64,000 nt of DNA from Candidatus Faecalibacterium intestinigallinarum. Its GTDB lineage: Bacteria; Bacillota; Clostridia; Oscillospirales; Ruminococcaceae. The stretch spans positions 8,445 through 72,444 of the forward strand of contig DXHQ01000100.1 in NCBI GenBank assembly GCA_019113345.1, given 5' to 3'. Below are positions 1-64,000 of this stretch, piece by piece. The position numbers were made by a program, and so were the translations under genes. The notes beneath the pieces are model-generated. The model worked only from the letters and a program-made list of their open reading frames with translations. It had not been told where the DNA came from and searched no databases. Positions within the stretch are counted from its first letter, which is position 1; the number at the start of each line of letters is the position of its first letter.

Positions 1-263
1 TGGGCGGCGTCGCTCTCGGGGTCCAGCAGGACCCGCATACACAGGGTGGTGTCCAGCTGCTGCCAGCTGGTCTTGCGGGCGACGTCGGGCATATGGCCGT
101 AGTAGGCGGGGCTCTCCTCCTGGCGCTGGCGGATGCGGTCGAGCAGGGCGTCGAAGCTGTGGGGCCCCGGCTTCGACTCCCAGTGCCAGCGCAGGATGCG
201 CCGGCTGATCTCGTCGCAGGAGGCCTTGATCTCAAAAGCGGCCTGCAAATATTCCTCGGGCAT
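1..263 (-). CDS. hypothetical protein, 5' part only (gene runs off the window start)
   Basis: ATG at 261-263 (minus) lies 8 nt downstream of a GGGAGG RBS. The frame stays open to position 1 (MPEEYLQAAFEIKASCDEISRRILRWHWESKPGPHSFDALLDRIRQRQEE...). No family recognised. Confidence 0.4.
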   Translation of the reverse strand, partial: MPEEYLQAAFEIKASCDEISRRILRWHWESKPGPHSFDALLDRIRQRQEESPAYYGHMPDVARKTSWQQLDTTLCMRVLLDPESDAA

Positions 264-285
264 GGCTTCGGCCTCCCTTCTCTAC

Positions 286-320
286 CCAAAAGAGGGGGAG
301 CGGCCAAGACGCGCTCCCCC
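286..320 (-). terminator. intrinsic terminator downstream of the 331-1437 gene
   Basis: On the minus strand, stem GGGGGAGCG/CGCTCCCCC is followed by TCTTTT. Confidence 0.55.
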
Positions 321-330
321 GGGGACAAAC

Positions 331-1437
331 TTACAAAAAGAACTGATAGTACACAAACCCGTACAGGGCGATGCCGGCGCAGATCAAAGCCGTCACCGGC
401 GGCACCCACCGGATGATGTTCTCGGCCACCGGGTCGCGGTCGTCCTCCTCATCGTAGTCCTCATCCTCCTCTTCGGGGATGGGGCGGGCACGGCGGACAG
501 ACGGTTCGGGCCAGCTGCCCCGGTCGGACGGGCGGACGGCGCGGGTGGCGCCGGCCTCCTCTTCCTCGCCGGAGGCTGCCTGCGCCGGCTCCTGCGGGCG
601 GGCGGCGGGCTGCGCCGCCGGCGGCTGGGTGAACAGCCGCGTCTCCTGCCCGGCGCGCAGCGACCCGTCCTGCCGGGCCGGCTGGACCGGCTCAAAGGCG
701 CGGGTGCCGCCCGCTTCGGCGCTGCCGGCCACGCGGGTGGCGCCGGCCGGCTGTGCGGCAGGAGCGACAGGGGCGGTCGGCGCTTCCGGTGCCTCCGCCT
801 GGGGCGGCAGATCCTCCGGTTCGGCGGCCTGTTCGGGCTGCATCAGGGTGTTGAGGGCGTTCTGCAGCAGGATGCGGTCGGAGCCGCACTCGCTGCAGTA
901 GACGGTGTCCTCCTCCTTGGGGTGGAAGGCGCCGCAGGCGCAGTACCACCCGCAGTCCAGCACCTGGGGAGCGTACAGCATCCCCTTGCGGCCCACCCGC
1001 TCCTCGAGGGCGGCGGCCAGGTCGTCGGGCAGGCGGCGGGGGGCCGGCAGCCGGACCCGCTTGATGTTGTCCAGCCGGACCACCCGCTTGCCGTTGTAGA
1101 CGCTGCGCAGGACCACATCCACGCTGGTGATCGGCTTCTGGGTGATAAAGACGGCGTCGTCCATCCCGAACAGCTCGCCGGGCTTGACGTCGATATCGCG
1201 GTAGGCAAACTCATCCTCGCAGAGGATCTCACCGCCGGCGGTCTTGCACTTGAAGTGGATCTCGAGGGCGGTCAGGTTGACGCGGGAAATATTCTTGAAG
1301 GTCAGGCAGACGGCGCGGTCGCCGCTGACGCTGCCCTTGAGCAGCTCGACCCGGACGAACTGGACCGGGCTGCCCGGGGTGTAATAGTTGGCTCTGGTTT
1401 GAGCAATGGGGTCAAAGCTCTCCTCCACAACACTCAC
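331..1437 (-). CDS. hypothetical tail-anchored protein with a zinc-ribbon motif and a long Pro/Ala/Glu-rich disordered region
   Basis: 368-aa ORF with GC3-rich codon usage like its neighbours. It has a CxC...CxxC motif (CGWYCACGAFHPKEEDTVYCSECG), an acidic and proline-rich low-complexity segment, and a C-terminal hydrophobic helix (VPPVTALICAGIALYGFVYYQFF). Confidence 0.7.
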   Translation of the reverse strand: MSVVEESFDPIAQTRANYYTPGSPVQFVRVELLKGSVSGDRAVCLTFKNISRVNLTALEIHFKCKTAGGEILCEDEFAYRDIDVKPGELFGMDDAVFITQKPITSVDVVLRSVYNGKRVVRLDNIKRVRLPAPRRLPDDLAAALEERVGRKGMLYAPQVLDCGWYCACGAFHPKEEDTVYCSECGSDRILLQNALNTLMQPEQAAEPEDLPPQAEAPEAPTAPVAPAAQPAGATRVAGSAEAGGTRAFEPVQPARQDGSLRAGQETRLFTQPPAAQPAARPQEPAQAASGEEEEAGATRAVRPSDRGSWPEPSVRRARPIPEEEDEDYDEEDDRDPVAENIIRWVPPVTALICAGIALYGFVYYQFFL

Positions 1438-1461
1438 TCCTTCCCTGTGGGAGATGGGATC

Positions 1462-3600
1462 TTACTGCCCGTCCGGCCTGCTGTCCGGGGTGTCGGGCGT
1501 TTCCGGCGCGGGGATGTCCACCGGGCCGGACGGCGCTTCGTCTGCCGGGGCGGCCGGCGCCTGGGGCGCGGGGGCCTCCTGGACGGGAGCCGGCGTCTCG
1601 GGCGCGGCGGGGGCGGCAGGGGCGTCATCGTCCTTGCGCGGGGGCAGATGCTCGCCCCGCATGATGGCGTTGAACTCGGCCTCGTTCAGCTTCTCCCGCT
1701 CGATCAGGGCCTGGGCCAGCGCGTGCAGCTGGTCGAGATGTTCGGTCAGGGTGCGGCGGCAGGTCTCGTAGGCCTCATCGATGATGTCGCGGATCTCGCT
1801 GTCGATCTCGGCGGCGGTGGTCTCGCTGTAGCCCTTGCCCTGGGCAAAGTCGCGGCCGAGGAAGGTCTCCTCCTGGCTGGTGCCGTAGACCACCGGGCCC
1901 AGCCGCTCCGAGAAGCCGTAGCGGGTAATCATCTGCCGGGCGATGCTGGTGGCCTGCTGCAGGTCGTTGGAAGCGCCGGTCGAGATATCGTCCAAAATCA
2001 GCTGCTCGGCCACCCGGCCGCCCAGGCTGGAGACGATGTCCTCAAACATCTCCCCCTTGGTGACGTAGGAGCGGTCCTTTTCGGGCAGGTACATGGTGTA
2101 GCCGCCGGCCTGGCCGCGCGGGATGATGGTGATCTCGTGCACCCGGGGATGGTGCTTGCAGTAGAAGCCCGCCACCGCGTGGCCCGCCTCATGGTAGGCG
2201 GTCAGCTTCTTCTCCTCGGGGGTGACGACCCGGCTCTTCTTCTCCGGGCCGGCCATCACCTTCATGGAAGCCTCTTCGATGTCCTCCATGGTGATGGCTT
2301 TGCGGTTGCGACGGGCGGCCAGCAGGGCCGCCTCGTTGACCAGGTTTTCCAGGTCGGCGCCGGCAAAGCCCGCGGTCCGCTGGGCGATCACCTTGAGGGA
2401 GACGTCGGGGGCCAGGGGCTTTTTGCGGGTGTGGACCTTCAGGATCTCCTCGCGGCCCTTGACGTCGGGCAGGCCGACGTAGACCTGCCGGTCAAAGCGG
2501 CCGGGGCGGAGCAGGGCCTTATCCAGGATGTCGGCGCGGTTGGTGGCGGCCATGACGATGATGCCGTCGTTGGCCTCAAAGCCGTCCATCTCGACCAGCA
2601 GCTGGTTGAGGGTCTGCTCACGCTCGTCGTGCCCGCCGCCCAGCCCGGCGCCGCGCTGGCGGCCCACCGCGTCGATCTCGTCGATGAAGATGATGCAGGG
2701 CATGGTCTTTTTGGCCTTGTCGAACAGGTCGCGGACGCGGGAAGCGCCGACGCCGACGTACATCTCGACAAAGTCAGAGCCCGAAATGGAATAGAAGGGC
2801 ACCCCGGCTTCGCCGGCACAGGCGCGGGCCAGCAGGGTCTTGCCGGTGCCCGGAGGGCCCACCAGCAGCACGCCGTGGGGGATGCGCGCGCCGAGGGAGT
2901 TGAACTTTTCGGGGCTCTTGAGGAACTCGACGACTTCCTTCAGCTCTTCCTTTTCCTCGTCCTCGCCGGCGACGTCGGCAAAGGTGGCGGTCTTCTGGTT
3001 GGTGGACTCGTCCTTGACCTTGGCGCGGCCAACGTTCATCACGTTGCCGCCCCCTGCGCCGCCCCGCAGCATCGAGAAGAGGATGAACCCGGTGCAGCCC
3101 AGCATGGCCAGATAGAAGAAAATCTCCATCCAGGGCACCGTCTCGCGCAGGGCGGTATAGTCATACTCCATCGGATCGTCGGGGTTGGCGGCGTCGTAGG
3201 CGTCGATATACTGCTGCACCTCATTGATAAAGAGGGCGGCATAGGGCAGCTGATAGCGGACGGTCACGGTGCCGTCGCCGTTGGGCTCCACCTCGTCGCC
3301 CGACGAGCTGCCCGAGCCCAGCAGCCCCGACATCAGCCCGCCGCTGTGGGAGGGCGTCTCGCCGGCGCTTTCGGGCAGGGGCAGGTCCCCTTCCTTGATC
3401 TCCATCGTGATGACGCCGGTGTTGCGGTCGAGGGTGAAGGCGGTCACCTGCAAATGTTCAAAATAATGCACCACCGTTGAATAGCTCATGGTCGTGCCGC
3501 TGGGGGTGTTGGATGTGGTGAACACCGACCAGATCATCAGCACAGCGGCCAGCGCAAGGGCCAGGATCAGCGGGTTCAGGTGCGGTCTTTTCTGCTGCAA
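1462..3600 (-). CDS. ftsH: ATP-dependent zinc metalloprotease FtsH
   Basis: N-terminal TM segment, Walker [12 protein letters not shown]+ body and zinc motif HEAGHA. Sits in the conserved tilS-hpt-ftsH order. Has a Pro/Ala-rich C-terminal tail. Confidence 0.97.
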
Positions 3601-3668
3601 AAACGATCACTCCAGTTCTTTCCAGTTTGGGCCAGTTTGGCTGTTGGGATGCTGCCGGGCGCGGGCGG

Positions 3669-4220
3669 TCACCGGCCGCCGTAGACTTCCGGCTTGAGCA
3701 CGCCCACAAAGGGCAGGTTGCGGTATTTTTCGTCGTAATCGAGGCCATACCCCACCACAAAGGCGTCCGGCACCTCAAAGCCGATGTAGTCGGCCCGGAT
3801 GTCGGTCTTGCGGCGGGCGGGCTTATCCAGGATGGCACAGATGCGCACCGAGTTGGGGTGGCGCATCTTGAGCATGGGCACCAGATTGGAGAGGGTGACG
3901 CCGGTGTCCAGCACATCCTCCACGATCAGCACGTCCCGGCCGGACAGGTCGGCGTCCAGGTCCTTGACGATCTTGACAAGCCCCGTCGACTCGGTGTTGG
4001 TGCCGCCGTAGCTGGACACCACCATAAAGTCGATGCTGCACGGGATGGTCACCGCCCGCATCAGGTCGGCCATAAAGACCACCGCGCCCTTTAAGATCGA
4101 GACCAGCAGCAGGTCCCTGCCCGCGTAGTCCCGGCTGACCTGGGCGCCCAGTTCGGCCACTTTGGCCCGCAGCTGTTCCTCGGTGACCAGAACGGTCTGA
4201 ATGTCGTCGCGCATATCCAT
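3669..4220 (-). CDS. hpt: hypoxanthine phosphoribosyltransferase
   Basis: PRPP-binding motif VLIVEDVLDTGVTL, 183 aa, located between tilS and ftsH. Confidence 0.95.
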   Translation of the reverse strand: MDMRDDIQTVLVTEEQLRAKVAELGAQVSRDYAGRDLLLVSILKGAVVFMADLMRAVTIPCSIDFMVVSSYGGTNTESTGLVKIVKDLDADLSGRDVLIVEDVLDTGVTLSNLVPMLKMRHPNSVRICAILDKPARRKTDIRADYIGFEVPDAFVVGYGLDYDEKYRNLPFVGVLKPEVYGGR

Positions 4221-4223
4221 GAC

Positions 4224-5636
4224 TCAACGTCCTCTCTCTTCTCCCTCTCGGGCTTCTATCTCGAGGCGCAGGGCAAGGCCGGTCTCCCCGTCGGGGGCAA
4301 GGCCCTCCGCAAAGCCTGCGCCGCAGACCCACACCACCTCGCTGCCGTCCGCCAGCAACGGCAGGCGGTCCCGCTCTGCGGGCGGGATGGCCTGTTCGTT
4401 CATCCATTTGCGCAGGGGTTTGGTCACCCCGCGGCCGGCCGGCCGGTAGGTGTCCCCCGGCAGGCGGCTGCGCAGCGTGAGGGCAGGGTGCAACATGGTT
4501 ATTCTAGCATAATCCGCTACATTTTTTAAGTCTTTTTTGTGAACGACCTGTGTTTTTTCTTGAAAACTCCCCTTTTCCACCCGCGCGCGGAGGATTTTGC
4601 CCCCGCCAAGGGGATATTCAGTCCGTTTTTCGGGGCGGAAAGACGAGGCTTCGAGGGGCGCGTCCCCTTCGGGCGGCGGCGTCTCGCGCCGCAGGCGGCC
4701 CTGTCCGGCCCGCAGCCGGACATCCGGCCGCAGCTGCACCGCCCCGCTTCCCTGCCGCACCATCCGGCAGACCAGCCGGATGTACCGTTCCTCGGGGTCG
4801 CGGTGGGGGGCCACCAGCGCGTGGGCGGCCGCCTCCAGCACCAGGGGGTCGGCTTTTTGCAGCGGTTCGAGGGCCCAGACGCCGGGACTCTCGGCCGCCC
4901 CGGCCAGCAGGGCGCCGGCGGCCCAGGCAAAGTAGGCGTCGGCACGGGCGGCCTTTTCGCAGAAGCGGGCGAGGTTCCGCTCGGCCCCGGCGTTGGCCTG
5001 CCGCAGGGCGGGCAGGGCGTCGTGGCGCAGCCGGTTGCGGGCGTAGGCGTCCGAGAGGTTGGTCTCGTCGGTGACCCACTCCTGTCCGGCCGCGCGGCAG
5101 TAGGCCTCCACCTCGGCCCTCGTCAGGCAGAGCAGCGGCCGGACGTAGAAGTCCCGCGCGGGGCGGATGCCTCCCGCCCCGTGCAGCCCGGTCCCCCGCG
5201 CCAGCCGGAAGAGCAGCGTTTCGGCCTGGTCAGTGACAGTATGGGCCGTAGCGATGCGGTCTATCCCCGCGCCGTGCAGCCGCGCAAAGCAGGCGTAGCG
5301 CAGCGCGCGGGCCCCGGCCTCGCCGCCCGAGGCGTCGGGCAGGCCCTCCTCCCCGGCGCGGCAGACAGTCAGCGGCACGCCCAGCCGGGCGCACGCGGCC
5401 CGGACAAAGGCTTCGTCGGCGTCGGCGGCCGCCCCGCGCAGCTTGTGGTTGACATGGCAGCCCGAGACTTCCACCCCCAGCCGCCCGGCCAGGGCCAGCA
5501 GGATGCGCAGCAGAGCCATGCTGTCCGCCCCGCCCGAGACGGCGGCGGCCACCCGCTGCCCCTGTGCAAAAAGCCCGGCCTGCTCGCACCAGGCAAGCAC
5601 CCGGGCCTCGGTATCACCCAAAATCGCAGAATCCAT
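4224..5636 (-). CDS. tilS: tRNA(Ile)-lysidine synthetase
   Basis: PP-loop SGGADS near the N-terminus, plus tilS-hpt-ftsH synteny. The start is uncertain: ATG at 5636 (MDSAILG...) or ATG at 5672, which would overlap the end of dnaB. Confidence 0.9.
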   Translation of the reverse strand: MDSAILGDTEARVLAWCEQAGLFAQGQRVAAAVSGGADSMALLRILLALAGRLGVEVSGCHVNHKLRGAAADADEAFVRAACARLGVPLTVCRAGEEGLPDASGGEAGARALRYACFARLHGAGIDRIATAHTVTDQAETLLFRLARGTGLHGAGGIRPARDFYVRPLLCLTRAEVEAYCRAAGQEWVTDETNLSDAYARNRLRHDALPALRQANAGAERNLARFCEKAARADAYFAWAAGALLAGAAESPGVWALEPLQKADPLVLEAAAHALVAPHRDPEERYIRLVCRMVRQGSGAVQLRPDVRLRAGQGRLRRETPPPEGDAPLEASSFRPEKRTEYPLGGGKILRARVEKGSFQEKTQVVHKKDLKNVADYARITMLHPALTLRSRLPGDTYRPAGRGVTKPLRKWMNEQAIPPAERDRLPLLADGSEVVWVCGAGFAEGLAPDGETGLALRLEIEAREGEERGR

Positions 5637-5652
5637 TGCAGTTGCAGGCGCT

Positions 5653-7065
5653 TCAGTGCCTGAAATCCACATCCATAAAGCGTGTGTGCGCGCCGTCCCA
5701 TCCGAGGGGGACGGTGCTGGTTTCGCCGTGGCGGTTTTTGGCCACGATGCACTCGGCGGTGTCGGCGTCGACGTCCGCCCCGTCGGGCTGCTGGCTGGCG
5801 TAGTAGGAGTCCCGGTAGAGGAACAGCACGCAGTCGGCGTCCTGCTCGATCGAGCCCGAGTCGCGCAGGTCGGACAGCTGGGGCCGGTGGCTGGAGCTGT
5901 TGCCCTGCTTTTCCACCGCGCGGGAGAGCTGGCTCAGCGCGATGATGGGCACGTCCATCTCCTTGGCCATGATCTTGAGGTTGCGGGTGATCGAGCTGAT
6001 CTCCTGCACCCGGTTCTCGGTCCGCTGGCCCGAGGTCATCAGCTGCAGGTAGTCGATGACGATCAGCCCGATGTTGGGCCGGCTGGGGTCCTGGTTGATC
6101 CGGCGGATCTTGGCCTTCATCTCGGTGATGGTGATGGAGGAGGTGTCGTCCATGTAGATGGGCGCGTCGTGCAGCTTTTCGGTGGCCAGGGCCAGATACT
6201 CCCAGTCGGAGGCTGTCAGCGCGCCGGTGCGGAACGCCTGGCTGTCGATGCCGGCTTCGGCCGAGAGGATGCGGTTGGTCAGCTGCTCCTTGGTCATTTC
6301 CAAACTGAAGATGGCCACCGGGATGCGCTGCTTCATGGCGACGCGGGTGGCGATGTTCAGCGCAAAGCTGGATTTGCCCATGCCGGGACGGGCCGCCAGA
6401 ATAATCAGGTCCCCCCGGCCCAGGCCGGTCAGGACGGTGTCCAGCAGGCGGAACCCGGTGGGGATGCCCTTGTACTTGTCGGCGTCGGGGCCGCTGATCT
6501 TCTGCAGGTTGGTCAGGGTCTCCACCATGCTGGAAGAAAGCGGGGTCAGCGCGCTGGAATCCCGTCCCGAGCGGATCTCATAGAGCCGCTGTTCGGCGTT
6601 TTCCAGCAGCAGGGCGGCGTCCGGCTCGTCGCCGGCGTCCTGCAGAATGTCGGTGGCCACCCCCATCAGCTGCCGGATGAGGTACTTTTCCTGCACGATC
6701 TCGGCGTAGGCCCGGACGTTCGAGATGCTGGGCACCGTCTCGGCCAGGCCGGTCAGGTAGACCTTGGCTTCGTCGGGGCTGGAAAAGATATTGTCCGAGA
6801 CGACGGCGTCCAGCAGGGTGACAAAGTCGATGGTCTGGTCCCCGGTGAACAGGCGGACCATCTCGGCGTAGATGCGGCCGTTCTGGGCGGCGTAGAACAT
6901 CTCGGGCCGGACCACCTCGACCAGGTCGGTCAGCACCTCCGGCTTGAGCAGCACCGCGCCCAGCACGCTCTGCTCGGCCTGCATACTGTAGGGCGGCTGG
7001 ATGCCCACGCTCTCGAGATTCAGTTCATGACCGCCATAGCGGCCGCGGCGGCGTTCTTCGGGCAT
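5653..7065 (-). CDS. dnaB: replicative DNA helicase (DnaB family; DnaC in the Bacillus naming)
   Basis: Opens with PPYSMQAEQSVLGAVLL. Walker A GARPGMGKS and a RecA-like C-terminal domain. Lies downstream of rplI as in Firmicutes. ATG at 7065 has a GGGGGG RBS; the track ORF starts at a GTG at 7083. Confidence 0.95.
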   Translation of the reverse strand: MPEERRRGRYGGHELNLESVGIQPPYSMQAEQSVLGAVLLKPEVLTDLVEVVRPEMFYAAQNGRIYAEMVRLFTGDQTIDFVTLLDAVVSDNIFSSPDEAKVYLTGLAETVPSISNVRAYAEIVQEKYLIRQLMGVATDILQDAGDEPDAALLLENAEQRLYEIRSGRDSSALTPLSSSMVETLTNLQKISGPDADKYKGIPTGFRLLDTVLTGLGRGDLIILAARPGMGKSSFALNIATRVAMKQRIPVAIFSLEMTKEQLTNRILSAEAGIDSQAFRTGALTASDWEYLALATEKLHDAPIYMDDTSSITITEMKAKIRRINQDPSRPNIGLIVIDYLQLMTSGQRTENRVQEISSITRNLKIMAKEMDVPIIALSQLSRAVEKQGNSSSHRPQLSDLRDSGSIEQDADCVLFLYRDSYYASQQPDGADVDADTAECIVAKNRHGETSTVPLGWDGAHTRFMDVDFRH

Positions 7066-7089
7066 ACCAGGCCCCCCTTTCACGCTTCA

Positions 7090-7121
7090 CGAAAAAGCGC
7101 TCCCTTTCACGCAGGGAGCGC
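7090..7121 (-). terminator. intrinsic terminator after rplI
   Basis: On the minus strand, stem GCGCTCCCT/AGGGAGCGC is followed by TTTTT. Confidence 0.6.
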
Positions 7122-7138
7122 AGCGGCGGCAGAGCGGC

Positions 7139-7594
7139 TCAGGCCGGCTCGACCTCCACGTTGACCTTAAAGCTTGCGACAACGCCCGGATACAGCCGGA
7201 CCTTGCCGGTAAAGACGCCGGCGTCCCGGATGTCCTTGACGTCCAGCTCGATCTTTTTCTTGTCGACCGTCTCGCCGGTCGCCTCCGAGAGGGCCGCGGC
7301 GATCTCCTTGCTGGTCACCTTGCCGAACAGCCGGCCCGAAGCGCCGCCCTTGGCCTTGACGGTGACCAGGCGGCTGTTGATCTTGGCAGCCAGCGCCTGG
7401 GCGGCGGCCAGGTTTTCGGCCTCGTGGAAGTCGGCGGCGGCTTCCTTGCTGTGGGCGATGTTCAGGGCGCTGGCATCGGCCACAGCCGCCAGCTTGCGGG
7501 GGAACAGATAGTTGCGGGCGTAGCCGTCCGAGACCTCGTGGATCTCGTCCTTCTTGCCGATGCCCTTGACGTCCTGTTTCAAAATAACCTTCAT
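7139..7594 (-). CDS. rplI: 50S ribosomal protein L9
   Basis: [36 protein letters not shown] is a typical L9 N-terminus. The start is trimmed to the internal ATG at 7594. Confidence 0.95.
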
Positions 7595-7654
7595 GGCTGA
7601 AACCTCTTTTCCGGCCGGGCGGCAAAGGCCGCCCACGGCCATTTCTTATCCTTT

Positions 7655-7683
7655 AGTATACCGCATCCCGGCCGTTTCGGCAA
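7655..7683 (-). promoter_or_regulatory. sigma-70-type promoter for rplI
   Basis: Minus strand TTGCCG-17 nt-TATACT, about 60 nt upstream of the rplI start. Confidence 0.45.
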
Positions 7684-7712
7684 GGGCGGGGCGGACATTG
7701 GATATGCCCATT

Positions 7713-8036
7713 TCAAAGCTCTTTCGCCTTCTCCTGCGCTGCATTTCCCAGCTTTTCATATACAAAGTTACCGTTGTTCCAGTTCTGCAGGTTACGAAGC
7801 CTTGCACCCCTGTCACCGTGTTCAGGATCTCCAAACAACAGTTTTAGCTTATCACAAGGCATTTCAGGACACTGTCCGCAGTGCTCAAAGCCTTTTTCGA
7901 TGCAGCATTTCGCTTTGTCACATTCACCCCAGAACATGTCTCCGGCATTCGCTTTACATCCCCCGCAACCCATTTTTTCTTTCCATTCACATACGCCGCA
8001 ATATGTACCGCAGTATGCCATCATTGATTGATCCAT
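7713..8036 (-). CDS. DUF3795-type cysteine-rich protein
   Basis: 107 aa with MAYCGTYCGVCEWK...CGGC...HCGQCPEMPCDK cysteine spacing typical of DUF3795. Its G+C content is visibly much lower than all neighbours. Confidence 0.75.
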   Translation of the reverse strand: MDQSMMAYCGTYCGVCEWKEKMGCGGCKANAGDMFWGECDKAKCCIEKGFEHCGQCPEMPCDKLKLLFGDPEHGDRGARLRNLQNWNNGNFVYEKLGNAAQEKAKEL

Positions 8037-8177
8037 AAGACTTAGTTCCCTTCCGTTTTAATATTTTGACAATCTGCTTTTGTACGGCCTTCACACTATC
8101 AAAAAAGTTTTCTGTCGCTTTTCTCATGGTTTTATTATATCATAACATTTTTATTTTGGACACTCCCGCGGGCGTTT

Positions 8178-9281
8178 TCACTGCAATTCCTCGCGGGCGG
8201 CGGCCAGGGCGCTCTCGATCACCTTGTCCATGTCGTAGTAGCGGTACTCGCCCAGACGCCCGCCGAACCGGACTCCCGACTCCGCGTCCGCCAGCGCCTT
8301 GTAGCGGGCGTAGAGGGCGCCGTTCTTTTCGTCGTTGACCGGGTAGTAGGGCTCGTCTCCCACCTTCCACTCGGCGCTGTACTCCCGGCTGATGACCGTT
8401 TTGGGCTGGGCGCCAAACTCGAAGTGCTTGTGCTCGATGATGCGGGTGTAGGGGGTCTCGGCGTCGGTGTAGTTGACCACCGCGTTGCCCTGATAGTTGT
8501 CGGTGTCCAGCACCTCGGTCTCAAAGCGGACGCTGCGGTATTCCAGCGCGCCGAGCCGGTAGCCGAAGTAGGCGTCGACCGGCCCGGTGTAGATCACCCG
8601 CTCCGCCAGCGCGTCGAGGGCGTCCTTTTCGGCCAGATAGTCCACCCCGAGACGGATCTCAGTACCCTCCAGCATCCGCTCCACCATGGCGGTGTAGCCG
8701 CCGTTCGGGATGCCCTGATAGAGGGCGTTGAAATAGTTGTTGTCGTAGGTAAAGCGGACCGGCAACCGCCGGATGATGAAGGCGGGCAGCTGGTCGCAGG
8801 GGCGGCCCCACTGTTTGGCGGTGTAGCCCTTGACCAGTTTTTCGTAGATGTCGGTGCCCACCAGGCTGATGGCCTGTTCCTCGAGGTTTTTGGGCTCGGT
8901 GATGCCGGCGGCGGCCCGCTGCTGTTCGATCTTGGCCTTCGCCTCGGCGGGGGTGACGACCCCCCACATCCGGTTGAAGGTGTTCATGTTGAAGGGCATA
9001 TTGTAGATCTCGCCGTGGTAGTTGGCGATGGGGCTGTTGGTGTAGCGGTTGAACTCGGCGAACTGCCCCACATAGTTCCACACCTCCCTCGAGTTGGTGT
9101 GGAAGATATGCGCGCCGTACCGGTGGACGTTGATCCCCTCCACCTGCTCGGTGTAGACGTTGCCGGCGATATGGCTCCGCCGGTCGATGACCAGACACCG
9201 CCGGCCGGCTTTGCGGGCCTCCTGCGCAAACACCGCGCCGAACAGCCCGGCGCCCACGATCAGGTAATCATACTGCTTCAT
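8178..9281 (-). CDS. glf: UDP-galactopyranose mutase
   Basis: N-terminal FAD fold YDYLIVGAGLFG and a 367-aa length. Glf-like along the whole protein (NVHRYGAHIFHT, YEKLVKGYTAKQWG, EHKHFEF). Confidence 0.9.
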   Translation of the reverse strand: MKQYDYLIVGAGLFGAVFAQEARKAGRRCLVIDRRSHIAGNVYTEQVEGINVHRYGAHIFHTNSREVWNYVGQFAEFNRYTNSPIANYHGEIYNMPFNMNTFNRMWGVVTPAEAKAKIEQQRAAAGITEPKNLEEQAISLVGTDIYEKLVKGYTAKQWGRPCDQLPAFIIRRLPVRFTYDNNYFNALYQGIPNGGYTAMVERMLEGTEIRLGVDYLAEKDALDALAERVIYTGPVDAYFGYRLGALEYRSVRFETEVLDTDNYQGNAVVNYTDAETPYTRIIEHKHFEFGAQPKTVISREYSAEWKVGDEPYYPVNDEKNGALYARYKALADAESGVRFGGRLGEYRYYDMDKVIESALAAAREELQ

Positions 9282-9300
9282 GCGGATGGCTCCTTTGCGT

Positions 9301-11292
9301 TTATGCCTTCGCGCTTCCCTTTTTCTGGGAGGCGCGGTAAGTGTCGATGGCCGCGCTCAGGCGGACGCGGGCCTGTTCCAGCGAGGTGTGCTTGAGGACG
9401 GTGGCCGCCATGGTCTGGTGGCCGCCGCCGCCCAGGCTCTCCATGATGATCTGGACGTTCACCTGGCCCATGCTGCGGGCCGAGATCTTGACCATGCTGC
9501 CGTTTGCCACCGCCACAAAGCTGGCCTGCACCCCCTCGATGCTGAGCAGGTCGTTGGCCGCCTGCGGGACGGCCACCTGCGCCTCGGCGGGCAGCTCCCC
9601 GCTGAGGACAATGGCGCAGCCCTTGTACATCTGCGCCTTGGCCACCAGACTGGCCTTGGCGTTGTACTCGGGCAGGCTGACGTCGAAGAGGGCCCAGGCG
9701 CGCTCGGTCTCGGCGCCGTAGCGGCGCAGGGCCGCGGCGGCCTCAAAGGTGCGCACGCCGGTGTGCAGGCTGAAATTGCGGGTGTCCAGCATGATGCCGG
9801 ACAGCAGGCCCTCGGCCTCGATCCGGGTGGGCTTGTCGTCCCGGCTGCCGACATACTGCAGCAGCTCGGTGACCAGCTCGCTGGCCGAGGAAGCATAGGG
9901 CTCGTGGCAGACAAGGACGGCGTTTTCGATATAGCCCACCCCCTTGCGGTGGTGGTCGATGACGGCGACCTTGCCGCACTTTTCCAAGATCTCCTTGCTC
10001 TCCACCTGGCCGACCTGGTATGTATCGACCACGATGCAGAGGGTCTCCTTGGTGATGATGGCGAGGGCGCTGCGCGGGTCGATGAAGTCGTCCTCCTGCC
10101 CGGCGTCCTCGATGGCGTTGATGAGACTGGTGGCCAGCGTCGCCTCCCGCTTGACGGCGATGACGGCGGGCACATCGCAGATCTTGCAGATGCGCAGCAC
10201 ACCCTCGGCCGAGCCGATGGCGTCCAGGTCGCTCATCCGGTGGCCCATGATGACCACATGGTCGGCCGCTTTGATCAGCTCGACCAGCGCCTCGGCCACG
10301 ATGCGGCTGCGGACCTTGCTGCGCTTTTCCACCCCGTGGCTGACGCCGCCGTAAAAGGTAAAGCCGTCGGGGGTCATCTCGGCGGCCTGGTCGCCGCCGC
10401 GGCCCTGGGCCATGTCCAGCGCCTGGACGGCCATCTCCTGGGCCGCGTGGAGGGTGGGTGCCCGCCGCCCGATGCCGATCGAGATGGACAGGTTGATGCC
10501 CGGTTCCAGCGCGCGGATCTTGTCCAGCACGTCATAGCCCTGCTGGGCGAACTGCTCCAGCTGGCGGTCCTCGACGACGGCGATGTACCGGCCGTTGGCC
10601 ACCCGGCGCAGAAAGCCGGTGCCCCGGGCGATCATCCCCTCGATGGTGCGGTTGATCCGCTCCAGCAGCCGGGCGCTCTCGCTGTCCAGCATATCGCTGA
10701 AGACGTCGTCGTACCCGTCCACCGAAAAGATCATGTAGCCGGGACGGCTGGCCTTGTACTCGGTCTCGATCTTGCGCAGGGCGGTCTCGTCGTTCAGGAC
10801 AAGGATGCTGGTCTTTTCCTCCCGGTCGGCCTTGTCCCCGCCGCCCACGGTGGAGGCGTGGATCCGCCACACCCCGCTGGCGCAGGCCAGCACCTGGCCC
10901 TCGGGGGTGCCGCACTGGGCCAGCTCCAGCCCGGGCAGCATCTTGTTCACCCGGCCGGCCAGCTGGTCGCCGCCGTTCAGGACGCGGTCCCGGAAGGGGA
11001 CGTTGTACCAGACGACGGTGTCCCCGCTGAGCAGCGCCGCCGGCTGGGACAGGGAGGCCAGACTGTACTGGGTGCGGGAATTTTCAAAATTGCTGCCGGC
11101 CACCCAGCGGGCCACCCACCGCCGGACCCGGTAGCGGGTGACGATGACAAGCGCGGCGCAGAGCACCAGCGCCGCCAGCAGCGCCGGCCAGGCCGCCGGC
11201 TGCAGCAAAAGCATCAGCAGGGCCAGCACCGCCGCCAGCAGCGCAAAGCCCACCGTAAACATTTCAAGCGTCCATCTGGGTTTCTGCTTCAT
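9301..11292 (-). CDS. gdpP: GdpP-like DHH/DHHA1 phosphodiesterase (c-di-AMP phosphodiesterase family)
   Basis: Two N-terminal TM helices, a central PAS/degenerate GGDEF-like region, DHH motifs (MGHRMSDLDAIGS, VIDHHR) and the DHHA1 motif GGGGH. The position near rplI-dnaB matches Bacillus yybT. Confidence 0.85.
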   Translation of the reverse strand: MKQKPRWTLEMFTVGFALLAAVLALLMLLLQPAAWPALLAALVLCAALVIVTRYRVRRWVARWVAGSNFENSRTQYSLASLSQPAALLSGDTVVWYNVPFRDRVLNGGDQLAGRVNKMLPGLELAQCGTPEGQVLACASGVWRIHASTVGGGDKADREEKTSILVLNDETALRKIETEYKASRPGYMIFSVDGYDDVFSDMLDSESARLLERINRTIEGMIARGTGFLRRVANGRYIAVVEDRQLEQFAQQGYDVLDKIRALEPGINLSISIGIGRRAPTLHAAQEMAVQALDMAQGRGGDQAAEMTPDGFTFYGGVSHGVEKRSKVRSRIVAEALVELIKAADHVVIMGHRMSDLDAIGSAEGVLRICKICDVPAVIAVKREATLATSLINAIEDAGQEDDFIDPRSALAIITKETLCIVVDTYQVGQVESKEILEKCGKVAVIDHHRKGVGYIENAVLVCHEPYASSASELVTELLQYVGSRDDKPTRIEAEGLLSGIMLDTRNFSLHTGVRTFEAAAALRRYGAETERAWALFDVSLPEYNAKASLVAKAQMYKGCAIVLSGELPAEAQVAVPQAANDLLSIEGVQASFVAVANGSMVKISARSMGQVNVQIIMESLGGGGHQTMAATVLKHTSLEQARVRLSAAIDTYRASQKKGSAKA

Positions 11293-11330
11293 GGCGGATG
11301 CCTCTTTCCCCTCTCAATCATAGCGAAAGG

Positions 11331-13166
11331 TCAAACTTTGCCCGACGCATTCACTTCCATCAGGACAGGCAGGATCATCGGGCTGCGCTTGGTGCGCCGG
11401 TAGATATAGCTGCTCAGCGCCTCGCGCATACGGGTCTTGACGCTGTTCCAGTCGCGGACGTGCTCCTCGACGCAGCGGTTCAGAGTCATTTCGACGGTGC
11501 TCTGGGCGCCGTCCATCAGACTCTCGTTCTCGCGGACATAGACAAACCCCCGGCTGACCAGGTCCGGCCCGGCCAGGACCTTGCCGGTCCGGCTGTCGAC
11601 GGTGGCCACAATGATGACCAGGCCGTCCTCCGACAGGTGCTTGCGGTCCCGCAGCACGACGTTACCCACGTCGCCGACGCCCAGGCCGTCCACCATCACC
11701 GCGCCGGCCGTCACCGGGTCGCCCAGCTTGATCTCGTCCTGGGTGAGGATGACGTTGGAGCCGTTTTCGGCGATGAGGATGTTGCTGTGGGGGATGCCGA
11801 GGCCCGCCGCGGTGAGGGCGTGCTTTTTCAGCTGCTTGTACTCGCCGTGGACCGGCAGGAAATACTTGGGCTTGGTCAGGGTGAGCATCAACTTCTGCTC
11901 CTCCTGGCAGGCGTGGCCCGAGACATGGACGTCGTACATGCTCTCATAGATCACCTCGGCGCCCAGCAAAAGCAGGCCGTTGACGATCTTAGTGACGCTC
12001 TTTTCATTGCCGGGGATGGGGTTGGCCGAGATGATGATGAAATCTCCCGGGCCCACCCGCACCTGCCGGTGGCTGCTCGAAGCCATCCGGGACAGCGCGC
12101 TCAGCGGCTCGCCCTGACTGCCGGTGGTGATCAGGACCACCTCGTCGGGGGCGTAGCGGTTCAGCTCGTCGATGCTGATCAGGGTGCCGTCCGGGATGTG
12201 CATATAGCCCAGTTCCTGGGCCATGGCGGTGTTGTTGACCATGCTGCGGCCGCTGAAAGCCACCTTGCGCCCCTCCTGCACCGCCAGATCGATGATCTGC
12301 TGGATGCGGTAGATGTTGGAGGCGAAGGTCGCAATGATGATCCGCTTGTTGCGCGCCTGGGTGAACAGGTTGTGCACACCCGCGGCCACCTTCTGTTCAG
12401 TGGCGGTAAAGCCGGGGCGCTCGGCGTTGGTGGAATCGCTCAAAAGGGCCAGCACCCCGCGCTGGCCGTACTCGGCCAGGGTGGTCAGGTCGGTGGGCCC
12501 GCAGGCCAGGGGGGTGTAGTCGATCTTGAAGTCGCCGGTCTGGATGATGACGCCGGCGGGGCTGTCGATGGCAAAGCCCACCGCGTCGGGGATGGAGTGG
12601 TTGACATGGATGGGCTCGACGGTGAAGCACCCGAGATGGATCTTCTGCTTGGGGACGATCTCGACAAAGCGGGTGCGGCCGGCGAGGTTGAACTCCTCCA
12701 GCTTGTTGCGGATCAGGCCGATGGTCAGTTTGGTGCCGTAGACCGGCAGGTCCAGCTTCTGCAGCAGATAGGGGATGCTGCCGATGTGGTCCTCGTGGCC
12801 GTGGGTGATGAGCAGGCCCCGGATCTTGTCCTTATTCTGCAGCACAAAGGTGAAGTCGGGGATGACCATGTCGATGCCGTACATCTCGCTGTCGGGAAAG
12901 ACCAGGCCGCAGTCGACGATGATCATATCGCCGCAGCACTCATAGACGGTCATGTTCTTGCCCACTTCGCCAAGGCCGCCCAGCGGATAGATGTGGATGG
13001 GGACGGCCGCCCCGCCCCGGGCGGGCTGCGGGCGGCGGGGCCGCCGGGCGTTGTACACCGGGCGGCGGCGCTGCTGCTGGGCGCGGCTGTCCGCGCCGGA
13101 GTTATCCCGCCGTGCGCCGGCCGGGCTGCCAGTATTCTCTTTCGTTGTTGCCATTTGTACCTCCAA
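11331..13166 (-). CDS. rnj: ribonuclease J
   Basis: Metallo-beta-lactamase motif HGHEDHIG, a beta-CASP body and a C-terminal domain. Carries an unusual ~55-aa Arg-rich N-terminal extension ahead of the conserved IYPLGGLGEVGKNM. Confidence 0.93.
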   Translation of the reverse strand: MEVQMATTKENTGSPAGARRDNSGADSRAQQQRRRPVYNARRPRRPQPARGGAAVPIHIYPLGGLGEVGKNMTVYECCGDMIIVDCGLVFPDSEMYGIDMVIPDFTFVLQNKDKIRGLLITHGHEDHIGSIPYLLQKLDLPVYGTKLTIGLIRNKLEEFNLAGRTRFVEIVPKQKIHLGCFTVEPIHVNHSIPDAVGFAIDSPAGVIIQTGDFKIDYTPLACGPTDLTTLAEYGQRGVLALLSDSTNAERPGFTATEQKVAAGVHNLFTQARNKRIIIATFASNIYRIQQIIDLAVQEGRKVAFSGRSMVNNTAMAQELGYMHIPDGTLISIDELNRYAPDEVVLITTGSQGEPLSALSRMASSSHRQVRVGPGDFIIISANPIPGNEKSVTKIVNGLLLLGAEVIYESMYDVHVSGHACQEEQKLMLTLTKPKYFLPVHGEYKQLKKHALTAAGLGIPHSNILIAENGSNVILTQDEIKLGDPVTAGAVMVDGLGVGDVGNVVLRDRKHLSEDGLVIIVATVDSRTGKVLAGPDLVSRGFVYVRENESLMDGAQSTVEMTLNRCVEEHVRDWNSVKTRMREALSSYIYRRTKRSPMILPVLMEVNASGKV

Positions 13167-13407
13167 GACAAACGCGGCAGAGGCTTTTGCCCATGCCGGT
13201 GGAGAGACCGCGGTGCAAACGACCCGGCCTCCGGTAAGTAACTATCTTCAAAGCCGTTCTGCGGCTTGTTCGTCTGTTTTTTGCTGTTTTTTGCCCTGTG
13301 CGGCCGTTTTGGCCTGGACGGTCCATCTGTTCAATGCGACCGCGGCCGGCCGGACAGGCGGCGGGCGCGTGCCTGCACACACCCTTCTGCGCGTTCCACT
13401 TGCCACA

Positions 13408-13436
13408 ATTATAGTATTTATACCGCCTTTTGTCAA
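13408..13436 (-). promoter_or_regulatory. sigma-70-type promoter for rnj (implies a ~235-nt leader)
   Basis: Minus strand TTGACA-17 nt-TATAAT, a perfect consensus. Confidence 0.55.
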
Positions 13437-13477
13437 TTCGAGCTTGGGCGGCCAGGCCACGAAATATACATTTCCCC

Positions 13478-13507
13478 TTGACAGCAGGGCCCCTCTGCCT
13501 CTAATAT
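13478..13507 (+). promoter_or_regulatory. sigma-70-type promoter for rnhA-mnmA
   Basis: TTGACA-18 nt-TAATAT, about 50 nt upstream of the rnhA ATG. Confidence 0.45.
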
Positions 13508-13558
13508 AAGAGGGATACAGGGGGCCCTGCGCCCCGGTTTTTGGGACAGGAGTATGCC

Positions 13559-14023
13559 ATGAAAAAAGTTGAGATCTACACCGACGGCGCCTGCAGCGGC
13601 AACCCCGGCCCCGGCGGCTGGGGGGCGGTGCTGCGGTACCGCAGCGCAAACGGCCAGGTCTTTGAAAAGGAGCTGAGCGGCGGCGACGCGTCCACCACCA
13701 ACAACCGGATGGAGCTGACCGCCTTCATCGAGGCGGTGGGCCTTTTGAAGGAGCCCTGCGAGATCCGCTACTGCTCGGACAGCCAGTACGTCATCAACGG
13801 GCTGGAAAAGGGCTGGGCCAAAAGCTGGCGGGCCCGCGGCTGGAAAAAGGCGGACAAGTCCCCCGCGCTCAACCCGGACCTCTGGGCCAAAGCGCTGGAC
13901 CTTGCCGAACGGCACCGGATCACCTATGTATGGGTCAAAGGCCATGCGGGCCACCCTGAAAACGAGCGCTGCGACCAGCTGGCCGTAGCCCAGAGCAAAG
14001 CACACGGCGGGAGGCAGAACTGA
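13559..14023 (+). CDS. rnhA: ribonuclease HI
   Basis: [25 protein letters not shown] and the NNRMEL and [13 protein letters not shown] motifs. AGGAG RBS 6 nt upstream of the ATG at 13559. Confidence 0.93.
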
Positions 14024-14024
14024 T

Positions 14025-15092
14025 ATGAGCGAGACATTGTTGCCCGGCAGCGGGTTTGACACCTACGAAGAACAGGACAAGGTCCTGGTGGGGATGAGCG
14101 GCGGGGTGGATTCCAGCGTCGCCGTCCGCATTTTGCAGCAGCAGGGCTTTGCGGTGACGGGGGCGGTCATCCGCTTCTCCCCCGCCCACGACGCGGCGGT
14201 GGAAGCCGCCCAGAAGGCCGCCAAACAGATGGACGTCGAGTGCATCGTCCTGGACGCGCAGGAGCTGTTCGAGCAGGAGGTGGTGGCCCCCTTCTGCGCC
14301 GACTACTGCGCCGGACGCACCCCCAACCCCTGCGTCCGCTGCAACCCGGCGGTCAAGTTCACCGCCCTGCTGGCCGCAGCCGACAAGCTGGGCATCCAGT
14401 ACATCGCCACCGGGCACTATGCCCGGGTGGAGGTGGACGGCGACGGGGTCTCCCGCATCCACCTGCCCGAGAGCGCCGCCCGGGACCAGAGCTATATGCT
14501 CAGCCGCCTGGACCAGGACGTCCTCAGCCGGCTGATCCTGCCGCTGGGCGAGTTTGAGAAGGACGACGTCCGCGAGATGGCCCGGGACTTCGGCCTCGAC
14601 TGCGCCGACGCGCCCGACAGCATGGAGATCTGCTTCATCCCCGACGGGGACTACCCCGCTTTCATCGAAGCGCGGGGCCTCGCGGGCAAGGCCGGGCACT
14701 TCATCTCCCCCGACGGGGCCGACCTCGGTCCCCACCAGGGGGTGCTGCACTACACGGTGGGGCAGCGCAAGGGCCTCGGCATCGCGCTGGGCGAGCCGGT
14801 CTTTATCCGCGAAATCTGCGAAAACGGCGACATCCGGCTGGCCCGGGGCGGAGAGGAGTACTTCACCACCGTGACGGTGGCCGGCCTCGTCACCCCCGAC
14901 GGCGCAGCCCTGCCCGCCGGGGAATATCTGGTCAAGGTGCGCAGCGCGGCCCCGGCTCAGCCCGCCGTCTTTGACGGCACAGACACCCTGACCTTTGCCT
15001 CGCCGGTGCGGGCCCCCGCGCCGGGACAGACCGCCGCCTTCTACCGCGGCGGCGCCGTCGCCGGCAGCGGCTTCATCACCCACGCCGAATAA
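14025..15092 (+). CDS. mnmA: tRNA 2-thiouridine(34) synthase MnmA
   Basis: PP-loop GMSGGVDSSV, conserved Cys residues and a 355-aa length. Confidence 0.93.
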   Translation: MSETLLPGSGFDTYEEQDKVLVGMSGGVDSSVAVRILQQQGFAVTGAVIRFSPAHDAAVEAAQKAAKQMDVECIVLDAQELFEQEVVAPFCADYCAGRTPNPCVRCNPAVKFTALLAAADKLGIQYIATGHYARVEVDGDGVSRIHLPESAARDQSYMLSRLDQDVLSRLILPLGEFEKDDVREMARDFGLDCADAPDSMEICFIPDGDYPAFIEARGLAGKAGHFISPDGADLGPHQGVLHYTVGQRKGLGIALGEPVFIREICENGDIRLARGGEEYFTTVTVAGLVTPDGAALPAGEYLVKVRSAAPAQPAVFDGTDTLTFASPVRAPAPGQTAAFYRGGAVAGSGFITHAE

Positions 15093-15098
15093 ACAAAG

Positions 15099-15133
15099 AC
15101 GCCCCGGACGCACAGAGCGTCCGGGGCGTTTTA
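15099..15133. terminator. bidirectional intrinsic terminator between the convergent mnmA and mgsA
   Basis: 13-bp stem ACGCCCCGGACGC/GCGTCCGGGGCGT, flanked by an A-run on one side and a T-run on the other. Confidence 0.7.
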
Positions 15134-15137
15134 CATC

Positions 15138-15545
15138 TTAAAGCTGCGGGGGGTTGACGATATTCCGCCAGTCGAGGTCGCCCCGCTCCAGACCGTGGAT
15201 CAGCACTTCGGCGGTGGCGATGTTGGTGGCCATCGGGATATTATGTACGTCGCACAGACGCAGCAGGGTCATCTCGTTGGGCTCGCTGGGTTTGGCATTG
15301 ATCGGGTCGCGGAAGAAGATGAGCAGGTCGATCTCGTTGCAGGCGATGCGGGCCGCGATCTGCTGGTCGCCGCCCTGCTTGCCCGACAAAAACCGCTTGA
15401 CCGGCAGGCCGGTGGCCTCTGCGATCAGTTTGCCGGTGGTGCCGGTGGCCACCAGCTGGTTCTGGCTCAGGATGCGGCAGTACGCCGTGCAAAACTGTAC
15501 CATCAGTTCCTTTTTGGAGTCATGTGCAATCAGCGCAATCGTCAT
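15138..15545 (-). CDS. mgsA: methylglyoxal synthase
   Basis: [16 protein letters not shown]...ATGTTG...GGDQQI are typical MgsA motifs; 135 aa. Confidence 0.93.
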
Positions 15546-15734
15546 CCCTATCCATCTCCTTTGTTCTCAAACCTCAAAATCAATACCATATATGGCAGAC
15601 CACGCTACCACTCCTATTCTAATGTTACCACATTTTCCTCAGATTAGCAAGCGTGTTTTGGACAAAACCTTCAAATTTTTGAGAATCCGCCATTTTTGTC
15701 CTACCGATGCAAAGATTCTCCCCCTCAAACCCGG

Positions 15735-17780
15735 TCATTCCAGCAGCTGGCCTTCCTGAACGGGAGTCATCCCGTTCGAGCGCTCGAAGAAATAGGCGTT
15801 GAAGATATCGGCCACCAGTTCGCCGGCGCGGGAGCCGCCGCCGCCGTATTCGACCACGATGCCCACCGCGATCTGCGGGTCCTCCACCGGGCCGTAGGCA
15901 ATGATGGTGGAGTTGGTGTAGTACTTGCCGTCTTCGTCCTTTTCGCTGCGCTGGGGGGTGCCGGTCTTGCAGGCGATGGTGTAGGGGTAGTTGGCCAGCC
16001 CCGCAACGGTCTGGGCCGCGCCCACCATCCCCTCTTCCACGATGTCGAAAGCGCCGCCGTCGTTGGGGATGATCTCGACGATCTCGGGGGCGGTCTCTTC
16101 CAGCACCTCGCCGGTGTTGGTGTCCAGCAGGGCCTTGACGAAGTGGGTGCGGTAGCGCACCCCCTTGTTGGCGATGGTGGCCGCATAGGTGGCCAGCTGG
16201 ACCGGGGTGACCACCGTGTTGCCCTGGCCGATGGCGGCCTGGACTTCCAGCGAGGCGGTGTAGTTTTCGTCCTCCTTGGTGGTCAGACGGCCGGTGGACT
16301 CGCTGACCTCCACCCCGGTGGGGGTGCCCAGACCCAGCCGGTGGGCGTAGTCGTCGTAGACGTCGCTGGTGATCCGGCGGCCCACGTCATAGAAGAAGAT
16401 GTTGCAGCTCCACTTGATGGCGGTGACCACGTCGATGTCGCCGCTGTGGCCGTGGCGGGTGCAGCGGGGGTGGTAATCGCGGAAATAGTTGTAGACGCCG
16501 TTGCAGTAGACGGTGCTGTTGCGGTCGATCTCCCCGGTCAGCAGCGCCGCCACCGCCACCGACGGCTTGAAGGTGGAGCCGGGGGTGTACAGGCCCTGCA
16601 GCGCCCGGTTGTACAGGGGCAGCCCCGGGTCGGCGCTGTACTCGCTGTACTGGCTGCTGTAAAGGTTCTGGTCGTAGCTGGGGTAGTTGGAGCAGGCCAG
16701 GATGCCGCCGTTTTTGACGTCGATGACCACCACCGCGCCGGCGCTGGCATCGACGCCGTAGGTGTCGGCGATCTGCTGGACGTTGCGGGCCAGCGCCTCG
16801 TCCACCGCCTTCTGGAACTCGCTGTTGACGGTCAGCATCACCGTCTTGCCGGGCTGGGGCTCGGTGGTGATGCTGGTGTCGATGATGACGCCGTCGCTGT
16901 CCCGGGTGATGGTCTCGACGCCGTCCTGGCCGCGCAGCTGCTCTTCATAGGCGGACTCCAGGCCCGAAATGCCGATGACGTCGTTCATGGCGTAGCCGCG
17001 GTCCCGCAAAGGGTAGGTGGTCTGGCCGTTTTCGTCGGTGACCCGCCACATCTCGGCGGTGATCTTGCCCACCCGGCCCAGCACATGGGGCAGGATGGTG
17101 CCGTCGGTGTAGCTGCGGACGCTGGTCTCGGCGATCTCGACGCCGGGCAGGGTCAGGCTGTACTCCTTGACGGTGGCCACCGTCCGGTCCGAGACGTCCT
17201 CGGCCAGGACAAAGTTGTTGACGTTGGAGAAGGCTTCCTGCTCCATCTGGTAGTGGATGCCGCCCAGAATGCGCTGCCAGACGGGGTCGTAGCCCTCCAG
17301 CTCGTACTCCTCGATCAGGCGGTCCATCACATCGTCGGCGGTGGCGTACTGCTGCAGGCCCAGCGCCTCCTTGACCCTGGCGATGGCGTTCTGGTCGCTC
17401 GTGCTGTCCGCGTCGCCGGTGAAGGCGTAGTGGCCCGCCCCGTCGGCGTAGCCGATCAGGAGGGTGTCGTTCCAGCTTTCGCCGTTGGCCTGCAGGATCT
17501 CCACCGCGCTGCGGATGGTCTCGTTCAGGTCGTTGTCGCCGATCAGCAACCGGCTGAGCTCGACGTTGTAGCAGGTGGTGCTGGTGGCGATCCGCCGGCC
17601 GGCGCTGTCCACAATGTCGCCCCGGGCGGCCGTCACGTTGAAGCGGTATTCGGTGGTGCTGGTGGCGCGGGCGGCAAACTCCTCCCCGTGCACCAGCTGC
17701 AGAAAGATCAGCCGCAGGGTGTACAGGGCCAGGACCACCGCAGCCGCGGCGATCAGCAGCGCCAGCCGGCGCACCACCAT
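15735..17780 (-). CDS. mrdA: penicillin-binding protein 2 (elongation transpeptidase)
   Basis: N-terminal TM segment, a PBP dimerisation domain and a transpeptidase domain with STFK, SCN (SxN) and KTGT motifs. Lies immediately downstream of mreD. The start is trimmed to the ATG at 17780; a TTG at about 17795 is also possible. Confidence 0.9.
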   Translation of the reverse strand: MVVRRLALLIAAAAVVLALYTLRLIFLQLVHGEEFAARATSTTEYRFNVTAARGDIVDSAGRRIATSTTCYNVELSRLLIGDNDLNETIRSAVEILQANGESWNDTLLIGYADGAGHYAFTGDADSTSDQNAIARVKEALGLQQYATADDVMDRLIEEYELEGYDPVWQRILGGIHYQMEQEAFSNVNNFVLAEDVSDRTVATVKEYSLTLPGVEIAETSVRSYTDGTILPHVLGRVGKITAEMWRVTDENGQTTYPLRDRGYAMNDVIGISGLESAYEEQLRGQDGVETITRDSDGVIIDTSITTEPQPGKTVMLTVNSEFQKAVDEALARNVQQIADTYGVDASAGAVVVIDVKNGGILACSNYPSYDQNLYSSQYSEYSADPGLPLYNRALQGLYTPGSTFKPSVAVAALLTGEIDRNSTVYCNGVYNYFRDYHPRCTRHGHSGDIDVVTAIKWSCNIFFYDVGRRITSDVYDDYAHRLGLGTPTGVEVSESTGRLTTKEDENYTASLEVQAAIGQGNTVVTPVQLATYAATIANKGVRYRTHFVKALLDTNTGEVLEETAPEIVEIIPNDGGAFDIVEEGMVGAAQTVAGLANYPYTIACKTGTPQRSEKDEDGKYYTNSTIIAYGPVEDPQIAVGIVVEYGGGGSRAGELVADIFNAYFFERSNGMTPVQEGQLLE

Positions 17781-17821
17781 CTTGTGTTCATCCAAGGCAG
17801 GGGTCCCTCCTTTCCGCGGCT

Positions 17822-18355
17822 TTACAGCACGCCGTTGTCGATCTTGAAGGTCTGGCTGATCCAGCCCGCCGCCCGGTAGAGCAGGGCGGCCAGCGCCCCG
17901 CTCATCAGGACGGTGAGGGGGATGTAGGCCAGATACCGGCCCAACATATCGCTGTAGCCGGGCATGGCGTAGTAGAACAGAAAGTCTCCCGACAGCACCA
18001 GCCAGACCGCGCCCCCCGCCAGGAGGGCAAAGTTGAAGGTGTTCAGTTTGAGGTAGAGCTGGCCTGCCACCGACACCGCGAAGCTGAGCCCCATGACGGT
18101 GAGGGCCAGCAGTCCCGCCGTCCGGCCGGCGGCGTAGTCCCACATCAGGCCGCAGACCGCCCCAAAGAGGGCGCCCGAGAACTCATCCTCCCAGACGGCG
18201 ACCGCCAGTGCCAGCGGCAGCAGGAGGACGGGCTTTGCCTGCCCGATGAGCAGAAAGCCCGGCAGGGTCTGCACGACGGTGCAGGCCAGCAGCAACAGGA
18301 AATACAGGCCCCATTTATAAAGCTGGGAACGCCTGCGTTTACGGCGCGATTCCAT
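17822..18355 (-). CDS. mreD: rod shape-determining protein MreD
   Basis: 177-aa polytopic membrane protein directly after mreC. The start is trimmed to MESRRKRRRSQLYKWGLYFLLL. Confidence 0.8.
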   Translation of the reverse strand: MESRRKRRRSQLYKWGLYFLLLLACTVVQTLPGFLLIGQAKPVLLLPLALAVAVWEDEFSGALFGAVCGLMWDYAAGRTAGLLALTVMGLSFAVSVAGQLYLKLNTFNFALLAGGAVWLVLSGDFLFYYAMPGYSDMLGRYLAYIPLTVLMSGALAALLYRAAGWISQTFKIDNGVL

Positions 18356-18368
18356 ACAAGACCTGCCT

Positions 18369-19199
18369 TCAGTAATCGGTGATGATGAATGCCTGCTTGA
18401 CCCCGAACACGTCGGCGTCCGGCTGGATGACCGCGACCACCGAGGTGCCGCTGGCCTCCGGCTCGATGCTGACGATCCGCCCCACCAGAATGTCGGGCGG
18501 GTAGACGCCGCCGAGACCGGTGGTGATGATCTCATCCCCCACCGAGGCCATCGACTCCCGCGAGAGGTCGGTGAAAACGCACTGCCCCTCGGGAGCGTAG
18601 GCGGCGTCGCCGGTGAGGATGCCGTTGTCCCAGGTGCGGGAGACCACCCCCGCAGCGTTGAAGCTGGGGTGCAGAATGGTCAGCACCCGGCAGCTGGTCA
18701 GCCCTGCCTCGATGACGGTGCCGAGCAGGTGGCCCTCGTCATCGATGACTGTGTCCCCCCGCTCCACCCCGTGGGCGGTGCCCTGGTCGAGGGTAAAGCC
18801 CCCGAAGGCGTCCATCCCGTCCCGTCCGATGACAAAGGCGGAGACAAAGCTCATTTCGGGGTGGTCCTCCTGGATGCCGGCCAGGTTGCGGAACGCCTCG
18901 TTCTCCGCTTTCAGCTGGTCGTACTCCACCAGCTGGCGGCGCAGCTCGGCGTTCTCCTCCCGCAGGGCCTCGTTTTCGGCGATGGTGTCGTCGATGCTGG
19001 TGTACTTGTCCCACACCGAGGACACCCCGCCGGCTACCCAGGCCGCCGCCTTCTGGAACGGGGCGGCCGCCACGCTCAGCAGTTCCTGCGGGGCGGCGGT
19101 CAGCCGGCCGTTGGCCGCGGCGTAGAGCAGCAGCCCGGCCAGAAAAACCGCCACCGCGATCAGGATCCTGAATTTCCAGGTCTCAAAAAATTCCTTCAC
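18369..19199 (-). CDS. mreC: rod shape-determining protein MreC
   Basis: TM anchor, a coiled-coil segment (ENEALREENAELRRQLVEYDQLKAENE) and a C-terminal beta domain. GTG start at 19199 with a GGAGAA RBS. Confidence 0.88.
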   Translation of the reverse strand: MKEFFETWKFRILIAVAVFLAGLLLYAAANGRLTAAPQELLSVAAAPFQKAAAWVAGGVSSVWDKYTSIDDTIAENEALREENAELRRQLVEYDQLKAENEAFRNLAGIQEDHPEMSFVSAFVIGRDGMDAFGGFTLDQGTAHGVERGDTVIDDEGHLLGTVIEAGLTSCRVLTILHPSFNAAGVVSRTWDNGILTGDAAYAPEGQCVFTDLSRESMASVGDEIITTGLGGVYPPDILVGRIVSIEPEASGTSVVAVIQPDADVFGVKQAFIITDY

Positions 19200-19310
19200 G
19201 GCCGTTCTCCTTCCCCTGGGTGAAAAGCACCGGGTCGAAAAAGCGCGGACAGCCGGTGCCATCCGCGCTTCATACTTATCAGGTTATGCCGGCAGCGCCG
19301 GGTTATGCGC

Positions 19311-20333
19311 TTACATGTGATCGCCGTCGGTGTCCAACACGTCGTGCAGCACGTCGACGTGGTCGAGCACCGCGCCGGCGCCGGTGGCCACGCAGTCCAG
19401 CGGATCTTCGGCCACATGGACGTCGATGCCGGTCTCGCTCTGGATCAGCTTATCCAGCCCGCGCAGCAGAGCGCCGCCGCCGGTCAGGGTGATGCCGCGG
19501 TCGATGATATCGGCGCTCAGTTCGGGCGGGGTGCGCTCCAGCGTCTCCTTGATGGCGTCGGTGATCTTGACCAGGCACTCGAGCAGGGCCTCCCGCACAT
19601 CCTCCGAGTGGACCACGATGTTCTTGGGCAGGCCGTCCACCAGGTTGCGGCCCTTGATCTCCATGGTCATCTCTTCTTCCAGCTTGTAGGCCGAGCCGAT
19701 GTCGATCTTGATCTGTTCGGCGGTGCGCTCGCCGATCAGCAGGTTGTACTTGCGCTTGATGAAGGCGATGATGGCCTGGTCGAACATATCGCCGGCCATC
19801 CGCACGCTGCGGGAAGCCACGATGCCGCCCAGCGAGATGACGGCGATCTCGGCGGTGCCGCCGCCGATGTCGACGATCATGCTGCCGGTGGGCTCGCTGA
19901 TGGGCAGGCCCGCGCCGATGGCGGCCGCCATCGGCTCCTCGATGACCGACACCTGCCGGGCGCCGGCCTTGAGGGTGGCTTCCCGGACGGCCCGGCGCTC
20001 CACCTCGGTGACGCCGGACGGGATGCAGATGACCACCCGCGGCCGGGCGAACAGGCTGTTGCCGCAGGCCTTTTTGAGGAAGTTCTCCAGCATATTGGCG
20101 GTGATGTCAAAGTCGGCGATGACGCCGTCCTTCAGCGGGCGGACGGCGACGATGCTGCCGGGGGTACGGCCGATGACCGCCTTGGCCTCCGCGCCGACGC
20201 AGCGCACCTCATCGTTGCGGGTGTCCACCGCCACCACCGACGGCTCCCGCATGATGATGCCCTTGCCCTTCATGTACACCAGGGTATTGGCGGTGCCCAG
20301 ATCGATCCCGATATCTTTTGACAGAAAACTCAT
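19311..20333 (-). CDS. mreB: rod shape-determining protein MreB
   Basis: Actin-fold motifs [13 protein letters not shown] and [11 protein letters not shown]; 340 aa. Confidence 0.97.
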
Positions 20334-20489
20334 AGCGCAGCTAACTCCTTTACTCTCCTAAACCTCAAAAACACGCCGCGCAGGCCGAACTGCCTGCCGC
20401 GGTCCAAATGAGAAAGGGGGCTTCCCCCCTGTATACGCTTGCTCACGGGCGGCCCGTGCCTGTCCGGGCACAGGGTCAGTCCTTTCCTT

Positions 20490-20518
20490 ATTATAGTCAC
20501 AAAGCGCCGTTTTCACAA
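20490..20518 (-). promoter_or_regulatory. sigma-70-type promoter for mreB (leader of about 150 nt)
   Basis: Minus strand TTGTGA-17 nt-TATAAT, immediately after the maf stop codon. Confidence 0.5.
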
Positions 20519-20544
20519 GTGCTTTGGCGATTTTTTCCGTTTTT

Positions 20545-21111
20545 TCATCTTTTCTCAAGGTCAAAGCGGTCCAGCAGGCGGGCGGTGCGGCTGACCGGCA
20601 GCCCCATGATGGTGTAGTAATCCCCTTCCAGCCGGTCCAGCCAGAGGGCCGCCTGCCCCTGAATGGCGTAAGCCCCGGCCTTGTCGAAGGGCTCGCCGCT
20701 GGCGATGCAGCGCTCCAGCTCATCTTCCGGGATGGGGAAAAAGGTCACCCTGCAGCTGTCCGCAAAGCTCTCGGTCCGCACGCCGTCCGAGACGCAGACC
20801 CCGGTGTGGACCTGATGGGTCCGCCCCGAGAGGGCGCGCAGCATCCGCCGGGCGTCGGCGGCGTCCCGGGGCTTGCCGAAGATCTCCCCGTCCAGCTCGA
20901 CCACCGTATCGCTGCCCACCACGACGCAGCCGGGGTGGTCTGCCGCCACCGCCAGGCACTTGCCCCGCGCCAGGGCCTCGGCCAGGGCGGCGGGGGTATC
21001 AGCCCGGACCGAACGCTCGTCAAATTTGCTCACACATACCGCAAAATCCCGGGTATAAAGGCCCAGCAGCTCCCTGCGGCGGGGGCTGCCGGAGGCAAGG
21101 ATCAGTTTCAC
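20545..21111 (-). CDS. maf: Maf-family nucleoside triphosphate pyrophosphatase (septum formation protein Maf)
   Basis: VKLILASGSPRRRELL N-terminus with a GTG start at 21111 and a GAGGGGAGGG RBS. Sits upstream of mreB as in Firmicutes. Confidence 0.9.
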   Translation of the reverse strand: MKLILASGSPRRRELLGLYTRDFAVCVSKFDERSVRADTPAALAEALARGKCLAVAADHPGCVVVGSDTVVELDGEIFGKPRDAADARRMLRALSGRTHQVHTGVCVSDGVRTESFADSCRVTFFPIPEDELERCIASGEPFDKAGAYAIQGQAALWLDRLEGDYYTIMGLPVSRTARLLDRFDLEKR

Positions 21112-21125
21112 GGCGCGCCCTCCCC

Positions 21126-21572
21126 TCACCTGCCGGTCGAGCCGAAGCCGCCCTCGCCCCGGGCCGTATCGCCCAGAGACTCGGCCGGGACAAAGGCCGC
21201 GGTATAGACCGGCGCGATGCACAGCTGCGCCACCCGCTCGCCGGGCTGGATGGTATAGGGCTCGGTCCCGAGGTTGACCATCGGGACCTTCACTTCACCC
21301 CGGTAGTCGCTGTCGATGACCCCCACCCCGTTGGCCATGCACAGGCCGTGCTTGATGGAAAGGCCGCTGCGGGCGTAGACCAGGGCGACCGTTCCGGCAT
21401 CCGGCAGCTCGATGGCAAACCCGGTGGGAACGAGGGCCCGCTGCATGGGCGCGAGGGTCAGCGGCGCGTCCAGAACGGCGCAGAGGTCGGCGGCTGCGGC
21501 CCCGGCGGTGGCGTAGGCGGGCGCCTTGGCCCGCTCGTCCAGTACCTTATATTTTACAGTGACTTGCTGCAT
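21126..21572 (-). CDS. dut: dUTP diphosphatase
   Basis: 148 aa with AGAAAADL, GVIDSDYRGEV and RGEGGFGSTG motifs. Confidence 0.93.
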   Translation of the reverse strand: MQQVTVKYKVLDERAKAPAYATAGAAAADLCAVLDAPLTLAPMQRALVPTGFAIELPDAGTVALVYARSGLSIKHGLCMANGVGVIDSDYRGEVKVPMVNLGTEPYTIQPGERVAQLCIAPVYTAAFVPAESLGDTARGEGGFGSTGR

Positions 21573-21587
21573 GGCAGTACATTCCTT

Positions 21588-23657
21588 TCACATCGTACCT
21601 TTATAATAGAGCCCCCGGGTGAAGTCCCCGTCGAAGGGCTCGCCGGCGGCGATCCGCGCGAGGACGGCGGCCGCCTCCTCCCGGCTCTCGAGGGTGAAAT
21701 AGGCGACGCCGTAGTCCACCGGCAGAGCCCCGGGCTTGTCGGCCATATAGAGGGGCACCGGGTTATAGATGGTGCGCACCCCGCCGCCGCACCGCACCGG
21801 GAACTTTTTGGCCTTGCGGTCGGTCAGAACGCCCTGCCGGCTGCAATGGGCGCAGTCGTGGACATTGTGCAGGGGGCAGGCGCGGGTCAGCATCAGGGGC
21901 ATATGCCCGTAGATCAGCGCCCCGGTGGGAACCGGCCGCCCCTCTTTGTCCGGCGCGATGAAAGCCATCTCGCCGGCCTGCACCTCGGGCAGGACCAGCA
22001 GAGCCGAGAGGCCGAGGTCCGCATAGACCTGCGCGGCCAGGGGGTTGGTCAGGTTGAGGCCGATGCCGCCGGTCAGCGGCAGCCCGGCGCAGATGCGCAG
22101 GTGGGCGATGTTGTTGGCCTCAAAGCCGGCAAAGCCCATCCCCCGGGCGGCCTCCACCCGGCGGACGGTGTCCGCCTCCGCCCCGCCGAACATGGCGCGG
22201 GACAGCTCCAGGATCGTTTTTGCGCGGTGTTCCGCCGGTATGTTGTCCGCTTCGGCCAGGGGCAGGATCAGCCGTTCGGCCAGGGACAAAGCGTTCTCGG
22301 GCGTCTGCGCCCAGCTCTCAAACCGGGCCCAGAGGGCGGGACGAGCCGGCGCGGCGCGGCGGACAAGGGGCGGCAGGGTTGCTTTTTCCACCGGCCAGGG
22401 GCGCGGGGCCTCCCGCTTTTCCAGCAGGGCGTCGAGGGCCTGCCGGCGCAGCTCATTGACGGCGCTGCCCGGCAGATACCAGGGCCCGCCCTCCATTGCA
22501 ATCTCGATCTCGCCGGCGGCAAAGGGGGTGCCGCCCGTCTTGCCCAGGCTGCGGCGCAGGGCCTCGGCCGGGTCGGTGCGGGCGGGCTGGGGGGCCGTCT
22601 CGCCGTAGGCGATGGCGCGGTGCCCCTCCCGGTCGGCGGCGGTCAGCTTTTCGCCCTCCGCCTCCACCTCCAGCCTGAAGTCCACCGGCACCCGGGACCG
22701 CTCCCGCCGGTAGAGCTCCCGCAGGGCGGGCAGGGTGCGGCGGGTCTCGGCGGCGTCGGCCTCGCTGCGGGTGCCGAACATGGTCCCGTCTATTTTGCCG
22801 TCCAGATACCCCGAGGTAAAGCCGGAGCGGCTGAAGGCGTTTTCCAGCAGGGTGCGGTCGTAGGCGCGGCCCTCCCGGCCGGCCAGACAGGCGTCGACGG
22901 CGGCGGCCACATACTCGGGGGTGCGCAGCCGGCCCTCGATCTTGGCCGAGGCCACCCCGATGGCCTGCAGTTTGTCCAGCTGGTCGATGACCGAGTTGTC
23001 CTTGAGGGAGAGGTGATGGGCCCTGCCGGGGCGGCCATCGGGCAGGGGGCTGGCGTCAAAGGGCAGCCGGCAGGGCCCCGCGCAGGAGCCGCGGTTGCCG
23101 CTGCGCCCACCGAGAAAGGCCGACATATAGCACTGGCCGCTCATGCTCATGCAGAGGGCCCCGTGGACAAAGCACTCGGTCTCGATGCCGCAGCCTCTGG
23201 TGATCCGCTCGATCTCGCCGAGGCTCAGCTCCCGGGCCAGGATGACCCGGGCAAAGCCCAGCTCGGCCATTTTCAGCGCGCCTTCGAGGGTGTGGACGCT
23301 CATCTGGGTGGAAGCGTGGCGGGGCAGCTGGGGCGCGATGCGGCGGCAGAGTTCGGCCGCCGCCATATCCTGGCAGATGACCGCGTCGGCCCCGCTGGCC
23401 GCCACCGCCCGCACCGCCGCGGCGAGGGCTTCCAGCTCGCCGGCATAGACGGTGGTGTTCATGGCCACATGGACCCGCACCCCCCGCCCATGGCAGAAGC
23501 TGACCGCCCGGCCAAGGCTGGCCGCATCAAAATTGCCCGCGCCGCTGCGGGCGTTGAACCCCGCAAAGCCCAGGTATACCGCGTCCGCGCCGCTGAAAAC
23601 GGCCGCGCGGAGCATCTCTTCACTGCCCACCGGGGCAAGGATCTCGATCTGTGCCAT
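21588..23657 (-). CDS. U32-family protein (peptidase U32 / RNA-hydroxylation family), long two-domain form
   Basis: The N-terminus MAQIEILAPVGSEEMLRAAVFSGADAVYLG and internal E-x-F-x-H-G-A-L-C motifs are typical of U32. Confidence 0.85.
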   Translation of the reverse strand: MAQIEILAPVGSEEMLRAAVFSGADAVYLGFAGFNARSGAGNFDAASLGRAVSFCHGRGVRVHVAMNTTVYAGELEALAAAVRAVAASGADAVICQDMAAAELCRRIAPQLPRHASTQMSVHTLEGALKMAELGFARVILARELSLGEIERITRGCGIETECFVHGALCMSMSGQCYMSAFLGGRSGNRGSCAGPCRLPFDASPLPDGRPGRAHHLSLKDNSVIDQLDKLQAIGVASAKIEGRLRTPEYVAAAVDACLAGREGRAYDRTLLENAFSRSGFTSGYLDGKIDGTMFGTRSEADAAETRRTLPALRELYRRERSRVPVDFRLEVEAEGEKLTAADREGHRAIAYGETAPQPARTDPAEALRRSLGKTGGTPFAAGEIEIAMEGGPWYLPGSAVNELRRQALDALLEKREAPRPWPVEKATLPPLVRRAAPARPALWARFESWAQTPENALSLAERLILPLAEADNIPAEHRAKTILELSRAMFGGAEADTVRRVEAARGMGFAGFEANNIAHLRICAGLPLTGGIGLNLTNPLAAQVYADLGLSALLVLPEVQAGEMAFIAPDKEGRPVPTGALIYGHMPLMLTRACPLHNVHDCAHCSRQGVLTDRKAKKFPVRCGGGVRTIYNPVPLYMADKPGALPVDYGVAYFTLESREEAAAVLARIAAGEPFDGDFTRGLYYKGTM

Positions 23658-23683
23658 GGTTTCTCCTGTCGTTTGACCCGTTT

Positions 23684-24076
23684 TCAGGTGTCCCGGGCCT
23701 CTTTTTCCTTTTCTTTGTCCTGATGGCGGCGCAGCCGGTCCAGCTGTTCCCGCAGGGCGGCCGCCTCCCGGCGCAGCGCCTCGTTCTCGGCCCGCAGCTT
23801 GTCCTCGGCCGTGCGGGCGCGCGCGGCGTCGGCGATGTAGTCCTGGATCTGGCTGCGCATATTCTCGGCGCTGCCGGTGCTCTTCTGGTACTCGTCCAGA
23901 TAGTCCATGGCGCAGAAGACCGCCGCCTTGGTCACCGGCAGGCTGGGGTTCGCCTCCATCAGCTTGGCGATGTCCCTGTCCAGCTTATCGGCCAGGGAGG
24001 TGATGTATTTTTCCGAATCGGTGGTGGCAAAGGCATACTGCGCCCCCGCGATGTTCACCCGCACTTTGTTTACCAT
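23684..24076 (-). CDS. zapA: cell division protein ZapA
   Basis: VRVNIAGAQYAFATTDSEKYITSLADKLDRDIAKL is a ZapA-like N-domain, followed by a C-terminal coiled coil. Confidence 0.8.
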   Translation of the reverse strand: MVNKVRVNIAGAQYAFATTDSEKYITSLADKLDRDIAKLMEANPSLPVTKAAVFCAMDYLDEYQKSTGSAENMRSQIQDYIADAARARTAEDKLRAENEALRREAAALREQLDRLRRHQDKEKEKEARDT

Positions 24077-24198
24077 AGCAGCCTCGCTTTCCGGCCAAAA
24101 CCACTCCGTTGTTCATACAAGACGGAGCTGTGAGAGTTTCTCCTGCCATTACTCCCCGAGTTTCCCCCTTTGCGGGGGCGGCGCGGGGCGGCAGGGCC

Positions 24199-24227
24199 TT
24201 GATTGTTTGCCACTATTATAATATAAT
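24199..24227 (+). promoter_or_regulatory. candidate distal promoter in the AT-rich zapA/glgP intergenic region
   Basis: TTGATT-17 nt-TATAAT on the plus strand. The TATTATAATATAAT tract also offers a -10 hexamer on the minus strand (towards zapA), so the strand assignment is ambiguous. Confidence 0.35.
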
Positions 24228-24324
24228 CGGGCCCCGAGAGAAAGAGCAAATTGAAAATTTCTGTATTTTCAGCACAAAGTTTCCCTCGAAAATATAGAGG
24301 ATACGGAAAAAATACGACTTTTTC

Positions 24325-24353
24325 TTGCATTCGCCCCGGGAAGCGATTATAAT
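24325..24353 (+). promoter_or_regulatory. sigma-70-type promoter for glgP (about 150-nt leader)
   Basis: TTGCAT-17 nt-TATAAT. Confidence 0.5.
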
Positions 24354-24509
24354 AAAGGCGTTGTGTTATGAACGCGGGCCCGGCGCGCGGAGTTACCGCC
24401 CCATTTCCGCCGTTCTTTACTAGGGTGTGCAGCCGGTGCAGGGCCCCAAAACGCCCGCCCCCATCCACCACGCCTGCTGCGGTCCCCATATTGACAGGAG
24501 ATTACACGT

Positions 24510-26906
24510 ATGACAACGAAAGAATTCTCTACCCTTCTGCAGAACAAGCTGACCAGCGAGTACGGCGTGGATCTGTCGGTTGCCTCCAACCAGCAGATCT
24601 ACCGCGCCCTGGCTTTGATCTGCCGGCAGATGATGAGCGACAACTACAAAAAGTTCCAGTCCAAGGTGATCGGCACCGGCTCCAAGCAGGTCTACTACCT
24701 GTGCATGGAGTTCCTGATGGGCCGTAGCCTGAAGGTCAGCCTGCTGAACCTGGGGCTGGATGAGGTGTGCAAAGCCGCCCTCGCCGCCGCTGATATCAAC
24801 GTGGACACCATCTATGAGGAAGAGCCCGACGCAGGTCTGGGCAACGGCGGTCTGGGCCGCCTGGCTGCCTGCTATCTGGACGGCATGGCCACCACCTGCA
24901 TCGGCGGCACCGGCTACTCCATCCTGTACGAGTACGGCATCTTCAAGCAGAAGATCGTGGACGGCTGGCAGCAGGAGCGGGCCGACAACTGGCTGCCCGG
25001 CGGCCAGGTCTGGCTCAAGAGCCACCCCGAGCAGGCCATCGAGGTCCGCTTTGACGGCGAGATCCGTGAAAACTGGGACCACGGCTTCCACTACGTCCAG
25101 CACCTGAACTACAACAGCGTCATGGCCGTCCCCTCCGATATGTATGTGCAGGGCTACGACGGGCCCGGCGTGGCAAAGCTGCGCCTGTGGCAGGCCAAGG
25201 CCCCCGACTTTGATATGTCCAGCTTCTCGCTGGGCAACTACAGCACCGCCATGAGCAAGAGCGCTTCGGCCGAGCTGATCTCCAAGGTCCTCTACCCCAA
25301 CGACAACCACGTCGAGGGCAAGATCCTGCGGCTGCGCCAGCAGTACTTCCTGTCCGCCGCTTCGGTGGGCGACATCGTCCAGAACCACCTGTCCACCTAC
25401 GGCACCCTCGAGAACCTGGCCGACAAGGTAGCCATCCAGCTCAACGACACCCACCCCACCCTGGCCATCCCCGAGATGATGCGCATCCTGCTGGATGAGT
25501 GCGGCTTTGACTGGGACAAGAGCTTCGACATCTGCCAGAAGGTCTTCTCCTACACCAACCACACCGTCATGGCCGAGGCGCTGGAAAAGTGGAACGTCGA
25601 CATCTTCAAGATGACCCTGCCCCGCATCTACCAGATCGTGGCCGAGATGGATCGCCGCTGCCGCATCGACCTGAACAAGGCTTTCCCCGGCGACAAGGGC
25701 AAGATCGACTATATGGCCCTGATCGGCGACAACCAGGTCCGGATGGCCAACATCTGCGCTTACACCTCCAACAGCATCAACGGCGTGTCCAAGCTGCACA
25801 GCGAGATCATCAAGCAGAGCGTCTTCCACGACTACTACCTGTACAAGCCCGCCGCCTTCAAGAACGTGACCAACGGCATCGCTTACCGCCGCTGGCTGCT
25901 GGGCGCCAACCCCCGCCTGTGCAAGCTGCTGGACGAGACCATCGGCACCGAGTACAAGCAGGACGCTTCGGCCCTGTCCAAGCTGAACGCCTACGCCGGC
26001 GACCGCACCGTCCTGAACGAGCTGAACCGCATCAAGCTGGCCAACAAGGCTGAGTTCGCCAACTACCTGGCCAAGAGCACCGGCCAGGTGATCGACCCCA
26101 ACTCCATCTTTGACTGCCAGGTCAAGCGGATGCACGAGTACAAGCGCCAGCACCTGAACGCCCTGAACATCGCCGCCCAGTACCTGTACCTGAAGGCCAA
26201 CCCCAACGCCGACTTCATCCCCAAGACCTATATCTTCGGCGCCAAGGCTGCCCCCGGCTACTATATGGCCAAGCAGATGATCCGCATGATCTGCAAGCTG
26301 GGCGACCTGATCAACAACGACCCCGCCGTCAACCAGAAGCTGCGGATCGTCTATCTGGAGGAGTACTGCGTCTCCCTCAGCGAGCACCTGATGCCCGCCT
26401 CCGAGGTGTCGGAGCAGATCTCTCTGGCCGGCACCGAGGCTTCCGGCACCGGCAACATGAAGTTCATGCTGAACGGCGCCATCACCCTGGGCACCCTGGA
26501 CGGCGCCAACGTTGAGATCGCCCAGGCCGCCGGTCAGGAGAACGAGATCATCTTCGGTATGCTCACCAATGAAGTGGAAAACCTCAAGCGGGTCGGCTAC
26601 CACCCCAACTCCTTCATCACCGGCGACGACATCGCCAACGAGGTGCTGAACTTCCTGGAGCGCGGCTGGAACGGCGAGAACTTCCACGAGGTGACCTCCA
26701 ACCTCTTCACCAGCGACCCGTATATGGTCATGGCCGACTTCAAGGATTACCGCCGCGCCCAGGCCGACCTGCAGCGGCTGTACGCCGACCGCGAGGGCTG
26801 GGCCCGGATGAGCCTGAAGAACATCGCCAACAGCGGCATCTTCAGCGCCGACCGCGCCGTCATGGACTACGCCCGCGACATCTGGTACGCTCCCACCGTA
26901 AAGTAA
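24510..26906 (+). CDS. glgP: glycogen/maltodextrin phosphorylase
   Basis: 798-aa GT35 phosphorylase with EEPDAGLGNGGLGRLAAC, the EASGTGNMKFMLNG pyridoxal-phosphate lysine region and a typical C-terminus. Confidence 0.97.
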   Translation: MTTKEFSTLLQNKLTSEYGVDLSVASNQQIYRALALICRQMMSDNYKKFQSKVIGTGSKQVYYLCMEFLMGRSLKVSLLNLGLDEVCKAALAAADINVDTIYEEEPDAGLGNGGLGRLAACYLDGMATTCIGGTGYSILYEYGIFKQKIVDGWQQERADNWLPGGQVWLKSHPEQAIEVRFDGEIRENWDHGFHYVQHLNYNSVMAVPSDMYVQGYDGPGVAKLRLWQAKAPDFDMSSFSLGNYSTAMSKSASAELISKVLYPNDNHVEGKILRLRQQYFLSAASVGDIVQNHLSTYGTLENLADKVAIQLNDTHPTLAIPEMMRILLDECGFDWDKSFDICQKVFSYTNHTVMAEALEKWNVDIFKMTLPRIYQIVAEMDRRCRIDLNKAFPGDKGKIDYMALIGDNQVRMANICAYTSNSINGVSKLHSEIIKQSVFHDYYLYKPAAFKNVTNGIAYRRWLLGANPRLCKLLDETIGTEYKQDASALSKLNAYAGDRTVLNELNRIKLANKAEFANYLAKSTGQVIDPNSIFDCQVKRMHEYKRQHLNALNIAAQYLYLKANPNADFIPKTYIFGAKAAPGYYMAKQMIRMICKLGDLINNDPAVNQKLRIVYLEEYCVSLSEHLMPASEVSEQISLAGTEASGTGNMKFMLNGAITLGTLDGANVEIAQAAGQENEIIFGMLTNEVENLKRVGYHPNSFITGDDIANEVLNFLERGWNGENFHEVTSNLFTSDPYMVMADFKDYRRAQADLQRLYADREGWARMSLKNIANSGIFSADRAVMDYARDIWYAPTVK

Positions 26907-26961
26907 ACTTCGATGCGTCCGGTCCGCCGGCCCGAACGAAAATAACGCTACCAGCCATACA

Positions 26962-26994
26962 AAGCCAGGAGCCATGTCTGCTCCTGGCTTTTTT
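26962..26994 (+). terminator. intrinsic terminator after glgP
   Basis: 11-bp stem AAGCCAGGAGC/GCTCCTGGCTT followed by TTTTTT. Confidence 0.75.
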
Positions 26995-27011
26995 GAAAGG
27001 AACGACCACAT

Positions 27012-28868
27012 TTGGATTGCCTGTTCAACAGCTGCGACACCTATTATAAGCGCCCCTTCGGCGCGCTGCCCGCCGGGCAGACGCTGCACCTGGCCCTGAC
27101 CATCCCGCAGGAGCTGGGCTATGTCGACCCCCACCTCGTCCTGCAAAAAGAGGGCCCGGGGGACGTGCCGGTCTTTTACCGGATGAATTTCGACGGTCAG
27201 ACCCCCGGCGTCAACCACTTCTCGGTGGATGTCACCATCGGGGACGTGGGACTGTACTTTTACTACTTTGACCTGTACACCGATTTCCGCCGCATCTACC
27301 GGGGCAAGATGGGCCAGGGGGTCCTCTCCTGGCAGGACGGCCCGCGCTGGCAGCTGACCGTCTGCCACCCCGATTTCAAGACCCCCGACGGCGTCAAGGG
27401 CGGGGTGTTCTATCAGATCTTCCCCGACCGGTTCTGCGAGGGGGTCGAAAACAAGCACATCCCCTTTGCCGACCGCTTCTACCAGGCCGACAAGCACGCC
27501 GAGCCCGCCTGGGAGCCCAACGAGACGGGCGGCCTTTTGAACAACGACTACTTCGGCGGGGACCTGAAGGGCATCCAGTCCAAGCTGCCCTACCTGCGCC
27601 ACCTGGGGGTCACCTATCTCTACCTCAACCCCATCTTTGAGGCGCACTCCAACCACCGGTACAACACCGCCAATTACCTCAACGTCGACCCGCTCCTCGG
27701 CACCAACCGGGACTTTGAAGAGCTCTGCCGGGAGGCGGCCCGCTTCGGCATCCGGATCATTCTGGACGGGGTATTCAGCCACACCGGGTCGGACAGCCTC
27801 TACTTCAACAAGGAGGGGCGGTACGGCAGCGGCGGCGCCTGGCGGGACGAGCACTCCCCCTACCGCAGCTGGTACGACTTTGCCCCCTGGTATACCGGCG
27901 GCTACCGCAGCTGGTGGGGCTTTGAGACCCTGCCCGAGGTGAACGAGGAGGACCCCTCCTACGTCGCATTCATCACCGGCAAGGGCGGCGTCATCGACAC
28001 CTGGCTCAGCCGGGGCGCGGCCGGCTTCCGGCTGGACGTGGCCGACGAGCTGCCCGACAGCTTCATCGAAAAGATCCGCGCCGCCGTCAAAGCCCACGGG
28101 GAGGACAAGCTGCTGATCGGCGAAGTGTGGGAGGACGCCACCACCAAGCACGGCTTTGGCCGCCGGCGGACCTACCTGCTGGGCAAAGGGCTGGACAGCG
28201 TCATGAACTACCCCTTCCGCAATGCCATCCTTGACTTTGTCCGGGGCAAGCCGGCCGAGGACGCGATGGACGAGATCCTCTCCATCTGTTCCCACTACCC
28301 CGCCCCTGCCCTGCACACCGCCCTCAACTTCCTGTCCACCCACGACGTCGAGCGGGCCATGACCGTCATCGCTGACGAGCCGGCGAACGGCCGGGGACGC
28401 GCCTGGCAGAGCGGCCGCAGCGTCACCGGCGAAGCATACGAGGAAGGGCTGATCCTGCTCAAGATGGCCTATGCCATCCTCTTCACCCTGCCCGGCGTCC
28501 CCTGCGTCTACTACGGGGACGAGATCGCCATGCAGGGCTACCGCGACCCCTTCAACCGCGGCTTTTACCTCTGGGACAGCCACGAGGAGCGGCTACGCCC
28601 GGTCCTCAGCCAGCTGGCGGAGCTGCGCCGCAGCTGCGACGCCTTCCGCGAGGGAGGCATCCGGGTGCTGCGGGCCGAAGGCGGCATCCTGCACTACCAG
28701 CGCACCGGGCGCTATGAGGTGGCCGAGATCATCGCCAACCGCACCGACCACCTGATCGTCGAGCAGCTGGCCAGCGGCAAATTCACCGAGGTGAACCCGA
28801 TGGGATTTACCATCACGGTGGAAGAACGCGGCCACAACCCCAACCACAGCTATTATGACTATATCTAA
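27012..28868 (+). CDS. GH13 alpha-amylase-family glycosidase (neopullulanase/cyclomaltodextrinase-like)
   Basis: GH13 conserved regions DGVFSHTG, GFRLDVADE, EVWED and FLSTHD. TTG start as given by the track. Confidence 0.9.
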   Translation: MDCLFNSCDTYYKRPFGALPAGQTLHLALTIPQELGYVDPHLVLQKEGPGDVPVFYRMNFDGQTPGVNHFSVDVTIGDVGLYFYYFDLYTDFRRIYRGKMGQGVLSWQDGPRWQLTVCHPDFKTPDGVKGGVFYQIFPDRFCEGVENKHIPFADRFYQADKHAEPAWEPNETGGLLNNDYFGGDLKGIQSKLPYLRHLGVTYLYLNPIFEAHSNHRYNTANYLNVDPLLGTNRDFEELCREAARFGIRIILDGVFSHTGSDSLYFNKEGRYGSGGAWRDEHSPYRSWYDFAPWYTGGYRSWWGFETLPEVNEEDPSYVAFITGKGGVIDTWLSRGAAGFRLDVADELPDSFIEKIRAAVKAHGEDKLLIGEVWEDATTKHGFGRRRTYLLGKGLDSVMNYPFRNAILDFVRGKPAEDAMDEILSICSHYPAPALHTALNFLSTHDVERAMTVIADEPANGRGRAWQSGRSVTGEAYEEGLILLKMAYAILFTLPGVPCVYYGDEIAMQGYRDPFNRGFYLWDSHEERLRPVLSQLAELRRSCDAFREGGIRVLRAEGGILHYQRTGRYEVAEIIANRTDHLIVEQLASGKFTEVNPMGFTITVEERGHNPNHSYYDYI

Positions 28869-28987
28869 CGTTCTCGTCCGGCCTGTACGCGTCCGTCGTC
28901 CAGGCCGGACGGATGGAAAACTGCTGCATTTTCGCCGATATTTTACCCGGATTTTCAGCACTTTTTGAAAAATTGCGCGCAATATTT

Positions 28988-29019
28988 GCCCGGCACGCCA
29001 AAATGTGCCGGGCTTTTTT
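28988..29019 (+). terminator. intrinsic terminator about 120 nt downstream of the GH13 stop
   Basis: Stem GCCCGGCAC/GTGCCGGGC followed by TTTTTT. Confidence 0.65.
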
Positions 29020-29070
29020 GTATCATCTACCAAACTTGTGGGCTGAAAGCCCCCTTCCAGACAAAAACGC

Positions 29071-29099
29071 TTGACCTGGCCCCCTGAAATGAATATGAT
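29071..29099 (+). promoter_or_regulatory. sigma-70-type promoter for the nfeD-SPFH operon
   Basis: TTGACC-17 nt-TATGAT. Confidence 0.45.
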
Positions 29100-29152
29100 A
29101 AAAGAAAGGCACGGCCGCCCCTGCCGCGCCTCTTGATAAGGAAGGAGTACCT

Positions 29153-29602
29153 ATGCTGCAAGCCATCGGGTGGCTCGCCGCCACCATCTTTTTCGTTTTC
29201 ATCGAGGCTTCCACCTTTAACCTGGTGTCGGTCTGGTTTGCCGTGGGCGGGGCCGCGGCCCTCGTCAGCTGCATCTTTACCGGCAGCCTGCGGGTGCAGT
29301 CGGCCGTCTTTGTCGCGGTCAGCATCCTCTGTCTGCTGGCCCTGCGCCCGCTGACCGCCCGGCTCCGCCGCCCCCTGACCCCCACCAACGGGGACCTCAA
29401 CGTCGGGCGGACCGCCACCATCCTCACCCCCGTCACCGACGACGCTCCCGGCCGCGCCCGCCTGGACGGCGTGGACTGGAACGCGCAGGCGGTGCCGGGC
29501 GCCTCCTTCGCGCCCGGCGACAAGTGCCGGGTGGCCGCCATCCGCAGCACCACCCTGATCGTCGAACCCGCCCCCATCGAGACCCCCGTCCGCCCCAACT
29601 GA
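29153..29602 (+). CDS. NfeD-family membrane protein
   Basis: N-terminal TM helices plus a C-terminal OB-like domain (GRARLDGVDWNAQ). Lies upstream of an SPFH gene, the classic pairing. Confidence 0.85.
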   Translation: MLQAIGWLAATIFFVFIEASTFNLVSVWFAVGGAAALVSCIFTGSLRVQSAVFVAVSILCLLALRPLTARLRRPLTPTNGDLNVGRTATILTPVTDDAPGRARLDGVDWNAQAVPGASFAPGDKCRVAAIRSTTLIVEPAPIETPVRPN

Positions 29603-29639
29603 ACCCACGACAAGTAAACAGCAAGAAAGGAGCGTACCT

Positions 29640-30560
29640 ATGTCCATCGGTTCCGTCGTCCTGTTTTTCCTCATCCTGGCGCTGATCCTGCTGGTCGTCC
29701 TCATTGTGGTGACCAACATCGTCATCGTCCCGCAGTCCACCGTCTATGTCATCGAGCGGCTGGGCGTCTACTCGGCCACCTGGGAGGCCGGCCTCCATAT
29801 CAAGATCCCCTTCATCGAGCGGGTGGCCAAAAAGGTCAGCCTGAAAGAGCAGGTGGGCGACTTCCCGCCGCAGCCCGTCATCACCCGGGATAACGTCACC
29901 ATTCAGATCGACACGGTGGTCTTTTTCCAGGTGATGGACGCCAAACTGTATACTTACGGCGTCAACCAGCCCATCGCCGCCCTGGAGAGCCTGTGCGCCA
30001 CCACCCTGCGCAACATCATCGGCGAGATGGAATTGGACCACACCCTGTCCAGCCGCGATGTCATCAACTCCAAGATCACCGCCATCCTGGACGAGGCCAC
30101 CGACAAGTGGGGCATCAAGGTCAACCGGGTGGAGGTCAAGAACATCATGCCGCCGGCCGAGATCCAGGACGCCATGGAAAAGCAGATGAAGGCCGAGCGC
30201 GAAAAGCGCGCCGTCATCCTCAAGGCCGAAGGTGAAAAGCAGGCCGCCATCACCGCCGCCGAAGGCGAAAAGGAAGCCGCCATCCTGCGGGCCGACGCCA
30301 TCAAGCAGCAGCGCATCCTGGAGGCCGAGGGCGAAGCCCAGGCCATCCTGGCGGTGCAGCAGGCCGAAGCCGACGCCATCCGGCTGCTGAACGAGTCCAA
30401 CCCGGACGGCAAGGTGATCGCCCTGCGCAGCCTGGACGCCCTGGCCAAGGTCGCCAACGGCAAGGCCACCAAGATCATCATCCCCTCCGAGCTGCAGAAT
30501 CTGGGCGCGGTCGTCCCCTCCATCGCCGAGCTGCTGACCGACCCCAAGCCCACCGAGTAA
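29640..30560 (+). CDS. SPFH/Band-7 (stomatin/prohibitin-like) protein
   Basis: N-terminal TM segment, an SPFH core and an Ala/Glu-rich coiled coil (AEREKRAVILKAEGEKQAAITAAEGEKEAAILRA). Confidence 0.92.
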   Translation: MSIGSVVLFFLILALILLVVLIVVTNIVIVPQSTVYVIERLGVYSATWEAGLHIKIPFIERVAKKVSLKEQVGDFPPQPVITRDNVTIQIDTVVFFQVMDAKLYTYGVNQPIAALESLCATTLRNIIGEMELDHTLSSRDVINSKITAILDEATDKWGIKVNRVEVKNIMPPAEIQDAMEKQMKAEREKRAVILKAEGEKQAAITAAEGEKEAAILRADAIKQQRILEAEGEAQAILAVQQAEADAIRLLNESNPDGKVIALRSLDALAKVANGKATKIIIPSELQNLGAVVPSIAELLTDPKPTE

Positions 30561-30570
30561 GTGCGCATAT

Positions 30571-30755
30571 AAAAAGTCCCATCCGGCCGACACGTGCGGA
30601 CGGATGGGACACAACCAGGGAAATTTGCCGCAGAGAGTGTGCGAGGCCACCCGGGCCGAGTGCATGGTTCTGCGGCAAATTTTGTCCCCAGGGGGATATT
30701 AGGGGGAAGGAATTTCTGTCGCGCGACTGCGCGCAGAAATGGGTTCCCCCTAAAG
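30571..30755. repeat. copy A of a ~180-bp multi-hairpin intergenic repeat (second copy at 45183-45366)
   Basis: Aligns base for base with 45183-45366. Helices: 30576-85/30601-10, 30621-34/30669-82 and 30700-08/30744-52 with nested stems. The right end overlaps the stop codon of the GNAT gene. Confidence 0.85.
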
Positions 30756-31271
30756 TTTTAACTCATAGAGATAGTCGGGGATCTCTTCGTTGGTGCCGCC
30801 CTTGGTGTAGGAGCCGCTGGCAATGATGAGGGCGCCCACCTTGCGGGCCAGAGCGTTGGAGGCTTCGTTCTCCTGGGCGATGCGGATGGTCACCGCATTG
30901 GCCCGGCGGGAGCGGGCGTAGCCGATCAGCCCCTCGACGATCTCGGTGCCGTACCCCTGCCGCTGAAAGTCCGGGCGGACGGCGTAGGCAATGTCATAGC
31001 TGCGGCCGCCGTTCTCGGGCACAAAGCTGCAGGTGCCGATCCGCTGGCCGGTGGCCCGGTCCACCGCCACCAGATGGCAGCAGTCCAGCGAGTCCCCCAG
31101 CCCCTCGACTGATTTGGTATAGGCCGCCAGGTCGGGTATCTCCTCCAGTGCCGGATCGGACAGCCAGCGGCCGGTGTCCGGGTCGTTCCACAGGCTCATG
31201 GCAAAGGGCGCGTCCTCGGGCGTAAAGCCTCGCAGCGCCAGCCGCGCCGTCTCGATGGTCTCGATCTTCAT
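30750..31271 (-). CDS. GNAT-family N-acetyltransferase (RimJ/RimL-like)
   Basis: 173 aa with the acetyl-CoA motif QRQGYGTEIV and a typical GNAT layout. Confidence 0.85.
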   Translation of the reverse strand: MKIETIETARLALRGFTPEDAPFAMSLWNDPDTGRWLSDPALEEIPDLAAYTKSVEGLGDSLDCCHLVAVDRATGQRIGTCSFVPENGGRSYDIAYAVRPDFQRQGYGTEIVEGLIGYARSRRANAVTIRIAQENEASNALARKVGALIIASGSYTKGGTNEEIPDYLYELKL

Positions 31272-31308
31272 ACTACATCCCCTCCAATTTTTACGTATGG
31301 GTGCAGAT

Positions 31309-31785
31309 CTACCCTTCGGCGTCCTCCTCCCCGTCCTCGTCCAGGGCGATGAGGAAGGCCGCCTGTCTTACTTTGCCGCAGCCCTGCGCCTTGATGCCCG
31401 CCTTGTAGGGCTCCCCCGCGAGGAAGAGGGCGAAACGCCCCTCGCAGAGCATCCCCGCCGCGCTGGTGGGGGCGCTGCCCTGGGCGGGGGCGTCCCCGGC
31501 GGCCGGCTTTTTGACCGCGAACTCCCCCAAGGAGACTTCAAACATCTCGCTGCCGGCCAGGTCGGTCAGCAGGGTCAGACAGCCCTCCCGGCAGACAAAG
31601 TCGGCCCTTTCGCCGCTCTGCGGCGTCAGGGTGCGCACCTCGACCGTCACCGCCTCCCCGTCGACGCGGGTGCGGCCCTCGGGCAGGGTGGCGATGTCGC
31701 GGGCCATGATGTACTCGATGGCGGTATCGAGGTTTGCGCTCATGCCCAGATAGTTGGGCAGATTGTTCAGGGTGTCATAAATCAT
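31309..31785 (-). CDS. YhcH/YjgK/YiaL (DUF386) family protein
   Basis: The N-terminus MIYDTLNNLPNYLGMSANLDTAIEYI is characteristic of the family; 158 aa. Confidence 0.7.
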   Translation of the reverse strand: MIYDTLNNLPNYLGMSANLDTAIEYIMARDIATLPEGRTRVDGEAVTVEVRTLTPQSGERADFVCREGCLTLLTDLAGSEMFEVSLGEFAVKKPAAGDAPAQGSAPTSAAGMLCEGRFALFLAGEPYKAGIKAQGCGKVRQAAFLIALDEDGEEDAEG

Positions 31786-31795
31786 GGGCGGCCCC

Positions 31796-32989
31796 TCACT
31801 TGCTCAGGGACAGGATGGCGTCCCGGATCCGCGCGGCGGCCTCCCGGGTCTTTTCGGCGTCGCCGAAGGCGGTCAGGCGGAAGTAGCCCTCGCCGCAGGG
31901 GCCGAAGCCCACCCCCGGCGTGCCCACCACGCCGGCGTTTTCCAGCAGCCAGTCGAAGAAGGTCCAGCTGTCCATGTTGCCAGGGCAGCGCAGCCAGATA
32001 TAGGGGCTGTTGTGGCCGCCGCAGTACCAGACGCCGCACTCGTTCAGGGCGTCGGCAATGACCTTGGCGTTTTTGCGGTAGTAGTCGAGGTTGGCCTGGA
32101 TCTCGGCCATCCCCTCGGGGGTAAAGACGGCCGCCGCGCCCCGCTGCACAATGTAGGGCACGCCGTTGAACTTGGTGGTCTGGCGGCGGAGCCAGAGCTT
32201 GTTCAGGTTCATCCCCTCCCGCTCCAGCTGGTGGGGCACCACGGTGTAGCCGCAGCGGGTGCCGGTAAAGCCGGCGATCTTGGAGAAGGAACAGATCTCA
32301 ATGGCGCAGTCCCGCGCGCCCTCCACCTCAAAGATGCTGCGGGCCAGCCCTTCCTCCGAGACGAAGCACTCATAGGCCGCGTCGTAGAGGATGACGGCGT
32401 TGTTGGCTTTGGCGTAGTCCACCCAGATCTTGAGCTGCTCGCGGCTGTAGGCCGCGCCGGTGGGGTTGTTGGGGCTGCAGATATAGATGATGTCGGCCTT
32501 GACGGCGGGGTCGGGCATGGCCAGGAAACCGCCCGCCTCGCTGGTGGAGGCGTAGACAATCCTGCGCCCGTCGGTGACGTTGTCGTCCACATAGGTGGGA
32601 TAGACGGGGTCGGGCACCAGGACGGTGTTGTCCTCGCTGAACAGGCCCAGAATGTTGGCCAGGTCGCTCTTGGCGCCGTCGCTGATGAAGATCTCGTCGG
32701 CTTCCAGCCTGACGCCGCGGCCGGCGTAGTAGCCCTGCACCGCCTCGCGCAGGAAGTCATAGCCCTGCTCGGGGCCGTAGCCGTGGAAGCCGCTGGCCGA
32801 CCCCATCTCGGCGACGGCGTCCTGCATGGCCTTGACCACGCTCTTTGCCAGCGGGCGGGTCACATCGCCGATGCCCAGCCGGATCACGTCGCGGTCGGGG
32901 TGGGCCTTCTGGAACGCCGCCACCCGGTGGTTGATGTCCACAAACAGGTAGCTGGCTTTGAGCTCGTTGTAATGCTGATTCATTTTCAT
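31796..32989 (-). CDS. dapL: LL-diaminopimelate aminotransferase
   Basis: NELKASYLF...IRLGIGDVTRPL N-terminal signature, SFSK PLP lysine, 397 aa, adjacent to dapF. Confidence 0.85.
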   Translation of the reverse strand: MKMNQHYNELKASYLFVDINHRVAAFQKAHPDRDVIRLGIGDVTRPLAKSVVKAMQDAVAEMGSASGFHGYGPEQGYDFLREAVQGYYAGRGVRLEADEIFISDGAKSDLANILGLFSEDNTVLVPDPVYPTYVDDNVTDGRRIVYASTSEAGGFLAMPDPAVKADIIYICSPNNPTGAAYSREQLKIWVDYAKANNAVILYDAAYECFVSEEGLARSIFEVEGARDCAIEICSFSKIAGFTGTRCGYTVVPHQLEREGMNLNKLWLRRQTTKFNGVPYIVQRGAAAVFTPEGMAEIQANLDYYRKNAKVIADALNECGVWYCGGHNSPYIWLRCPGNMDSWTFFDWLLENAGVVGTPGVGFGPCGEGYFRLTAFGDAEKTREAAARIRDAILSLSK

Positions 32990-33005
32990 GGCAGTTTCCC
33001 TCTCT

Positions 33006-33854
33006 TTACAGTTTTACGAGACCCTCGCAGACGGTGACGGCGGGGCCGGTCATCTCCAGCTGCCGCCCGGGCAGCACCCGGATGGTCAGGCTGCCGCCGC
33101 GCAGGGCAACTTCGATCGCCTCGCCGGCGGGCGCCCGGCCCAGCTCGGTAAAGGCTGCAACCGCCGCGCACGCGCCGGTGCCGCAGGCCCAGGTCTCGCC
33201 GCTGCCCCGCTCCCAGACCCGCATCTTGAGGTGGGTGGCGTCCAGCTGCTGGATGAATTCGGTGTTGACCCCCTCGGGGAAATGCGGATGCCGTTCAAAG
33301 GCCGGGCCGATGGCGGCAAGGTCAAGCGAGTCGACCTCCTCCACCGGCACCACGCAGTGGGGGTTGCCCACGCTGATGCAGGTGACGGTCCAGTCCCGGC
33401 CGGCGGCTGTCAGGGGCACCCCCACAAGGGGCCCCTCCCCCATGCCGGCGGCGGGCAGGGCGGCGGCCATCGCGCTGTAGCGCCCCATCTCGACCTGCCA
33501 GAGCCCCTCCCCCTGCCGGCGCAGGGTCTTGACGCCGCTCAAAGTGTCGATCCGCAGCCCGTCGCGGGCGGCGAAGGCCGGGTCGTGGCCACGCAGCCAC
33601 TCGGCCACGCAGCGGATGCCGTTGCCGCACATCCTGCCCTCGCTGCCGTCGGCGTTGTAGATGCGCATCATCGCATCCGCCCCCGGCGTTTGGGGCGCGC
33701 AGATGCAGATGATCCCGTCCGCCCCGACTGAGAAGCGCCGGGCGGACAAGGTCCGCGCCAGATCCGCGATGTTCTGCGGCGGACCGCCTGCGCGGCAGTC
33801 CAGGTAGATATAATCGTTGGCGCAGCCCTGCATTTTGGTAAAGGCCAGGTCCAT
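33006..33854 (-). CDS. dapF: diaminopimelate epimerase
   Basis: FTKMQGCANDYIY and the two catalytic Cys motifs (MCGNGIRC, ACGTGACA). The start is trimmed to the ATG at 33854, which has a GGGAGGGAG RBS. Confidence 0.92.
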   Translation of the reverse strand: MDLAFTKMQGCANDYIYLDCRAGGPPQNIADLARTLSARRFSVGADGIICICAPQTPGADAMMRIYNADGSEGRMCGNGIRCVAEWLRGHDPAFAARDGLRIDTLSGVKTLRRQGEGLWQVEMGRYSAMAAALPAAGMGEGPLVGVPLTAAGRDWTVTCISVGNPHCVVPVEEVDSLDLAAIGPAFERHPHFPEGVNTEFIQQLDATHLKMRVWERGSGETWACGTGACAAVAAFTELGRAPAGEAIEVALRGGSLTIRVLPGRQLEMTGPAVTVCEGLVKL

Positions 33855-33887
33855 AGTCTCCCTCCCCGTTTTTCTGCACTTGTTACT

Positions 33888-33916
33888 ATTATAATGGCTA
33901 AACCGCTTTCTGACAA
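33888..33916 (-). promoter_or_regulatory. sigma-70-type promoter for dapF-dapL
   Basis: Minus strand TTGTCA-17 nt-TATAAT. Confidence 0.5.
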
Positions 33917-33955
33917 GCGGCAGGGCCAATTTTCACCAGAATCGCAAAAGAGGGC

Positions 33956-33984
33956 TTGACAATGGCAGGCCCTTACGCTATAAA
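33956..33984 (+). promoter_or_regulatory. sigma-70-type promoter for the ACP gene
   Basis: TTGACA-17 nt-TATAAA. Confidence 0.45.
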
Positions 33985-34060
33985 CATAAGAGGAACTTTT
34001 GTGCCGCGGCCATGGCCGGGCACCGAAAAACGAGGAATAGATAAAAGGAGAGAATCCCGT

Positions 34061-34297
34061 ATGGAGAGCACATTCGAGAAAATTCGCGGCTTTTTGGCCG
34101 AACAGCTGGGCGTGGACGCCAGCCAGATCACCATGGACAGCGACCTGCTGAACGATTTTGAGGCCGACAGCCTGGACATCGTCGACATGGTCATGACGCT
34201 GGAGGACGAGTTCGGCATCGAGGTGCCCGACGACGCCATCGAGAACCTGCACACCGTCGGCGACGTAGTCCGCTTTGTGGACAGCCAGCTGGGGTAA
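34061..34297 (+). CDS. acpP: acyl carrier protein (stand-alone)
   Basis: 78 aa with the phosphopantetheine attachment motif EADSLDIVDMVM. AAGGAG RBS 9 nt upstream of the ATG at 34061. Confidence 0.85.
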   Translation: MESTFEKIRGFLAEQLGVDASQITMDSDLLNDFEADSLDIVDMVMTLEDEFGIEVPDDAIENLHTVGDVVRFVDSQLG

Positions 34298-34305
34298 TAC
34301 GGCGC

Positions 34306-34336
34306 AGCCCCTGCCTTGCCGGGCGGGGGCTTTTTC
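34306..34336 (+). terminator. intrinsic terminator after the ACP gene
   Basis: Stem AGCCCC...GGGGCT followed by TTTTT. Confidence 0.5.
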
Positions 34337-34391
34337 GACTGCGGGCCGGGCCCCAAGGCCCCGCGGCCCCCGATAGAGAGGAAGAAAGATC

Positions 34392-35831
34392 ATGGCAAAA
34401 GAGACGAAAAAGCTGGTCCAGGCCATCACCAGCCAGGAAGAGAACTTCGCCCAGTGGTACACCGACATCTGCGTCAAGGCGGAGCTGGTCGAATATTCCA
34501 GCGTGAAGGGCTTTATCATCCTGCGGCCCTACGGCCAGGCCATCTGGGAAAACATCCAGAAAAACCTGGACGCCCGCTTCAAGGCCACCGGCCACGAGAA
34601 CGTGGCCATGCCGGTGCTGATCCCCGAGAGCCTGCTGAAAAAGGAGGGGGACCTGGTCAACGGCTTCGCCCCCGAGGTGGCCTGGGTGACCATGGGCGGC
34701 AGCGACGAGCTGGAAGAGCGGCTGGCCGTCCGGCCCACCAGCGAGACCATGTTCTGCGACCACTGGTCCCGCGTGCTGCACAGCTACCGCGAGCTGCCCA
34801 TGAAGTACAACCAGTGGTGCAGCGTGGTCCGGTGGGAAAAGACCACCCGCCCCTTCCTGCGCAGCCGCGAGTTCTGGTGGCAGGAGGGCCACACCATCCA
34901 TGAGACCAGCGAGGAGGCCGAGGCCGAGACCATGGCCCAGCTGAACTGCTACGCCAGCTTCTGCGAGGACGACCTGGCCATCCCGGTGGTCAAGGGCCGC
35001 AAGACCGACAAGGAGAAGTTTGCCGGCGCCGAGGCCACCTATACCATCGAGGCCATGATGAAGGACGGCAAGGCTCTGCAGAGCGGCACCAGCCACTTCT
35101 TCGGCGACAAGTTCAGCCGCGCCTACGACGTCACCTTCACCGGCCGGGACAATCAGCTGCACTACCCGTTCCAGACCAGCTGGGGCGTCTCCACCCGCCT
35201 GGTGGGCGCCATCATCATGACCCACGGCGACGATGACGGCCTGATCCTGCCCCCGGCCATTGCGCCCTGGCAGGTGGTGGTGGTGCCCATCGCGGCCCAC
35301 AAGCCCGGCGTGGCCGAAAAGGCCGCCGAGGTGGCCGCCTCCATCAGCCAGTACGCCCGGGTCAAGCTGGACGACAGCGACAACGCTCCCGGCTGGAAGT
35401 TCAGCCAGTGGGAGATGAAGGGCGTGCCCCTCCGCCTCGAGCTGGGCCCCAAGGACCTGGAGAAGAACCAGTGCGTCCTGGTCCGCCGCGATACCCGCGA
35501 AAAGACCTTCGTCAGCCTGGACGAGCTGCCCACCGTCATCCCCGCCCTGCTGGAGAGCCTGACCCACGACCTCTACCAGCGCGCCCTCGAGAACCGCGAA
35601 AAGCGGACCTGGGCCGCCAAGACCATGGACGAGGTCAAGGCCCTGGCCGCCGCGAACACCGGCTACATCAAGACCATGTGGTGCGGCGACCTCGACTGCG
35701 AGCTCAAGATGAAGGAAGAGGCGGGCCTGTCCAGCCGCTGTATGCCTTTTGAGCAGGAGCAGATCGGCGACGTCTGCCCCGTCTGCGGCAAGCCGGCCAA
35801 GACCATGATCTACTGGGGCGTGGCGTATTGA
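34392..35831 (+). CDS. proS: proline--tRNA ligase (archaeal/eukaryote-like short type)
   Basis: 479 aa. NFAQWYTDICVKAELVEYSSVKGFIILRPYG N-terminus, class II motifs and a C-terminal zinc-binding CPVCG ending in Y. Confidence 0.93.
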   Translation: MAKETKKLVQAITSQEENFAQWYTDICVKAELVEYSSVKGFIILRPYGQAIWENIQKNLDARFKATGHENVAMPVLIPESLLKKEGDLVNGFAPEVAWVTMGGSDELEERLAVRPTSETMFCDHWSRVLHSYRELPMKYNQWCSVVRWEKTTRPFLRSREFWWQEGHTIHETSEEAEAETMAQLNCYASFCEDDLAIPVVKGRKTDKEKFAGAEATYTIEAMMKDGKALQSGTSHFFGDKFSRAYDVTFTGRDNQLHYPFQTSWGVSTRLVGAIIMTHGDDDGLILPPAIAPWQVVVVPIAAHKPGVAEKAAEVAASISQYARVKLDDSDNAPGWKFSQWEMKGVPLRLELGPKDLEKNQCVLVRRDTREKTFVSLDELPTVIPALLESLTHDLYQRALENREKRTWAAKTMDEVKALAAANTGYIKTMWCGDLDCELKMKEEAGLSSRCMPFEQEQIGDVCPVCGKPAKTMIYWGVAY

Positions 35832-35875
35832 CGTAACGCCGCCCCTGCGCGATAGTCTTTTATCCATAAACAGCA

Positions 35876-35908
35876 GCCCCCGCCCCTGACAAAGGGACGG
35901 GGGTTTTC
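35876..35908 (+). terminator. intrinsic terminator after proS
   Basis: Stem CCCCCGCCCC/GGGACGGGGG (one mismatch) followed by TTTT. Confidence 0.55.
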
Positions 35909-35918
35909 TGTCGGCCCA

Positions 35919-36191
35919 TCAGAACAGGTCGCTGTGGGTGCCTGTGCGGGTCAGATAAAGCAGCAATCCATCTTCGACCACTTCGTATACCAGCAGCCAA
36001 TCCGGCGCGATATGGCACTCACGGCAGCCGCTGTAGTCGCCGGTCAAAGCGTGGTCATGATAGGATGCAGGCAGTTCCTGCCCTTCTGCCAGCAGGGTGA
36101 TGACCTGTTCCAGCAGGCGGACGTTATAGCCGCGCTTTTTGATCCGTTTGTAGTCTCGCTTGAAGGCGGCCTGATACTTAATCGTCAGCAT
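35919..36191 (-). CDS. yafQ: type II toxin, YafQ/RelE-family mRNA interferase
   Basis: 90 aa. FKRDYKRIKKRGYN...LPASYHDHALTGDYSGCRECHIAPDWLLVY...THSDLF is a YafQ signature. Overlaps the upstream antitoxin gene by 14 nt. Confidence 0.88.
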   Translation of the reverse strand: MLTIKYQAAFKRDYKRIKKRGYNVRLLEQVITLLAEGQELPASYHDHALTGDYSGCRECHIAPDWLLVYEVVEDGLLLYLTRTGTHSDLF

Positions 36192-36450
36192 CCAGGTCCT
36201 CCATCAGCTCCTTCACCGAGGTGAAGCCGCGGCTTAAACCAACGCCATTGCGGGCATCGCGGATAGCCTGCAAAGTTTCTGCATTCGGGACAGGCTCCCC
36301 GATGCGGAAGGGGATGGCCTGCTCCCGCACCGACTGCCGCAGAAAGATATTGACCGCGGTGGTCAGGTTCATGCCAAGGCTTTCAAACAGGTCCTGGGCC
36401 TGTTCTTTAAGGACGGGATCGATCTTGATATTGGTGCTTACCGGTGTCAT
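36178..36450 (-). CDS. dinJ: type II antitoxin, RelB/DinJ family
   Basis: 90 aa. NIKIDPVLKEQAQDLFESLGMNLTTAVNIFLRQSV is a DinJ ribbon-helix-helix N-terminus. Confidence 0.88.
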   Translation of the reverse strand: MTPVSTNIKIDPVLKEQAQDLFESLGMNLTTAVNIFLRQSVREQAIPFRIGEPVPNAETLQAIRDARNGVGLSRGFTSVKELMEDLDADD

Positions 36451-36470
36451 TGCTCACGCCTCCCTTCATG

Positions 36471-36502
36471 CCTATTATACACCTATTAGGCACGTTTTGC
36501 AA
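36471..36502 (-). promoter_or_regulatory. promoter of the dinJ-yafQ module with candidate operator repeats
   Basis: Minus strand TTGCAA-17 nt-TATAAT. The direct repeat CCTATTA (36471-77 and 36482-88, plus-strand coordinates) overlaps the -10 region. Confidence 0.45.
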
Positions 36503-36513
36503 ACAGTTTTGGC

Positions 36514-36545
36514 ATAAATAACCCCCGTCCATCTGGACGAGGGGG
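36514..36545 (-). terminator. intrinsic terminator after the DUF3810 gene
   Basis: On the minus strand, stem CCCCCTCGTCC/GGACGGGGG is followed by TTATTT. Confidence 0.5.
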
Positions 36546-36547
36546 TG

Positions 36548-37648
36548 TCATATCAGAGGCCAAAATTCTTCCACCAGCAGATCGACGCAGGCGCCGTAGC
36601 TCTGCATCCCCAGCTCCTGGCCGTAGCTTTGGAGGAAGCTGTCGTAGACCGCCTCCCCCACCTCCCGGACCGGGCCCTCCCAGGACGCCCAGTAGGCGTT
36701 GTTCAGGTCAAAGTCGGCGCGGGCGGCGGCGGGCAGTTCGGCCATGCAGGCCGCCGCGGCCGCCGGGTCGGCCCGGTAGAGGGCGTTGGACAGGTGCAGG
36801 TAGCCGTACAGCCACCCCGAGTAGACGTAGGCGGGGCGGCCGCTTGCGATGGACGCCATGATGCCCACAAAGTTTGCCTCCTGTTCGGCGGCGACGCCCC
36901 GCTGGTGGGCATACTCGTGGGCGATGGTCACCGGCAGGAACACCTCGGGGCAGTCGACGTTGAGGGTGCTCTCCCCGGTCAGGGGGCAGAGGTAGCCGGT
37001 AAAGCCCCAGGCGCTCATCAGTTTGGAGTAAAACGCGGGTTTGGCCCGGCGGTCGGGCCCGGTCAGGAAGGCCCAGCGTTCGGTCAGGCCGTCGTAGAGG
37101 CCGGCCGTGCTCTCCTGCGCCATGATCTCGCTGCGGGGCACCGCGAAGCGGCCCGCTTCGTCCCGGGGGACGGCGTCCGCACAGGCGGCCACCTGCCGGC
37201 CAAAGTAGCGGGTCACCGCTTCCAGCTGCTGCGCGCTGACCGGGGATGCGGTCATGCCGGCCTTTTCGGCAAAGCTCTCGGCGTAATACTGGGTGCCCCA
37301 GAGGGCGCAGACCCCCCAGTAGCCCCAGAGCAGCAGGACGGCCAGATGGAGCGCAAAGGCCCCAAGGGCGGCGGGGCGGCCGTGGGCGGTCAGCCAGACC
37401 GCACGGCCGAGCAGGGCCAGCGCCCCCAGGATGAGCAGGGTGGCACCCGCCTCACAGACGCTGAAGGGCAGCGGGTCGCAGACTGCGCCGAGGGCCCGCT
37501 TGACCGGCATCGAGACCTTTTCGACCCACCAGTCCATGGCCGGGCGGCTGGAACGGGCCAGCCAGAAAACGGCCAGCGCCAGCAGCGCCCCCGCCAGGCC
37601 GGCCAGCGCCGCCCGGTGGGCCGTCAGGAACCCTTTCAGCCCGCTCAA
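36548..37648 (-). CDS. DUF3810-family membrane protein (putative zinc metallopeptidase)
   Basis: N-terminal TM helices and the HEYAHQRG motif typical of DUF3810; 366 aa. Its start overlaps the upstream epimerase stop by 4 nt. Confidence 0.75.
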   Translation of the reverse strand: MSGLKGFLTAHRAALAGLAGALLALAVFWLARSSRPAMDWWVEKVSMPVKRALGAVCDPLPFSVCEAGATLLILGALALLGRAVWLTAHGRPAALGAFALHLAVLLLWGYWGVCALWGTQYYAESFAEKAGMTASPVSAQQLEAVTRYFGRQVAACADAVPRDEAGRFAVPRSEIMAQESTAGLYDGLTERWAFLTGPDRRAKPAFYSKLMSAWGFTGYLCPLTGESTLNVDCPEVFLPVTIAHEYAHQRGVAAEQEANFVGIMASIASGRPAYVYSGWLYGYLHLSNALYRADPAAAAACMAELPAAARADFDLNNAYWASWEGPVREVGEAVYDSFLQSYGQELGMQSYGACVDLLVEEFWPLI

Positions 37649-38532
37649 CGGTCAAAGGTGGTGCGCAGGGTGGTCTCCCACCGCTCGCCCGGGGCCAGGA
37701 TGGCGGCCGCGGCGCGCTTGCGCCAGGACGGTCCGTCCGCCTCGGCGGCGGGCAGGCTGTGCCAGGGCTCGATGCAGACAAAGCGCATGGGGGCGCTGGC
37801 GGCGCTCCAGATCAGGGTATAAGGATAGTCGGCGATGTCGCAGACGATGCTGCGGCCGGTGTCCTTCTCGTAGAGGCCGAGGGTCTTGCTGCGCAGCCCC
37901 GCCATGCAGAAGCTGTCGTTGTCGAACATATGCTCTTCGAGCTGGATGGCGGCGGCGTTCTTCCACTGATAGTAGCATTTGCCGCTCAGCAGCCCGTTGG
38001 GGCGGGCGTCCAGAATGACCGGGCTCTCGGGCCGGTCAAAGCGGAACTCGTAGTCGGCCAGGGTGTGCTGCTCGTCGAAGGGAACGTTGAAGGCCGGGTG
38101 ATAGCCGATGCCGAAGGGCAGCGGCTCGGCCGCATCGGCGGGGTTTTCGACGGTCAGGGTGTGCAGCACCGTCCTGCCTTCCAGCCGGAAGGTGCTGGTC
38201 AGGACAAAATCATACGGGAAACGGCCGGCCTTGATCTCCTCGTCCGAGCGCAGCTCCAGCCGGATGGCGTCGGGGCCCTCTTCCAGCAGGGTGTGCTCCA
38301 GGTCGCGGGCAAAGCCGTGCTGGCCGCCCTTGTAGCTCTTGCCGGCGTGGGTCAGGATGCCTCCCGCCAGCTTGCCCGTCCAGGGGAAGAGGATGGGCGC
38401 GTGCCGCCCCCAGACCGATTTGTCGGCCTGCCAGAGCATCTCCTGCCCGGCGGCGTTCCGGACGCTGACGGCCTCGGCGCCGTGGGTGTCCACGGTCAGG
38501 GTCAGAAATTCGTTGCGGATGGTTGCCTGCAT
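37645..38532 (-). CDS. aldose 1-epimerase-family protein
   Basis: The start is trimmed to MQATIRNEFLTLTVDTHGAE, with an AGGAGG RBS. Motifs PILFPWTGKL, GQHGFAR, HPAFN and EPW match the YihR/LacX-type mutarotase fold. Confidence 0.8.
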   Translation of the reverse strand: MQATIRNEFLTLTVDTHGAEAVSVRNAAGQEMLWQADKSVWGRHAPILFPWTGKLAGGILTHAGKSYKGGQHGFARDLEHTLLEEGPDAIRLELRSDEEIKAGRFPYDFVLTSTFRLEGRTVLHTLTVENPADAAEPLPFGIGYHPAFNVPFDEQHTLADYEFRFDRPESPVILDARPNGLLSGKCYYQWKNAAAIQLEEHMFDNDSFCMAGLRSKTLGLYEKDTGRSIVCDIADYPYTLIWSAASAPMRFVCIEPWHSLPAAEADGPSWRKRAAAAILAPGERWETTLRTTFDR

Positions 38533-38546
38533 GATGATACCTCCTG

Positions 38547-39530
38547 TTATACGCTCCCACCGGGGAGGAACTGATAGCCTACCAGCTGGGTCTGGCTGAC
38601 CGGCTCGCCCTCGCACATCTTGAGGACGGTGTCGGCGCAGACGCAGGCGGCGGTCTCGACGTCAAAGCGGACGGTGGTCAGCGGCGGCGAGAGCAGCTCG
38701 CTGGTGTCGTAGCCGCCGAAGCCGGCGACCGCGATGTCCTCGGGGATGCGCAGCCCCAGCTCCCGCGCGGCCTTGTAGACGCCGTAGGCGATCCGGTCGG
38801 TGGCGCAGACCAGGGCCTCCGGCCGGTCGGGCCCGGAGAGGATCTCCCTGGCCCGGGCGTAGGCGGTCTCGAAGGTAAAGTCGGCCTCCCAGCAGGGCAT
38901 CTCGGTCACGCCGCCGCCCGCCAGGCCCTTGCGGACCCCTTCCTTCCGCCGGCGTCCGACGGCCTCGTCCGCTTCGGTGACCCAGAGGCAGCCCACCTTC
39001 CGGTAACCGCGCCCCGCCACATAGAGGCCCAGCGCCTCGCCTGCGGCCAGGTCGTCGTTGACCACCGAGGCGCCGCCCTCGAACACCTGCCCCAGAAAGA
39101 CCACCGGGGTGTGCATCCCGGCCACCTGCGTCCGGTGCGCCGGGGTGAGGTAGCTGGCCACCACCACGATGCCGTCCATCCGCATCCGCTCCAGATTGTC
39201 CATGCTGCGCACCTCGAAATCGAGGTCCCCCTCGGTGTTGACAAAGAGAGGGGTGTACCCCTTGGTGCGCAGGTACTTGTCCATCGCGGTCAGGACGCGG
39301 GGGGTGACGGTCGAGTCAAAGCCCGGCAGGATCACCCCGATCATGTTCGAGCGCTTGGCGCTGAGCCGGGCAAAGGGGTTGGCCTTGAAATGATAGTACT
39401 CGACCGCCTCTTTGATCCGGTCATAGTTGCCTTCCCGGATGCTTTTGCCGTTCAAATAACGGGAGACGGTGCTTTTGGACACCCCCGCCCTTTTTGCCAC
39501 ATCGTTGATGGTGGACCGGTGTTCGGCCAT
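38547..39530 (-). CDS. scrR: LacI-family transcriptional repressor (sucrose-operon type)
   Basis: HTH TINDVAKRAGVSKSTVSRYLNG plus a periplasmic-binding-fold effector domain. Divergent from the PTS/GH32 genes. The start is trimmed to the ATG at 39530 (GGAGGAG RBS). Confidence 0.85.
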   Translation of the reverse strand: MAEHRSTINDVAKRAGVSKSTVSRYLNGKSIREGNYDRIKEAVEYYHFKANPFARLSAKRSNMIGVILPGFDSTVTPRVLTAMDKYLRTKGYTPLFVNTEGDLDFEVRSMDNLERMRMDGIVVVASYLTPAHRTQVAGMHTPVVFLGQVFEGGASVVNDDLAAGEALGLYVAGRGYRKVGCLWVTEADEAVGRRRKEGVRKGLAGGGVTEMPCWEADFTFETAYARAREILSGPDRPEALVCATDRIAYGVYKAARELGLRIPEDIAVAGFGGYDTSELLSPPLTTVRFDVETAACVCADTVLKMCEGEPVSQTQLVGYQFLPGGSV

Positions 39531-39688
39531 ATCGGTTCTCCTCCTGCCGGTTGAATCTGTGTGATTGTCCGTTCTTTCTGGGATCAAGGTATAAAAACAC
39601 CTATTGTGGTAGATTGCATCTATTGTAGCACAGCCGCGAACACCAGTCAAATAGAGAATTGCGCTGCTTTTTTTGTACAATTTGATAA

Positions 39689-39698
39689 GAACCGGTTC
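39689..39698. promoter_or_regulatory. candidate LacI-family operator 1
   Basis: Perfect palindrome GAACCGGTTC, extended to TGGAACCGGTTC on the minus strand. Confidence 0.5.
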
Positions 39699-39736
39699 CA
39701 CAAAATTCAGAGATATTTTTTGTTGACGATTACCAG

Positions 39737-39765
39737 TTGACGCTGTATCGTTTATCGCTTATACT
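39737..39765 (+). promoter_or_regulatory. sigma-70-type promoter for scrA-scrB
   Basis: TTGACG-17 nt-TATACT. Operator 2 lies 10 nt downstream of the -10. Confidence 0.5.
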
Positions 39766-39775
39766 ATTGTCAAGC

Positions 39776-39785
39776 GAACCGGTTC
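39776..39785. promoter_or_regulatory. candidate LacI-family operator 2
   Basis: A second GAACCGGTTC palindrome (GAACCGGTTCCA), around the predicted transcription start. Confidence 0.5.
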
Positions 39786-39840
39786 CAATCAAATTTCACC
39801 ACGCCACCACCGGCAGACAGTTTTATCAGGAGGAATGACC

Positions 39841-41274
39841 ATGAGCGCAAAAAACGGCGGCGGCGCTGACAAGCAGCAGCGCTACCTTGAGATCACCCGG
39901 CAGATCGTCGATCTGGTCGGCGGCCAGGACAACATCGTCGCAAGCACCCACTGCGCCACCCGGCTGCGCATCGTGCTGAAGGATTATGAAAAGATCGACC
40001 GCGAAAAGCTGGAAGAGGTCGACCTGGTCAAGGGCCAGTTCATTGCGGGCAACCAGCTGCAGATCATCTTCGGCGCAGGACTGGTGAACGAGATCTACGA
40101 AGTGTTCAGCCAGTACACCGGCACCGCCGGCAGCAGCATGGCCGACGTCAAGGCCGAGGCCGCCAAAAAGATGAACCCCCTGCAGGCCGTCATCAAGTCG
40201 CTGTCCGACGTCTTTGTCGACATCATGCCCGGCATTCTGGCGGCGGCGCTGCTCTCGGGCCTGACCGGCGTGCTCAGCCAGTGGGAGGTGGTCGAATCCA
40301 ACGCCACCCTCTTCGCCATCAACAAGCTGGTCAGCCTGGCGTCCAACGGCATCTTCAGCATCCTGCCGCTGGCGGTCTGCTACTCGGCCTGCAAGCGGTA
40401 CGGCGGCAAGCCCATCCTCGGCCTTGTGATGGGCGCCATCATGCTGGACGGCTCGCTGGCCAACGCCTACGACGCGGCCAAGGGCCTGGTCGACGTCCAG
40501 ACCATCAGCCTCTTCGGCTTTGACATCGAGCTGGTCGGCTTCCAGGGCGGCATCATCATCGCCCTGATGATGGGCTTTGTCATCGCCAAGCTGGACATCT
40601 TCTTTGACAAAAAGATCCCCGACGTGGTCAAGCTGCTGTTCAGCCCCATGTGCTCGGTCCTGATCTCGACCGTCCTGCTCTTTACGGTGGTGGGCCCGGT
40701 CGGCCGGCTGCTGTCCAACGGCATCACCAACGGCCTGGTCTGGATGACCCAGAATCTCGGCGTCCTCGGCTACATGGTCTTTGCGGGGGTGCAGCAGATC
40801 ATCGTCATCACCGGCCTGCACCACATCTTCGGCGCCATCGAGGCGCAGCTGCTCTCCGATACCGGGCGCAACTTCCTCAACCCGCTGATGAGCGTGGCCC
40901 TGATGGGCCAGGGCGGCGCGGTGCTGGGCTACCTCGCCCTCAACTTCAAGAACAACAAGGTCAAGGAGCTGTGCATTCCCTCCTTCATCTCCACCCTCTT
41001 CGGCATTTCGGAGCCCGCCATCTTCGGCGTCAACCTGCGGTATAAGTTCCCGCTGGTGGCCGGCTGCATCGGCGGCGCGGCGGCAGGCGCCTACGCCTTC
41101 TTCACCGACCTGGCGGCCCTGGGCTTCGGCACCACCGCCGTGCCCGGCCTGGCCATCTGCGACCCCGCCAACGGCGGCTACATCAACTACATCATCGCCC
41201 ACCTCATCGCGCTGGGCGTGGGGCTGGCCCTGACCATCGTCTTTGGCAAGGCCGCCGCCAAAAAGCGCGCCTGA
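39841..41274 (+). CDS. scrA: PTS sucrose-type transporter subunit EIIBC
   Basis: EIIB active-site motif HCATRLR followed by a polytopic EIIC domain; no EIIA domain. The ATG at 39841 has better spacing from the AGGAGG RBS than the ATG at 39835. Confidence 0.88.
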   Translation: MSAKNGGGADKQQRYLEITRQIVDLVGGQDNIVASTHCATRLRIVLKDYEKIDREKLEEVDLVKGQFIAGNQLQIIFGAGLVNEIYEVFSQYTGTAGSSMADVKAEAAKKMNPLQAVIKSLSDVFVDIMPGILAAALLSGLTGVLSQWEVVESNATLFAINKLVSLASNGIFSILPLAVCYSACKRYGGKPILGLVMGAIMLDGSLANAYDAAKGLVDVQTISLFGFDIELVGFQGGIIIALMMGFVIAKLDIFFDKKIPDVVKLLFSPMCSVLISTVLLFTVVGPVGRLLSNGITNGLVWMTQNLGVLGYMVFAGVQQIIVITGLHHIFGAIEAQLLSDTGRNFLNPLMSVALMGQGGAVLGYLALNFKNNKVKELCIPSFISTLFGISEPAIFGVNLRYKFPLVAGCIGGAAAGAYAFFTDLAALGFGTTAVPGLAICDPANGGYINYIIAHLIALGVGLALTIVFGKAAAKKRA

Positions 41275-41362
41275 CCCCCGATTTCTCCCGACGACACACC
41301 TATCCGCCCGACCGCCCGAGCCGCGCCCTGCTGCCCGGGCCGTCGGGCTATCAGGAGGCACT

Positions 41363-42811
41363 ATGGAAAACGCACGTTACCCCGACCAGATCGCCCGGAT
41401 GTACGACCGGATGGCCGCCGCGCGGCCCGACCCCTGGCGGCCCGGCTATCACCTGTCCCCCCTCGCGGGCACCCTCGGCGACCCCGACGGCCTGTGCCAG
41501 CGGGACGGCACCTATCATATCTTTTACGTCACCAGTCCCCTCGCCTGCGCCACCAGCCAGCGCACCCCCTGCGTCTGGGGCCACTGCACCACCCGGGACT
41601 TTATCCACTACCGCCGCGAGACGACCGCCCTTTTCCCCGATACCCCCCGCGACCGGGACGGCGTCTACAGCGGCTCGGGCCTGGTGCGGGACGGCCGGCT
41701 CCTTCTCTATTACACCGGCAACGTCCGCCATCCGGGCAATTACGACTATATCCACGCCGGCCGGGAGCAGAACGTCCTGCGGGCCGAGAGCGCCGACGGC
41801 ATCCACTTTGCCCGCAAGACCCTGCTGATGACCAACGACGACTTTCCCGCCTGGGTCACCTGCCATGTCCGGGACCCGCAGGTGATCGAACAGGACGGCC
41901 GGCTCCTGATGCTGCTGGGGGCCCGCACCCAGGCGGACGAGGGCTGCGCCCTGGTCTATGCCAGCGAGGACGGCGAACACTTCCGCCTGGTCCACACCAT
42001 CCGCACCCCCGAGCCCTTCGGCTATATGTGGGAGTGTCCCGACTACGCCGCGCCCGGCGGCCGGCCGCTGCTGCTCTGCTGCCCGCAGGGCGTCCCCCAT
42101 CAGGCCTACGAATACCAGAATCCGCACCAGTGCGGCTGCTTCGAGCTGGAAGGCCGCCTGGACGCCGGCGCCCGGGCCGGGGCTTTCCACTCGTTCGACT
42201 ACGGTTTCGACTACTACGCCGTCCGCAGCCTGCGGGCCGACGACGGCCGCATCCTTCTCTTTGGCTGGATGGGGATGTCGGAAGCCGGCTACGGCCACAA
42301 CCCCACCGCCGCCCGCGGGTGGGATCAGGTGCTCGCCCTGCCGCGGGAGCTGACCTGGGAGAACGGCCGCCCCTGCCAGCGTCCCCTGCGGGAGCTGCGC
42401 GCCCTGCGCGGGGCCTGTCAGCCCGCCGACCCGGCCGCCGGCTGCCGGTGGGACAGCCGCCGGTGCGAACTGGTCCTCCGCCCCGACCCGGGGCAGGACC
42501 TCACCCTCCGCCTGTTTGAGGACGGCCTGCTGGCCTACAGCGCCGCCGGGCAGGTGCTGACCCTCGACCTCTCGGGCGGATGCGGCGCGGGGCGCACCGT
42601 CCGCCGGATGAAGCTGGACCGGCTGGAAACGCTGGACCTGTTCCTGGACGGCTCCACGGTGGAGGCCTTCCTCAACGACGGGGAGGCCGTCCTGACCAGC
42701 CGCATCTTCGGCGAGAGCGCGGCCGTCACGGCCAGCCCCTTTGCCGGCCGGGCCGAATGCTACCCGATGGGCCAATTTGAGATTGAAGACTGCCGGGAGA
42801 ATGGTGTATAA
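41363..42811 (+). CDS. scrB: sucrose-6-phosphate hydrolase (GH32)
   Basis: GH32 motifs WRPGYHLSPLAGTLGDPDG, RDPQV and ECPD. The start is trimmed to the ATG at 41363 with an AGGAGG RBS. Confidence 0.88.
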   Translation: MENARYPDQIARMYDRMAAARPDPWRPGYHLSPLAGTLGDPDGLCQRDGTYHIFYVTSPLACATSQRTPCVWGHCTTRDFIHYRRETTALFPDTPRDRDGVYSGSGLVRDGRLLLYYTGNVRHPGNYDYIHAGREQNVLRAESADGIHFARKTLLMTNDDFPAWVTCHVRDPQVIEQDGRLLMLLGARTQADEGCALVYASEDGEHFRLVHTIRTPEPFGYMWECPDYAAPGGRPLLLCCPQGVPHQAYEYQNPHQCGCFELEGRLDAGARAGAFHSFDYGFDYYAVRSLRADDGRILLFGWMGMSEAGYGHNPTAARGWDQVLALPRELTWENGRPCQRPLRELRALRGACQPADPAAGCRWDSRRCELVLRPDPGQDLTLRLFEDGLLAYSAAGQVLTLDLSGGCGAGRTVRRMKLDRLETLDLFLDGSTVEAFLNDGEAVLTSRIFGESAAVTASPFAGRAECYPMGQFEIEDCRENGV

Positions 42812-42899
42812 TCACTCTTGAAGGCAGAGGGGGCAGGCCCGCCGGGGCCGCCCCCTTTCCTGCGCCACGGGATCGAGACAAGAGAAAGGAACCGCAGCG

Positions 42900-45137
42900 A
42901 TGGCAATCGAATTTCACCGGGAAAGCCAGACTTTCCACCTGCACAACGCTTTCGTCAGCTATATCTTCAAGGTCCTGCCCAGCGGCCATCTGGGCCAGCT
43001 CTATTACGGCAGGGCCATCCATGACCGGCCCGATTTCGACCACCTCTTCGAGACGGCCTACCGCTCGATGTCGGTCTGCTACTTCGACGGGGAACCCGCC
43101 TACTCCCTCGAGCACATCAAGCAGGAGTACCCCACCTGCGGCGCGGGGGATATCCACCTGCCCGCTCTGGACGCCCAGGCTCCGAACGGCAGCCGCCTGC
43201 TCGACCTGCACTACCAGAGCCACACCATCGCGCCGGGCAAGCCGCCCCTCGAAGGGGGCGAGCTGCCCTCCACCTACGTCGAAGCCCCCGAGGAGGCGGC
43301 CACCCTCACCGTCACCCTGGCCGACGGGCTGGCCGGGGTCACCGTCGACCTGGTCTACACCCTCTACGAGGCGCTGCCGGTCATCACCCGGCACGCCGTC
43401 ATCGGCTACACCGGCGAGGGCGCGCTCCGGCTGGACCGGGCCATGAGCTTCTGCCTCGACCTGCCCGACATGGACTACGATATGGTCGAGCTGACCGGCG
43501 CCTGGGCCCGGGAGCGGCACATCGTCACCCGGCCGCTGGCCCACGGGGTGCAGGGGGTCTACTCGCTGCGGGGCTGTTCCAGCCACCACTTCAACCCCTT
43601 CCTCGCCCTCAAGCGGCGCGAGACCACCGAGTTCCTGGGCGAGGTCTACGGCTTCAGCCTGGTCTACAGCGGCAACTTTGCCGCCCAGGCCGACGTCGAC
43701 CCCTACCACGTCACCCGGGTGACCATGGGCATCCACCCGCAGGGCTTCTGCTGGCATCTGCACAGGGGCGAACGGTTCACCACCCCCGAGGCGGTGCTGG
43801 TCTACTCCGACCGGGGGCTGAACGGGATGTCCCAGACCTACCACCAGCTCTACCGCACCCGGCTGGCCCGGGGCGAGTGGCGGGACAAAGTCCGCCCCAT
43901 CCTGGTCAACAACTGGGAGGCCACCTACTTTGACTTCAATGAGGCCAAGCTGCTCTCTCTGGCCGGGGAGGCCAAGCGGCTGGGCATCGAGCTGTTCGTC
44001 CTGGACGACGGCTGGTTCACCGGCCGCAATGACGACCGCGGCGGCCTGGGCGACTGGCAGATCAACTACGGCAAGCTGCCCGACGGCATCCGGGGCTTTG
44101 GCGAAAAGCTGCACGAGATGGGCCTTCTGTTCGGCCTGTGGATCGAACCCGAGATGGTCAACGCCGGCACCGCCCTCTGGAACGAGCACCCCGACTGGGT
44201 GCTGCACGAGCCGGGCCGCCGGCCGCAGCAGGGCCGGTTCCAGTATGTGCTGGACTACTCCAACCCCGCCGTGGTGGACTGGATCTTTGCGCGGCTGTGC
44301 AGCGTGTTGGACGGCGCGCCGGTCGACTACATCAAGTGGGACATGAACCGCAGCATCAGCGACGCTTACTCCTGCGCGGCGGCCGGCAGCGAGCAGGGCG
44401 CCGTCCTGCACCGGTACATCCTGGGGGTCTACCGGCTCTACCGCCTGCTGACCGAGCGGTATCCCCACATCCTGTTCGAGTCCTGTGCGTCGGGCGGGGC
44501 CCGCTTTGACCCGGGGATGCTGGCCTGCGCGCCCCAGTGCTGGACCAGCGACGACACCGACGCGGTCGAGCGGCTGCGCATCCAGTACGGCACCTCCCTG
44601 GTCTACCCCGTCTCCAGCATGGGGGCCCATGTGGCCGCCGCCCCCAACCACCAGGTGGGCCGGATGACCTCCCTGACCATGCGGGCCAACGTGGCCATTT
44701 TCGGCGCCTTCGGCTACGAGCTGGACCTGACCGCCCTTGGCGCGCACGGCCAGGAGCTGGTGGCCCGGCAGGTGGCCTTTGTCAAGCAGCACCGGCAGCT
44801 GCTGCAGTTCGGCACCTTTTGGCGGCTCCAGAGCCCCTTTGCGGGCAACGAGGCCGCCTGGATGACGGTCGCGCCCGACCGGAGCGCCGCTCTTGTGGCG
44901 CAGTACCTCATTTTGCAGGAGGTCAACGCCGGATACCGCCGGCTGCGGCTGGCCGGCCTCGACCCCGACCGGCTGTACCGGGTCACCCGGCTGGGCAGCG
45001 GCGCCCGGGCGGCGGGCCAGCCCATCACCGCCTGCGGCGACGAGCTGATGCGCGCCGGCCTTGTCACCACCGACGAGGACCCCGCCTCGGAAGGCGACTT
45101 TGTCTCCCGCCTCTACCTGCTCGAAACCGCCGAATGA
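42900..45137 (+). CDS. alpha-galactosidase (GH36)
   Basis: 745 aa. Motifs VNNWEATYFDFN, ELFVLDDGWF, KWDMNR and CASGGARFD are typical of GH36 AgaA/RafA-type enzymes. Confidence 0.92.
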   Translation: MAIEFHRESQTFHLHNAFVSYIFKVLPSGHLGQLYYGRAIHDRPDFDHLFETAYRSMSVCYFDGEPAYSLEHIKQEYPTCGAGDIHLPALDAQAPNGSRLLDLHYQSHTIAPGKPPLEGGELPSTYVEAPEEAATLTVTLADGLAGVTVDLVYTLYEALPVITRHAVIGYTGEGALRLDRAMSFCLDLPDMDYDMVELTGAWARERHIVTRPLAHGVQGVYSLRGCSSHHFNPFLALKRRETTEFLGEVYGFSLVYSGNFAAQADVDPYHVTRVTMGIHPQGFCWHLHRGERFTTPEAVLVYSDRGLNGMSQTYHQLYRTRLARGEWRDKVRPILVNNWEATYFDFNEAKLLSLAGEAKRLGIELFVLDDGWFTGRNDDRGGLGDWQINYGKLPDGIRGFGEKLHEMGLLFGLWIEPEMVNAGTALWNEHPDWVLHEPGRRPQQGRFQYVLDYSNPAVVDWIFARLCSVLDGAPVDYIKWDMNRSISDAYSCAAAGSEQGAVLHRYILGVYRLYRLLTERYPHILFESCASGGARFDPGMLACAPQCWTSDDTDAVERLRIQYGTSLVYPVSSMGAHVAAAPNHQVGRMTSLTMRANVAIFGAFGYELDLTALGAHGQELVARQVAFVKQHRQLLQFGTFWRLQSPFAGNEAAWMTVAPDRSAALVAQYLILQEVNAGYRRLRLAGLDPDRLYRVTRLGSGARAAGQPITACGDELMRAGLVTTDEDPASEGDFVSRLYLLETAE

Positions 45138-45182
45138 CCCCAAATGCCCCCGCCAAAGTGTCCGACGAGGTCAAATTGTCAA

Positions 45183-45366
45183 AAATAGTCCCGCCCGGAT
45201 GACATGTGCATACGGGCGGGACACATACAGGAAAATTTGGCGCAGAGAGTGTGCGAGGCTATAAAGCCGAGTGCGCGGTTCTGCGCCAAATTTTGTCCCC
45301 AGGGGGATATTAGGGGGAAAGAATTTCTGACCCGCGTATGCGGGCAGAAATGGGTTCCCCCTAAAG
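45183..45366. repeat. copy B of the ~180-bp multi-hairpin repeat
   Basis: Collinear with 30571-30755. Helices: 45188-97/45213-22, the AAATTTGGCGCAGA/TCTGCGCCAAATTT pair, and 45311-19/45355-63 with nested stems. Confidence 0.85.
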
Positions 45367-45510
45367 CGTGGCGCTTTTGCGACACGCTGAAAGGCCCCCG
45401 CCGATCTCTCAGGCGGGGGCTTTCTGCTGCCCGGACGGAGGCTTGTGACAGCGTCGTTCTCTTTCGCATACGCTGGTGCAAGACAATCCATCAGCAAAGG
45501 AGCATCCACT

Positions 45511-47874
45511 ATGGCAGCAGGAATTTTGCGCATCCAGTGCTATGCCGCCCGGCAGTCCGCCCCGATGGCGGGGGTCAGCATCACCGTCACCGGCGAGGGC
45601 TTTGCCGCGGACCGGGTGACCGGCACAGACGGCACCGCCGCCGACCTCGAACTCGAAGCCCCGGCCAGCAGCTACTCGCTGGACGAGGCCAACACCACCG
45701 TCCGCCCCTACGCGGTCTGCGCCCTCGTGGCCGAAAAACCGGGCTACCAGACCGTCCGCATCGAAGGCATCCAGATCTTTTCGGGCCAGACCACCCTCGC
45801 CCCCATCGAGATGGTCCCGGCCAACGCCCGCATCGCCGAGCCGGCCGAGCCGGTGGTCATCCCGCCCCACCCCCTCTTTGCGGGGGAGGGAGGCAGCGGG
45901 CCCTCGCCCGCCCTTGCCGGCCCGGCCGCCGCGCCCCGCGTCCTGACCGCGGTGGTCATCCCCAAGACCATCACCGTCCACCTCGGCGCGCCCACCTCTT
46001 CGGCCCGCAACGTCACCGTCTCCTTCCGGGACTACATCGCCAACGTCGCCTCCAGCGAGGTGTATCCCACCTGGCCCGAACAGGCGCTGCGGGCCAACAT
46101 CCACTGTCAGATCTCGCTGGCCCTCAACCGCATCTATACCGAGTGGTATCCCTCGCGGGGGTTCAGCTTCAATATCACCGGCTCCCCCGGCTACGACCAG
46201 GCCTATGTCCACGGCCGCACCGTCTTTGACGTGATGGTCCGCCTCACCGACGACCTGTTCAACACCTATCTGCGCAAGGCCGGCACCACCAACCCCTATT
46301 TCTCCGAGTACTGCGACGGCAAAACGGTATCCTGTCCAGGTCTCAAGCAGTGGGGGACCGTATCCCTCGCCGAGGAGGGGCGCAGCGCCCTCTCCATCCT
46401 GCGGTACTACTACGGCAAGGACATCGAGGTGGTGCGCACCTCCAACATCGCCGCCATCCCCGAGAGCTACCCCGGCAGCCCGGTGCGGCAGGGCAGCCGG
46501 GGGACGTCCGTCTTTATCCTGCAGCGGCAGCTCAACCGGATCACCAAGGACTACCCCTTCTTCGGCGCCCTCACGGTGGACGGCATCTTCGGTGCGGAGA
46601 TGACCGCCACCGTCAAGCGGTTCCAGCGGCAGTTCAGCCTGACCGCGGACGGCACGGTCGGCCGGCAGACCTGGTACAAGATCAGCTACATCTACGTCTC
46701 GGTCAAGGACCTCGCCGAGCTGACCAGCGAGGGCGAGACCTCCTCCGGCAGCCTCTCGGACGGCACCTGGGGCGGCAGGACCCTGCGCACCGGCAGCAGC
46801 GGCAGCGCGGTGGAACAGCTGCAGTTCTGGCTCAACACCATCAGCCAGTATGTCTCGTCCATCCCGTCGGTGACGGTGGACGGGCGGTTCGGCAGCAGGA
46901 CGGCGGCGGCCGTCCGGGCTTTCCAGCGTCGGTACGGCCTCACGGTGGACGGCGTGGTGGGCGAGGCCACCTGGAACGCCGTCTACGCCCAGTTCTTCAG
47001 CATCCAGTCGGACAACGGCACCCCCAACGCCTACCCCGGCACCGCCCTGCGGGAGGGCGCTTCGGGCCAGAACGTCCGCCTGGTGCAGTTCTGGCTCAAG
47101 ATCGCCCGCACCGTCTACACCGCCCTGAACAACCCCTCGGTGGACGGCAAATTCGGCCCGTCGACCCGGCGGGCGGTGGCGGCTTTCCAGCGCTATTTCG
47201 GCCTGAGCGACGACGGCGTCGTCGGCCGCGCCACCTGGAACAAGCTCCGGGAGGTCTACACCGATATTGCCAACGACCTGCTGGCCAAAAACCTCCGCCC
47301 CGGCGAGTTTCCCGGCGTGCTGCGGCGGGGCGCAAGCGGCCGCGCCGTGCGGGAGCTGCAGTACTATCTCTACCTGATGCACGCCTACGACCCCGCCGTT
47401 CCTGCCGTCACCATCGACGGGCGGTTCGGCTCCTCCACCGAGGCGGCGGTCCGGGCCTACCAGCGGCTGGCCGGCCTGACCGCCGACGGGGTAGTCGGCC
47501 GCGCCACCTGGGAAAATCTCTACGCCCAGGCCAACCGGCTGCGGCTGGCCGGGCCGGTGGTCACCGTCAACCGGATGGCTTATCCCGGCGCGCCGCTCGC
47601 CCTCGGCGCCGAAGGCGAGGCGGTGCTCTACTACACCGTCCTGCTCTCCCGCATCGCCTATTACTACGACGCCGTCTCCAGCCCCGGGCTGCTCTCGGTC
47701 TATACCGACGAAGTCGAGACCGGCACCCGCAGCCTGCAGCAGTTTTTGGGCCTGCCGGTGACCGGGACGGTGGACGCCGACACCTGGGACGCCGCCGAGG
47801 GGCTGGGTCTGGCCCTTCTGACCGGCGCGCTCGAGCCGGGGGCCGCGCCGCTGCCGCAGCCGGAGGAGGGGTGA
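45511..47874 (+). CDS. SleC-like spore-cortex-lytic/peptidoglycan-binding protein with five PG_binding_1 repeats
   Basis: The core ITVHLGAP...VSFRDYIANVASSEVYPTWPEQALRANIHCQISLALNRIYTEWYPSRGF...YCDGKTVSCPGLKQWGT...WYKISYIYVSVKDLAELTSEG resembles clostridial SleC as I recall it. There is an N-terminal carboxypeptidase-regulatory-like beta domain and five tandem ~65-aa VDG(R/K/I)FG...DG(V/T)VG..TW repeats. The start is trimmed to the ATG at 45511 (AAAGGAG RBS). Confidence 0.7.
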   Translation: MAAGILRIQCYAARQSAPMAGVSITVTGEGFAADRVTGTDGTAADLELEAPASSYSLDEANTTVRPYAVCALVAEKPGYQTVRIEGIQIFSGQTTLAPIEMVPANARIAEPAEPVVIPPHPLFAGEGGSGPSPALAGPAAAPRVLTAVVIPKTITVHLGAPTSSARNVTVSFRDYIANVASSEVYPTWPEQALRANIHCQISLALNRIYTEWYPSRGFSFNITGSPGYDQAYVHGRTVFDVMVRLTDDLFNTYLRKAGTTNPYFSEYCDGKTVSCPGLKQWGTVSLAEEGRSALSILRYYYGKDIEVVRTSNIAAIPESYPGSPVRQGSRGTSVFILQRQLNRITKDYPFFGALTVDGIFGAEMTATVKRFQRQFSLTADGTVGRQTWYKISYIYVSVKDLAELTSEGETSSGSLSDGTWGGRTLRTGSSGSAVEQLQFWLNTISQYVSSIPSVTVDGRFGSRTAAAVRAFQRRYGLTVDGVVGEATWNAVYAQFFSIQSDNGTPNAYPGTALREGASGQNVRLVQFWLKIARTVYTALNNPSVDGKFGPSTRRAVAAFQRYFGLSDDGVVGRATWNKLREVYTDIANDLLAKNLRPGEFPGVLRRGASGRAVRELQYYLYLMHAYDPAVPAVTIDGRFGSSTEAAVRAYQRLAGLTADGVVGRATWENLYAQANRLRLAGPVVTVNRMAYPGAPLALGAEGEAVLYYTVLLSRIAYYYDAVSSPGLLSVYTDEVETGTRSLQQFLGLPVTGTVDADTWDAAEGLGLALLTGALEPGAAPLPQPEEG

Positions 47875-47877
47875 ACC

Positions 47878-48570
47878 ATGGCCCGCCTGCTGATCTACGA
47901 CAACTACGACGACCGGGTCTACACCTACGCCGATGTGAACGAAAGCGACGCCATGCCCTACAGCACCGAGCAGACCCTTCTGGTGCGGGAGTTCCGGGGC
48001 GAGTCGGGCAGCCCCACCCTCTGGACCACCACCGCCGCCATGGAGGCCTGGAACCTGACCCGCCGCCGGTACGGCCGGGGCATCCACGTCGGCTACGCCT
48101 TCCGCCGCATCTGGGAGGGCGGCCACGGCACCCGCAGCCAGCACTACGCCGGCGTCTCCTTCGACGTGGGGCAGACCACCACCGCCGCCCACCGGGTCGA
48201 GATCTTCAACGCGGCCCTGCGCAGCGGGGCCTGGGGCTACGTCGAGCCCCTCTCCCTCACCCCCACCTGGGTCCACTTTGACCGGCGGTACGGCGTGCCG
48301 TCCTGCGAGGGCACCACCTCGGGCTACCCCACCCTCCGCCGGGGCAGCCGCGGCTGCTACGTCATGGTCCTGCAGGACGCTCTTTCCGCCCTGGGCTACC
48401 CCACCGGCGAGAAGATCGACGGGGTGTTCGGGGTCCTGACCGAAAACGCCCTCAAGGGCTACCAGCGCCGCAACTGGCTGACCGCCGACGGCGTCTGCGG
48501 CTGCAACAGCTGGGCCAAGATCTCCACCTCGGTGCTGGGCATCGGCCGGACGCCGACCACGATCGATTAG
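47878..48570 (+). CDS. M15-family zinc D-Ala-D-Ala carboxypeptidase-like protein with a C-terminal PG_binding_1 domain
   Basis: SQHYAGVSFD (SxHxxGxAxD) and a WVHFD histidine, followed by GSRGCYVMVLQDAL...IDGVFG...ADGVCG. Starts 3 nt after the preceding gene ends. Confidence 0.7.
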   Translation: MARLLIYDNYDDRVYTYADVNESDAMPYSTEQTLLVREFRGESGSPTLWTTTAAMEAWNLTRRRYGRGIHVGYAFRRIWEGGHGTRSQHYAGVSFDVGQTTTAAHRVEIFNAALRSGAWGYVEPLSLTPTWVHFDRRYGVPSCEGTTSGYPTLRRGSRGCYVMVLQDALSALGYPTGEKIDGVFGVLTENALKGYQRRNWLTADGVCGCNSWAKISTSVLGIGRTPTTID

Positions 48571-48693
48571 CATCCCTCCGGGGGCGCTCCGGAGGGCACC
48601 GTTTCGGCGCGCAGCCCTGCGTCAGAACTTTTCCGATCTGTCCGGCCTGACCATATGCCGTCATGCCGGACTTTTCTGAGGGCCTGCCGGCTG

Positions 48694-48722
48694 TTGCAAA
48701 CCGCCGCGAAACGTGCTAAAAT
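48694..48722 (+). promoter_or_regulatory. sigma-70-type promoter for the aminotransferase gene
   Basis: TTGCAA-17 nt-TAAAAT. Confidence 0.5.
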
Positions 48723-48761
48723 GGGCAGGACACAACCAAAAAAGAGAGAGGGAATGTAAGG

Positions 48762-49925
48762 ATGGAATTTTCCAAGCGGATGAAGCTGTTCGGGGACGAG
48801 ATCTTCGCGGCCCTGAACGAAAAGAAGGTGGCCCTTGAAGCCGAGGGCCGCACGATCTACAACCTCAGCGTCGGCACCCCCGATTTTGCGCCCGCGCCCC
48901 ACATCGTCAAGGCGCTGACCGACGCGGCCGCCGATCCCGAAAACTGGAAGTACAGCCTGCGGGACATCCCCGAAATGCTCGGGGCGGTCTGCAGCTACTA
49001 CAAGCGGCGCTTCGGGGTCAAGATCACCCCCGACCAGGTGGCCAGCTGCAACGGCAGCCAGGAGGGCTGCGGCCACATCGGGATGGTCCTGTGCGACGAG
49101 GGGGACACCGTCCTGCTGCCCAACCCCTGCTACCCCGTCTTTATCGCCGGGGCCAAGCTGGCCGGGGCCGAGCCTTACTATTACCCGCTGGTCAAGGAGC
49201 ACGGCTTTCTGCCCTATGTGCAGGACATCCCCGAGGAGGTCGCCCGCCGGGCCAAATATATGATCGTCTCCCTGCCCGCCAACCCCGTGGGCAGCGTCGG
49301 CACCCCCGCCCTCTACGAGGAGCTGGTCGCCTTTGCCAAAAAGTACGATATCCTGCTCATCCACGACAACGCCTACAGCGACATCATCTTTGACGGCGCG
49401 GAGGGGCACAGCCTTTTCAACACCCCCGGCGCGATGGACGTCGGCGTCGAGTTCTTCAGCCTGTCCAAGAGCTTTGACGTCACCGGCGCGCGGATCAGCT
49501 TCCTGGTGGGCCGGCCCGACGTCGTCGCGGCCTTCCGCCGGCTGCGCGGCCAGATCGACTTCGGGATGTTCCTGCCCGTCCAGCAGGCGGCCATCGCCGC
49601 CCTGACCGGCCCCCTCGATATGGTCAGGGAGCAGTGCGCCGTCTACCAGCAGCGCCGGGACGCCCTCTGCGGCGGCCTGCGCGCCATCGGCTGGGAGGTC
49701 CCCGACAGCCACGGCAGCATGTTCGTCTGGGCGCCCATCCCCGCCAAGTACCGCAGCAGCATGGATTTCTGCATGGACCTGGTGGAAAAGAGCGGCGTGC
49801 TGTGCACCCCCGGCTCCAGCTTTGGCCCCGCGGGCGAGGGCTACGTCCGCTTTGCCCTGACCATGCCGGCCGAGCGGATCGCCGAGGCCGTCCGGGCCAT
49901 CGCCGCAAGCGGCATCCTGAACTGA
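48762..49925 (+). CDS. class I/II PLP-dependent aminotransferase
   Basis: 387 aa with the SLSKSF lysine motif, NPxxP(V)G and a DNAY region. Substrate not assignable from the sequence alone. Confidence 0.85.
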   Translation: MEFSKRMKLFGDEIFAALNEKKVALEAEGRTIYNLSVGTPDFAPAPHIVKALTDAAADPENWKYSLRDIPEMLGAVCSYYKRRFGVKITPDQVASCNGSQEGCGHIGMVLCDEGDTVLLPNPCYPVFIAGAKLAGAEPYYYPLVKEHGFLPYVQDIPEEVARRAKYMIVSLPANPVGSVGTPALYEELVAFAKKYDILLIHDNAYSDIIFDGAEGHSLFNTPGAMDVGVEFFSLSKSFDVTGARISFLVGRPDVVAAFRRLRGQIDFGMFLPVQQAAIAALTGPLDMVREQCAVYQQRRDALCGGLRAIGWEVPDSHGSMFVWAPIPAKYRSSMDFCMDLVEKSGVLCTPGSSFGPAGEGYVRFALTMPAERIAEAVRAIAASGILN

Positions 49926-49933
49926 ACACATTA

Positions 49934-49965
49934 CGCCGGAAGGATACGCCTTCCGGTGTTTTTTA
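49934..49965 (+). terminator. intrinsic terminator after the aminotransferase gene
   Basis: Stem CCGGAAGG/CCTTCCGG (extendable by further pairs) followed by TTTTTT. Confidence 0.7.
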
Positions 49966-50039
49966 TTGCCCGTACTCTCCTCTCAGTCACGGCCGCAGGC
50001 CGCGACTGAGAGGGGCGCCACCCAATTTTTCTTTTTTGG

Positions 50040-50068
50040 TGAAACACTTTGCCCGCCCCGTTCGTCTA
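50040..50068 (+). promoter_or_regulatory. ECF-sigma-type (autoregulatory) promoter
   Basis: TGAAAC-17 nt-CGTCTA preceded by a T-rich tract, about 55 nt upstream of the ECF sigma gene. Matches the Bacillus SigW/X/M-type AAC...CGT architecture. Confidence 0.65.
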
Positions 50069-50120
50069 ACGGACAGAAGCGGCCGGGAGGCAAGACGAAA
50101 GGCCGGGCCGCCGATGGGAG

Positions 50121-50618
50121 GTGAAACAGGTGTGGGAAACGCTCTACGATGATTTCTGGGACAAGCTCGTTCGCTTCTGCGCCAAGCTGACGCGGGACGA
50201 GGCTGCCGCCGAGGACCTCGCGCAGGAGACCTTTCTCCGGGCGATGAGCCGCGCCGGGCTGCTGGCCGGCCTGTCAAGGCCGCAGCAGAAAGCCTGGCTT
50301 TTCGAGACGGCCCACAACCTTTTCTGCGACGCCGCCCGCCGGTCCGCCAGGGAGCGGGAGCTGCTGGAAAAGTACGCCCCGCCCCCCGACGACGGCGAAC
50401 CGGCCGACGACACCGCCTCCGCCGCCCTCGGCGGGGTGGAGCTTGCCACCGTCTTTGACAAGCTCCCCCTGCGGGACGCCTCTCTCTTTTTCATGCGGTA
50501 CGACGAGGGCTACACCGCCGCCGAGCTGGCCCGGCTGACCGGCGAGCCGGCCGCCACCATCCGCACCCGGCTGCACCGCATCCGCAAACAGTTACAGCAA
50601 ACACTCAAGGAGGAATAA
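50121..50618 (+). CDS. ECF (group IV) RNA polymerase sigma-70 factor
   Basis: Region 2 (EDLAQETFLRA) and region 4.2 HTH (YTAAELARLTGEPAATIRTRLHRIRKQL); about 165 aa. Start is the GTG at 50121 or the GTG at 50130. Confidence 0.88.
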   Translation: MKQVWETLYDDFWDKLVRFCAKLTRDEAAAEDLAQETFLRAMSRAGLLAGLSRPQQKAWLFETAHNLFCDAARRSARERELLEKYAPPPDDGEPADDTASAALGGVELATVFDKLPLRDASLFFMRYDEGYTAAELARLTGEPAATIRTRLHRIRKQLQQTLKEE

Positions 50619-50622
50619 TCAT

Positions 50623-51822
50623 ATGAGCAAGAAACTTGTGATCGACACCATGTTCTGCGACCTGCGCAAAATGCAGGAATCCACCCTCGGTCAGTACGAC
50701 AGCATCAAGGTCAGCACCATGATCGCGGTGACCAACGCCCGCGCCCGGGAGCTGATGAGCCGCTACCCCATCGAGATGGACTGTATGCACACCATCGACC
50801 TGGACGACGAGACCACCCTCAACACCCTCAACGGCAAGACCCTCTTCACCGGGCGCAACACCCCCAACGGCCGGCAGTACCTGGTGGTCAACGGCACCAT
50901 GACCATCACCCCCGACGCCGGCGACGCGCTGCGCCAGTATATGGGGCTGAGCATCAACGGTCTGGTCCTCTGCCCCGACTCGCTGGCCACCGTCCTGGCC
51001 AGCAAGGCCGCCGTCAACGGCAAGATCGAGACCTACCCCGACGGGGCGGTGGTCCTCAAGAGCAACGCCGTCATCGACCGGGCCTTTGCCCTGCGGGCCG
51101 AGCCGGGCCGGCTCTACTGGGCCGCCCAGCGGCTGATCGCGGTGGACGACGCCGTCGACGGCGAAGAGCTGGCCGCCAAAGGGGTCCGCTTTGCCGCCCG
51201 GGAAGCTTACCTCACCGAAAGCCTGGCCGAAAGCCTTGCCCCCCTCTTTGACCCCGACACCCGGCTGGTCATCCTCCCGGACGGGACCACGGTGGAACAG
51301 GACGACCTGACCCTGAACGGCGCCGCCCTGCGCCGCTTTGGGGACAGCCTGCTGGTGCTGGGCGATCTGCGGCTGACCGAGGACTGCGCCGAGGCCCTGA
51401 GCAACCTGGAATACCTGCAGGTGGAGGGGGACGTCTACCTGCCCGAGAGTCTGGCCGACGCCCTCGACGCCGTCACCGAGACCATCCTGGACGGTGACGT
51501 CCACTATCTGGCCGGCAAGCCCCTCTTCGACAAGCTGCACATCACCGTCGACAAGAGCCTGCTGGACGCCTTCCCCGACGGGCTGACCCTGGTGGACTGC
51601 ACCAACGTCACCCTCGACGGCAGCCTGACCCCCGCCGACGTCATCGACCATCTGGCCTTCTACGACTGCAAGAGCATCACCTGCCCCGCCGCCCTTGTCA
51701 GCGCGGTGAACGCCGTCGCCGACGGCATGGGCAGCGTCAACACCCCCGATGCCGCAGAGGACGCCGGCTCCGAAGAGGACGCCGGCACCCAGCACATCGA
51801 CGCCATGAGCTATATCCTGTAA
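50623..51822 (+). CDS. hypothetical acidic cytoplasmic protein co-transcribed with the ECF sigma factor
   Basis: 399 aa, starting 4 nt after the sigma stop, with an AAGGAGGA RBS. No TM helix, no HxxxCxxC motif and no family recognised. Contains loosely repeating ~35-40-aa Leu/Val/Asp-rich units. Confidence 0.75.
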   Translation: MSKKLVIDTMFCDLRKMQESTLGQYDSIKVSTMIAVTNARARELMSRYPIEMDCMHTIDLDDETTLNTLNGKTLFTGRNTPNGRQYLVVNGTMTITPDAGDALRQYMGLSINGLVLCPDSLATVLASKAAVNGKIETYPDGAVVLKSNAVIDRAFALRAEPGRLYWAAQRLIAVDDAVDGEELAAKGVRFAAREAYLTESLAESLAPLFDPDTRLVILPDGTTVEQDDLTLNGAALRRFGDSLLVLGDLRLTEDCAEALSNLEYLQVEGDVYLPESLADALDAVTETILDGDVHYLAGKPLFDKLHITVDKSLLDAFPDGLTLVDCTNVTLDGSLTPADVIDHLAFYDCKSITCPAALVSAVNAVADGMGSVNTPDAAEDAGSEEDAGTQHIDAMSYIL

Positions 51823-51825
51823 ACG

Positions 51826-51864
51826 CAAAACGGCCCCGCCCCCTTCCAGGGCGGGGCCTTTTTT
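51826..51864. terminator. bidirectional terminator between convergent genes
   Basis: Stem GGCCCCGCC/GGCGGGGCC followed by TTTTTT; an A-run precedes it. Confidence 0.7.
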
Positions 51865-52823
51865 CAGTTGACGATGTTTTCCCCTTTCCCGGCAAGGAAG
51901 GTGGAAAGGTTACGGGTGGTGATCTCCATCAGCCGTTTCAGCGCGCCGCCGGTGGCCCAGGCCACATGGGGCGTCAGGAGGGTGTGCGGCGCGCAGCGCA
52001 GCGGGCTGTCCGCCGGCAGCGGCTCGGCGGCAAAGGCGTCGGCCGCGTACCAGCCCAAACGCCCGCTTTCGAGGGCGGCGGCCACGGCATTCTCGTCCAC
52101 CAGCGCGCCTCGGGCGGTGTTGAGCAGGACGGCCCCCGGCTTCATTTTGGCGAGGGCCTGTGCCCCGATCAGCCCCCGGGTGGCGGGGGTGGCCGGACAG
52201 TGAAGGCTGACCACATCGCTTTGGTCCAGCAGGGTGTCGAGATCCACAAACTCCACCCCGTCGCCGGCGTATTCCGGCCGGACGGTGCGGGTCCAGACCA
52301 GCACCCTCATCCCGAAGGCTTTGGCCAGCCGCGCGGTCTGCCGCCCGATGTTGCCGTAGCCGCAAACGCCGAAGGTGCGGCCGTACAGTTCCACCTGCGG
52401 CAGGATGCCGTACTGTGCCGGGATGTTCAACTGCCAGTAGCCGTCCCGCAGGGCGCGGTCCTGCCGCTCGGGGCACTGGCAGACCGTCAGCAGCAGGCTG
52501 AACGCCATCTGGGCCACGCTGTAGGTGGAATAGGCCGGGACGTTGGCCACCGCGACGCCGTGCCGGCGGCAGGCTTCCAGATCAAGGTTGTCGGTGCCGG
52601 TGGCGATGATCCCCACCCAGCACAGGTTGGGGCAGCGGGAGAGGATGGCCTCATCCATCCGGCACTTGTTCAGCACCACCAGCTCGGCGTCTCCGATCCG
52701 CTCGGCGATCTGCTCATAGGGGGTGCGGACGTACTCGGTGACGTCCGGCACCAGGGCCCGCAGTCCCGACCAGTCCAGGTCGCCCGGCTCCATGACATAG
52801 CTTTCGAGAATGACCAGTTTCAT
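51864..52823 (-). CDS. D-isomer-specific 2-hydroxyacid dehydrogenase (glycerate dehydrogenase-like)
   Basis: NAD-binding motif GYGNIGRQTARLAKAFGMRV, catalytic R/E/H positions (NTARG...TPHVAW); 319 aa. Confidence 0.88.
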   Translation of the reverse strand: MKLVILESYVMEPGDLDWSGLRALVPDVTEYVRTPYEQIAERIGDAELVVLNKCRMDEAILSRCPNLCWVGIIATGTDNLDLEACRRHGVAVANVPAYSTYSVAQMAFSLLLTVCQCPERQDRALRDGYWQLNIPAQYGILPQVELYGRTFGVCGYGNIGRQTARLAKAFGMRVLVWTRTVRPEYAGDGVEFVDLDTLLDQSDVVSLHCPATPATRGLIGAQALAKMKPGAVLLNTARGALVDENAVAAALESGRLGWYAADAFAAEPLPADSPLRCAPHTLLTPHVAWATGGALKRLMEITTRNLSTFLAGKGENIVN

Positions 52824-52846
52824 ATTTGTACATCCTTCCGTTTCGA

Positions 52847-53473
52847 TTACGCCGGGCAGAGGCCCAGGGCCGTGCCCCCGGCGGTGGTCTCGCTGGCGAC
52901 GGCGGCCCAGCCCCGCCCCAGCAGGGCGGCCAGCCGCGGCCGGTCGGCAAGGGAGACCCAGACCGGGTCGGCCCGGCCGGCGCGCGGCGCGCGGGCAAAC
53001 AGCCAGCAGGGCGCAAGGCCGCTCAGCGGCCGGACCGCCCGCAGGGCAAGCCCTGCCTCTAAGTAGACGGGCAGCATCTCTTCGGCCTCGGGGGTGGCCT
53101 CCAGCGCCGCCCAGAGCGGGCCCGCCCCCGCGTGGCGGGCTGCCGGCGTCAGCACCGCCCCCAGCAGGGCGGGCAGCAGGTCTCTGTCCCCCACCGGAGG
53201 CCCCAGCAGGACCCCCCGGCCCAGTCCCTGCCGGCCCAGAAAGCGCCGCAGCGCCCCCGCGGCCTCGACGTTCGCATACAGCGGCAGCTCGATGACAGCG
53301 GCCAGCGGCTCACCGCGCGCGCCGCAGACCCCCGCCGCCTGCCCTGCCGCCAGCATCCGCAGCACCTCGCTGCGCGGGCGGTAAAATCCCGACGCCTCCC
53401 GCCGGGCCAGCAGGCAGAATTCCTCGGCCGAGAGGCGGCGGGCCTGCACCGCCGGTTCACACAGTTGCAGCAT
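52847..53473 (-). CDS. hypothetical protein (Ala/Leu/Arg-rich; possibly a degenerate acetyltransferase-like fold)
   Basis: 208-aa ORF with an AGGAA RBS, lying 23 nt upstream of and co-oriented with the dehydrogenase gene. No motif recognised. Coding status rests on position and frame only. Confidence 0.5.
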   Translation of the reverse strand: MLQLCEPAVQARRLSAEEFCLLARREASGFYRPRSEVLRMLAAGQAAGVCGARGEPLAAVIELPLYANVEAAGALRRFLGRQGLGRGVLLGPPVGDRDLLPALLGAVLTPAARHAGAGPLWAALEATPEAEEMLPVYLEAGLALRAVRPLSGLAPCWLFARAPRAGRADPVWVSLADRPRLAALLGRGWAAVASETTAGGTALGLCPA

Positions 53474-53548
53474 GGTTCATTCCTGTCCCCTTCCTGCAGG
53501 CGTGCCGCCTGCACGGCCTATTCTACCAGAGGGGACCGGCGCTTTGTG

Positions 53549-54280
53549 TCAAACGGGGTCGTCGAGACAGACTTCTTCGCTCAGCACCTGCCCGATGGGC
53601 TTTGCGATGCACAGGTCGGCCGAGCGGTCGGCGGCGGTGGGCTGCATATTGATGACCACCAGATGCCTGCCCCGGAAATAGCGGATCAGCCCCGCCGCCG
53701 GGTAGACCACCAGACTGGTGCCGCCGATGAGGAGGGTGTCCGCTTTGCGGATGGCCGCAACGGCCCCCGCCATGGTGGCCTCGTCGAGGCACTCCTCGTA
53801 GAGCACCACGTCCGGCTTGACGATCCCCCCGCAGACCGGGCAGCGGGGCACGCCGGTGCTGTTTGCGATGAAGTCGACATCGTAGAACTTGCCGCAGTCC
53901 ACGCAGTAGTTGCGCAGGATGCTGCCGTGCAGCTCGTACACCGTCTTCGACCCCGCCGCCTGATGCAGCCCGTCGATGTTCTGGGTGACCACCGCTTTCA
54001 GCCTGCCCTCCCGCTCCAGCTTGGCCAGCCGCAGATGGGCCGCGTTGGGCTTTGCCCCCCGGACGATCATCTTATCGCGGTAAAAGCGGTAAAATTCGAG
54101 GGGGTTCTGCTCCCAAAATGTATGGCTGAGGATGGTCTCGGGCGGGTAATCGTACGTTTGATGGTACAGTCCGTCCACGCTGCGGAAATCCGGGATGCCC
54201 GACTCGGTGCTGACCCCGGCCCCGCCGAAAAAGACGATGTTTTTGCTTTCTGCGATGATGGCTTCCAGTGCCCTGACCAT
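53549..54280 (-). CDS. cobB: NAD-dependent protein deacylase (sirtuin, CobB type)
   Basis: GAGVSTESGIPDFRS, QNIDGLH and a zinc ribbon CVDCG...CPVCGG. ATG at 54280 with an AAAGGGG RBS. Confidence 0.92.
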   Translation of the reverse strand: MVRALEAIIAESKNIVFFGGAGVSTESGIPDFRSVDGLYHQTYDYPPETILSHTFWEQNPLEFYRFYRDKMIVRGAKPNAAHLRLAKLEREGRLKAVVTQNIDGLHQAAGSKTVYELHGSILRNYCVDCGKFYDVDFIANSTGVPRCPVCGGIVKPDVVLYEECLDEATMAGAVAAIRKADTLLIGGTSLVVYPAAGLIRYFRGRHLVVINMQPTAADRSADLCIAKPIGQVLSEEVCLDDPV

Positions 54281-54360
54281 AAGACCGCCCCTTTCCAAGA
54301 CAGGTGAGATATGTTATCTCTAGTATAGCATATTTCCCGCAGAAGGGAAGCGGACGGCGC

Positions 54361-54391
54361 AAAAAACGGGAGGGCGCCCAGCCCTCCCGTC
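54361..54391 (-). terminator. intrinsic terminator after the MerR-family gene
   Basis: On the minus strand, stem ACGGGAGGGC/GCCCTCCCGT is followed by TTTTTT. Confidence 0.65.
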
Positions 54392-54395
54392 TCGC

Positions 54396-55121
54396 TTACT
54401 CTTTGCCACAGTAGACTTCGATGGCCCGCCGGACAAACGCCGCCGTGCCTTCGCCGCCCGCGCAGTCGATGTTCTGCCGGAACCGCTCGTCCTCCGTGTA
54501 CATCTGCCCCAGACCGTTCAGAATCTCTTTGGTGCAGGTGTAGTAGTGTTCGGTGATGAACGCCTGAAGGGCAGCCGCTTTTTCCTGCACCGCCGGCGCA
54601 TCGGGCGCCAGCTGCCGCAGGGCGCCGAACTCGGCCAGCAGTTCCATCAGCTCCCGGCCGCCTTTTGCAAAGTCGGCGCCTGCCGCCTCCTTCCGGGCAC
54701 ATTCCTGCCAGGCTTCGGAGCCGCCCCAGCGGCCTTTGGCCTCTGCTTTGTACTGTTCCATCTCACGGGTGTCAAACGACTTAAAATCCATGATGCTCGC
54801 TCCTTTTTGCTGTAGTGCACGGGCAAAGGCGATCAGGTCCCCGATGTGCCGGCGCTGCATCTCCAGCAGCTGAATCTGCTGTTCCAGCGCCGCCGCAGGG
54901 TCAAAATTCGGGCTGTCCAAAATGGCCTTGATCTCCCTGAGGGGAAACTGCAATTCGCGGAACAGCAAAATATTCTGCAGGCGGCGAAGGGCCGCATCGT
55001 CATACAGCCGGTAGCCGGCATCGGTCACCTTTGCGGGTCTCAAAAGGCCGATGGCGTCATAGTGATGGAGCGTGCGCACGCTCACCCCCGTGATCCTGCT
55101 GACCTGTTTTACCGTCCACAT
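54396..55121 (-). CDS. MerR-family regulator with a TipAS-like C-terminal domain
   Basis: MWTVKQVSRITGVSVRTLHHYDAIGLL is a MerR HTH. It is followed by a coiled-coil linker and then a TipAS-type domain (EAKGRWGGSEAWQE...). Confidence 0.85.
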   Translation of the reverse strand: MWTVKQVSRITGVSVRTLHHYDAIGLLRPAKVTDAGYRLYDDAALRRLQNILLFRELQFPLREIKAILDSPNFDPAAALEQQIQLLEMQRRHIGDLIAFARALQQKGASIMDFKSFDTREMEQYKAEAKGRWGGSEAWQECARKEAAGADFAKGGRELMELLAEFGALRQLAPDAPAVQEKAAALQAFITEHYYTCTKEILNGLGQMYTEDERFRQNIDCAGGEGTAAFVRRAIEVYCGKE

Positions 55122-55144
55122 TTTTATCCCTCCCGTGTGAGGCA

Positions 55145-55175
55145 AGTATACACCATAACGCTGCGTTAGGGTCAA
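55145..55175 (-). promoter_or_regulatory. MerR-type promoter with a 19-bp spacer and internal dyad
   Basis: Minus strand TTGACC-19 nt-TATACT. The dyad TAACGC-T-GCGTTA (55156-55168) is centred in the spacer. Confidence 0.55.
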
Positions 55176-55201
55176 GCGTTTTTGCAATTTTTTTCAAAGC
55201 A

Positions 55202-55236
55202 TAAAAAGGGCGTGCCGCCGGGGCACGCCTTTTTTA
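55202..55236 (-). terminator. intrinsic terminator after nnrD (hairpin with runs on both sides)
   Basis: Stem GGCGTGCC/GGCACGCC with T-runs on both strands. Confidence 0.65.
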
Positions 55237-56121
55237 TCTGTAGTTTTCTGCAAAGATGGCCCCCAGATCGGCGAGGAGGTCGTGGGGGAGCATCCCGTAC
55301 TGGCCGAGGCGGCGGGCGCAGCGGTCGGCGGCCGCGCCGTGCAGCCAGACCGCGCAGGCGGCGGCTTCGGGCGCGGGCAGGCCGCAGGCGGCAAGGCCGG
55401 CGGTCATGCCGGCCAGCACGTCCCCGCTGCCGCCCCGGGCCAGGCCGGCGTTGCCGGTGGTGTTCTGCCACAGCCGGCCGTCGGGGGCGGCGATGAGGGT
55501 GTGGTGGCCTTTGAGCACCACCGTGCAGCCCCACATTTCGGCATACCGGGCGGCCACGCCGGGCCGGTCGGCCGCGATCTCGGCCGGCGCAAGGCCGGTC
55601 AGGCGGGCCATCTCGCCGGGGTGAGGGGTCAGGATCAGCTCAAACCCCGCAGCCGGGCGGGGCAGGGGCTCCCCTGCCGCCAGCATGGCTGCCGCGGCGT
55701 TGAGGGCGTCGGCGTCCAGCACCACCGTGCAGGCGGCTCCCGCCGCAAGGGCGCGGACCAGCGCCCGGGTGTCGGGGGTGTTGCCCATCCCTGGGCCCAT
55801 CAGGAGGACGGTGGCCTTCTGCCGGGCGGCCAGCAGGCTGTCCGCCGCTGCGGCGCCAAGCCCGCCGTCGGGGCCTTCGGGGCAGGGCAGCAGGCAGCAC
55901 TCGGGCAGGCGGGCGGCGGCCGCCGCAATCACCGGCTCGACGGCGGCCAGGGTGACGATCCCCGCGCCGGCGCGCAGCGCCCCCTCGGCGGCAAGGTTCG
56001 CCGCGCCGCGGTAGCGCCGGCTGCCGGCGGCCAGCAGGACATGGCCGTAGCTGCCCTTGTGGCTGTCGGGCTCCCGCGGCCGGATCGAGGCAAAGACAAA
56101 CGATTCATCGAGCCGTTCCAT
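55234..56121 (-). CDS. nnrD: ADP-dependent NAD(P)H-hydrate dehydratase (YjeF C-terminal domain type)
   Basis: HKGSYGHVLLAAGS, TPHPGE and GGSGDVLAG motifs; 295 aa. Confidence 0.9.
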   Translation of the reverse strand: MERLDESFVFASIRPREPDSHKGSYGHVLLAAGSRRYRGAANLAAEGALRAGAGIVTLAAVEPVIAAAAARLPECCLLPCPEGPDGGLGAAAADSLLAARQKATVLLMGPGMGNTPDTRALVRALAAGAACTVVLDADALNAAAAMLAAGEPLPRPAAGFELILTPHPGEMARLTGLAPAEIAADRPGVAARYAEMWGCTVVLKGHHTLIAAPDGRLWQNTTGNAGLARGGSGDVLAGMTAGLAACGLPAPEAAACAVWLHGAAADRCARRLGQYGMLPHDLLADLGAIFAENYR

Positions 56122-56124
56122 GGC

Positions 56125-58707
56125 TTACTCCTCCTGCTGAATATACCGGCGGATCTCCCGCTCGACCTCGTCCACCTCGTCCCGGAACTGCCGGGCCGAG
56201 ACCCGCAGCGCCCCGTGCCCCAGGATGATGATCTGCTCCATCCCGTCCGAGGTAGCCACCCGGACCCGGCGCTCCCGGCCGATCTCGTGGGTGACCCGCT
56301 CGATGTACATATCGGCGGTCTCGGCCTCGCGGGTGTAGACGACGTGGATGTTGTGGTACTGCTCCACCGTGCCGGGGCTGCCCGGCACCCGGTAGGCGTC
56401 GAACACCAGGATCAGCACGCACTGTTTGAAGCCCTGGTAGTTGCAGAGGATGTCCATCAGCTTCTGCCGGGCGGCGGCAAGGCTGTCTTTGGCCAGAGCG
56501 GCAAGGTCCTCCCAGGCAAAGATAATGTTGTAGCCGTCCACCAGCAGGTACTCGGGCAGGACGGCCCACTGCCGGGCATCGAAATCGGGCCGTTCGCTTT
56601 TGACCGGGCGGAAGGCGGCCAGCGGGTCCCGCTTGATGGGGCCGTAGGTCTGCTCAAAAATTTTCATCAGCTCGGCGTCGTTTTCAAGGCTGGCCCGGAA
56701 GGACGCCGCCCGCCGGGCGGGGGCGGTGTCCGCCGCGTCGGGGCGGGCGGGTTTGGCCTTGCCCCAGCCGCTCTCGACGTGCATATGCTCCCGCACCTTG
56801 TTCCAGGGCACGATAAAGCCCGCTCCGTGGGCGCAGAAGACCGAGTCGGGCGAATTGTCGAGGTCGGCCTCGGGGTCGTAGCCGGCGGCGGCCACGATCT
56901 CGGCGGCGTTGCGGCAGGGGCGGTAGCTGTCGGGGGTGAGGGTGATCTTCCCCCGGCCGTGGGTGTAGCCGGCCAGCTGACGGGGATAGCCCCGCAGCCC
57001 GCTGACCGGGGCCGAGCCTTCGAGGATGGCGGTCTCCCCTTCCTGCCCGGCGGGGCCGAAGGAGCCGCCCAGCTGCTGGATATCGTTCATGGCCCGGCCG
57101 AGGCTGGCTGCCGGCAGCTCGAGGCGGAAGTGATACCAGGGTTCGAGCAGGACGCTCTTGGTCATCATCAGGCCCTGCCGCACCGCGCGGAGGGCCGCCT
57201 GCCGGAAGTCGCCGCCCTCGGTGTGCTTGAGGTGCGCGCGGCCGGCGATGAGGGTGATCTTGACGTCGGTGAGGGGGGCGCCGGTCAGGACGCCCCGGTG
57301 CTCCTTCTCTTCCAGGTTGGAGAGGACCAGCCGCTGCCAGTTGCGGGCCAGCACCTCTTCGCGGCAGTCGGTGTCGTACTGGAGGCCGCTGCCGGGGGGC
57401 AGGGGCTCCAGTTTCAGGTGTACCTCGGCGTAGTGGCGGAGCGGTTCGTAGTGGCCCACCCCTTCCACCGGCTCGGCGATGGTCTCCTTATAGAGAATGC
57501 CGCCCTCGCCGAAGGATACTTCCAGCCCGAACCGGCGGGCCAGCAGGCTTTGCAGCACCTCCAGCTGGATCTCGCCCATCAAGCGGATGTGGATCTGGTT
57601 CAGCTGCTCGTCCCAGACGACGTGCAGCTCGGGCACCTCCTCCTCGATGCGGCGGAGGCTGGCCAGGGCGGCGTGGACGTCCGCCCCCTCGGGCAGCAGG
57701 ACCTGGTAGGTCAGCACCGGCTCGAGCAGCGGGTCGCCGGCGTCCCGCTCGGCCCCGAGGCCCTCGCCCGGCTTTGCGCCGGCAAGCCCCGTCACGGCGC
57801 AGACCTGGCCGGGGTACACCTCGTTTGCCAGGGTGTATTTGGCCCCCGAGTAGAGCCGCAGCTGGTCGGCCTTGCCGGACCAGCCCTCCCCTTCCGGGCC
57901 GCCGGCGAGGGTGTCCTTGACTTTCAGGACGCCGCCGGTCACCCGCAGCCAGGTCAGGCGGGCTCCCTGCTCGTCCTGCGAGACCTTAAAGACCCGCGCG
58001 CCGAAGTGCTCCCCGGCGGGGGCGGGGCGGGTCCAGCGGGCGAGGCCGGACAGCAGGGCGTCCACCCCTTCCAGCTTGAGGGCCGAGCCGAACCAGCAGG
58101 GGAAAACGTGCCGCCGGGCAATGGCGGTGACGATATCCCCGTCGGGCAGCGCTTCGCCCGCGAGGTAGGCGTCCATCAGCCGCTCGTCGCAGAGGGCCAG
58201 CGCCTCGTCCCGGGCGGCAGAGTCCGCCCCGAAATCCACAAAACCGTCGCCGAGGCGGCGGCGCAGCTGTTCCAGGATGGCCTCCCGCCCCGGCCCGGGC
58301 AGGTCCATCTTGTTGATAAAGAGAAAGGTGGGCACCCGGCAGCGGCGCAGCAGGGCCCACAGGGTCTCGGTGTGGCTCTGCACCCCGTCGGGCCCGCTGA
58401 TGACCAGCACCGCATAGTCCAGCACCTGGACCGTCCGCTCGGCCTCGGCCGAAAAGTCGACATGGCCGGGGGTGTCCAGCCAGGCGACCTGCGCGCCGTC
58501 CAGGCTGAACAGCGCCTGTTTGGCAAAAATGGTGATGCCCCGCGCCCGCTCCAGGCTGTCGGTATCGAGAAAGGCGTCCCGGTGGTCCACCCTGCCCAGT
58601 TTGCGGATGGCTCCGGCGCGGTAGAGCACCGCCTCCGAGAGGGTGGTCTTGCCCGAGTCGACGTGGGCCAGCACCCCCACCACCAGGCGTTTTGTCTTGT
58701 CTGCCAT
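56125..58707 (-). CDS. fusion protein: TetM/EF-G-like translational GTPase (aa 1 to about 640) + linker + YacP/Rae1-type NYN ribonuclease domain (aa 719-860)
   Basis: G motifs AHVDSGKT, RGITI, DTPGH and NKMD, with TetM-like similarity through domains II-V. The C-terminal 142 aa (DNA 56128-56553) read EYLLVDGYN...VFDAY...REAETADMYIE...VATSDGMEQ...GALRVSARQF, matching B. subtilis YacP/Rae1 as recalled. The ORF is a single uninterrupted frame. Confidence 0.85.
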   Translation of the reverse strand: MADKTKRLVVGVLAHVDSGKTTLSEAVLYRAGAIRKLGRVDHRDAFLDTDSLERARGITIFAKQALFSLDGAQVAWLDTPGHVDFSAEAERTVQVLDYAVLVISGPDGVQSHTETLWALLRRCRVPTFLFINKMDLPGPGREAILEQLRRRLGDGFVDFGADSAARDEALALCDERLMDAYLAGEALPDGDIVTAIARRHVFPCWFGSALKLEGVDALLSGLARWTRPAPAGEHFGARVFKVSQDEQGARLTWLRVTGGVLKVKDTLAGGPEGEGWSGKADQLRLYSGAKYTLANEVYPGQVCAVTGLAGAKPGEGLGAERDAGDPLLEPVLTYQVLLPEGADVHAALASLRRIEEEVPELHVVWDEQLNQIHIRLMGEIQLEVLQSLLARRFGLEVSFGEGGILYKETIAEPVEGVGHYEPLRHYAEVHLKLEPLPPGSGLQYDTDCREEVLARNWQRLVLSNLEEKEHRGVLTGAPLTDVKITLIAGRAHLKHTEGGDFRQAALRAVRQGLMMTKSVLLEPWYHFRLELPAASLGRAMNDIQQLGGSFGPAGQEGETAILEGSAPVSGLRGYPRQLAGYTHGRGKITLTPDSYRPCRNAAEIVAAAGYDPEADLDNSPDSVFCAHGAGFIVPWNKVREHMHVESGWGKAKPARPDAADTAPARRAASFRASLENDAELMKIFEQTYGPIKRDPLAAFRPVKSERPDFDARQWAVLPEYLLVDGYNIIFAWEDLAALAKDSLAAARQKLMDILCNYQGFKQCVLILVFDAYRVPGSPGTVEQYHNIHVVYTREAETADMYIERVTHEIGRERRVRVATSDGMEQIIILGHGALRVSARQFRDEVDEVEREIRRYIQQEE

Positions 58708-58717
58708 GGCCGCCCCC

Positions 58718-59143
58718 TTACAGGATACTGGCCGCGATGCCGATGGCCGTCATGGGCAATCCCACGATCAGGCTGGACAGCATACTGCACAGGGCCTTTT
58801 CCTCGGCGCTGAGCTCGTCGAAGGAGACGATCTTTTCATCCGCGAAATCGGCCATCGAGTGGGTGGCGTGGCGCTTGCGGGCGCCGCGCTCTTCGGACAG
58901 GCCCTTCTGCCTGTCCACAAAGGGGATGCGGATGCCGTCCAGACGCAGGTAGGCCACCCACGCCCAGCCCAGCAGAGCCGCCCCCACCGCAAAGCAGGGG
59001 GCTTCCCAGATGGTAAAGCGCCCGTCGCTGACAAAGCGCTGCCACAAAAGGCAGAGGCAGGCCGCCACCGCCAGCCGCCGCACCGTCTTGTACAGCAGGG
59101 CGCGGAACATATCGGGTTTGTAAATGGAACGCAGTTTTTTCAT
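58718..59143 (-). CDS. hypothetical small membrane protein (about 3 TM helices)
   Basis: 141 aa with an AAGGAG RBS 5 nt upstream of the ATG. Hydrophobic segments: LAVAACLCLLW, CFAVGAALLGWAWVAYL and LCSMLSSLIVGLPMTAIGIAASIL. Its stop lies 10 nt upstream of the GTPase-NYN start. Confidence 0.7.
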   Translation of the reverse strand: MKKLRSIYKPDMFRALLYKTVRRLAVAACLCLLWQRFVSDGRFTIWEAPCFAVGAALLGWAWVAYLRLDGIRIPFVDRQKGLSEERGARKRHATHSMADFADEKIVSFDELSAEEKALCSMLSSLIVGLPMTAIGIAASIL

Positions 59144-59169
59144 GGGTACTCCTTTAGCCCTTTTCGTCG

Positions 59170-59345
59170 CGCTGCCCCCTCAGTCGTGCTCCGCAGGCCA
59201 GTTCCTCTTGCGCTTAGCCGGTTTTTGCAGCGCGGGTCGCCTTCGCGGCTTCGTCCGCCGGACGTGCCCGGCGACGCGGCCCCCTCAGCCGCCTTTGGCG
59301 GCAGCCCCCCCGCACGCGTGGGGGCTTCAGCGGTATGGATTTTGA
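59170..59345 (+). repeat. left arm of a ~400-bp imperfect giant inverted repeat
   Basis: Shares these modules with the reverse complement of 59372-59568: GCTGCCCCCTCAGTC, CTCTTGCGCTTAGCCGGTTTTTGCAGCG, CTTCGTCCGCCGGACG, CCCCGCACGCGTGGG and ATGGATTT. Confidence 0.75.
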
Positions 59346-59371
59346 AAAAGCAACCTGAAAGTTTCATTTCC

Positions 59372-59568
59372 AAATCCATTCCTTATTGCCTCCCACGCGT
59401 GCGGGGCACGAACAGCGACCGCGTCCAGCGGACGAAACAGGGAGCTGTGAGTGGCGCAGCGCTCCGATTTTTGCAAGGGCATTCATGCCCGCTGCAAAAA
59501 ACGGCTAAGCGCAAGAGGGGCTGTCAGCGCAGCTGACTGAGGGGGGCGGCGAGACTGAGAGGGCAGCA
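59372..59568 (-). repeat. right arm of the giant inverted repeat (a diverged copy in inverse orientation)
   Basis: Carries the same ordered modules on the opposite strand, with arm-specific insertions. Confidence 0.75.
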
Positions 59569-59576
59569 TTTTTAGT

Positions 59577-59585
59577 ATTCTACCA
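59577..59585 (-). promoter_or_regulatory. candidate extended -10 promoter reading into the palindrome and the membrane-protein/GTPase-NYN operon
   Basis: Minus strand TGGTAGAAT (TGn + TAGAAT) with a poor -35 (TATCTT). Sits at the outer edge of the right arm. Confidence 0.35.
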
Positions 59586-59774
59586 CGTTTTCCCGCAAAA
59601 AGATAGCCGCCGTTTGCCCGCGTCCGCATATGGCGTACAGATGGCGCGCCGGTACACACGCAAGTTTTGCTTCTTTTGCAGCCGCAAGATGAAAGTTCTT
59701 CAACTTTTCACTCTTTTTTCACCGTTTTTCGGCCTCCGGCGGCAATTATGGGCACAAGTTGGAGGGCGGCTTTC

Positions 59775-59803
59775 TTGACATCTGTACTTTATGATGGTAA
59801 AAT
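59775..59803 (+). promoter_or_regulatory. sigma-70-type promoter upstream of the ABC transporter operon
   Basis: TTGACA-17 nt-TAAAAT. Confidence 0.55.
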
Positions 59804-59841
59804 ACACGTGTGTTAAGGATTCTGCGGCGGGGCCCGGGCGT

Positions 59842-59883
59842 GCCCAAATACAGACGCTGAGGTCTGTATTTGGGCCTTTTTGT
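59842..59883 (+). terminator. intrinsic terminator inside the ABC-operon leader (attenuator, or the end of a short RNA)
   Basis: Perfect 14-bp stem GCCCAAATACAGAC/GTCTGTATTTGGGC, 6-nt loop, then CTTTTTGT. Confidence 0.65.
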
Positions 59884-59975
59884 ATTCACCGGCCAGACAC
59901 CGCCGCAGAAATAGGAACAGGCAAAATCTGCAACTCTTGCCGTGACACGAAGAATAACAGGGAGGATACAAACAC

Positions 59976-61988
59976 ATGAACGCTAACTTTGAAATCAGCC
60001 GCCGCTCGTTTCTGAAGGGCGCTGGCGCCGTGGGCGCAGCCGGCCTGCTGGCTGCCTGCGGCGGCGGCAGCTCCAGCACCGGCAGCACCGCCACTTCCGG
60101 CGGCGCTTCCGCCCCCGCTGCCAGCAACGGCGGCAAGCCTCTGACCGAGTATATCTGGTATGAGAGCGGCAACCGTGAGCTGGAGAGCTGGAACGTCCTG
60201 TACAGCCAGAACGCTTCCGACTTCAACGTCATCACCAACCTCTGGGACGGCCTGCTGAGCGCCGACTGCTACGGCAAGCCCGTCGCCGCCATCGCTTCCA
60301 GCTGGGAGCACAACGAGGACGCCTCGGTCTGGACCTTCCATCTGCGTGACGACGTCGACTGGTGCGACGTCAACGGCACCGTCACCGGCCACATCACCTC
60401 CAAGGACTTCCTGGTCGGCCTGGAGTGGGTCCTGAACCAGTACAAGAACGAGGCCAACAACACCTCCATGCCCACCCAGACCCTTCTGGGCGCCCAGGAG
60501 TACTACGACTACACCGTCGAGCAGGGCGACGCTGCCGCCAACCTGACCTATCAGGATATGCTGGACCACGGCGTCGGCGTTGAGGCTCCGGACGATTACA
60601 CCCTGGTCTTTACCTGCACCGCTCCCTGCCCCTACTTCGACACCGTCGCGGGCTACGCCAGCTTCTACCCCGCTTCCGAGGAGCTGATCAACACTCTGGG
60701 CATCGACGGCTTCCGCGCCGCCACCTACGCCGAGATGTGGTACTGCGGCCCCTACCTGATCGAGGAGTATATCAACCAGAACACCAAGAGCTATATCCCC
60801 AACCCCAACTGGTACGGCGCCGACGACCACAGCCGCTTCGAGCGCATGACCATCCTGATCCTGGTCGACACCACCATGGCTTACCAGCTGTACCAGAACC
60901 GCGAGCTGGATGAGTTCACCCTGGGCGAGTCCACCCTGACCACCATCACCAGCGATCCCTCGAACGAGTACAACAACCAGCTGTGCGAGAAGCGTCCCAA
61001 CAAGTACAGCTATCAGATGCACTTCAACTACCAGAAGTTCGACGACGACGGCAACCCCGACGACAACTGGAACAAGGCCATCGCCAACACCGCCTTCCGT
61101 CAGTGCTTCTACCGCGGCCTCAACCTGACTCCCTGGCTGGCCCGCACCAACATGATCAACCCCCTGAAGTGCGAGAACGACTTCTACACCATGCCCGGCG
61201 TCTGCTACAACTCCGACGGCAAGGAATACACCGAGCTGGTCCGTGAGAAGATGGGCCTGGGCGCTTTCGACGGCGAGACCATGGTCCGTCTGCGCGATCA
61301 GGACATCAGCGCCCTGAAGGCACAGGCCATGGAAGAGCTGAGCGCCGTCGGCGTCACTTTCCCCGTCCACGCCCTGTACTTCATCCAGTCTGGCGCTTCG
61401 GCCGCTCTGGACAACGCCACCGTCCTGCAGCAGTGCTTCTCCGACAGCTTCGGCGATGACTTCATCGTGCTGGATATCGGCGAGTTCGTCTCCAGCCAGA
61501 CCCAGGAGGTCGTCAACGCACACCGCCACAGCTTTGTCGTCAACGGCTGGGGCGCTGACTTCGGCGATCCCATCAACTTCCTGGGCCAGGAGACTCTGAC
61601 CGACGCCAACGCTTACTACAGCCACAACTACAGCTTCATCTCCAACGTCTACGAGGAAGGCCCCGCCGACTGGCAGGCTGACCTGATCTCCATCTACCAG
61701 AAGTACGAGGAGATGGTCCACACCGCCAGCGACATCGTGGACGACATCAACGCCCGCTACGACGCTTTTGCCGAGGCCGAGGCCTACTTCCTGGAGAACG
61801 TGCTGACCTGCCCCGCCAACTACGAAGTGTCGTGGACCCTGACCCACGCCAACGATTACTCCAAGATCAACGCCATGTACGGCATCTGCAACTACAAGTA
61901 CGTTGACTGGGAGACCTCCGAGGACGCCTATACCACGGAGCAGTATGAAGAGTTTGCGGCTGCTTATGAAGCCGCCATGCAGGCTTAA
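59976..61988 (+). CDS. ABC transporter substrate-binding lipoprotein (family 5, peptide/oligosaccharide type)
   Basis: Twin-arginine-like RRSFLKGAG plus the lipobox LLAAC, followed by a Ser/Gly linker. 670 aa with an SBP_bac_5-like body. Confidence 0.88.
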   Translation: MNANFEISRRSFLKGAGAVGAAGLLAACGGGSSSTGSTATSGGASAPAASNGGKPLTEYIWYESGNRELESWNVLYSQNASDFNVITNLWDGLLSADCYGKPVAAIASSWEHNEDASVWTFHLRDDVDWCDVNGTVTGHITSKDFLVGLEWVLNQYKNEANNTSMPTQTLLGAQEYYDYTVEQGDAAANLTYQDMLDHGVGVEAPDDYTLVFTCTAPCPYFDTVAGYASFYPASEELINTLGIDGFRAATYAEMWYCGPYLIEEYINQNTKSYIPNPNWYGADDHSRFERMTILILVDTTMAYQLYQNRELDEFTLGESTLTTITSDPSNEYNNQLCEKRPNKYSYQMHFNYQKFDDDGNPDDNWNKAIANTAFRQCFYRGLNLTPWLARTNMINPLKCENDFYTMPGVCYNSDGKEYTELVREKMGLGAFDGETMVRLRDQDISALKAQAMEELSAVGVTFPVHALYFIQSGASAALDNATVLQQCFSDSFGDDFIVLDIGEFVSSQTQEVVNAHRHSFVVNGWGADFGDPINFLGQETLTDANAYYSHNYSFISNVYEEGPADWQADLISIYQKYEEMVHTASDIVDDINARYDAFAEAEAYFLENVLTCPANYEVSWTLTHANDYSKINAMYGICNYKYVDWETSEDAYTTEQYEEFAAAYEAAMQA

Positions 61989-62938
61989 TGCTGAAATACA
62001 CCGCTAAGCGGCTGCTGCAGTCGCTTATCACCATCCTGATCGCTGTCACCGTCACCTTCCTTCTGATGCGGATGCTGCCCACGGACTACTACTTCACTGA
62101 AGATCAGTTGATGAAGTTCACCCCGGAGCAGAAAGAAGCGGCACTGGAAGCTGCCGGCCTTCTCGACCCCATCGGCGAACAGCTGATCCGCTTTTATGGG
62201 CAGTTGCTCCACCTGGACTTCGGTACCTCGCGGAGAATTCAAAGCGGCATCGCTGTCACCCGGGTCATTGGCAGCAAGATGGGTGTTTCCCTCCGGCTGG
62301 GCGTGATCTCCATCGGCATTTCGCTGGTGGCCGGCCTGCTGCTGGGCATCGCACAGGCTTCCTTCAAGGATAAAGTGATCGACTGGATCGGCACCGTCTA
62401 CACCGTCATCGTCAACGCGGTGCCCTCCCTGGTCATCTACTCGCTGGTGCTGGTGTTTGGCTCCAAGTATCTGGGCTTTCCGTCCCTGTATTCGTCGCGC
62501 AACGTGGGCATGTCCAGCGTGCTGCCCATCGTCAGTCTGTCGCTGGCGTCCATCGCCAGCTACGCGCTGTGGATGCGCCGGTATATGGTGGACGAGATGA
62601 CCCGCGACTATATCAAGCTGGCCAAGGTCAAGGGCCTGAGCTACAGCCAGATCATGTTCCGGCACGTGCTGCGCAACGCGCTGGTGCCCATGGTCCAGTT
62701 CATTCCGCAGGCGCTGCTTTTGACCATCAGCGGCTCGCTGCTGGTCGAGCAGTTCTACTCGGTGCCCGGCATGGGCCCCCTGCTGACCGACGCCATCAAG
62801 CGGTACGACACCAGCGTCGTGCAGACTCTGGTCATGTTCTACGCCGCGCTGAGCATCGTGGGCATCTTCCTCGGCGACCTTCTGATGATGATCGCTGACC
62901 CGCGCATCACCATCTCCGGGAAAGGAGGCAGCCGGTAA
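61988..62938 (+). CDS. ABC transporter permease (OppB/DppB-like)
   Basis: Six predicted TM segments and the family N-terminus MLKYTAKRLLQSLITILIAVTVTFLLMRMLP. Start overlaps the SBP stop. Confidence 0.9.
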   Translation: MLKYTAKRLLQSLITILIAVTVTFLLMRMLPTDYYFTEDQLMKFTPEQKEAALEAAGLLDPIGEQLIRFYGQLLHLDFGTSRRIQSGIAVTRVIGSKMGVSLRLGVISIGISLVAGLLLGIAQASFKDKVIDWIGTVYTVIVNAVPSLVIYSLVLVFGSKYLGFPSLYSSRNVGMSSVLPIVSLSLASIASYALWMRRYMVDEMTRDYIKLAKVKGLSYSQIMFRHVLRNALVPMVQFIPQALLLTISGSLLVEQFYSVPGMGPLLTDAIKRYDTSVVQTLVMFYAALSIVGIFLGDLLMMIADPRITISGKGGSR

Positions 62939-63879
62939 TGGCCAAAGCATCGGATTTTGCGGGCAAGAAGGACGACGAACTGTTTTACGTCGTCGACTAT
63001 TCGCCCGAAGAGGCCGAGCGAATCGGCTACTCCAACTATTCGTACTGGGGCTCGGTGCTCAAGAACTTTTCGAAGAATAAGGCCGCGGTCTTTTTCCTCG
63101 TCCTGTTCCTGGCGCTGGTCATCTTCTCCTTCATCGCGCTGGCCATCGCCAAGTACGATTACGCCACCCTGGTCACCGACTCCTCCCTGGCCTTCAAAAA
63201 GCCGAACGGGGAGTACTGGTTCGGCACCGACAACCTCGGCCGCGACTACTGGTGCCAGGTGTGGTACGCCACCCAGGTGTCCATCCGTCTGGCCCTGATC
63301 GTCGCCGTCGGCGAGAGCATCGTGGGCGTCATCTTCGGCCTGGTCTGGGGCTACGTCCGCTCGCTGGACCGTCTCTTCACCGAGATCTACAACCTGTTCG
63401 ACAGTATCCCCTATATCATCTATATGACCCTGATCGCCCTGATCGTTGGTCAGAGCTTTACCATTATGGCCATATCGATGGTTGCCATCGGCTGGCTGCC
63501 CATGGCGCGCCGTGTCCGCAACATGGTGTTCATGTACCGCGACCGCGAGTACAACCTCGCTTCCCGGTGCCTGGGCACCCCGCTGTGGCGGGTTCTGTCC
63601 AAGAACATTCTGCCGTATCTGGTGTCGGTCATCATCCTGCGCATGGCGCAGAGCATCCCCGCCACCATCAACCTGGAGTCTACCCTGTCCTACTTGGGCC
63701 TGGGCCTGGGCATCGAGACCCCGTCGCTGGGCCTGCTGCTGTCCAAGGTGCGCGGCTTCTTCCTGGACTACCCGTACCTGCTGATCTTCCCCGCGTCCAT
63801 CGTGTCCATCATTTCGATCGCGTTCTATATCATGGGCAACGCTTTCTCGGACGCGGCCGACCCGCGCAATCACGTTTAA
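62938..63879 (+). CDS. ABC transporter permease (OppC/DppC-like)
   Basis: FGTDNLGRDYW motif and a BPD_transp_1-like core. ATGA-type overlap with the upstream permease. Confidence 0.9.
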   Translation: MAKASDFAGKKDDELFYVVDYSPEEAERIGYSNYSYWGSVLKNFSKNKAAVFFLVLFLALVIFSFIALAIAKYDYATLVTDSSLAFKKPNGEYWFGTDNLGRDYWCQVWYATQVSIRLALIVAVGESIVGVIFGLVWGYVRSLDRLFTEIYNLFDSIPYIIYMTLIALIVGQSFTIMAISMVAIGWLPMARRVRNMVFMYRDREYNLASRCLGTPLWRVLSKNILPYLVSVIILRMAQSIPATINLESTLSYLGLGLGIETPSLGLLLSKVRGFFLDYPYLLIFPASIVSIISIAFYIMGNAFSDAADPRNHV

Positions 63880-63892
63880 GGAGAGATAGAAG

Positions 63893-64000
63893 ATGGATAA
63901 AAAAGCGATCATCTCTGCCCGCGACGTGGAGATCCAGTTCAGCCTGCGCGGTAAGACCCTGAAAGCCATCCGCAAGTGCTCCCTCGACCTGTTCGAGGGC
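63893..64000 (+). CDS. ABC transporter ATP-binding protein (OppD-like), N-terminal fragment running off the window
   Basis: ATG at 63893 after a GGAGAG RBS. MDKKAIISARDVEIQFSLRGKTLKAIRKCSLDLFEG is a typical OppD/DppD start. Confidence 0.7.
   Translation, partial: MDKKAIISARDVEIQFSLRGKTLKAIRKCSLDLFEG

What the first reader, a model, noticed from the sequence alone, without database searches (positions are those of the whole stretch)
30571..30755. Structured ~180-bp repeat family whose two copies differ by compensatory base changes in four helices
Region 30571-30755 aligns collinearly with 45183-45366. Most positions are identical, and the substitutions concentrate in stems as matched pairs.

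| Helix | Copy A | Copy B |
|---|---|---|
| 1 | GTCCCATCCG/CGGATGGGAC | GTCCCGCCCG/CGGGCGGGAC |
| 2 | AAATTTGCCGCAGA/TCTGCGGCAAATTT | AAATTTGGCGCAGA/TCTGCGCCAAATTT |
| 2 (inner stem) | GGCC/GGCC | GGCT/AGCC |
| innermost stem of the last hairpin | CGCGC/GCGCG | CCCGC/GCGGG |

- The last hairpin is composite, with outer stems TAGGGGGAA/TTCCCCCTA and ATTTCTG/CAGAAAT that are identical in both copies.
- Loops diverge freely.
- This is the classic covariation signature of a selected secondary structure, either RNA or single-stranded DNA.
- I do not recognise it as a named RNA family.
- In copy A the element begins exactly at the stop codon of the GNAT gene on the minus strand.
Basis: seen in the sequence. 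Interest (0 to 1): 0.62.

Follow-up and report, generated by a model that had tools for sequence, protein, structure and literature searches.

The report
Structured mini-transposon that targets terminator hairpins
The two look-alike 180-base stretches are copies of a small, gene-less mobile DNA element, abundant in chicken-gut Faecalibacterium, that lands on transcription-terminator hairpins, duplicates the whole hairpin as it inserts, and preserves a multi-hairpin fold through matched base changes.

Summary

With 32 copies from eight chicken-gut Faecalibacterium genomes the signal is very strong:
- 96.8% of cells pair.
- 27 of 76 pairs show double changes.
- Wobble pairs work only on the + strand (210 G·U cells against 3 A·C).

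It is not an ordinary RNA gene. It is a roughly 215-nt non-coding mobile element:
- Its DNA read depth is 48-85 times that of the flanks.
- It has imperfect terminal inverted repeats with the core TGTC(A/G)AAAAA.
- Two loci have element-free alleles in other strains.
- In 11 of 32 copies the flanking terminator hairpin is duplicated on both sides. The duplication is 13-36 bp and tracks hairpin length.
- A different element in a phage contig has the same terminus and a 25-bp hairpin duplication.

Copy B is full length, 45172-45388 with an extra 3' hairpin. Copy A is a relic truncated at both ends.

No Rfam family matches. No transposase was found. RNA data are uninformative.

Verdict: a real feature, and a MITE-like element with an unusual structure-directed, hairpin-length target duplication. 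The reason for the strand-specific fold is unresolved.

The parts
45142..45171 (+). Upstream copy of the target duplication at copy B. 45142-45154, AAATGCCCCCGCC, repeats 45390-45402 in 12 of 13 positions. 45155-45171 is probably the decayed other half of the duplicated hairpin; by my own inspection about 10 of 18 positions still match.
   Evidence: flank alignment, 0.01 of shuffles as good. An element-free allele in run X13 joins 45141 to 45390 and skips 248 nt.
45172..45187 (+). 5' terminus and left inverted repeat of copy B, CAAATTGTCAAAAATA. The family consensus is CAGACTGTCAAAAAAG.
   Evidence: Alignment of 32 copies. [quoted passage not shown] The same terminus occurs on an unrelated element in L035.
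45188..45222 (+). Helix 1 of copy B: GTCCCGCCCGG...CGGGCGGGAC with the conserved loop GACATGTGC.
   Evidence: 14 pairs, 7 with double changes, 99.8% of cells paired.
45232..45294 (+). Helix 2 of copy B. This is a long hairpin with conserved G·U pairs, a tandem G·A internal loop and an apical tetraloop.
   Evidence: 26 pairs, 9 with double changes. Five pairs here are G·U in most copies. The loop is GNRA in 21 of 32 copies.
45295..45308 (+). Small predicted hairpin 3, GTCCCCAGGGGGAT. It is invariant in the main family, so its pairing is untested. A diverged subfamily has CCAAAAGGGGG here, which argues against this pairing.
45310..45364 (+). Composite hairpin 4/5 of copy B. The outer stem is TAGGGGGAA/TTCCCCCTA, the middle stem ATTTCTG/CAGAAAT, and the inner stem varies.
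   Evidence: The inner pairs covary (GC/CG/AU and CG/UA). The outer pairs covary in subfamily copy L023 5184-5367 (UA to CG).
45365..45388 (+). Hairpin 6 and 3' terminus (right inverted repeat) of copy B, AGCGTGGCGCTTTTGCGACACGCT.
   Evidence: 7 of 9 pairs show double changes. It is present in 24 of 32 copies by my count.
45390..45426 (+). Intrinsic terminator of the GH36 alpha-galactosidase gene: AAAGGCCCCCGCC-GATCTCTCA-GGCGGGGGC followed by TTTCTG. This is the target site, and it forms the downstream copy of the duplication.
   Evidence: The empty allele keeps exactly this hairpin directly after the stop region.
30571..30755 (+). Copy A, a relic truncated at both ends. It lacks the CAGACTGTC terminus, hairpin 6 and any flanking duplication. 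Helix 1 is 30576-30610, helix 2 is 30620-30683, hairpin 3 is 30684-30697 and hairpin 4/5 is 30699-30753. It fills the whole 189-nt gap between convergent SPFH/Band-7 (+) and GNAT (-) genes.
   Evidence: (no flanking repeat).
30750..30755 (-). The last Leu codon and the TAG stop of the GNAT gene (CTT TAG). They are encoded by the element's own ...CCCCCTAAAG end.

Best explanation
This is a non-autonomous mobile DNA element of the MITE type. It is about 215 nt long (5'-CAGACTGTCAAAAAAG ... CGTTTTTCGACACGCT-3') and is specific to chicken-gut Faecalibacterium.

Shown:
- It is multi-copy and non-coding.
- It is present or absent between strains.
- Its ends are imperfect inverted repeats built around TGTC(A/G)AAAAA.
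- It inserts at the foot of palindromic hairpins, mostly intrinsic terminators at gene 3' ends.
- The complete hairpin is then found on both sides of the element, so the target-site duplication equals the hairpin plus 0-3 nt (21-36 bp).
- Its interior folds, on the + strand only, into five or six hairpins that are kept by compensatory substitutions.

Inferred:
- A transposase supplied in trans recognises the termini. It attacks the two DNA strands at the two feet of an extruded hairpin or cruciform. Gap repair then copies the whole palindrome.
- The upstream hairpin copy loses its T-tract. A sense-oriented insertion would therefore be read through and end at the downstream copy.
- The strand-specific fold is a requirement of the element itself. 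It could act as a single-stranded DNA or RNA form used in mobilisation, or as an inherited or maintained transcript structure that makes insertions tolerable. It is not a host gene function.

Window copy B is an intact insertion in the GH36 terminator. Copy A is a decayed fossil.
For: Family and abundance:
- A 23-mer scan of 185,579 species genomes hit 28 loci, all Faecalibacterium from chicken.
- The conserved 3' part has 48-85 times the depth of its flanks in DNA metagenomes.

Mobility:
- In run X29 a 997-nt contig joins L009 5831 to 6083. It skips 251 nt with 36 nt fitting both sides. The empty allele therefore has one copy of the 36-nt hairpin that flanks the 215-nt element on both sides in L009.
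- A second empty allele exists for window copy B.

Hairpin duplications:
- In 11 of 32 copies the flanks share a repeat of 13-36 nt, with at most 0.01 of shuffles scoring as well.
- In 10 of the 11, the upstream copy ends within 2 nt of the 5' terminus (18 nt away in window copy B). In most of them the downstream copy starts within 2 nt of the 3' terminus.
- All of these repeats are palindromic, and their length follows hairpin length.

Termini:
- Alignments.
- A second, unrelated-core element in phage contig L035 (784-1019) has the same CAGACTGTCAAAAAAG end and a 25-nt hairpin duplication.

Location:
- Only 1 of the 28 copies with a gene called on both sides lies between divergent genes.

Structure:
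- 96.8% of cells are paired, and 27 of 76 pairs have double changes.
- 0 of 500 shuffles reach the observed values. Slid controls give 33-53% paired.
- There are 210 G·U cells against 3 A·C cells.

No ORF, promoter or Rfam family.

Precedents for sequence-independent targeting of terminator hairpins (IS1272/TnSha1; PMC4923244, PMC5678879) and for 27-28-bp duplications in Firmicutes IS (bioRxiv 10.1101/2022.12.17.520857).
Against: - No transposase-bearing element with these termini was found in about 320 kb of related DNA, or in the plasmid, phage and viral collections. The enzyme and chemistry are therefore inferred.
- The inverted repeats are short and imperfect (12 of 14).
- The TGT/ACA motif lies 5 and 4 nt inside the ends defined by the empty site.
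- Only about one third of copies still show the duplication.
- A double-stranded cut-and-paste mechanism does not by itself explain why wobble pairs are conserved on one strand only.
- Cruciform targeting is a model, not an observation.
Confidence: 0.75

Rival explanations
1. It is a host-useful structured RNA, either a 3'-UTR element or a small RNA. Its copies spread because the RNA stabilises, terminates or regulates the upstream transcript.
For: - The covariation is strand-specific, with GNRA tetraloops, tandem G·A pairs and conserved G·U pairs.
- 23 of 31 copies have the upstream gene on the same strand.
- Runs labelled as metatranscriptomes contain contigs running from the GH36 gene into the element.
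Against: - Closely related strains carry element-free alleles.
- The flanking genes are functionally unrelated.
- In the informative co-directional contexts the element is sense 8 times and antisense 6 times.
- By my reading of the T-tracts, 4 of the 11 copies with duplications face against the terminator's gene.
- No promoter-like site was found.
- The element-to-flank depth ratio in runs labelled as metatranscriptomes (14-80) does not exceed that in DNA runs (48-85).
- Truncated relics such as copy A are tolerated.
Confidence: 0.08
2. It moves as single-stranded DNA through an HUH/Y1-type enzyme, like IS200/IS605 derivatives or REP/REPIN-RAYT systems. Its hairpins would be the enzyme's recognition structures on one strand.
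For: - Folding is conserved on one strand only.
- Hairpins lie next to both ends (helix 1 and hairpin 6).
- The targets are hairpins, which such enzymes and ssDNA recombination systems often read (own knowledge of IS608, REP and attC biology).
Against: - IS200/IS605 and REPIN mobility leaves no target duplication and needs no inverted repeats (own knowledge). Here the duplications are long, and the termini are inverted repeats shared with a second family.
- No conserved 4-5-nt target motif lies 5' of the element.
Confidence: 0.1
3. It is a retro-mobile RNA, a bacterial SINE-like element copied by a reverse transcriptase at terminators. This would explain the RNA-like fold and the variable-length duplications.
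For: - The structural features look RNA-like.
- The duplication length varies.
- Insertion right after terminator hairpins recalls class C group II introns (own knowledge).
Against: - The downstream hairpins are locus-specific and are not carried over from a donor transcript.
- There is no A/U-tail logic at the 3' end.
- The ends are defined and inverted-repeat-like.
- No group II or other ribozyme matches, even at E up to 10.
- No reverse transcriptase was identified.
Confidence: 0.04
4. The compensatory pattern is not selected. Hairpin arms are homogenised by template-switch (quasipalindrome) repair during replication, so stems stay complementary without any function.
For: - Template-switch correction of imperfect palindromes is a known mutational process (own knowledge).
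- All covarying stems are local hairpins.
- The shuffle controls do not account for shared ancestry (caveat stated).
Against: - Such repair should erase wobble pairs. Yet six pairs are G·U in most copies and none is A·C.
- Minority states are 30 G·U against 3 A·C.
- Loop identity (GNRA) and bulges are kept.
- Several differently compensated helix-1 variants coexist in one genome.
Confidence: 0.08

Closest known systems
Bacterial MITEs and small dispersed repeats that fold in transcripts (pneumococcal BOX/RUP/SPRITE, Neisseria Correia, enterobacterial ERIC, Bacillus cereus bcr1)
   Same: They are small, non-coding and multi-copy. They sit in intergenic DNA, preferentially downstream of genes, and are strongly base-paired. 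They have terminal inverted repeats and target duplications and depend on a transposase in trans (PMC3049150, PMC10969869; remainder own knowledge).
   Different: - The duplication here is the whole target hairpin (21-36 bp), not 2-9 bp.
- The fold is a row of five or six local hairpins with strand-specific wobble pairs, not a single pairing of the two ends.
- The partner IS is unknown.
- The host range is limited to chicken-gut Faecalibacterium.
IS1272 / TnSha1 (IS1182 family, staphylococci)
   Same: Insertion is directed to hairpin-forming inverted repeats, many of them confirmed transcription terminators, with no primary-sequence specificity (PMC4923244, PMC5678879).
   Different: - Those elements delete or replace part of the hairpin and make no target duplication. 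Here the hairpin is kept and duplicated.
- Those are autonomous 1.9-kb IS.
- No relationship between the enzymes has been tested.
IS1202 subgroup of the IS1202 family
   Same: It makes unusually long target duplications (27-28 bp, or 16-28 bp in another survey) and occurs in Firmicutes. TGT...ACA motifs lie at the ends (bioRxiv 10.1101/2022.12.17.520857; PMC10132070).
   Different: - Duplication length there is fixed per subgroup. Here it tracks hairpin length from 21 to 36 bp.
- TGT/ACA is at the very tip there. Here it lies 5 and 4 nt inside.
- No hairpin targeting is reported for that subgroup.
- No transposase was found here.
REP/BIME and REPIN-RAYT systems
   Same: They are extragenic palindromic repeats at gene 3' ends. 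Folding of one DNA strand matters, and the stems evolve by compensation (PMC2817692; own knowledge).
   Different: REP units are 20-40 nt, have no terminal inverted repeats or target duplication, and are tied to a Y1 (RAYT) transposase. None of this is seen here.
Class C (IIC) group II introns
   Same: They insert immediately after intrinsic-terminator stem-loops, which they recognise by structure (own knowledge).
   Different: They are ribozymes of at least 600 nt with domains V and VI and make no target duplication. No Rfam intron model matches here.

Membership tests
MITE (non-autonomous terminal-inverted-repeat transposon) | Small (under about 500 bp) with no coding capacity | tested here: met
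   The element is 215 nt by the empty-site definition. The only ORF-like ATG lies in a variable stem arm and is not conserved.
MITE (non-autonomous terminal-inverted-repeat transposon) | Many dispersed copies per genome | tested here: met
   At least 7 and at least 11 copies were found in two single genomes by an exact 23-mer. DNA depth is 48-85 times that of the flanks.
MITE (non-autonomous terminal-inverted-repeat transposon) | Terminal inverted repeats | tested here: met
   [quoted passage not shown] The repeats are short and imperfect. The core TGTCAAAAAA is shared by a second family with a perfect 10-nt repeat.
MITE (non-autonomous terminal-inverted-repeat transposon) | Target-site duplication flanking the element, with one copy in the empty site | tested here: met
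   L009 has a perfect 36-bp duplication, and the empty allele has one copy. Eleven of 32 copies have significant flanking repeats. The length is atypical for a MITE.
MITE (non-autonomous terminal-inverted-repeat transposon) | A cognate autonomous IS with the same termini that encodes the transposase | tested here: inconclusive
   None was found in the 64-kb window or the 35 fetched loci. None was found in plasmid, phage or viral collections. Whole genomes of the host species could not be scanned again.
Rfam-described structured RNA | Covariance-model match at the gathering score | tested here: not met
   There were 0 matches in the whole window. At E up to 10 the only hit was a chance mir-657 match (16 bits against a gathering score of 69).
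IS200/IS605-derived elements (PATEs) and REPINs | No target duplication, no terminal inverted repeats, insertion 3' of a fixed 4-5-nt motif | tested here: not met
   Long duplications and inverted-repeat ends are present. No conserved 5' flank motif exists.
IS1182-family style hairpin targeting (IS1272) | Insertion into hairpins with partial deletion or replacement of the hairpin and no duplication | tested here: not met
   Hairpins are the targets, so that part is met. They are duplicated intact, not deleted.
IS1202 family | DDE transposase with HTH and the DD(Q) signature; TGT...ACA tips; a fixed duplication length per subgroup | tested here: inconclusive
   No transposase is available to test. 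TGT/ACA is present but subterminal. Duplications are 21-36 bp and variable.
Group II intron (class C) | Ribozyme domains V/VI and at least 600 nt of intron RNA | tested here: not met
   There is no Intron_gpII or group-II-D1D4 match. The element is 215 nt.

The most novel reading that the evidence does not exclude
The most novel reading not excluded has two parts.

1. This is a structure-directed transposition system not yet described. An unidentified enzyme reads extruded DNA hairpins at intrinsic terminators and joins the element at both feet, so the target duplication equals the hairpin.
2. The strand-specific, RNA-like folded core is required in cis, as single-stranded DNA or as a transcript, for that reaction. 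The element would then be more than passive cargo between two inverted repeats.
Probability: 0.2. Interest if true: 0.8.

Novelty: new variant of a known kind. Interest (0 to 1): 0.55.

Why it matters
- It gives a clean natural example of a mobile element choosing its target by DNA shape rather than sequence. The molecular footprint, a duplication of the entire terminator hairpin, is easy to score in genomes.
- It rewires the 3' ends of dozens of genes in a dominant gut commensal genus. The original terminator loses its T-tract, about 215 nt of very stable structure is added to the transcript, and in some cases gene ends are rewritten, as with the GNAT stop codon here.
- It is a caution for RNA discovery. 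Textbook covariation with G·U pairs and GNRA loops can come from a transposon family.
- If the fold turns out to be needed for mobility, it would point to a new transposition chemistry.

Tried and rejected
- **Rfam.** Searches at gathering score and at E up to 10 found nothing.
- **Group II domain V.** I noticed that the interior of helix 2 (GAGAGUGUGCGAG...GAGUGCGCGGUUC) looks like group II intron domain V. No intron model matches and the architecture differs, so I dropped it.
- **Small ORF.** Copy A has an ATG in helix 1, but it is not conserved across copies.
- **Parent IS.** None of these approaches found a transposase:
  - terminus searches with mismatches
  - a generic inverted-repeat scan of all loci
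  - paired-terminus scans with and without a flanking repeat
  - BLAST against plasmids and phages
  - viral-contig scans
- **Long forms.** I spent the single metagenome scan on the 'long form' seen in read overhangs. It is only the same element with 110-230 nt of extra hairpin modules, not an autonomous parent.
- **RNA evidence.** All available RNA runs are unstranded assembled contigs. The element-to-flank depth ratio (14-80) does not exceed the ratio in DNA runs (48-85), and coverage continues past the terminator. These data cannot show transcription, strand or processing.
- **'Always co-oriented with transcription'.** This was my early impression. The gene-context count (8 sense against 6 antisense in co-directional pairs) and four antisense duplication-bearing copies rejected it.
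- **Donor-terminator carry-over (retroposition) model.** Rejected because downstream hairpins are locus-specific and match the empty site.
- **Literature.** I found no description of hairpin-length duplications, or of this Faecalibacterium repeat, in the held library. Two IS review papers were not held.

Full report
**1. The observation**

They align collinearly with a single 1-nt indel. In register, the first 77 nt are 82% identical and the last 101 nt are 91% identical.

Each copy folds much better than shuffled sequence. The + strand gives -108 and -110 kcal/mol (z -9.4 and -10.8). The - strand gives -96 and -95 kcal/mol (z -7.9 and -8.5). A repeat scan and an nhmmer profile search find only these two copies in the window.

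**2. It is a large family, confined to one lineage**

I scanned one genome from each of 185,579 species for an invariant 23-mer, CCCCAGGGGGATATTAGGGGGAA. It hit 28 loci, all in Faecalibacterium from chicken: isolate An122, Ca. F. avium, Ca. F. gallistercoris, Ca. F. faecigallinarum, and several uncultured Faecalibacterium MAGs including the closed genome OZ007013.1. Single genomes carried at least 7 and at least 11 copies.

Public runs that hold the window are chicken or bird gut metagenomes. In four DNA metagenomes the conserved 3' part of the element has 48-85 times the depth of the unique flanks. In another sample it reaches nearly 200 times. Plasmid, phage and viral collections have no copy.

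**3. True extent and anatomy**

The alignment of 32 copies shows that the unit is longer than the finding.
- It begins with CAGACTGTCAAAAAAG, nine bases upstream of the A-run.
- In 24 of 32 copies it ends with a sixth hairpin, AGCGTGTCG-TTTTT-CGACACGCT.

Window copy B has both ends (45172-45388). Copy A has neither.

The two ends are imperfect inverted repeats. [quoted passage not shown]

Diverged subfamilies and 'long forms' exist. The long forms carry 110-230 nt of extra hairpin modules between hairpins 3 and 4. None carries an ORF.

**4. The covariation is real and strand-specific**

I counted pairs on the named structure, including hairpin 6:
- 96.8% of 2,422 cells form a standard pair.
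- 27 of 76 pairs have changes on both sides.
- None of 500 column shuffles reaches any observed measure.
- Sliding the 3' partners by 1-3 columns drops pairing to 33-53%.

Helix 1 has 7 of 14 pairs with double changes and helix 2 has 9 of 26. The inner stem of hairpin 5 has 2 such pairs, and the outer stem of hairpin 4 covaries in a subfamily copy.

The fold belongs to the + strand:
- 210 cells are G·U against 3 that are A·C. An A·C cell would be a G·U pair on the other strand.
- Six pairs are G·U in most copies and none is A·C.
- Where the majority pair is Watson-Crick, minority states are 30 G·U against 3 A·C.
- The helix-2 loop is a GNRA tetraloop in 21 of 32 copies (GCAA, GUAA, GAAA).

In long form L029 the tandem G·A loop is replaced by G-C and C-G pairs.

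The caveat printed applies: related sequences can beat shuffles without any structure. The slid controls and the one-sided wobble pattern are not explained by relatedness.

**5. It is mobile, and its footprint is a duplicated terminator hairpin**

In many loci the sequence just upstream of the 5' terminus reappears just downstream of the 3' terminus. A local alignment of the two flanks, with shuffled controls, is significant (at most 0.01 of shuffles as good) in 11 of 32 copies.

| Copy | Repeat length (nt) |
|---|---|
| L009 | 36 |
| L019 | 29 |
| L004 | 27-28 |
| L015, L007, L023, L016 | 25 |
| L006 | 24 |
| L008 | 21 |
| L027 | about 20-25 |
| Window copy B | 13 |

In 10 of the 11, the upstream repeat ends within 2 nt of the element's 5' terminus. 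In window copy B it ends 18 nt away. In most of them the downstream repeat starts within 2 nt of the 3' terminus. Every repeat is a palindromic hairpin, and its length follows the hairpin's length. The downstream copy usually keeps a T-tract. The upstream copy runs straight into CAGACTGTC.

Two element-free alleles settle the direction of the event.
- In run X29 a 997-nt contig at full local depth joins L009 5831 to 6083. It skips 251 nt with 36 nt fitting either side. The empty site therefore holds one copy of the 36-nt bidirectional terminator, and the filled site holds 36 + 215 + 36.
- For window copy B, a contig in run X13 joins 45141 to 45390 and skips 248 nt. That leaves the GH36 stop region directly followed by its terminator.

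Recombination between the repeats could also produce an empty allele. It cannot explain why eleven different hairpins each flank the same element.

**6. The termini, not the core, go with this behaviour**

A viral-contig scan for the 18-nt 5' terminus found a phage fragment, L035, which carries a terminase gene. A different 236-nt non-coding element lies there at 784-1019.
- It starts with the identical CAGACTGTCAAAAAAG.
- It ends with ...TTTTTTTGACAAACAGAA, giving a perfect inverted repeat TGTCAAAAAA.
- It is flanked by a duplicated 25-nt hairpin, GGCTGCGGCAGGAATGCYGCAGCCT, whose second copy is followed by GTTTTTTG.

Two unrelated interiors with the same ends and the same hairpin-length duplication argue for a terminus-recognising transposase with structure-directed targeting.

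**7. Context**

Copy A fills the 189-nt gap between convergent SPFH/Band-7 and GNAT genes. Copy B lies between the GH36 alpha-galactosidase stop codon and its terminator.

Across the family the element sits next to a gene 3' end. Only 1 of the 28 copies with a gene called on both sides lies between divergent genes. Orientation relative to transcription is not enforced. In co-directional gene pairs it is sense 8 times and antisense 6 times (using a crude GC3-based gene caller).

Eight of ten copies lacking hairpin 6 have a convergent ORF whose stop codon lies 0-12 nt after ...CCCCCTAAAG. In copy A the GNAT gene's last Leu codon and its TAG are element sequence.

No sigma-70-like promoter lies in or beside either window copy.

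**8. RNA evidence is uninformative**

All RNA-labelled runs are unstranded assembled contigs. Contigs run from the GH36 gene into the element and from the element past the terminator at similar depth. The element-to-flank ratios (14-80) do not exceed those of DNA runs (48-85). DNA carry-over cannot be excluded. I draw no conclusion on transcription, strand or processing.

**9. Mechanism**

Shown:
- a non-coding, multi-copy element that is polymorphic for presence;
- inverted-repeat ends;
- insertion at hairpin feet, with duplication of the complete hairpin;
- a fold kept on one strand.

Inferred:
- A trans-acting transposase joins the element's two ends to the two strands at the two feet of an extruded hairpin or cruciform. 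In linear sequence the two attack sites are then one palindrome apart, and gap repair duplicates the whole palindrome. This explains why duplication length tracks hairpin length (21-36 bp) and is not fixed.
- The strand-specific fold is unexplained by such a mechanism. It may reflect a single-stranded intermediate, an RNA-level requirement of active lineages, or a structure inherited from and maintained with the unknown parent.

The enzyme was not found.

**10. Comparison with known systems**

- It works like a MITE and meets the definitional features I could test, except for a known partner IS.
- Its targeting resembles IS1272/TnSha1 of the IS1182 family. Those hit terminator hairpins without sequence specificity, but they delete or replace the hairpin and leave no duplication (PMC4923244, PMC5678879).
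- Its long duplications recall the IS1202 subgroup (27-28 bp, Firmicutes). There the length is fixed and the TGT/ACA motif is at the very tip. Here TGT/ACA lies 5 and 4 nt inside the ends (bioRxiv 10.1101/2022.12.17.520857, PMC10132070).
- REP/REPIN, IS200/IS605 derivatives and class C group II introns share single features but fail defining ones.
- I found no description of this repeat or of hairpin-length duplications in the held literature.

**11. Verdict**

The best reading is a new, lineage-restricted MITE-like family with an unusual structure-directed target duplication and an unexplained strand-specific fold. It is a new variant of a known kind, and interest is moderate to good.

Noticed in passing
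L035 759-1044 (IMG/VR phage contig; terminase ORF at 1684-3117): A second, unrelated-core non-coding element of 236 nt. It has the identical 5' terminus CAGACTGTCAAAAAAG, here followed at once by its own inverted copy. It has a perfect inverted repeat TGTCAAAAAA and is flanked by a duplicated 25-nt hairpin. The same mobilisation system therefore appears to reach phage genomes.
   Followed up: partly
L020 5328-5756; L029 2319-2636; L030 1972-2290: 'Long forms' of the element carry 110-230 nt of additional hairpin modules between hairpins 3 and 4. The family is modular, rather like BOX elements. No ORF is present.
   Followed up: partly
window 30750-30755 (-); L010, L011, L020, L021, L022, L024, L026: Copies that lack the 3' hairpin abut a convergent gene. 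The stop codon lies 0-12 nt after ...CCCCCTAAAG. In the window, the GNAT gene's last Leu codon and TAG stop are element sequence, so the insertion or its later trimming rewrote the gene end.
   Followed up: partly
L018 1106-1321 (+) and 3358-3571 (-): Two copies in inverted orientation, with their 5' termini outward, bracket about 2 kb of ordinary genes. The arrangement resembles a composite transposon. The outer flanks share no duplication.
   Followed up: no
L009 5820-6083: A third allele in run X27 lacks both the element and the 36-nt terminator hairpin. It has 11 nt (CAAAACACAAA) in their place.
   Followed up: no
window 30190-30460, inside the SPFH/Band-7 gene 29640-30560: Contigs from several DNA and RNA runs skip 110-254 nt here, and depth is locally raised. 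This suggests a repetitive, length-variable C-terminal region of the protein among strains.
   Followed up: no
window 46579-48522: Five diverged 105-nt direct repeats spaced 264-300 nt apart (one gap of 1002 nt) correspond to the repeated PG_binding_1 domains of the 809-aa protein encoded at 45445-47874.
   Followed up: partly
window 1-64000: The Rfam gathering-threshold scan found no RNA family at all in the 64 kb: no tRNA, riboswitch or leader.
   Followed up: no
element termini, e.g. L009 6082-6068 and 5883-5868 (- strand): The motifs TGT and ACA, typical transposon tips in the IS3/IS481/IS1202/Tn7 group, lie 5 nt and 4 nt inside the ends defined by the empty site. The outer bases (CAGAC... 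and ...CGCT) are conserved as part of the element.
   Followed up: no

Follow-up and report, generated by a model that had tools for sequence, protein, structure and literature searches.

A tethered NYN_YacP nuclease on an EF-G/Tet-like translational GTPase of gut Clostridia: a candidate ribosome-surveillance factor

The window analyzed here, a 64,000-nucleotide stretch of DNA from Candidatus Faecalibacterium intestinigallinarum, carries on its minus strand a compact three-gene unit. Its first gene encodes a 141-aa predicted membrane protein (58718–59143) with three hydrophobic segments (residues 15–33, 48–68, and 116–141) and no Pfam, NCBIfam or PADLOC match. After a 10-nt gap follows the ATG of an 860-aa fusion protein (56125–58707), in which an EF-G/Tet-like translational GTPase is joined through a tether to an NYN_YacP nuclease, and 3 nt past the fusion stop lies nnrD, which encodes an NAD(P)HX dehydratase of 295 aa (55234–56121; PF01256, E 2e-55; TIGR00196, 229 bits vs. 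a cut-off of 130). A bidirectional intrinsic-terminator-like hairpin (55201–55237) closes the unit. The ~400-bp palindromic leader described in an initial annotation of this DNA is real: the 5′ leader of the unit, also on the minus strand (59160–59557, ~400 nt), forms one imperfect long hairpin with an MFE of −237.6 kcal/mol and a z of −10.5 versus shuffled sequences. The wider context is chromosomal and housekeeping, comprising opp and pgk-tpi-gpmI, and is not the mrnC-rlmB cluster. A MerR/TipAS antibiotic-sensing regulator adjoins the unit in this species only and is not conserved across the best 80 related loci.

How much of this arrangement belongs to the fusion itself? The operon context proposed by the initial annotation stands as regards the tight spacing, but neither the neighbors nor the leader are features of the family. 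Among the best 80 related loci, a homologue of the 141-aa protein is present in only one and nnrD adjoins the fusion in only three; the 141-aa protein, nnrD and SIR2 neighbors are restricted to the three closest Faecalibacterium loci, and no neighbor gene recurs across the set. The 141-aa protein and nnrD are thus lineage-specific neighbors rather than family partners, and the leader hairpin is conserved within the species only.

The fusion frame is unbroken from its ATG to the stop codon at 56125–56127, as first described, and is no assembly artefact: an identical 860-aa protein is found in 92 indexed assembly blocks, the six places read all share one gene order, and the best 80 related loci, from other species, keep the architecture unbroken. 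From the N-terminus, all on the minus strand, the protein comprises a G domain (residues 8–225, 58033–58686; Pfam GTP_EFTU, E 1e-44), domain II (236–310, 57778–58002; EF-G_D2, E 1.7e-4, a weak match under the gathering score), domain III (329–400, 57508–57723; EFG_III, E 1e-7), domain IV (404–515, 57163–57498; EFG_IV, E 1e-18) and domain V (519–600, 56908–57153; EFG_C, E 9e-16). The body is prolonged by a structured C-terminal extension (601–645, 56773–56907; AF2 block-mean pLDDT 83–93), after which a flexible tether (646–718, 56554–56772; pLDDT <50 for 654–677 and 692–716) leads to the NYN_YacP (Rae1-type) endoribonuclease domain (719–860, 56128–56553; PF05991, E 2e-49), whose Pfam match spans residues 721–859 at 168.2 bits against a gathering score of 24.6. 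The families anticipated from the initial annotation are therefore found, with EF-G_D2 alone below its gathering score, and its ~75-aa linker corresponds to this tether of ~73 aa. GTP_EFTU, EFG_IV, EFG_C and NYN_YacP are matched in every one of 55 divergent fusion-family members, and EF-G_D2 in 43 of them; in the AF2 prediction, domain II of the window protein is a β-barrel with pLDDT >90. The whole-protein model is confident (pLDDT 86.6) and consists of an EF-G/TetM-type body, an ordered 601–645, a disordered 654–716 and a well-folded NYN domain.

The architecture is already known in print, and the window protein belongs to that family. Tet-like GTPase/NYN_YacP fusions were recorded in ten species of Clostridia, placed in the Tet subfamily and suggested to confer antibiotic protection (Atkinson 2015, BMC Genomics, PMC4342817), and TetM-like/NYN_YacP fusions in Clostridia were reported again 2 years later (Matelska 2017, NAR, PMC5499597). 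Our literature searches found no functional study of a GTPase/NYN_YacP fusion; of the novelty first claimed for this protein, the lack of a characterized example survives, but the fusion itself had been recorded in 2015 and 2017. What can be added to those records is that the family is much larger, has no conserved gene partner and possesses defined family-specific motifs. In species-representative genomes, 598 of 600 pattern-matched stretches, among the matches listed, encode a relative; the best 80 of these 598 are all full-length, uninterrupted fusions from Clostridia, and among the best 150 cluster representatives at least 60 are full-length as well. Gut Clostridia commonly carry the fusion. 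In RefSeq, the A. rectalis protein is named as belonging to the TetM/W/O/S family.

Identity declines with taxonomic distance, from 75–77% in Faecalibacterium to ~54–58% in Oscillospiraceae and ~49–55% in Lachnospiraceae, and this pattern, together with the chromosomal location, suggests that Clostridia have inherited the gene mainly vertically. Genuine plasmids and phages essentially lack the fusion, and none was found on mobilisable plasmids: full coverage was seen in just two “plasmid” records, both non-mobilizable, which measure 252 and 518 kb and carry secA, map and ssb, and in IMG/VR a relative occurs on only one contig, of 4 kb. Fusion-family members also turn up on a few faecal contigs that are recorded as “Bacteriophage sp.” and lack annotation. 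Such a distribution makes it hardly credible that the protein is a toxin or, as had been entertained at first, an abortive-infection effector, halting translation on phage attack or stress with the small membrane protein as its sensor or immunity partner. That idea draws on the union of a nuclease with an NTPase, their tight coupling to the membrane protein in the window, and the phage-labeled contigs; yet PADLOC matched 0 families for both the fusion and the 141-aa protein, the membrane protein is missing from 79 of the 80 best related loci with no conserved partner in its stead, and the housekeeping neighborhood, the single IMG/VR contig and the taxonomic tracking of identity all speak against it.

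The N-terminal part satisfies the criteria of the translational GTPase superfamily (EF-G/EF2 clade), bearing out the complete GTPase body first proposed: motifs G1–G4 are present as AHVDSGKT (14–21), RGITI (56–60), DTPGH (78–82) and NKMD (132–135), the catalytic His (His82) follows DxxG, and domains II–V are in place. In 55 fusion-family members, no substitution occurs at D17, G19, K20, D78–H82, N132, K133 or D135. Searched with the AF2 model, Foldseek ranks ribosome-bound EF-G structures highest and also matches TetM, at a probability of 1.00. Where the body departs from its relatives is at the tip of domain IV, whose loops, GHYEPLRHYAEV (418–429) and GRAHLKHTEGGDF (489–501), are family-specific. 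Across the 55 members, G418, H419, H425 and E428 of the former are invariant, and H492, K494, H495, T496, G499, D500 and F501 of the latter are at least 90% conserved; alignments to TetM, TetO and EF-G reveal neither the Tet YSPVS motif nor the EF-G GGRGQ loop in domain IV. These His/Lys-rich loops might carry a chemistry of their own, which would count against the surveillance reading favored below. The C-terminal extension, modeled as a helix (601–608) and a β-hairpin (622–633), bears a motif of its own (Y610-D-P..D615......S622-x-F-C-x-x-G628.......W635), of which S622, F624 and G628 never vary among fusion-family members, with conservation of at least 90% at Y610, D615, C625 and W635.

The resemblance to TetM/TetO noted initially is thus borne out in the colinear body and in tet_protect being the best NCBIfam match, but not in the details: identity to TetM and TetO is 28%, tet_protect reaches 378.6 bits where its cut-off is 775, and other curated profiles fall further short (Otr(A), 306.9 bits vs. 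900; tet_protect_M_W, 244 vs. 1100; Tet(Q), 215.7 vs. 1425). Loop III of TetM/TetO, GLYYSPVSTPADF, is replaced by GRAHLKHTEGGDF, in a form conserved in the family as GRAHxKHTEGGDF, and YSPVS is likewise missing in the A. rectalis and Monoglobus fusion members. A genuine tetracycline-protection protein was rejected on these grounds, all curated cut-offs being missed and loop III lacking YSPVS. Nor is the protein EF-G proper, as the EF-G profile TIGR00484 scores 270.8 bits against a cut-off of 659.4. A broader proposal, suggested by Atkinson 2015 (PMC4342817), is that the body protects the ribosome in the Tet manner from tetracyclines or another drug of the A site or GTPase center, with the RNase as a second resistance activity. 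The tet_protect match, the colinearity with TetO/TetM, the Tet-subfamily placement in that study and the RefSeq name of the A. rectalis member all point this way, as do the MerR/TipAS regulator beside the unit, in this species only, and the ties of Rae1 to antibiotic responses through bmrCD and erythromycin-induced collisions (PMC13622287 for the collisions). We nevertheless regard it as quite unlikely, given scores well under the Tet cut-offs, the low identity, the family-wide exchange of the tetracycline-dislodging GLYYSPVSTPADF, and a chromosomal gene that follows taxonomy, is found on no mobilisable plasmid and has no conserved MerR neighbor.

The YacP/Rae1-like C-terminus with four acidic positions was correctly recognized from the outset. 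It aligns to the crystal structure of B. subtilis YacP/Rae1 (5mq8/5mq9, residues 3–140, E 5e-25), and its motifs LLVDGYN (721–727), VFDAY (768–772), ETAD (796–799) and ATSD (818–821) supply D724, D770, D799 and D821, the counterparts of Rae1 D7, D53, D81 and D104 in the structure–sequence alignment. All four are invariant in 55 fusion-family members, in which mean column identity is 43%. In Rae1 itself, D7N D81N is the published catalytic-dead mutant, with activity abolished. The NYN profile is covered at positions 1–141 of 166 and unmatched at 142–166, and the ~30-aa C-terminal tail of stand-alone Rae1 is missing here; in the fusion family, a tail is retained by roughly half. According to a 2026 preprint, Rae1 acts on collided ribosomes, antibiotic-induced collisions included, and makes tmRNA substrates there that feed trans-translation (PMC13622287). 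Neither the window nor the flanks of related loci (up to 8 kb on each side) contain a stand-alone Rae1 gene.

Where, then, would the tethered nuclease act? When factors of the TetM/EF-G type are bound to the ribosome (3J9Y, EF-G complexes), domain IV itself occupies the A site. For a body of this fold, as assigned by Foldseek, it is sterically unlikely that GTP gates entry of the NYN domain into the A site, with cleavage of the A-site codon in the fashion of RelE, as the initial annotation had envisaged, because a molecule's domain IV already fills the site and would keep that molecule's own NYN domain out. The geometry is argued from TetM/EF-G complexes in general, since the AF2 model places neither the NYN domain nor the tether on the GTPase body with confidence. 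The tether is variable and of low complexity, save for a short conserved motif at ~676–690 (D-x-E-L-x-x-I-F-x-x-T-Y-G) found in 47 of 61 sequences, and it spans 72–201 aa (median 97) in 56 fusion-family members. Such a length, never <72 aa, would be needless for a site adjoining domain IV and fits action away from the decoding center. The fusion does couple the NYN domain to an A-site-directed factor, and docking of Rae1 into the A site was feasible in the first model, of 2017, as later recounted; A-site cutting by Rae1, the premise on which the initial annotation built, is outdated, its own authors having withdrawn it in 2025. We therefore hold A-site delivery to be very unlikely.

A different target is conceivable, namely that the nuclease cuts 16S/23S rRNA or the A/P-site tRNA on defective, idle or immature ribosomes for turnover, inactivation or maturation. 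By analogy with the C-terminal extension of TetM, the origin of the tether should lie near the decoding center, which would favor such a target, as would the conserved, family-specific loops of domain IV. YacP was, moreover, first predicted to function in rRNA/tRNA processing from its mrnC-rlmB neighborhood (PMC4342817, PMC5499597). That neighborhood is not shared by the fusion, and a long disordered tether speaks against a precisely placed rRNA cut, leaving this explanation unlikely.

The reading we favor, at slightly less than an even chance, is that the fusion is a surveillance factor for stalled ribosomes, whose tethered Rae1-type endonuclease cuts mRNA next to the A site rather than within it, thereby feeding tmRNA rescue. 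We infer its ribosome binding, its mRNA substrate, the position of the cut and the coupling to tmRNA. In its GTP form, the EF-G/Tet-like body would occupy the factor-binding site of the ribosome, placing domain IV at the A site or within it, and would thereby sense a ribosome that fails to progress, whether the A site is empty or blocked by a drug or the ribosome has collided and is stuck before translocation. With the body bound, the NYN domain, on its tether of at least 72 residues, would cleave mRNA outside the A site; GTP hydrolysis would afterwards free the factor, and the cut mRNA would allow trans-translation (tmRNA/SmpB) to recycle the ribosomes. The housekeeping context (pgk-tpi-gpmI, opp) fits a core role in translation quality control, whereas the finding that no smpB/ssrA-type rescue neighbor is conserved among the best 80 loci counts against rescue. 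Which ribosomal state would be recognized? Tet proteins, with which the body is colinear, bind ribosomes that are non-rotated and have their A site empty; the trailing ribosome of a collision is instead in a rotated pre-translocation state, and the factor may recognize either.

A more specific form of the surveillance reading, which we put forward only tentatively, is a self-contained, GTP-timed sensor of collisions or stalls with its own nuclease, widespread in dominant gut Clostridia (Faecalibacterium, Agathobacter, Blautia, Dorea and Gemmiger among them), in which the body would sit on the non-progressing, possibly trailing collided, ribosome while the Rae1 domain cuts mRNA at the disome interface. 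If true, this would be the first single polypeptide to join stall recognition by a translational GTPase with No-Go-type mRNA cleavage, and the fusion would amount to a natural cross-link marking the work site of Rae1 relative to the factor-binding site.

Set beside known systems, the window protein shows no structural difference from the fusions of Atkinson and Matelska, whose papers recorded the architecture only. With Rae1 of B. subtilis it shares the NYN_YacP fold, the four acidic residues and 41% identity over Rae1 residues 3–140; the chemistry is presumably alike, and the kind of substrate, mRNA on stalled ribosomes, probably so. Rae1, however, stands alone at 170 aa, ends in a tail and belongs to the mrnC-rlmB(yacO)-yacP gene cluster, whereas the window domain ends an 860-aa GTPase, lacks the tail and lies in an unrelated gene context. 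With TetM/TetO (PDB 3j9y, 4v6v) it shares a five-domain colinear body without the large G′ insertion of EF-G, aligned in one stretch (fusion 8–598 to 4–613), to which it adds the structured extension, the tether and the nuclease, and it is chromosomal instead of borne on mobile elements. EF-G has the fold in common with it (Foldseek E 4e-54), as well as the G motifs, and a His of the second domain IV loop aligns with H573 of T. thermophilus EF-G, but loop I GGRGQ gives way in the window protein to GHYEPLRHYAEV, with 4 residues deleted, and its G′ region is shorter, as judged from the break of the EF-G alignment into two stretches. SmrB of E. coli and Cue2 of yeast offer a functional analogy only, as nucleases drawn to stalled or collided ribosomes that make a substrate for rescue, and in Dom34-Hbs1, again by analogy only, a translational GTPase escorts an A-site probe to stalled ribosomes. 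The folds of SmrB/Cue2 (SMR domain) and Pelota/Dom34 (eRF1-like) are unrelated to the window protein, and in SmrB, Cue2 and Pelota/Dom34-Hbs1 a GTPase and a nuclease are never one polypeptide, unlike in the fusion.

The 860-aa fusion, in which an EF-G/TetM-like translational GTPase is tethered to an NYN_YacP (Rae1-type) nuclease, begins with ATG and runs as a single uninterrupted frame (56125..58707, minus strand), as the initial annotation had described. Ten nucleotides upstream ends tm141 (58718-59143, minus strand), a 141-aa orphan ORF whose product is charged in the middle, has three hydrophobic segments and belongs to no family in Pfam, NCBIfam or PADLOC, and 3 nt downstream begins a 295-aa ORF for the NAD(P)HX dehydratase nnrD; the ORF coordinates thus bear out the tight gene spacing, and a bidirectional terminator-like hairpin (55201-55237) closes the three-gene unit. 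The identical protein is indexed in 92 independent assembly blocks, with the same gene order at all six places read among them (pgk-tpi-gpmI, the divergent opp transporter, tm141-fusion-nnrD, MerR/TipAS, SIR2), and GC content shows no discontinuity across the window. The earlier concern that a frameshift or assembly join had created the fusion is excluded by the identical ORF in those 92 blocks together with intact orthologues in 80 species.

The ~400-bp palindromic leader that had been placed before the operon does exist: the minus strand at 59160-59557, between an extended −10-like TGgTAGAAT (~59578-59590, read by eye) and the tm141 ribosome-binding site, folds into one long imperfect hairpin of ~400 nt with nested inverted repeats (MFE -237.6 kcal/mol, z = -10.5). 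The hairpin is 97.8-100% conserved across six loci of the same species and absent from related genera, belongs to no Rfam family, and has no second copy of its arms in the window. As it is kept only within the species, it was rejected as a regulatory RNA of the family at large; a regulatory leader and a MITE-like insertion are the two candidate readings. Farther upstream, a near-consensus promoter-like site, TTGACA-17-TAAAAT with TG (59775-59875, plus strand), is followed by a perfect 14-bp hairpin with a T-run (59842-59875, plus strand), both preceding the divergent oligopeptide-binding protein gene that starts at 59976; this region may be an attenuator-type leader of the opp operon.

The family was sized with residues 601-860 as the query against 1.84 billion 50%-identity cluster representatives, which returned 3184 matches at E<1e-3, 527 of them at E<1e-30. 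Among the best 150, at least 60 have a length of 820-1156 aa and are matched at about residues 600-860; these are full-length fusions, whose identity in that region is just 40-57%. A scan across GTDB species, with one genome for each, found relatives encoded in 598 of the 600 stretches listed, a count that does not give the share of fusions among them; every one of the best 80 loci encodes a full-length fusion, in Faecalibacterium, Gemmiger, Oscillibacter, Dysosmobacter, Flavonifractor, Intestinimonas and Anaerotruncus, and also in Ruminococcus, Monoglobus, Ruminiclostridium, Blautia, Dorea, Herbinix and others. Because identity to the window protein falls with taxonomic distance (75-77% in Faecalibacterium, about 54-58% in Oscillospiraceae and about 49-55% in Lachnospiraceae), mainly vertical inheritance is suggested. 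A Clostridia-type fusion of 55% identity on a 6.7-kb contig of a Bacteroidota-labelled ‘Alloprevotella sp.’ bin (CAVEPP010000094.1) probably reflects binning contamination rather than transfer.

By its sequence, the window protein is a member of the TetM-like/NYN_YacP family, published though functionally uncharacterised, so its architecture was already known, having been recorded in Clostridia twice before (Atkinson 2015, PMC4342817; Matelska et al. 2017, PMC5499597). The initial annotation knew of no characterised example: full-text literature searches indeed found no functional study of such a fusion, and recent Rae1 papers leave it unmentioned, but the architecture itself is in print. The present analysis adds how large the family is and how far it extends across taxa, that no partner gene is conserved with it, the family-specific domain IV loops, the C-terminal extension and the limit on how short the tether may be. 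It also brings out that a body occupying the A site conflicts with the older model that puts Rae1 there, and that RefSeq has probably mis-annotated an A. rectalis member.

The neighbourhood is far less conserved than the gene. Among the best 80 loci, nnrD and SIR2 adjoin the fusion only in the three closest Faecalibacterium loci and a tm141 homologue occurs at one locus only (51% identity), and all-vs-all clustering of ±4 genes around these 80 recovered no recurrent partner above background, the largest cluster being histidine kinases at 11 loci in scattered positions. The proposed operon with tm141 and nnrD therefore holds as tight coupling in the window but was rejected as a functional feature of the family, its neighbours being confined to those closest loci. 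Directly downstream of the unit, past the terminator, lies a regulator of the MerR/TipAS (thiopeptide-sensing) type (54396-55187, minus strand), an adjacency seen only in this species; a weak MerR match follows the fusion in one Blautia locus, and Matelska 2017 (PMC5499597) mentioned HTH neighbours for some fusions. A defence system was considered and rejected, as PADLOC gave no match for the fusion, and the suggestion of an abortive-infection-like effector was not upheld; that the protein acts as a toxin or in abortive infection strikes us as very improbable indeed.

Carriage on a mobile element, plasmid or phage was likewise rejected. The only two plasmid records with full coverage, NZ_CP143948.1 (252 kb) and NZ_OY725736.1 (518 kb), both in PLSDB and non-mobilizable, are probably chromosomal pieces deposited as plasmids, since they carry the housekeeping genes secA, map (methionyl aminopeptidase), ssb, gatB/yqeY and cotJ. 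The accessions adjoining the latter, NZ_OY725735.1 and NZ_OY725737.1, are 1030 bp and 589 bp long. Phage collections hold family members only in two unannotated faecal ‘Bacteriophage sp.’ contigs (MT835563.1, 7224-7964, 74% identity; MT835514.1, 17037-17747, 43%) and one 4-kb IMG/VR contig (77%), which are likely bacterial DNA in viral bins.

Pfam bears out the proposed joining of a GTPase body to an NYN domain, and every motif that had been quoted is found where it was placed. Six Pfam domains are recognized: GTP_EFTU (residues 8-225, E 1e-44), a weakly matched EF-G_D2 (236-310), EFG_III (329-400), EFG_IV (404-515), EFG_C (519-600) and NYN_YacP (721-859, E 2e-49, 168 bits vs a cut-off of 24.6). 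In a diverse alignment of 55 family members, each one matches GTP_EFTU, EFG_IV, EFG_C and NYN_YacP. The C-terminal domain aligns to residues 3-140 of the B. subtilis YacP/Rae1 crystal structure (5mq8/5mq9) at E 5e-25 with only two single-residue gaps, is 41% identical to Rae1 by tblastn, and is confidently folded in the predicted structure. All four expected acidic positions are indeed present, D724, D770, D799 and D821 lying opposite Rae1 D7, D53, D81 and D104, two of which are mutated in the published catalytic-dead allele D7N D81N (PMC10351889). Unlike Rae1, the window protein lacks a C-terminal tail, because its NYN domain ends where the Rae1 core does; about half of the family (e.g., P0153, P0175 and P0155) keeps 13-40 aa after the core, often bearing the motif (R/Q)NYL-x-(E/D)-x-(L/M). 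No second yacP copy was found in the window or in flanks of up to 8 kb on each side of 90 loci. A 177-aa protein, P0237, is 65% identical to the fused NYN domain, starts three residues before LLVDGYN, and may be a true stand-alone Rae1 from Clostridia, closely similar to the domains found in fusions.

The linker of ~75 aa proposed between the two enzymes proves to have two parts. A tether of that order is present (residues 646-718), but residues 601-645 on the GTPase side are predicted to be an ordered mini-domain (helix 601-608, hairpin 622-633; pLDDT 83-93), with S622, F624 and G628 invariant and Y610, D615, C625 and W635 conserved, that roughly replaces the C-terminal extension of TetM. The tether itself is variable in sequence and of low confidence (pLDDT <50 for 654-677 and 692-716) and carries one short conserved motif, D-x-E-L-x-x-I-F-x-x-T-Y-G; across 56 members its length is 72-201 aa (median 97), and none is shorter.

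The GTPase body keeps G1-G4 and the catalytic His82 invariant across the family, and its resemblance to the TetM/TetO class is partial. It is colinear with TetO/TetM (one stretch, 8-598 to 4-613), whereas EF-G aligns in two stretches, so that the large EF-G G′ insertion is missing from the fusion; a fold search with the whole model returned ribosome-bound EF-G structures as top matches, with TetM also at probability 1.00. However, the body shares 28% identity with verified sequences of TetM and TetO, the tet_protect score is 378.6 bits vs a cut-off of 775, and that for EF-G TIGR00484 is 270.8 vs 659.4; by these scores the body is not a genuine member of either equivalog family. Where TetM/TetO have the tetracycline-displacing loop III GLYYSPVSTPADF, the fusion family has a conserved GRAHxKHTEGGDF, and in place of the EF-G loop I GGRGQ it has a nearly invariant GHxEPLRHYAEV; the domain IV tip is therefore predicted to have a conserved, His/Lys/Glu-rich chemistry of its own. 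The missing Tet loop, the sub-threshold family scores and the chromosomal, taxonomy-tracking distribution all make antibiotic protection of the Tet type with an added RNase distinctly unlikely. RefSeq nevertheless names WP_306784676.1 (Agathobacter rectalis DFI.5.28, 933 aa; NZ_CP143948.1 24767-27568, locus L089 4096-6897) a TetM/TetW/TetO/TetS family tetracycline resistance ribosomal protection protein, and the Monoglobus orthologue a ‘translation factor GTPase family protein’. The former lacks YSPVS, scores far under the curated cut-offs, and has the motifs of the fusion family (GHFEPLRHYAE, HVKHTEGGDF, SVFCAHG) along with all four NYN Asp motifs. Its name is probably a mis-annotation, so that tetracycline resistance genes may be counted too often when the resistomes of gut Clostridia are surveyed.

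Domain IV fills the A site when TetM or EF-G is bound to the ribosome. The initial annotation, taking Rae1 as an A-site RNase, had proposed its GTP-gated delivery there; the domains needed are intact, but the site would already be filled, and such literal A-site delivery seems quite improbable. Rae1 is a translation-dependent mRNA endonuclease, recast in 2025-2026 as a collision-rescue nuclease; a 2026 preprint (PMC13622287) shows that tmRNA tagging on collided ribosomes, erythromycin-induced collisions among them, depends on Rae1. Rae1 biology and the anatomy of the fusion together lead us, tentatively and with somewhat less than even confidence, to a stall-sensing body carrying a tethered Rae1-type mRNA cutter. 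The body would bind a non-progressing ribosome in its GTP state; with domain IV in the A site of that ribosome, the nuclease would be kept out of it, and an obligatory tether, never under 72 aa, suggests that the nuclease works at some distance, most plausibly cutting at the mRNA entry side. GTP hydrolysis would limit residence time, and cutting would leave a truncated mRNA on which trans-translation could act. That the nuclease instead cleaves rRNA or tRNA, so that ribosomes are turned over or matured, is unlikely. The architecture, documented but functionally uncharacterised, is carried by many commensals that abound in human and animal guts. It gives cryo-EM and genetics a tractable handle on the way in which stall sensing is coupled to mRNA cleavage in Gram-positive bacteria. 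Neither new nor explained, the finding still concerns a protein found widely among important gut bacteria, and it is timely because the biology of Rae1 was revised in 2025-2026. That Rae1 is naturally joined to a GTPase which fills the A site is an independent argument for Rae1 acting next to the A site and not within it. Among known systems, the fusion would work most like Rae1 equipped with its own delivery module.
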